Below, piece by piece: positions 1 through 46,645 of a stretch of DNA of 46,645 bases. Both the position numbers and the translations under genes were made by a program. The notes beneath the pieces were generated by a model. It searched no databases. It saw only the letters and a list, made by a program, of their open reading frames with translations, and was not told where the DNA came from. Origin of the DNA: Fistulifera solaris (lineage: Eukaryota); the NCBI GenBank assembly GCA_030295235.1, contig AP026159.1, forward strand, positions 186,001 through 232,645, given 5' to 3'. The first letter of the stretch is position 1, and each line of letters begins with the position of its first letter.

Positions 1-39
1 TTCTAAGTAATTTAAGTTAACAATTAAACTAAAATATTA

Positions 40-455
40 TTAACTTATTGTTATTGTGTTTGTCCAAAAATAGTGAAATACATCGTTAAGCAAGTCTAAA
101 TGGTTACTATCAAGCTGGGTTTGCGCTAAAGTAGTTGTGGAGACAATGTGTGTTGAAATTGAATCATGAATTAAATTGGTTGATATTATTTGCTGATTCA
201 TTTGTTTTACCGCATTATCTGGCAAAAATTGAATATCTAAATCTTTATTAGCATTTCGTATATATTTAAAAACATTAAAGCACTCATTGTACCAGACTTC
301 TCTCATTTCATTTAAAATTGAATATCAATACCAAATAATGAGTAAATAATAAAATTTAAGAATACTTAGTATTTAATCGTTAATCTACGATTTTGTTCCT
401 TGACCTACCCTTGTTAAAAAAATGTTATTGAATACTAAATGGTTTTATCCATATC
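40..455 (-). pseudogene. ycf89: Diverged, decayed duplicate of the ycf89 3' end
   Basis: ORF 40..306 aligns without gaps to the ycf89 C-terminus (KDLDIQFLPD, QIISTNLI, SIST; ~53/86 identical by hand count). Homology continues upstream through an in-frame TGA (ILKFYYLLIIWY*YSILNEMR vs VLKFHYLPILWYRYPIPNEIR) to about the NHLVF codons at ~455. Confidence 0.9.
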
Positions 456-595
456 AGATATAAAAAAAGATAGTAGAAGTTAGTCGATTGAAAATCGTAA
501 AAATATAATACTTCTTTTTGACAATTTTAAATAAATCTAAAAATTTTTTAATTGGTGCAAAAAAATCAAAAAGTGAGCTTTAGATAACATTCGAT

Positions 596-670
596 AATTC
601 TAAGTTCTAAAGATTCTCGATAACACAATTTACAAATCGTATGATTAAATTTTCTTAGAACTTAGGAATT
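596..670 (-). terminator. Inverted repeat just downstream of ORF122 (possible terminator or processing stem)
   Basis: ctaagttctaa (600-610) and ttagaacttag (655-665) are perfect complements, extendable imperfectly to 596/670; starts 4 nt past the ORF stop. Confidence 0.4.
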
Positions 671-673
671 CTT

Positions 674-1042
674 TTAATCGTCTAAATCATTTAATTTTTC
701 TTTACTATGGTTCGTTTTGAGTTTATCAAATGTACTCTTATCGATCATCCCAAGAGATCCTGCAAAATGATAAACCTTTAACCAATACGCGTCGTATTTT
801 AATAAATCTTTGACTCCTTGTTCAATAACTTCTCGTGTTAACTTGCTTACAAAGTTAAATGGATAAGAGGGTCTATAATAATCCATTTTTTCCTTATCTA
901 TTAAAAATTCAATATATTTGGGCGTTGCAAAACGAAGCTTGTAGGTATAACCATCCGATAATTCAACAGAAACATCGACAGTACCGTTTTCAATATCAAT
1001 ACACTCTAACTCTTCTGAAATAGAAATATTGATTATTTTCAT
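674..1042 (-). CDS. ORF122, putative immunity/antitoxin protein (Imm8-like by motif)
   Basis: Intact 122-aa ATG ORF with an acidic N-terminus and a beta-beta-'ATP'-helix pattern (DVSVELSDGYTYKLRFATPKYIEFL...FVSKLTREVIEQ...DAYWLK). Lies 32 nt downstream of the putative toxin gene on the same strand. Function is inferred. Confidence 0.7.
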   Translation of the reverse strand: MKIINISISEELECIDIENGTVDVSVELSDGYTYKLRFATPKYIEFLIDKEKMDYYRPSYPFNFVSKLTREVIEQGVKDLLKYDAYWLKVYHFAGSLGMIDKSTFDKLKTNHSKEKLNDLDD

Positions 1043-1074
1043 AAAAATTTCTTATTAATGTTAAAAATTATTTT

Positions 1075-2219
1075 TTATCTTGAATAATCCTCTCTTAGCA
1101 GTTTGAACACTTTCTTTTCATTATTCTTAGCGCAAATTGCGACTATGTCAATGATATTATCTTTTTCTAGCCACATAACGCGAGTTCCATTTCTTGTTCT
1201 TGATTCAAAAGATAAGTTCCAGGAACTGCTTTAGTTCCATTTCCTAGGTTTTTATTTCCAAGGTGAATTTGATCGATTAAATGCTTTACGTCCTCTCTTC
1301 TAGTTAAATTTTCTAAGGTTTTTTCTGCCTCTTTACCAATACCGTGACGATCGAAAATTAAAGAAGTAATTTTTTGTTTTCCTTTTGCAACGTCAGCGGG
1401 CCTGTTAAGAATTGCTTCCATTTCTATCTTTGTTAGGTTTGGTTTTGCCTCCAGTTCAAAATTATTTCTACTTGGTGGTATTCCCTCTCGCTAAGGAAGG
1501 TTCAGTCTAAAAGCGTCAGCAACGGGAAACGACAACGGATCTCTTTGATGTAGATATTTGTAAGTGTTCGAGATTTGAGATAAAACAAGTTGAAAGACTT
1601 GGTTTGCAAGACTTTGAAAAACTTCTACATCAGCATTTTTAAAGATTTCTTTTCCAAGATTTACAATAACGCTGTTTAGAATGATCTGATTACTAGACAA
1701 TAAATAATTTACCGTTGGTTTTAAAAGTTCTGAGTGTTTATAAGCCTGTTTTATCAAGGTTGAGTAGCTAGCACGAAAAACTAGTTTTTGGAGCTCGTCT
1801 ACTTTATCACACCTCATTTTTGACTTTGACCAAATAAATTGCTTGAGAAGGCCAAACGATTCGAATTTTCTGGAAAAACAAGTTTTATCCTATCGATCGA
1901 GTCTGATCTTATATTTATATATGGGAGCTGAAGACTAGATTTTGAGATTAGCGTTTCAATTTGATTTTGAGTTTTGACCAGGAATTGAGTTACTTTCAGC
2001 TTTGAAGCGGGCAAAGCAAAAATGACACCTAACCTAGGAGATGAAGTTAACGTAACGAGAAAATAAAATCTGATTTTTTTAATTTCTTATTGAGTTTCAG
2101 TCGGAACAAATTTTTTGAATTTTACATGATTTAAACAATTTAAAATTGTTAGTTTGTTTAACAATATATATCGGATAGCAAAAGAATAGAATAAATTCTT
2201 TTACGTAGAATATTTTCAC
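1075..2219 (-). pseudogene. Putative polymorphic toxin gene (~382 codons): hydrophobic N-terminus plus C-terminal RelE/HigB-like RNase domain, interrupted by one TAG
   Basis: Adding one base to each of four homopolymers (2111-2116, 2074-2080, 1817-1821, 1207-1210) joins GTG(2219) MKIFYVKEFILFFCYPIYIV... through ORFs 1814..2014, 1491..1817 and 1167..1421 to ...GNKNLGNGTKAVPGTYLFESRTRNGTRVMWLEKDNIIDIVAICAKNNEKKVFKLLREDYSR-TAA(1075). One in-frame TAG remains at 1491-1493. Confidence 0.65.
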
Positions 2220-2565
2220 GTCTTATCGTTAATTTACTATACGTCTTGACCTGTCTACTATTTCATGCCATGATTGATTAAAATTCTTAAATCATTCTTT
2301 TCAGTCAACTCGGTACTACTGTATTTATAGAATCTGTAAAAAAATAGATATTTGTTATTATTATTTCAGCAAAATTAATAATTAATCTACGTAAATAAAT
2401 TTAATTTAAAAAATACTTAGTTGTCAGGTAGTAATTTCTCTTAATTAAAAGTATAAACTGGGAAACTTTTTTCGCAACCAAAAATAGTTTTTCACTCCTC
2501 ACCAAGAAAGTAAAGCCTGTCACCTATCATTAAAAATAAAAATTAAGCAGTTCAAAAAATAGATC

Positions 2566-2599
2566 AAAAAATAATAAGGGCTAGTTACTAAACCAGCCC
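2566..2599 (-). terminator. Rho-independent-type terminator of ycf89
   Basis: Minus-strand GGGCUGGUU-UAGU-AACUAGCCC 9-bp stem followed by UUAUUAUUUUUU, ~55 nt after the ycf89 stop. Confidence 0.75.
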
Positions 2600-2652
2600 A
2601 AAAATATTGGTTATACATACTTCTGTAGTAAATTTAACAATTAATTTACTTA

Positions 2653-3690
2653 TTAATTTATTGTATTTGTCAAAAAATAATTGAAAGCATCCGTAATAAG
2701 GTCTAAACTGTTACTCTTGCTATGAATTTGAACCAAATTAGTTGTTGATAGAATTTCTGTTGAAATTGACTCGGAGATTAAATTGGTTGATATTATTTGC
2801 TCATTTAGTTGTTTTACGACACTATCTGGTAAAAACTGGATATCCAAATCTTTATAAGCATTTTGCATATATTTCAAAATATCCGGGCGATCATAATACC
2901 AGAATTCTCTTATCTCGTTTGGAATTGGATATCGATACCACAAAATTGGTAAATAATGAAATTTAAGAACGTCTCTCATTTCTTGGTTAATTAACATTTT
3001 TGTTTCTTCTCCTTCGCTTGGTAAGAAAGGCATGGTGAATACTAAATGATTTAAACCATCTGCCATTACACCAAGCAGACCCAAAAAGACACTACCAGTA
3101 ACATTGACACCTAGAATTGCCGGCACAACCCCTTGTAGAATTTCTTCTGTCCAATCAACAGCAGCAGCTAAATAACACCATGGAAAAGTATAAGGGTTAA
3201 TATAAAGAAACCAAGATAGTGCTATTCTAAATATAATAATCTGAGAATAAACCACTAAACCTACAAATAAAACTTCCCTTATTGTTTCTAGAACGGTTAG
3301 ATCTAAACAAATATTTAGTTTGACTTGAATAAATTGAGATAGCCAATCGGGTAAAAAATAAATATTTTTATAATTTTCGATATAAAAGTTATAAAATCCT
3401 TCATCTTGACTCTCATAAATATACTTTGGAACTGTGTCAACTTTTGGTGTTGGACCAAAAATCACCTCAAACCATGTTTCCGGACGTTGAATTGGTGGCC
3501 AGAATGTTTTATGACGTGGAAGACTATCAAGAAGTTTTGATTTAGAATAGACTTCGTTTGAAATATCAGGCATTGTAGGCATTCCTGGATTATTTGGATA
3601 ACCAAATACTCTCGCTATTGTTTGAAAAAAACTAGCGATAATGTCATAAAAAGTGTTTCGAATTGGAATAAATTTTTCGTCTAAACTCAT
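2653..3690 (-). CDS. ycf89: Ycf89, conserved diatom plastid membrane protein
   Basis: 345-aa ORF with GYPNNPGMP, WPPIQRPETWFE and DGLNHLVFTMPFLPSEG motifs; next to trnP as in diatom plastomes. Confidence 0.9.
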   Translation of the reverse strand: MSLDEKFIPIRNTFYDIIASFFQTIARVFGYPNNPGMPTMPDISNEVYSKSKLLDSLPRHKTFWPPIQRPETWFEVIFGPTPKVDTVPKYIYESQDEGFYNFYIENYKNIYFLPDWLSQFIQVKLNICLDLTVLETIREVLFVGLVVYSQIIIFRIALSWFLYINPYTFPWCYLAAAVDWTEEILQGVVPAILGVNVTGSVFLGLLGVMADGLNHLVFTMPFLPSEGEETKMLINQEMRDVLKFHYLPILWYRYPIPNEIREFWYYDRPDILKYMQNAYKDLDIQFLPDSVVKQLNEQIISTNLISESISTEILSTTNLVQIHSKSNSLDLITDAFNYFLTNTIN

Positions 3691-3861
3691 TAGTAGTTTT
3701 GAGTTAATATTAAGTTAATAATTATAGTACTATAACAGGGTTATAAAGAATAATTTCTAGTTATGATAGAAGAGTATAAAAAAGAACTTCAATTCAATCA
3801 ATAGATCTTTTAAATTCTCCATTTCGATTTTCCGTGAAAAAGTCAAGTGTTGATGATGAAA

Positions 3862-3935
3862 TCGGGATAGTAGGATTTGAACCTACGACACCCTGCTCCC
3901 AAAGCAGGTGCTCTACCAAGCTGAGCTATATCCCG
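3862..3935 (-). tRNA. trnP: tRNA-Pro(UGG)
   Basis: Cloverleaf CGGGATATAGCTCAGCTTGG...CCTGC-TTTGGGA-GCAGG...GGTTCAAATCC. Confidence 0.97.
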
Positions 3936-4038
3936 AACTGTGTTGAAATCAGAGAATGGAGCTCTGACACCGGAGATAATACTACAGACTTTCAAATTTT
4001 ACAAGGGGAAAATCAATAGATCGCCAATACATAAGCTA

Positions 4039-4075
4039 TTATTTAGTTCACTCCAAATAAGAGTGAACTAAATAA
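4039..4075. terminator. Hairpin downstream of psaB
   Basis: 15-bp perfect inverted repeat ttatttagttcactc / gagtgaactaaataa. Confidence 0.7.
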
Positions 4076-4104
4076 GATGAGTAATTAAAAATTAGAAGAT
4101 TCGA

Positions 4105-6306
4105 TTAACCAAATTTACCTGTAGTTGAAGCAATAACAAATGCGGCATAAGTTAAAATATAACCAACAGTAAAGTGAACTAAACCAACTAAACGTGCTTG
4201 AACAATTGAAAGTGCTACAGGTTTATCTCTCCAACGAACTAAATTCGCTAAAGGTGTACGTTCGTGTGCCCATACTAATGTTTCGATTAATTCTTGCCAG
4301 TAACCACGCCATGAAATTAGGAACATAAAGCCTGTTGCCCAAATTAAATGACCAAATAAGAACATCCAAGACCAAACAGATAAATTGTTCATACCAAATG
4401 GGTTATAACCATTAATTAATGGTGATGAATTTAACCATAAGTAATCACGTAACCAACCCATAATATAGTTAGATGACTCATTAAATTGACCTGGGTTACC
4501 ACCCCAAATTGCCATGTGTTTCCAATGCCAGTAGAATGTTACCCAACCAATTGTGTTTAACATCCAGAACATTGCTAAATAAAATGCATCCCAAGCTGAA
4601 ATATCACAAGTACCACCACGACCTGGACCATCACATGGGAAACTGTAACCAAAATCTTTTTTATCTGGCATTAGTTTTGAACCACGTGCGTCTAATGCAC
4701 CTTTGATAAGAATTAAGGCTGTAGTGTGTAAGCCTAATGCAATTGCATGATGAACTAAGAAATCACCAGGGCCAATTGTTAAGAATAAATCATTTTTATT
4801 ATTATTGATAGCTTCAATCCAACCTGGTAACCAAAGTTGATTACCTGCTACTGTCGCTGGACTAGAAGAATTTGATAATAAAACGTTTAATTCGTAAACA
4901 GCTTTACCTGATGCAGCTTGAATATATTCAGCGAATAATGGCTCAAATAAAATTTGTTTCTCTGGTTGACCAAAAGCTACAACCGTATCGTTATGAATAT
5001 ATAAACCTAAGGTGTGGAAACCTAAGAATAACGAAGCCCAACTTAAGTGTGAAATGATAGCTTCTTTATGTTCTAACATTCGAGCTAAAACGTTATTTTT
5101 GTTTAACTCCGGATCATAATCACGAACAAAGAAAATTGCGCCGTGTGCAAAAGCACCAACCATTAAGAAACCAGCAATATATTGGTGATGAGTATATAAT
5201 GCAGCTTCTGTTGTAAAATCTTTTGATAAGAATGCATACGGAGTAATTGAGTACATATGTTGAGCTGTCAAAGATGTAGCAACACCTAAACATGCTAAGG
5301 CTAATCCAAGTTGCATATGCAACGAATTAGTAATTGTCTCAAATAATCCAGTATGACCAGCTCCTAAACGACCTCCTGGAGGACGGTGAGCATCTAAGAT
5401 TTCTTTCATATTGTGACCAATTCCGAAATTAGTTCGGTACATATGGCCAGCTACAATAAATACAACCGCAATTGCTAAATGATGGTGTGCCATGTCACTT
5501 AACCATAATGATTGAGTTTGAGGATGGAAACCACCTAAGAAAGTTAAAATTGCTGTACCAGCACCTTCAGCTGTACCATAAACATGACTCGCACTATCTG
5601 GATTTTCAGCATAAACAGTCCAATTTCCAGTGTAGAACGGAGTTAAACCAGCTGGATGTGGAGGAGTTGTTAAGAAATTATCCCAACCTACATGAACACC
5701 ACGAGAGGCAGGAATAGCAACGTGTACAGTATGACCAGTCCAAGCTAATGAACTTACACCCGCTAAACCTGATAAATGGTGATTCAAACGTGACTCGTTG
5801 TTTTTAAACCACGATAAACTCGGGCGGAATTTTGGTTGTAGATGTAACCAGCCCGCAAATAATAAAGCTGATGATAATAATAATAAACCAATCGCGCCTT
5901 GATATAATTCTTGGTTAGTTCGTAAACCAATTGTATACCACCATTGGTAAACACCTGAGTACGTAATGTTAACAGGATATGTGTTACCTTTACTAAATGC
6001 TTTAATAGCCGCTTCACCAAAATGTGGATCCCAAATTGAATGTGCAATTGGTTTCACTTTTAATGGATCGCTAACCCATTTTTCAAAATTTCCTTGCCAA
6101 GCAACATGGAATAAGTTTCCTGCTGTCCATAAGAAGATAACTGCTAAGTGACCGAAGTGTGACGCAAAAATTTTTTGGTATAAATTTTCTTCCGTCATAC
6201 CGTCATGCGCTTCTAAATCGTGCGCAGTCGCAATACCATACCAAATTCTTCGTGTTGCTGGATCTTGTGCAAGGGCTTGACTAAACTTTGGAAATTTAGT
6301 TGCCAT
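4105..6306 (-). CDS. psaB: Photosystem I P700 apoprotein A2
   Basis: [10 protein letters not shown] start, [14 protein letters not shown] motif, 733 aa. Confidence 0.99.
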
Positions 6307-6392
6307 AATTATTAGATGCCTTTTTATATAAATGTTAGTTATGAATAAAAATCGTAATTAATGTTTTGACTAGCGTAAGCTTTTTGCGTTGA

Positions 6393-8651
6393 CTAGCTAA
6401 TTGACACTGCACGTGCTAAGAAGAACGCCCATGTAGTTCCAATCCCACCTAAAAGATAGTGAGCTAAACCTACTGCTCGACCTTGTGTAATACTTAATGC
6501 ACGTGGTTGAATTGCCGGAGCAAAATTTAATTTGTTATGTGCCCAAACAATTGACTCGATTAATTCTTGCCAATATCCACGACCACTAAATAAGAACATT
6601 AAACTGAATGCCCAAATAAAGTGAGCACCTAAGAAAATTAAACCATATGCTGATGATGCTGAACCGTATGATTGAATAACTTGCGAAGCTTGTGACCATA
6701 AGAAATCACGTAACCATCCATTAATAGTGATTGAACTTCTAGCAAAGTTTCCACCTGTAATATGTGAAATACTACCGTCTGGTGAAATTGTACCCCATAC
6801 GTCAGATTGCATTTTCCAACTGAAGTGGAAGATTACAACAGAAATTGAATTGTACATCCAGAATAAGCCTAAGAATACGTGATCCCAGCTTGAACTTTGA
6901 CATGTACCACCACGGCCCGGACCATCACATGGGAATCGGAAACCTAAGTTAGCTTTATCTGGAATTAATTTTGAACTACGAGCGTATAAAACACCTTTTA
7001 ATAAAATTAAAACTGTTACATGAATTGTAAATGCATGAATATGGTGTACCATAAAATCAGCTGTACCTAATTGAATAGGCATCATGGCAATTTTACCACC
7101 AACTTCTACAACTTCACCACCAAAAGCATAACTTGTAGTTGCTAAAGCATTCGGAGCTGTTGTACCTGGAGCTAATAAGTGCGTATTTTGAATCCACTGT
7201 GCAAAGATAGGTTGTAATTGAATAGCCTTATCTGAGAACATATCTTGTGGACGGCCTAATGCACGCATCGTATCGTTATGGATGTAGAATCCAAACGCGT
7301 GACAGCCTAAGAAAATACAAACCCAATTTAAGTGTGCAATAATTGAATCTCTATGACGTAAAACACGGTCTAATAAGTTGTTGTAATTATTTGCTGGCGT
7401 ATAATCACGAACCATAAAAATTGCACCATGAGCAGCACCACCAGTAACACAGAATCCACCAATCCACATGTGATGTGTAAATAATGAAAGTTGCGTTGCG
7501 TAATCTGTTGCGATGTACGGATATGGAGGCATTGCATACATATGGTGTGCAACAATAATACTTAATGAACCCATCATTGCTAAGTTAATAGCTAATTGAG
7601 CATGCCATGAAGTTGTTAAAATTTCATATAAGCCTTTGTGACCTTCACCAGTGAAGGGCCCTTTGTGCGCTTCTAAAATTTCTTTCATGCTATGACCAAT
7701 ACCCCAATTAGTTCGGTACATGTGACCAGCAACAATGAATAAAACAGCTAAAGCTAAATGATGATGAGCAACATCACTTAACCATAAACCACCTGTAACT
7801 GGGTTTAAACCACCTTTAAATGTTAAGAAGTCAGAGTATTCACCCCATTGACCACTAAAGAATGGTGCTAAGCCTTTCCCAAAACTTGGGTATAATTGAC
7901 TCATTAATTCACGATTAATTAAAAACTCATGAGGTAATGGAATCTCTTGAGGTGCAACACCCGCATCTAATAACTTATTGATTGGTAAAGCAATGTGAAT
8001 CTGATGTCCAGACCATGATAAACATCCTAGTCCTAATAGACCAGCTAAATGATGGTTCATCATTGATTCAGCATTTTGGAACCATTCTAATTTCGGTGCT
8101 GCTTTGTGGTAATGGAACCAACCAGCAAATAACATGATAGCTGACATAGCTAAACCGCCAATAGCAATCCAGTATAATTCAACTTCACTTGTAATACCTT
8201 CAGCACGCCACATTTGGAACCAACCAGAAGTAGTTTGAATACCTGAAAAGTTACCACCAACATCGCCATTAAGAATTTCTTGACCAACAATTGGCCAAAC
8301 AACTTGTGAACTTTGTTTGATATTAACAGGATCAGTTAACCAAGCTGAATAATTAGAGAAATACGCCCCATGGAAATGCATACCACTGATCCATAAGAAT
8401 ATTACTGATAATTGTCCAAAGTGTGCGCTAAATATTTTACGAGAAACTTCTTCTAAAGAACTCGTTTGACTATCAAAATCATGAGCATCTGCGTGTAAGT
8501 TCCAAATCCACGTAGTTGTTTTTGGACCTTTCGCTAAAGTTCTAGAAAAATGACCAGGTTGTGCCCATTTTTCGAAACTAGTTTCGACTGCGTCTTTTTC
8601 AACAAAAATTTGCACATTTTTTGCGCGACGGTCTGTTGAGCTTATTGCCAT
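6393..8651 (-). CDS. psaA: Photosystem I P700 apoprotein A1
   Basis: Start MAISS at 8651 preceded by an AGGAG Shine-Dalgarno; [12 protein letters not shown] motif; 752 aa. Confidence 0.99.
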
Positions 8652-8880
8652 TAATTTTCTCCTTGTTGGGAGACGAAAATTTATGAAACTCTCATAAAAA
8701 TTAATAAATAGAAATTTCAAAACTTTCTATTAATTATGAGTTTTCAAATTCATATTATACGTGTTTTTCATAAATTTTAATAATTAATTGTATAAATTAG
8801 ATAAAAAATAATATTGTTTCTTTTGATAAAAAATCTTTATCAAAAGAAATAAATAATAATTTATAAGAGATAATCTCGAA

Positions 8881-9006
8881 TTAAAAATAGAATCCTAACG
8901 AATCTGGGAAAAATCGATTAATCTCAATAATAAACCCAGCGGTAAAAGTCATCCAGATTGTTAGTAAAACAGGTGCAGTAGATAAATATTTTTTGAAGCT
9001 TTCCAT
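8881..9006 (-). CDS. psaJ: Photosystem I subunit IX
   Basis: [35 protein letters not shown]. Confidence 0.97.
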
Positions 9007-9054
9007 AAAAATTATACTAATTGAGTAATACTTTTGTTAATAATAAATGAAATT

Positions 9055-9613
9055 CTAGCGCGGTGAAACTGTAATTTCATCCTTTGCTGCCACTAATTCA
9101 CCACTTGTTAGCTCTTGCCATGCTGAAATTGGCCAAATATAACCTGTTGACATAATTTTTAACGCTAACGGAACGTTAATAATAATTTCACTTTCAGCAG
9201 GATTTTTAGTTGTGCTAACTGCACGAATATATTTTCGACCAACCCAACCAATCCAACCTGCGATATAAATAAAACCAAGTCCTGGAATAGTGAATTCTGC
9301 AGCATGATTCCAACGGCCGTCGGCAACTAAATGAGGTAAACCATCTGCACCACATAATAATTCTGAACGACCATATTTATCAAATCGAGCTTTTGTTCGT
9401 TCAATTTGTTGCTCTAAAGCTAAAGCTGGCGGTGTATCGGCTTTATATAAACTTAAGCGTTGTTCCAGTTTTTTTACACTTGATTTTAAGCGTTTTTCAA
9501 AAGCTGGTGAATCACTACATTTTGTTAATCCACCAATGTCTGCTAATGCTGGATTTGGTCCAATAGCTAATAATGCTAAAAAAAAATAATGGAATTAAAT
9601 TAAAACGTTTCAT
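9055..9613 (-). CDS. psaF: Photosystem I subunit III (homopolymer frameshift near 9580)
   Basis: MKRFNLIPL...ADIGGLTKC...[11 protein letters not shown]...EITVSPR. Confidence 0.96.
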
Positions 9614-9878
9614 TATTAAATAAAATTGAAAATTAATGATTTGGTAAAAAAGTTAAGAAAGTAAAGTATTTACTATTCACACTAGATATAGTATATGAAA
9701 ATTCAAATTCATAAAACATTTGTAAATAATTGATGACAAATAATTAAAATTAATTTTAGAGTAAAATTAACCGATTTTAAAATTTAGCGTAAATGTTCAA
9801 GTAAATACTAAATATTGAAATCAATTACTAAACACTAATAAAAAGTATTTAAATAATTGATTTTAAGTTTATTGGAGC

Positions 9879-9995
9879 TTATTCAAAATCTTTACGATTT
9901 GGATTTCTTGATGGATCACTTGAAAGAAGGCCGAAAATGAATAAAGAAACAAAGAAGATAATTGTTGTATAAACTAAAATTTTTAAAGTTAACAT
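9879..9995 (-). CDS. psbI: Photosystem II protein I
   Basis: [38 protein letters not shown]. Confidence 0.97.
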
Positions 9996-10082
9996 TGAAT
10001 TTTTCTTAAAAATTATTTTTAATAATATTAATTATACTAAAATAAAAAGATTCTGAATTATTTAATTAGATAAAAATCATGT

Positions 10083-10436
10083 TCAATAATCGGAAGTGTA
10101 ATTAATTGTGTTCGTAGAATCATTTAGATTTGTATATAGTGGGTACGCTTTTGAAACAGTAAGTTGAACTTTTTTCATGGGTAATGAGCTATAATTTAGT
10201 GTTTCATTTTTGACCAAAGAAATATAACCTTCAACTAGAAGATAGTCACCCATTTTACAGTAAGATGTTACATCTTGAGCGAAATTACCCCAAAACATTA
10301 GCTCTATGATTTGTGTAGTTCTTAATAAAGGTAATTGACCTCTAAATCTAGTAATTAAGATGTTATTTTCTAATAATTCTTGTCTAGGCAATTCTAAAAT
10401 TTTAATAATTCCTGCTATATAGTTTATAGACGTCAT
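10083..10436 (-). CDS. ycf41: Ycf41, SSB/OB-fold-like protein
   Basis: 117 aa; FWGNFAQD...GDYLLVEGYI SSB-like pattern; position between ycf39 and psbI. Confidence 0.85.
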   Translation of the reverse strand: MTSINYIAGIIKILELPRQELLENNILITRFRGQLPLLRTTQIIELMFWGNFAQDVTSYCKMGDYLLVEGYISLVKNETLNYSSLPMKKVQLTVSKAYPLYTNLNDSTNTINYTSDY

Positions 10437-10457
10437 ATTTTTAATTTAGTCTTATTC

Positions 10458-11417
10458 CTAAATAACCAAATTCTTCTGTTTCTGAACATCTTCGAAATTA
10501 ATATCAAGTAGTCGCTTTAATAAACGAATAAAGTATTCTAAGAAATAATCATCAAGTTGGACTATTTCTGAAGTATCAATTTTAAACTTTTTATAAAGGT
10601 CAAAAGTGGATTTCGAAAAATTATTTTCACTACTTAAAACTTCTGCAAACGCTAGTCTATCACTAATATTTTGACCCCATTCAAAAAATCCAAAGAATTG
10701 ACTAACAATTTTTAGTAAAAACAATGGTATACGTTGAACCTTTGCTTCTCGACCGGCTAACTGTTCACATAAATTAATGATCTCCGATGAAACCCAAGCA
10801 CGTGATCCACTCAAGAAAAAGGTTTGATTTTGGGTAGAAGAAATTTGAAGAGATCGTAAGCAAAACTTTGCAATATCTTGCGTGTCCATATACGAAATAT
10901 ATGTATTTTCATTTGTTACCCAAATAGGTAATCTTTCTAAAATTGGAATTGCATATTGCTCAATTAACCCTTGATAAAAACCAGTTAACCTAAAAATTGT
11001 ATAGGGAATACCAGATTGTTTTAATTTAATTTCGATCCCGTTTTTTATTTTCATTAATGGAATGGTTTTAAATTCTTCCACGTTTTGAGCTGAGAAAAAA
11101 ATAAAACGCTGAATATTAGCAATTTTTGCTGCTTCAATTAAGAATAATTTTCCTTCCCAATCAACTTTTTTTAGTGCATCTAATTCATCTACTCGACTTG
11201 TCGAAGCATCAATGATTGCTGTAATTCCTTTTAAACAAGGTGGAATCGTTTCTGGTTTTGATAAATCGCCATAAACTAATTCCGCACCCCATTCTTTTAA
11301 AAAGCTAGCTTTTCGAAAATTCCTTACCAAACAACGAACTTGGTAACCTTTTGTCAATGCTTGTAAGACAATCTGCCGACCCAATGTTCCTGTGCCGCCA
11401 ATAATTAATAAACTCAT
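10458..11417 (-). CDS. ycf39: Ycf39, NAD(P)-binding PSII assembly factor
   Basis: IGGTGTLGRQ Rossmann motif, FLKEWGAELVYGDL. Confidence 0.96.
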   Translation of the reverse strand: MSLLIIGGTGTLGRQIVLQALTKGYQVRCLVRNFRKASFLKEWGAELVYGDLSKPETIPPCLKGITAIIDASTSRVDELDALKKVDWEGKLFLIEAAKIANIQRFIFFSAQNVEEFKTIPLMKIKNGIEIKLKQSGIPYTIFRLTGFYQGLIEQYAIPILERLPIWVTNENTYISYMDTQDIAKFCLRSLQISSTQNQTFFLSGSRAWVSSEIINLCEQLAGREAKVQRIPLFLLKIVSQFFGFFEWGQNISDRLAFAEVLSSENNFSKSTFDLYKKFKIDTSEIVQLDDYFLEYFIRLLKRLLDINFEDVQKQKNLVI

Positions 11418-11443
11418 AGTTTTGTGTTATTCTTTGAACATTT

Positions 11444-12315
11444 TTAATCGTTAAAAACTGTACTTTGTAAAATGTCTTGGGCTTCAATATTAACTAATTC
11501 TCGTTTTGTTAAAACTTGACCACGACTTTCAAAAATTCGATTTGCTTGACGCATTCGAGCACGATCTAATGCATTTTTTACACTACGGGCATTAGCAAAT
11601 AATGGTTTTTGTTTTCGTTTGTAAATATATTGTGCTAATGCTTGTTCTGCTTCAGGTGTTAACTGATATTGCTGATCTTGTAGCATCAATTTTGAAATTT
11701 GTAATAGTTCTTCAACCGTATAATCAGGAAAATCAATATGGTTTGCAATTCGCGAAGATAACCCTGGATTAGATTCATAAAATTTATCCATAGGTTGTTT
11801 ATAACCAGCTAAAATAACAACTAATTCATCACGTTGATTTTCCATGACTTGTAATAAGATTTCAATAGCTTCTGCTCCATAATCTCGTTCGTTATCTGGT
11901 TTATATAAATAATAAGCTTCATCAATAAATAAAACACCACCCATCGCTTTTTTAAGTACCTCTTTAGTTTTAGGAGCAGTGTGTCCGATGTATTGTCCAA
12001 CTAGATCATCACGCGTAACAGTTAAAAGATGACCCTTTTGATATAACCTAATTGATACAAGATATCGGCCATTTTTAATCCAACAGTAGTTTTACCCGTA
12101 CCTGGACTTCCAGTAAATGACATATGTAAACCAGGACTACCAGCAACGATTCCTAAATTTTTTCGTAATTTGTCAATTAATAATAATGCTGCAATTTCAC
12201 GAATTCTTGACTTAACTGGCGCTAAACCTACTAGTTCTTCATCTAGCAAGTTTAAAACCTTAGCTATTTCTGTTTTTGCATATTCTTCTTGTAAATAAAC
12301 GGGAGATGTATTCAT
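11444..12315 (-). CDS. cbbX: Red-type Rubisco activase CbbX (frameshift ~12035)
   Basis: [13 protein letters not shown]alker [13 protein letters not shown]alker [11 protein letters not shown]. Confidence 0.97.
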
Positions 12316-12448
12316 AAGTTTTAAATTTTCAAATAAATAAGTTGTACTTAAATGTCTCTTGAAAGACATATTAAGTACATAAATGATCTACTATACTCTC
12401 AGAATTCTCGTTATTAAAACTGAATTACCGTGATATAGTAGCAAATTT

Positions 12449-12905
12449 TTAAATCGTTGTAAATGTCGGAATACTTGATAAACAAATAAATGCAAATCCT
12501 GCACTTCCACATGCACCAACAAAGAAACCGCCGCGAAACTCATCCCAAGCTTTTTTTTGTCTGTAAATCATTTGGATTTGCAGTTGTTGATTTTTCTTGC
12601 CCAAAAGCTGCTACACCATAAATTGTTAAACCTAATGTTAAAATAACAATTAAACCAATTGTTGAAAGAAAACCAGATAATAAAGCTACCTCAGAATTTC
12701 TTAACGGACCTAACATAACAAATGGGCCTATTAAAAAATATCCATGTGCTAAACCGATTTCTAAACCACGTAATAATGGTGTTAAACCAAAACGATAAGC
12801 TGGTAAATTTTGTAAAAGCGCTCTCGTTATTGCAGAAGACGTTATTGGTGTTGCTAAGTGACCTACAAAAGGATCATCATTATACGGTTTAATAAAATTA
12901 GCCAT
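12449..12905 (-). CDS. psaL: Photosystem I subunit XI (frameshift ~12555)
   Basis: [20 protein letters not shown]...[10 protein letters not shown]...[15 protein letters not shown]. Confidence 0.97.
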
Positions 12906-13088
12906 AAAATTAATTTGAAAATTAGTTAAATTAATAATAAAATTTTTTAATAAAACAAATATAAGGTAGTTAAAAACTTTTCATTAAATTTTAACCAACC
13001 AAAATTTTTCTATAGATTACTATATAATATATATTAATATGTAGAAAAATTTTTATAAACTTCATTTTGATAAAATAAGAAAGCTTTT

Positions 13089-13185
13089 ATGACAGTTGCT
13101 ATCGATTACTTTTTTATTATTAGGATTCTGCTTTACACTTGCCTCTGGTTTATTCTTAGGATTGAAATCAATCAAGTTAATTTAA
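13089..13185 (+). CDS. petL: Cytochrome b6f subunit VI (frameshift in T-run)
   Basis: MTVAIDYF...LASGLFLGLKSIKLI. Confidence 0.92.
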
Positions 13186-13205
13186 TTTTTAACGAACCGC
13201 AATAG

Positions 13206-13750
13206 ATGCAAAAGAATATCCGTCAAGATAAAATTACTGGATCTCGAAGATTCAGTAATTATTTTTGGTCATTTTTTTATTCGCTGGTGGCTTTGGATTT
13301 TTATTAGCGGGTATATCTAGTTATTTTAACACTAACTTATTACCATTTGCCGATACATCAGAACTTGTATTTATTCCACAAGGTATAGTTATGATGTTTT
13401 ATGGTACATTAAGTTTAGGATTTAGTATTTATATATTTATTACGATACTATTAGACATTGGAAGTGGTTACAATGAGTACAACAAAGCAGAAAATCTTGT
13501 CAAAATTATTAGAAGAGGGTTTCCTGGAAAAAACCGTGAAATTTTGTTAACTTACCCATTGGAAAATGTTAGATCGATTGGTATAAAAATAACAGAAGGT
13601 CTCAATCCGACACGTAACATTTATTTATGTTTAAAGGACGAACGGAATATTCCATTAACACCAGTTCAAGAACCAACTGCTATTTCAGATTTAGAAGAAG
13701 AAGCTGCAGATTTAGCTAAATTTTTAGATTTAAAATTGGAAAATTTATAA
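13206..13750 (+). CDS. ycf4: Photosystem I assembly protein Ycf4 (frameshift ~13270)
   Basis: MQKNIRQDKITGSRRFSNYFW...FIPQGIVMMFYG...RRGFPGKNR. Confidence 0.96.
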
Positions 13751-13798
13751 GATTTTATTGCTTTTAGTCCTGTATATACCTATACTATTTGTAGGTAT

Positions 13799-13869
13799 GC
13801 GGGCATAGTTTAGTGGTAAAACCTTAGCCTTCCAAGCTAATGATGGGGGTTCGATTCCCCCTGCCCGCT
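13799..13869 (+). tRNA. trnG: tRNA-Gly(UCC)
   Basis: GCGGGCATAGTTTAGTGG...TTAGC-CTTCCAA-GCTAA...GGTTCGATTCC. Confidence 0.97.
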
Positions 13870-13933
13870 TTTTTTATATTTCTGAGAAATTTAGACTGAG
13901 CAACAATTTTTTTTTATAGGAGAATATATAAAT

Positions 13934-14188
13934 ATGTCTGGTGGATCTACGGGTGAACGTCCGTTTTCGGATATTATTACTAGTGTACGTTATTGGATTA
14001 TCCACAGTATTACAATTCCATCTCTTTTTGTATCAGGATGGTTATTCGTAAGTACTGGTTTAGCATATGATGTATTTGGTACTCCACGTCCAAATGAGTA
14101 CTTTACACAAGATCGTCAACAAATTCCGTTAGTAAACGATCGTTTCAGTGCAAAACAAGAATTAGAAGATTTAACTAAAGGTTTATAA
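13934..14188 (+). CDS. psbE: Cytochrome b559 alpha
   Basis: [32 protein letters not shown]. Confidence 0.99.
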
Positions 14189-14202
14189 TTGAGGTAAAAA
14201 AC

Positions 14203-14334
14203 ATGGCAAAAAACATTAATCAACCTATCGCTTATCCAATTTTCACATTCCGTTGGTTAGCAATTCACGGTTTAGCAGTACCAACAGTATTCTTCTTAGG
14301 TGGAATTACTGCAATGCAATTTATTCAACGATAA
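14203..14334 (+). CDS. psbF: Cytochrome b559 beta
   Basis: [33 protein letters not shown]. Confidence 0.98.
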
Positions 14335-14368
14335 ACTCATAAACTAAATAGATACGAGGTAATTTTTT

Positions 14369-14484
14369 ATGACAGGTCCAAACCCAAATAAACAAGCAGT
14401 AGAATTAAATCGAACGTCTCTTTTTGGGGACTTTTATTAATTTTTGTTTTAGCTGTTTTATTCTCAAGTTATTTCTTCAATTAA
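14369..14484 (+). CDS. psbL: Photosystem II protein L (1-nt slip)
   Basis: [18 protein letters not shown]...[11 protein letters not shown]. Confidence 0.96.
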
Positions 14485-14509
14485 TATTAATCTAATAGGA
14501 GCTTTTTTC

Positions 14510-14629
14510 ATGGCAAATACTGGTAGAATTCCATTATGGCTTGTAGGCTTAGTAGGTGGCTTTGCGGTGATTACTATGCTTGCTTTATTTATCTATGGTT
14601 CATATTCAGGTTTAGGTTCATCACTTTAA
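14510..14629 (+). CDS. psbJ: Photosystem II protein J
   Basis: [13 protein letters not shown]...[11 protein letters not shown]. Confidence 0.98.
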
Positions 14630-14633
14630 TATG

Positions 14634-14677
14634 ATTCGGTTAATCTCATTAATAATTTTTAATGGGATTAACCGAAT
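14634..14677. terminator. Hairpin between convergent psbJ and ycf90
   Basis: attcggttaatctcattaa / ttaatgggattaaccgaat inverted repeat. Confidence 0.75.
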
Positions 14678-14721
14678 TAAATGATAGAAAATAATTGTTC
14701 ACTTTAAACTCGAGTTTATTT

Positions 14722-15992
14722 TCAAAATTTTTTTCTAAATTTTTTAATAATTTTTTTGAACAAGCGTGTAACATTTGTTAGCATTGGATTAGTCCGGTTA
14801 GTTCCACGACCAAACCAACCATACCAGAGTTTCGGAAAAACTCGATTTAAGATTTTTTCTTTTTCCTTCGGATCTTGCCATGATGTATATCCCCCACTAT
14901 AAATACTATTCGCTGGACGTGGACCAACATGTAATTCGGTATTTTCAACGAGGAACGGAACATAAAAATATTGTCCCCAAATAGCGTGGAATAAACCAAA
15001 AATAATGAATCCAATGTGAGCTAAAACGACACATGTAATAATACCATTTAGAAGATTCATTTGTAAAATTAAGCTGGGATCAACATAATTGGCGTAAGCT
15101 TTTGTTTGAGGAATTAAAACAAAACTTTGAAAATAATAAACCCGATATATAAAATAAATCAAAATTTGTTCAATTAATCCAATAATAAGTAGGAAAGTCC
15201 AATGCCACCTGATCAAATATGGACAATACCGTTTGCCAATTCGAGTTATGATAGCATACGCTGCCACTCCTGATAATTGATTCCAAAATTTACTCACAAT
15301 TTCATATATTTTTGGGATTGCTTCGTTATAAATACTATAATAGATTGGGAAAACCTTTGATTTTAATGGCTCGTTTAAATTTGAAACAATCATGGAAATT
15401 GGGTCCATATAATAACGTAAACCAGTTTCAGAATCTACATTTACTACTCCTTTAGTAAAACCATAATATAGAATTTGTCCGGGATTGTACCAATTAACAT
15501 TTTCACCTAATTTTAAATCAGTTAATGCCATTTGACGATGAAGTGAGCGTAATTGAACAGCATCCATTCCTAAGCGATTTAAAAATGGCAGTTTTAATAA
15601 TACATTTCTATACATTGATACCAAATCAATTAAATGCCGATACCAAAGATATCCAGCAAAAGCCCGATACAAGTAATATAAAATGAGGTTTTTAAATTAT
15701 AACGGAATGTAAGAATTATAAATCGAATAAAAAGAATGAAAAATAAAACGTTTTCAATATCAGCTAAAGTCAGACCATCTTGAACTTTTTCCCATAACCC
15801 TTCAATAATTAATCTAAAGGTTTCTAAAGAGACCTCAGTTGAGGATTCAAAATTTGAAATATTTAATTCAGATCCTTGGTCTGCTGCTTGAAGAAATTGT
15901 TTATTGGTTGGATCATCTATTCCAAACCAATTTAAGACTGTTTCTTGATCAATATTGATCAAAAGAAGTAAAAGTCGAAAAAGATATAACAT
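14722..15992 (-). CDS. ycf90: Ycf90, diatom plastid membrane protein (frameshift ~15660)
   Basis: ORFs 15630..15992 and 14722..15672 join; RYNLKTSFYITCIGL-AGYLWYRH, YCPYLIRWHWT and LWYGWFGRG motifs; position between psbJ and trnE. Confidence 0.88.
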
Positions 15993-16148
15993 AAATTGGT
16001 TCTATTAAGTCATTTGTGGAAAGAGTTTTAAAGGTTTAATATTTTAATATTAGACTTGCTAAACATACTAAATTTTACTCGAAAAATCAAGATTTTGTAG
16101 GCAAAACTTTATAACCCATTCCGGTGTAATAATTAGAAAATAAAAAAG

Positions 16149-16221
16149 TACCCCCAAGGGAATTCGAATCCCTGTCTGCTCCGTGAAAGGGAGCTGTCCT
16201 AGGCCTCTAGACGATGGGGGC
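16149..16221 (-). tRNA. trnE: tRNA-Glu(UUC)
   Basis: GCCCCCATCGTCTAGAGGCCTAGGAC...CTTTCAC...GGGATTCGAATTCCC. Confidence 0.97.
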
Positions 16222-16253
16222 AAAACGTAATGAAATAGCTTAATTAGGTTTGA

Positions 16254-16325
16254 AGCGGGCAACGCGATTCGAACGCGCGACATCAACCTTGGCAAGGTTG
16301 CGCTCTACCACTGAGCTATGCCCGC
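16254..16325 (-). tRNA. trnG: tRNA-Gly(GCC)
   Basis: GCGGGCATAGCTCAGTGG...CAACC-TTGCCAA-GGTTG. Confidence 0.97.
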
Positions 16326-16369
16326 TGACAAATCTCCAAAAAGCTTTTTGGAACATACGTACTGACCAT

Positions 16370-16397
16370 AGTGTATAAAAAGATTAAATTATGTCAA
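16370..16397 (-). promoter_or_regulatory. Sigma70-like promoter for trnG-trnE
   Basis: TTGACA-N16-TACACT on the minus strand ~45 nt upstream of trnG. Confidence 0.55.
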
Positions 16398-16442
16398 TAC
16401 TTAAAAAATAAGAAATTATAGTTTAACTATAATTTCTTATTT

Positions 16443-16628
16443 TTAAATTGATGATGCAATCCCATCTGCTGCAGCAATTGTAATAACAAGAACTACCCAA
16501 GCTTGGAAGCCTTTTGTAAAATTATCTTTTGAAGTTTCCCATTCACCTGGTGTAGCTAAAGCTACTGGAACTGTTACAACTAAACCTAATGAAATTAAAA
16601 CTAATAAAGCTGTTAACAAAGTTATCAT
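16443..16628 (-). CDS. psbZ: Photosystem II protein Z
   Basis: [19 protein letters not shown]. Confidence 0.95.
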
Positions 16629-16681
16629 AAGTATTTTCTGAAAATTTTTATATTGATGATCGAAAGTAGATAGATATGCTT

Positions 16682-16786
16682 TTAAAGATTACCTTTCTTT
16701 AAAGCTAATAAAATAATCACTGCTGGACCAGCTAACATAATGGTACCTGTAGCTATTAATTGTCCTAGAACTTGCCAATTTAACAT
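16682..16786 (-). CDS. ycf12: Photosystem II Psb30/Ycf12
   Basis: [34 protein letters not shown]. Confidence 0.96.
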
Positions 16787-17002
16787 GTTTTAAATCCTTA
16801 TTTATCAATTTTTAATAAATTTTAAGTAATAAAATAACCGATAATGTTAATTTTAATTTTACTTTAAAATTACTAAAGTAAAAATATTATTTTAATAAAT
16901 ATTTTAGTTATTTCTTTACCCTCGAAACATTTTAACTTTAATTTTAAATATTTAAACATTAAATATTTTAATATTTAGAAATCCATGGTAATATCATGTG
17001 TA

Positions 17003-17074
17003 GGGTTGCTAACTCAATGGTAGAGTACTCGGCTTTTAACCGAATAGTTCTGGGTTCGAGTCCCAGGTAACCCA
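17003..17074 (+). tRNA. trnK: tRNA-Lys(UUU)
   Basis: GGGTTGCTAACTCAATGG...TCGG-CTTTTAA-CCGA...GGTTCGAGTCC. Confidence 0.97.
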
Positions 17075-17242
17075 GTATTGAATACGTTTAAGCGTAATTA
17101 CTATTTTCAATAAAATTTTTGATAAGAAATAATAATAACACAAGTTATTTAAAAAAAGTTTGATTATTGAATCGGTGCTCAATTTGAGCACCGAGGACTT
17201 TAAATAACCGTTTTTCCGGTTATAAAAATGAAGATTCAAGTA

Positions 17243-19661
<2,419 letters not shown>

Positions 19662-19807
19662 ATTCTAATAATCCTTCAATTAAATTAGTTATAGAGTAAA
19701 CGATGAATAAAAAATTTTACTCTGGTCTTATCAACTTCTGCTTATAATTATACAGCAATTGTAGCAAAAATATATTATGAATTTGAATTAAAAATAGTAA
19801 ATGTTTA

Positions 19808-19843
19808 TTTCTGGGTTTAATTTTTAAACTTTAAACCCAGAAA
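19808..19843. terminator. Hairpin downstream of psaI
   Basis: tttctgggtttaa / ttaaacccagaaa inverted repeat. Confidence 0.65.
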
Positions 19844-19849
19844 CCTAAA

Positions 19850-19960
19850 TTAATCAATATCATCAACTGATACGTAAAGAAAGAATAATGCCATGCTTAA
19901 AGCAGGAAAAACTAAACCAACAATTGGAACCAAAATCGAAGGTAAAAATGCAGCTGCCAT
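19850..19960 (-). CDS. psaI: Photosystem I subunit VIII
   Basis: MAAAFLPSILVPIVGLVFPALSMALFFLYV. Confidence 0.96.
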   Translation of the reverse strand: MAAAFLPSILVPIVGLVFPALSMALFFLYVSVDDID

Positions 19961-20153
19961 ATCCTGATTTTTTAAAATTTTTTAATAAAGAATTATCAAT
20001 TTTACAAACTGATGATATAAATTGTATACGAAAAAACCTTTAATTAAAACATTAATATAAATTAAAAATTTATATGATTTTATAGTAGAATTAATATTAT
20101 TAAATCTAACATTACTAATATTAGAAACTTTATATATATATAAATATTTACAT

Positions 20154-20289
20154 ATGGAAACTTTATTATTATCTCGTTTACCAGAAGCCTATGTTGTGTT
20201 TAGTCCAATTGTAGACGTATTACCAGTTATTCCTGTTTTCTTTTTTATTACTAGCGTTCGTTTGGCAAGCTGCAATTGGGTTTAGATAA
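20154..20289 (+). CDS. psbK: Photosystem II protein K (1-nt slip)
   Basis: [20 protein letters not shown]...[11 protein letters not shown]. Confidence 0.96.
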
Positions 20290-20389
20290 TTTTAATTTAA
20301 GCTCCGCAATTGTATTATGTTGCTGTATAATTGTATTTGTATAGTGACAGAAACGTCATATTAATATTAAAACGAAAAAATTGCAATAA

Positions 20390-20502
20390 ATGGTAGAACC
20401 TTTATTATCTGGTATTGTTTTAGGGCTGATCACTGTAAGTGCACTTGGGCTTTTGTTGCAGCTTTCTTACAGTATCGTCGTGGTAGTCAGTTTGAAATTT
20501 AA
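20390..20502 (+). CDS. petG: Cytochrome b6f subunit V (1-nt slip)
   Basis: MVEPLLSGIVLGLIT...AAFLQYRRGSQFEI. Confidence 0.96.
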
Positions 20503-20509
20503 TAACTAA

Positions 20510-20557
20510 TATTAAGACTTTATAGTTACAAAAATTTATACCTATAAAGTTTTAATA
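20510..20557. terminator. Hairpin downstream of petG
   Basis: tattaagactttatag / ctataaagttttaata inverted repeat. Confidence 0.6.
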
Positions 20558-20734
20558 AATAATTTTTTTATTTTGAAAATTTAATAAATAATAATAAAAA
20601 ATTTTTATATACCTTGTCATTTTTGACTAATTATGTTAATCTATAGTCGGGCCGACATGTAAACATAAGTTAGTATTAAGAATTAAAAGCAATTGCTTAT
20701 TATCAGTAATAGTAGTATAGTTATGTGTGTCATT

Positions 20735-20805
20735 GCTGGTGTAGCTCAATGGTAGAGCAACGGATTTGTAATCCGTAGGTTGGGGTTCAAGTCCCTTCAC
20801 CAGCT
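20735..20805 (+). tRNA. trnT: tRNA-Thr(UGU)
   Basis: GCTGGTGTAGCTCAATGG...ACGGA-TTTGTAA-TCCGT. Confidence 0.95.
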
Positions 20806-20879
20806 TAGATAAACTTGAAACAGAGTTGTGTACAATATAATATTTTATTACATGGCAACCTTTTATTTTCGATTTTGCA

Positions 20880-20952
20880 TAGGCCCAGTAGGAATCGAAC
20901 CTACATTGGAAACTTAGAAGGTTTCTGTCCTAATCCATTAGACGATAGGCCC
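20880..20952 (-). tRNA. trnR: tRNA-Arg(UCU)
   Basis: GGGCCTATCGTCTAATGG...GAAAC-CTTCTAA-GTTTC. Confidence 0.96.
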
Positions 20953-20958
20953 TAAATA

Positions 20959-21030
20959 TGGGTAATACAGGATTTGAACCTGTGACCTTCTGCTTGTAAG
21001 GCAGACACTCTACCGCTGAGTTAATTACCC
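20959..21030 (-). tRNA. trnV: tRNA-Val(UAC)
   Basis: GGGTAATTAACTCAGCGG...TCTGC-CTTACAA-GCAGA. Confidence 0.96.
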
Positions 21031-21061
21031 ACTAGACATGTACGTTCTATACGCACATATA

Positions 21062-21090
21062 TATATACAACAATTTTCGTTCAACGTCAA
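21062..21090 (-). promoter_or_regulatory. Sigma70-like promoter for trnV-trnR
   Basis: TTGACG-N17-TATATA on the minus strand. Confidence 0.5.
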
Positions 21091-21171
21091 CATTAGAATT
21101 CTCTTAAAAATTTATTATAATTCTAATGTTGTTTTTTAAATATGAATATGCTAACATTAGATTGATAATAA

Positions 21172-21253
21172 GGGTCGGTGCCCGAGTGGTTAAAGGGGGC
21201 GGATTGTAAATCCGTTGCGTTTCGCTACGTTGGTTCGAATCCAACTCGGCCCA
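21172..21253 (+). tRNA. trnY: tRNA-Tyr(GUA)
   Basis: GGGTCGGTGCCCGAGTGG...GCGGA-TTGTAAA-TCCGT, long variable arm. Confidence 0.96.
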
Positions 21254-21286
21254 ATACTTGTTTGCATTCGCGTTCTTTAACAAATT

Positions 21287-21480
21287 TTAAAGTGCTGTCA
21301 TATTCAAGATTATAATATAGAGACCAATAAATAATATTACGATAGCAATTGGTACTATAAGCTGAAACTTTTTATTTTTAATAAATTTCGAAAAGGCGTC
21401 AAAATAATTAACATTGAGCCGGCTACACTGCTAATGAAGAAACGAGGATAACGTGAAATATTTGTCCAAAAATCATTCAT
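21287..21480 (-). CDS. ycf33: Ycf33 (1-nt slip)
   Basis: MNDFWTNISRYPRFFISSVAG. Confidence 0.93.
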
Positions 21481-21640
21481 AATTTTTTAATACGCGCTAA
21501 TTTCTAATTTGTCTTATTATATCTTATTATAATTATATACGAGTTTAAAAATTTCAGAATGCTTAATTATAGCATAAAAATAAATTGTTACTTGATTTTA
21601 CTTAATTTATGATAGAATCTGATATAGTTGAATGGTACAA

Positions 21641-21713
21641 GGCTCTGTAGCTCAGTGGTTAGAGCAGGGGATTCATAAGCCCAAGGTCGTAGGTTCAAAT
21701 CCCACCAGAGCCA
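21641..21713 (+). tRNA. trnM: tRNA with CAU anticodon, non-initiator (elongator Met most likely; Ile2 not excluded)
   Basis: GGCTCTGTAGCTCAGTGG...TTCATAA...; the G1-C72 pair argues against fMet. Confidence 0.85.
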
Positions 21714-21752
21714 TTTGGTACTATTTTGTCCATCAAATTAGTTATCAATTTA

Positions 21753-21839
21753 GGAGAAATGGCTGAGTGGTCGAAAGCAATAGATTGCTAATCTATCGTA
21801 CAATTTTCTGTACCCAGGGTTCGAATCCCTGTTTCTCCT
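21753..21839 (+). tRNA. trnS: tRNA-Ser(GCU)
   Basis: GGAGAAATGGCTGAGTGG...ATAGA-TTGCTAA-TCTAT, long variable arm. Confidence 0.96.
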
Positions 21840-21867
21840 ATGCTAAAAAACTTAAAATAAAAAAAAG

Positions 21868-21896
21868 TTGACATATTACAAAGATTAATTTATCTT
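21868..21896 (+). promoter_or_regulatory. Sigma70-like promoter for trnD
   Basis: TTGACA-N17-TATCTT ending 14 nt before trnD. Confidence 0.6.
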
Positions 21897-21910
21897 TTAG
21901 ACGTATCGCT

Positions 21911-21984
21911 GGGATTGTAGTTCAATTGGTTAGAGCACCGCCCTGTCACGGCGGAAGTTGCGAGTTCGAGTCTCGTCAGTCCCG
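21911..21984 (+). tRNA. trnD: tRNA-Asp(GUC)
   Basis: GGGATTGTAGTTCAATTGG...CCGCC-CTGTCAC-GGCGG. Confidence 0.97.
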
Positions 21985-21994
21985 ATTTTAAATA

Positions 21995-22032
21995 AATTTA
22001 ATAATAATATTCTTTCATATTATTATTAAATT
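21995..22032. terminator. Hairpin between convergent trnD and petM
   Basis: 16-bp AT stem aatttaataataatat / atattattattaaatt. Confidence 0.6.
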
Positions 22033-22036
22033 ATTT

Positions 22037-22165
22037 TTATTCACCTTGAACTTTTAATAAAGCAAATCCTAATGAAAGACCTAATAAGGTCATCCCGAAA
22101 CATACAGTTGCTGCCGTAACGATTTCTGCATTCGCATACGGAAATATTGATTTAAGTAATCCCAT
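22037..22165 (-). CDS. petM: Cytochrome b6f subunit VII
   Basis: ANAEIVTAATVCFGMTLLGLSLGFALLKVQGE. Confidence 0.95.
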   Translation of the reverse strand: MGLLKSIFPYANAEIVTAATVCFGMTLLGLSLGFALLKVQGE

Positions 22166-22205
22166 AAAATATTTTTAATTTTAAATTTTACAAAAGCTAA
22201 AAGAA

Positions 22206-22295
22206 TTAGAAACCATTTCGGGCCCAAACAACTAACGCTAATGAAAATGTAAACATTGTCATTAAACCAGCCCATCCTAAACTTAAAATATCCAT
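22206..22295 (-). CDS. petN: Cytochrome b6f subunit VIII
   Basis: [29 protein letters not shown]. Confidence 0.97.
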
Positions 22296-22371
22296 AAATC
22301 TATTTTTTAATTTGTTTAAGTTTTGTAATTTAAAAGGTCATTTAAAACCTTTTAAATTACTTTGAATGATA

Positions 22372-22575
22372 TTATACAATACCGTTTACCCAATCTACAT
22401 CTACATTTTCAATAATTAAAGATGAATTATAAATTTGTAAAATAATTAATAAAAATACTAAGAATGCAGCCATCACCACAGCCATAATCGGAGTTGTTCC
22501 CCAACCAGGTGCAACTTTACCATATTCAGCATTTAATGGGCGTAAAATCTCACCTAATCTTGTTCGTAATGCCAT
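22372..22575 (-). CDS. psbH: Photosystem II protein H
   Basis: [19 protein letters not shown]. Confidence 0.98.
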
Positions 22576-22657
22576 AAAAATATTTATTTGTTAATAGATT
22601 AATTTTTCTACTATATGTTATATAATATTAAAGTGTTAATTTAGATAAGTATATAAC

Positions 22658-22789
22658 ATGGAAACAGCAACTATCATTGTAATTTTTGTCTCAAGTTTGC
22701 TTCTAGGTATCACTGCGTACTCTGTTTACACGGCTTTTGGACCAGCATCAAAAAATCTACGTGATCCATTTGAAGAACATGAAGATTAA
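22658..22789 (+). CDS. psbN: PsbN
   Basis: METAT...[20 protein letters not shown]. Confidence 0.97.
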
Positions 22790-22827
22790 AAAATAAAACC
22801 AAAAATGGTTTTATTTTTTAAATAATC

Positions 22828-22923
22828 CTATTTAAGAATACGCGGTGATTCACGGAAGAATACTGCGAAGAAAATTACAACTAAAGTACCAATAAGTAAA
22901 AATGTATAAACTAACGCTTCCAT
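22828..22923 (-). CDS. psbT: Photosystem II protein T
   Basis: [31 protein letters not shown]. Confidence 0.97.
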
Positions 22924-22961
22924 TGTTTGATCCTATTTAAATATAAAGAATTTACTGTAAA

Positions 22962-46645: not shown

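What the first reader, a model, noticed from the sequence alone, without database searches (positions are those of the whole stretch)
674..1042. Intact immunity-like ORF122 retained while its partner is interrupted
ORF122 has no disruption and resembles from memory the Imm8-type pattern (two beta strands, TP, helix, strand, helix), plus a DAYWLK motif I associate with small bacterial genes next to toxins. An intact immunity gene beside a nonsense-interrupted toxin is the usual orphan-immunity state of polymorphic toxin loci and suggests continuing selection for protection.
Basis: inference. Interest (0 to 1): 0.7.

Follow-up and report, generated by a model that had tools for sequence, protein, structure and literature searches.

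The report
Plastid immunity gene beside broken toxin
A small intact gene in a diatom chloroplast genome is the immunity half of a bacterial-type toxin/immunity gene pair whose toxin gene has decayed, so such conflict modules, typical of bacteria, also move around in chloroplast DNA.

Summary
ORF122 (674-1042, minus strand) is real, intact and conserved. It belongs to a family with at least 193 cluster representatives. It gets no Pfam hit itself, but 27 of 105 relatives hit Imm8 (PF15586) and one passes Pfam's cut-off.

The upstream broken gene (1073-2023) is 92% identical in DNA to an open 378-codon gene in metagenome locus L001. Its last ~100 residues fold like RelE/YoeB/YafQ RNase toxins. 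They are homologous to the C-terminal tips of Bacillota RHS toxins.

In bacteria this toxin tip lies directly 5' of an ORF122 relative in 21 of 42 loci; in five it is the tip of an RHS protein. The pair is therefore a polymorphic-toxin-type toxin/immunity cassette in diatom plastid DNA.

Two toxin lesions (a TAG stop and a frameshift) are confirmed in an independent run. A third is a homopolymer-length difference that two runs do not show, so a short stand-alone toxin frame may survive.

Continuing selection on ORF122 is not shown: staying intact by chance has P of 0.3-0.5.

The parts
674..1042 (-). ORF122: intact 122-codon immunity-type gene (Imm8-like family); stop codon at 674-676
   Evidence: ORF; homologs; model at pLDDT 92.6; only hit to the family HMM in the window, E 1e-45; X1 contig 715-1038 identical
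1073..2023 (-). Toxin pseudogene, homologous over its length to the open 378-codon gene of L001; stop codon at 1073-1075
   Evidence: blastn against L001 over window 2023-697, 87.7% overall and 92% in the toxin part; three tblastn pieces in three frames; HMM hits at 1494-1889, 1170-1490 and 1078-1230
1073..1421 (-). C-terminal RelE-fold toxin domain region, preceded by an in-frame ATG at 1419-1421. It is open as one frame only if the A-run 1207-1210 is one base longer, as in runs X1 and X3
   Evidence: ORF84 (1167-1421); alignment A4; fold of the L001 counterpart; extra A after 1206 in X1 and X3 contigs
1491..1493 (-). In-frame TAG where L001 has a Cys codon
   Evidence: X1 contig 1389-1943 has no differences from the window
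1817..1822 (-). One-base gap relative to L001, causing a frameshift between ORF66 and ORF108
   Evidence: X1 contig 1389-1943 has no gaps
1207..1210 (-). A4 run where the window is one base shorter than L001 and than the X1 and X3 contigs; doubtful third lesion
25..452 (.). Diverged copy (74%) of 2629-3059, the 3' end of the 345-codon plastid gene. With its twin it brackets the about 2.2-kb cassette as a direct repeat
   Evidence: blastn; ORF88 (40-306); same arrangement in L007
2653..3690 (-). 345-codon conserved plastid ORF (weak YGGT-like match), followed by tRNA-Pro and psaB; host context of the insertion
   Evidence: same gene next to psaB in L004

Best explanation
ORF122 is the immunity gene of a two-gene toxin/immunity cassette of bacterial polymorphic-toxin type that sits as foreign DNA in a diatom-type plastid genome. 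The toxin gene upstream encodes a roughly 270-residue N-terminal part of unknown fold and a roughly 100-residue C-terminal RelE/ParE-superfamily (BECR-fold) domain, most likely an RNase that cuts RNA. ORF122-type proteins (alpha+beta, distantly Imm8-like) most likely bind this domain and block it, as immunity proteins of RHS and CDI toxins do. In this genome the long form of the toxin is dead (stop plus frameshift), and ORF122 is still whole. Shown here: homology of both genes, the fold of the toxin domain, the fixed toxin-then-immunity order in bacteria and diatom plastids, and the lesions. Inferred: RNase activity, direct binding, and any present-day benefit of ORF122.
For: (1) Family: 193 representatives at E<=1e-3 and 366 proteins with the profile, including 'hypothetical' plastid proteins of Navicula arenaria and Seminavis robusta. 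(2) Imm8 link: 27 of 105 members hit PF15586 at E<=0.1. P0087 scores 28.7 bits against a cut-off of 27 and matches ORF122 at E 4.7e-8. The Atlas structure search finds an Imm8 cluster at TM 0.57/0.57 over 94 residues. (3) Toxin domain: the model of the L001 C-terminus has pLDDT 87.6. Foldseek's top hits are YafQ, RelE, YoeB and HigB (best E 3e-4, TM 0.65/0.75). The first 24 VIA rows are mostly RelE/ParE-superfamily toxins or proteins carrying such a domain (YoeB Z 9.8, rmsd 2.6 over 83 residues). The PADLOC CARF_RelE model hits residues 291-367 at E 7.7e-5. (4) Bacterial counterpart: an HMM built from 5 diatom sequences only finds the extreme C-termini of the proteins upstream of bacterial ORF122 relatives at E 1e-18 to 2e-11. 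The toxin tip lies within 120 nt 5' of the immunity homolog in 21 of 42 Bacillota loci. In 5 loci it is the tip of RHS proteins of 1147-1992 residues, downstream of an RHS-associated core in L012. Nine of 42 loci have 2-8 tandem immunity paralogs. (5) Diatom loci: a toxin-tip HMM hit lies upstream of 7 of 9 assessable immunity copies. L001 carries toxin, immunity, a second toxin tip and a second immunity gene in a row. (6) The cassette sits at two plastid sites, beside psaB and the 345-codon ORF (window, L004) and between ftsH and rps14 (L002), and in both orientations.
Against: ORF122 itself has no Pfam, NCBIfam or PADLOC hit, and its model has no solved structural relative. The Imm8 link therefore rests on relatives. 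Imm8's published motif 'WEa' (PMC3482391, passages read) reads W-L-K in ORF122. The diatom toxins have no RHS or other trafficking domain, and a plastid has no known route for delivering such a toxin, so 'polymorphic toxin' describes ancestry more than present mechanism. Against L001 the toxin part is 92% identical but the immunity part only 72%, with the change at the start of the immunity gene. ORF122 may therefore have been swapped in and may not be cognate to this toxin. Immunity copies are broken in L002/L003 (stop at codon 12) and L006 (frameshift). No binding or activity data exist.
Confidence: 0.75

Rival explanations
1. ORF122 is a functionless relic. The cassette is decaying as a whole, and ORF122 is intact only because it is short and the decay is recent.
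For: With 2-3 lesions in 948 bases of toxin gene, a 366-base gene stays unbroken with P 0.46-0.31. ORF122 has an end branch of 0.74 against 0.18-0.46 for five of the six others in its clade (the sixth, L004_b, has 0.8). dN/dS against its nearest relative L006 is 0.89 (76 codons) and 0.63 (45 codons). Immunity genes are broken in L002/L003 and L006. There is no clear transcript evidence for ORF122: the one metatranscriptome contig on it covers only 711-788 with 7 differences and belongs to a relative.
Against: The 25 columns invariant among the 7 close sequences of alignment A1 include ORF122, and it models at pLDDT 92.6. dN/dS against the eight other diatom copies is 0.29-0.59, below neutrality. 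L006 is itself a pseudogene, which inflates that pair's ratio.
Confidence: 0.35
2. The pair is still a working two-gene addiction module. In the true sequence a short stand-alone RelE-fold toxin (ATG 1419-1421 to stop 1073-1075, about 113 codons) is made, and ORF122 is kept because it must neutralise it.
For: Contigs of two runs from different studies (X1 at depth about 895; X3, a metatranscriptome) carry one more A after 1206, which removes the third frameshift. The window assembly has other indel problems: psbB is split in three frames with a conserved translation in each piece. A Met at this domain boundary is also present in L001, L004 and P0273. Bacteria have comparable short toxin-tip ORFs directly before the immunity gene, such as L021 (103 aa) and L022 (80 aa). 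Metatranscriptome contigs of X3 and X4 cover 1035-1461 but not the upstream part.
Against: X3 and X4 belong to one study, contigs cannot show transcript ends, and DNA carry-over is possible. No promoter-like excess was found: 15 sites against 10.7 +/- 3.7 in shuffles. Nothing shows translation from the internal ATG. Whether a domain without its N-terminal part is active is unknown.
Confidence: 0.3
3. The toxin gene is intact in the organism, and all its interruptions are assembly errors of this window.
For: Several core plastid genes in the window are split by frameshifts (psbB, an ATP synthase alpha/beta-family gene (atpA or atpB), ycf90, rpoC1, a cbbX-like gene). Two single-A differences against X1 contigs occur in 2.4 kb.
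Against: An X1 contig of 555 bases (1389-1943) matches the window with no differences or gaps across both the TAG and the 1821 frameshift. TGC to TAG needs two substitutions, not an indel. The first ~60 codons seen in L001 have no significant counterpart in the window (best E 0.46, with stops).
Confidence: 0.07
4. ORF122-type proteins are not toxin blockers. They have another role, such as a regulator or a maintenance factor of the mobile element, and merely travel with the toxin gene.
For: No binding was shown. There is no known fold. No family annotation exists: all 120 listed relatives have no precomputed Pfam domain.
Against: Tight toxin-then-ORF order with gaps of a few bases in 21 of 42 bacterial loci, tandem arrays of up to 8 paralogs behind one toxin, and an Imm42 neighbour are the signature of immunity genes. 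So is the Imm8 signal.
Confidence: 0.08

Closest known systems
Imm8 (Pfam PF15586), immunity proteins of bacterial polymorphic toxin systems (Zhang et al. 2012, PMC3482391; passages read)
   Same: Small alpha+beta protein encoded directly after a toxin whose tip has a BECR (RelE-like) fold. There are colinear sub-threshold PF15586 hits in 27 of 105 relatives, with one above the cut-off. A conserved Trp lies near the end of the core.
   Different: ORF122 itself is below every Pfam threshold. Its motif is W-L-K-(V/L)-Y rather than 'WEa'. Its partner is not detected as Ntox7. It is found in plastid DNA.
Tox-RelE polymorphic toxin (Zhang et al. 2012 report a single case, an RHS protein of Paenibacillus elgii; passages read)
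   Same: RHS protein ending in a RelE-fold domain in Paenibacillus and other Bacillota, which is what loci L012, L019, L026, L027 and L030 show.
   Different: The paper lists Imm54 as the partner. Imm54 is not among the 25 commonest Pfam families listed for the 105 members and hit none of the members scanned singly. Whether the P. elgii protein belongs to this exact family was not checked. The diatom toxins lack RHS repeats.
Type II toxin-antitoxin systems of the RelE/ParE superfamily (RelBE, YefM-YoeB, DinJ-YafQ, HigBA)
   Same: The toxin fold is shared (Z 8-9.8). In a plastid, with no secretion, the pair would have to act like an addiction module. The gene order, toxin first, matches HigBA (recalled).
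   Different: The blocker is not a DNA-binding antitoxin of a known family. The toxin carries a long N-terminal extension. Relatives are tips of RHS proteins.
Orphan toxin-tip/immunity modules of CDI and Rhs loci (recalled from the literature, not read here)
   Same: L001 and L004 carry extra toxin tips without N-terminal parts, each followed by an immunity gene. Bacterial loci have short tip remnants before immunity genes.
   Different: In L001 the second tip is fused in frame to the preceding immunity gene (226 codons; P0009 has the same build). The host is an organelle genome.
Foreign, partly plasmid-derived ORFs in expanded intergenic regions of diatom plastid genomes (Ruck et al. 2014, PMC3971590; passages read)
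   Same: A 2.2-kb insertion with lineage-specific ORFs in an otherwise compact plastid genome, at variable sites.
   Different: That paper traces only recombinases and a few ORFs to plasmids and leaves most of the extra sequence unexplained. Here the ORFs get a family and a likely function.

Membership tests
Imm8 (PF15586) | Scores at or above Pfam's gathering cut-off (27 bits) for PF15586 | tested here: not met
   ORF122 has no PF15586 hit at E<=1. Among 105 relatives, 27 hit at E<=0.1 and one (P0087) reaches 28.7 bits.
Imm8 (PF15586) | Alpha+beta fold (Zhang et al. 2012) | tested here: met
   The AlphaFold model has three strands and four helices at pLDDT 92.6. The Atlas structure search matches an Imm8 cluster at TM 0.57 over 94 residues.
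Imm8 (PF15586) | 'WEa' motif near the C-terminus (Zhang et al. 2012) | tested here: inconclusive
   ORF122 has W87-L88-K89-V90-Y91. The Trp is conserved in close relatives, but the residue-level alignment to the Pfam model could not be seen.
Imm8 (PF15586) | Encoded directly downstream of a BECR-fold toxin (Ntox7 in the literature) | tested here: inconclusive
   The partner has a RelE (BECR) fold, but no Ntox7 or other Pfam toxin model hits it.
Polymorphic toxin system (RHS type) | Large N-terminal repeat or trafficking region ending in a variable toxin tip | tested here: not met
   This is met only in bacterial relatives: RHS repeats in 5 of 25 upstream proteins scanned and an RHS core in L012. 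The diatom toxins have no RHS or other known N-terminal domain.
Polymorphic toxin system (RHS type) | Immunity gene immediately 3' of the toxin tip; orphan tip/immunity modules and immunity arrays | tested here: met
   Adjacent in 21 of 42 bacterial loci and arrays in 9 of 42. In diatom loci 7 of 9 assessable copies are preceded by a toxin tip or remnant.
Polymorphic toxin system (RHS type) | Toxin is exported and acts on neighbouring cells | not testable with these tools
   No export signal could be assessed, and a plastid offers no known route.
RelE/ParE toxin superfamily | RelE/ParE fold: N-terminal helices followed by a four-stranded sheet | tested here: met
   Model at pLDDT 87.6 with H16-26, H29-43, four main strands (52-55, 62-65, 71-77, 80-87) and H92-103; YoeB Z 9.8, YafQ Z 9.3; Foldseek probability 1.00.
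RelE/ParE toxin superfamily | Basic catalytic residues ([KR], R in Tox-RelE; Zhang et al. 2012) | tested here: inconclusive
   R71 and K89 are invariant and R65 is nearly invariant in 18 sequences. They were not mapped residue by residue onto RelE's R61 and R81.
Type II toxin-antitoxin system | Antitoxin with a DNA-binding domain of a known family, usually upstream | tested here: not met
   ORF122 lies downstream, has no Pfam or NCBIfam domain and no solved fold relative.

The most novel reading that the evidence does not exclude
Diatom plastid genomes, and perhaps their resident plasmids, host a mobile, recombining family of bacterial-type RelE-fold toxin / Imm8-like immunity cassettes. These act inside the organelle as addiction or genome-conflict modules. 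They hold foreign DNA in place, compete between plastid genome copies, and leave orphan immunity genes behind. This would be an organellar counterpart of polymorphic toxin and toxin-antitoxin systems.
Probability: 0.35. Interest if true: 0.8.

Novelty: new variant of a known kind. Interest (0 to 1): 0.62.

Why it matters
Most of the extra DNA in diatom plastid genomes has no known origin or function (Ruck et al. 2014, passages read). This work gives one recurrent pair of 'hypothetical' plastid ORFs a family, a likely mechanism and bacterial relatives.

If the cassette is active in some diatoms, it would be a selfish toxin/immunity module working inside an organelle. That could explain how foreign DNA persists in compact plastid genomes, and it could be tested directly in E. 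coli.

It also widens a bacterial family. A RelE-fold RHS tip, reported once in 2012, turns out to be common in Bacillota, with its own immunity family that has no Pfam model of its own (only weak Imm8 hits). Five full-text searches found no paper on toxin/immunity genes in diatom plastids. Subscription journals are not covered by those searches.

Tried and rejected
- **Direct family searches.** Pfam, NCBIfam and PADLOC on ORF122 gave nothing.
- **Solved-structure sequence searches.** Searches with both family profiles gave nothing useful.
- **Fold search of the ORF122 model.** There was no Foldseek hit at E<=0.001, and the best VIA Z was 3.2. This shows neither a new fold nor the absence of a known one.
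- **Complex prediction.** L001 toxin tip with ORF122: no verdict, score 0.02 against a mark of 0.34, and my alignments were not used. This is no evidence either way.
- **Profile-profile test against Imm8.** I looked for bona fide Imm8 members to compare with. PF15586 was found in 0 of 5 genomes holding my loci and in 0 of 401 sampled Bacillota genomes, and the control genomes also gave nothing. The comparison could not be made.
- **Locus scans.**
  - The first genome-contig scan, with close diatom sequences, found no bacterial locus.
  - The 105-row alignment was too diverse to scan with.
  - A 13-row bacterial-like subset then worked.
  - Viral contig scans, bacterial plasmids and phages gave no relatives.
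  - No whole genome is held for the window, so I could not ask whether an intact toxin lies elsewhere in this plastid genome.
- **N-terminal part of the diatom toxin.** No Pfam hit and no usable Atlas hit.
- **RNA evidence for ORF122.** Only contigs were available. The single metatranscriptome contig on ORF122 belongs to a relative. Parts without cover prove nothing.
- **Promoter scan.** No excess over shuffles.
- **Imm54.** This is the partner named for Tox-RelE in Zhang et al. 2012. It is not in the list of the 25 commonest families for the 105 members, and no member scanned singly hit it.
- **Earlier findings of this scan.** Nothing relevant.

Full report
**Setting**

The window is AT-rich plastid DNA. 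It carries psaB, psaA, psbB, psbC, psbD, rbcL, rbcS, ycf4, ycf90, psaL and RNA polymerase genes. Named relatives of the gene in question come from plastid genomes of the diatoms Navicula arenaria and Seminavis robusta. I therefore treat the window as a diatom-type plastid genome.

On the minus strand the order is:
- psaB (4105-6306)
- tRNA-Pro (3861-3936)
- a conserved 345-codon ORF (2653-3690)
- a string of ORF pieces (2014 down to about 1076)
- ORF122 (1042-674)
- an 88-codon ORF (306-40) that repeats the end of the 345-codon ORF

ORF122 is an ATG-started, unbroken 122-codon frame. About 0.4 frames of that length are expected by chance in the whole window, so length alone is weak evidence. 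Homology is not weak:
- Six relatives share 53-73% identity.
- An exhaustive HMMER search found 193 cluster representatives at E<=1e-3 and 50 at E<=1e-10.
- A profile search found 366 proteins.

The D-A-Y-W-L-K motif is at residues 84-89, and Y-W-L-K is invariant in the close set. With a 105-row alignment the AlphaFold model is confident (pLDDT 92.6). It has three strands, then T40-P41, a helix, a short strand and three further helices. The 105 rows were chosen from 155 proteins by a length of 100-190 aa.

**What family ORF122 belongs to**

ORF122 has no hit in Pfam, NCBIfam or PADLOC. Its model has no solved structural relative: there is no Foldseek hit at E<=0.001 and the best VIA Z is 3.2.

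Its relatives do give a signal:
- Of 105 relatives scanned one by one, 27 hit Pfam Imm8 (PF15586) at E<=0.1. No other family was hit by more than 2.
- The hits I inspected are colinear, with protein residues about 20-100 on profile positions about 30-104. One protein, P0087, passes Pfam's own cut-off (28.7 against 27 bits).
- P0087 matches ORF122 at E 4.7e-8 in a library of 1.8 billion proteins.
- The ESM Atlas places ORF122 nearest to unnamed bacterial clusters (Bacillota, Bacteroidota). Its structure search also recovers a cluster that is 94% Imm8, at TM 0.57 both ways over 94 residues.

I read this as a distant branch of the Imm8 superfamily, not as a member by Pfam's rule. Zhang et al. 2012 (PMC3482391; passages read) describe Imm8 as alpha+beta with a 'WEa' motif. 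They name it the main immunity protein of Ntox7, a toxin domain predicted to have the Barnase-EndoU-ColicinE5/D-RelE (BECR) fold.

**The partner**

Metagenome locus L001 holds a 378-codon open frame that aligns with window 2023-1076 at 92% DNA identity. Longer open relatives of 379-391 residues exist (P0271-P0273).

Projected on the L001 frame, the window copy shows these differences:
- a compensated pair of one-base indels near 1983 and 1971
- a one-base gap near 1821
- TAG in place of a Cys codon at 1491-1493
- a one-base gap in the A-run 1207-1210

The first ~60 codons of L001 have no significant counterpart in the window (best E 0.46, with stops).

Run X1 holds 93% of the sampled words of this stretch at depth about 900. 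One of its contigs matches the window exactly over 1389-1943, which confirms the stop and the 1821 frameshift. However, X1 and X3 (a metatranscriptome of another study) both carry one more A after 1206.

The window has other indel trouble. psbB reads in three frames with a conserved translation in each piece, and an ATP synthase alpha/beta-family gene (atpA or atpB), ycf90, rpoC1 and a cbbX-like gene are split. I therefore regard the third lesion as probably an assembly error. Without it, an ATG at 1419-1421 opens a frame of about 113 codons that covers the whole C-terminal domain and ends 30 bases before ORF122.

**What the partner encodes**

The last ~100 residues were modelled from the L001 sequence with an 18-row alignment, giving pLDDT 87.6. 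They fold like RelE/ParE-superfamily toxins:
- Foldseek's best matches are YafQ, RelE, YoeB and HigB (best E 3e-4, TM 0.65/0.75, probability 1.00).
- In an independent all-against-representatives search, most of the first 24 rows are RelE/ParE-superfamily toxins (YoeB, YafQ, RelE, ParE, HigB and the like) or larger proteins with such a domain. The top row is YoeB at Z 9.8, rmsd 2.6 over 83 residues.
- A PADLOC CARF-RelE model hits residues 291-367 of the L001 protein at E 7.7e-5.
- R71 and K89 are invariant and R65 is nearly invariant in the alignment. That fits the '[KR], R' signature given for Tox-RelE, but I did not map them onto RelE's catalytic residues.

Pfam and solved-structure sequence searches gave nothing for this domain. 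The ~270-residue N-terminal part has no recognisable family.

**Bacterial counterparts**

A scan of one genome per prokaryotic species with a 13-row subset found 44 loci. Of these, 42 are good matches, nearly all Bacillota (Paenibacillus, clostridia, Enterococcus, Lysinibacillus).

- In five loci the gene ending 4-10 bases before the ORF122 homolog is an RHS-repeat protein of 1147-1992 residues. In L012 the RHS-associated core lies about 205 residues before the end, so the tip is a classical variable RHS toxin.
- An HMM built only from five diatom sequences finds the extreme C-termini of these and other upstream proteins at E 1e-18 to 2e-11.
- With the full HMM, a toxin tip lies within 120 bases 5' of an immunity homolog in 21 of 42 loci. 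Thirteen of those were in the HMM's seed and eight were not.
- Some tips are full proteins. Others are remnants of 38-76 codons.
- Nine of 42 loci have 2-8 tandem immunity paralogs, with eight in L043. In L018 the upstream neighbour is an Imm42 protein.

This is the standard picture of polymorphic toxin loci. Zhang et al. 2012 reported a RelE domain as a polymorphic toxin only once, in an RHS protein of Paenibacillus elgii (passage). I did not check whether that protein belongs to this family.

**The cassette in diatom plastids**

The eight metagenome loci make six distinct sequences, because L002 equals L003 and L004 equals L005 over the shared parts. They show the same pair:
- **L001:** toxin, immunity gene, a second toxin tip fused in frame to that immunity gene, then a second immunity gene.
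- **L004/L005:** a toxin open for 341 codons but cut from its first 44 codons by an in-frame stop, followed by an immunity gene. Further on lie a degenerate tip remnant and two more immunity genes.
- **L002/L003:** the toxin has stops, and the immunity gene has a stop at codon 12.
- **L006:** the toxin is deleted down to a short N-terminal remnant, and the immunity gene is frameshifted.
- **L008:** a tip remnant, then an immunity gene.

Counting the window, a toxin-tip hit precedes 7 of 9 immunity copies whose upstream side can be seen.

The cassette sits beside psaB and the 345-codon ORF in the window and in L004, in opposite orientations. In L002 it sits between ftsH and rps14.

In the window it is bracketed by a 430-base direct repeat of 74% identity (25-452 and 2629-3059). 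L007 shows the same layout. This would fit integration of a circular element by a single crossover in the 345-codon gene. That is an inference.

**Modular exchange**

Against L001 the toxin part is 92% identical (dS about 0.10) but the immunity part only 72% (dS about 0.67). The change falls at the start of the immunity gene. ORF122 is therefore not the orthologue of L001's first immunity gene. One of the two modules was swapped by recombination. This weakens the assumption that ORF122 is cognate to the toxin next to it.

**Is ORF122 under selection?**

Pairwise Nei-Gojobori dN/dS among the diatom immunity copies is 0.12-0.92 (the script stopped at the last pair). The values of 0.6 or more are pairs that involve an L006 fragment. 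The family as a whole is therefore constrained.

For ORF122 the values are 0.29-0.59 against eight copies. Against its nearest relative L006, itself a pseudogene, they are 0.89 and 0.63.

In a maximum-likelihood tree ORF122 sits in a well-supported clade of seven diatom rows (100/92), with an end branch of 0.74. Five of its six clade-mates have 0.18-0.46 and L004_b has 0.8. Given the lesion density of the toxin gene, an unbroken 366-base gene has P 0.31-0.46.

Intactness is therefore no evidence of selection, and the data are compatible with early relaxation. If the short toxin frame is real, selection to keep ORF122 would be expected. This is the main open point.

**Expression**

Only contigs were available. 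Metatranscriptome contigs of one study (X3, X4) cover 1035-1461 exactly, that is the short toxin frame. On ORF122 itself the only contig belongs to a relative. DNA carry-over cannot be excluded. This is a lead, not a finding.

**Origin**

In the tree, 40 of the 41 Bacillota rows form one side. The diatom rows fall into two groups: the window's clade, and a Navicula/Seminavis clade that also holds P0087. The tree is unrooted and many rows are of unknown origin, so no donor can be named. No relatives were found in bacterial plasmids, phages or viral contigs.

**Verdict**

The reading 'immunity gene beside a decayed toxin gene of a polymorphic-toxin-type locus' is well supported. 'Imm8' holds at superfamily level only. 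'Continuing selection for protection' is unproven.

The main new point is that a bacterial RelE-fold toxin/immunity cassette family, with orphan modules and module swapping, lives in diatom plastid genomes. Five full-text searches found no report of this.

Noticed in passing
window 22962-24491; also 32202-33349, 14722-15992, 39547-42089, 11444-12369: Core plastid genes are split by frameshifts while the translation stays conserved on both sides. psbB is in three pieces. An ATP synthase alpha/beta-family gene (atpA or atpB) and ycf90 are in two. rpoC1, rpoB and a cbbX-like gene are in fragments. Together with two single-A differences against run X1 in 2.4 kb (after 1206 and 2565), this looks like homopolymer-length errors in the window assembly rather than biology.
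   Followed up: partly
window 25-452 and 2629-3059: A 430-base direct repeat of 74% identity, made of the 3' end of the 345-codon plastid ORF, brackets the toxin/immunity cassette. L007 has the same layout. It fits single-crossover integration of a circular element carrying a copy of that gene end.
   Followed up: partly
L001:1359-2036 and protein P0009: An immunity domain is fused in frame to a second RelE-fold toxin tip (226 and 216 residues), followed by another immunity gene. It is unclear whether this is a real toxin-immunity fusion protein or an orphan tip that happens to be in frame.
   Followed up: no
window 1419-1421; L001, L004, P0273 at the same alignment position: A Met just before the RelE-fold domain recurs in the window, L001, L004 and P0273. 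In the window it follows the TAG stop by 23 codons. Metatranscriptome contigs (X3, X4) cover 1035-1461 only. This may be an internal start for a short toxin.
   Followed up: partly
L043:3869-7615 (Enterococcus sp.): One RelE-fold toxin tip is followed by eight tandem paralogs of the immunity gene. This is the largest array among the 42 bacterial loci.
   Followed up: partly
L017:5122-6729 (Pseudobacteroides cellulosolvens): A 535-residue ORF carries a DUF6557 domain at its start and, further on, an ORF122-type immunity domain. This may be a fused multi-immunity protein.
   Followed up: no
window 10083-10436, 34566-34922, 35292-35705, 44440-44796, 45203-45832: ORFs of 117-209 codons with no Pfam hit at E<=1e-5. 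Some may be pieces of split genes such as rpoB, others may be further foreign ORFs.
   Followed up: no
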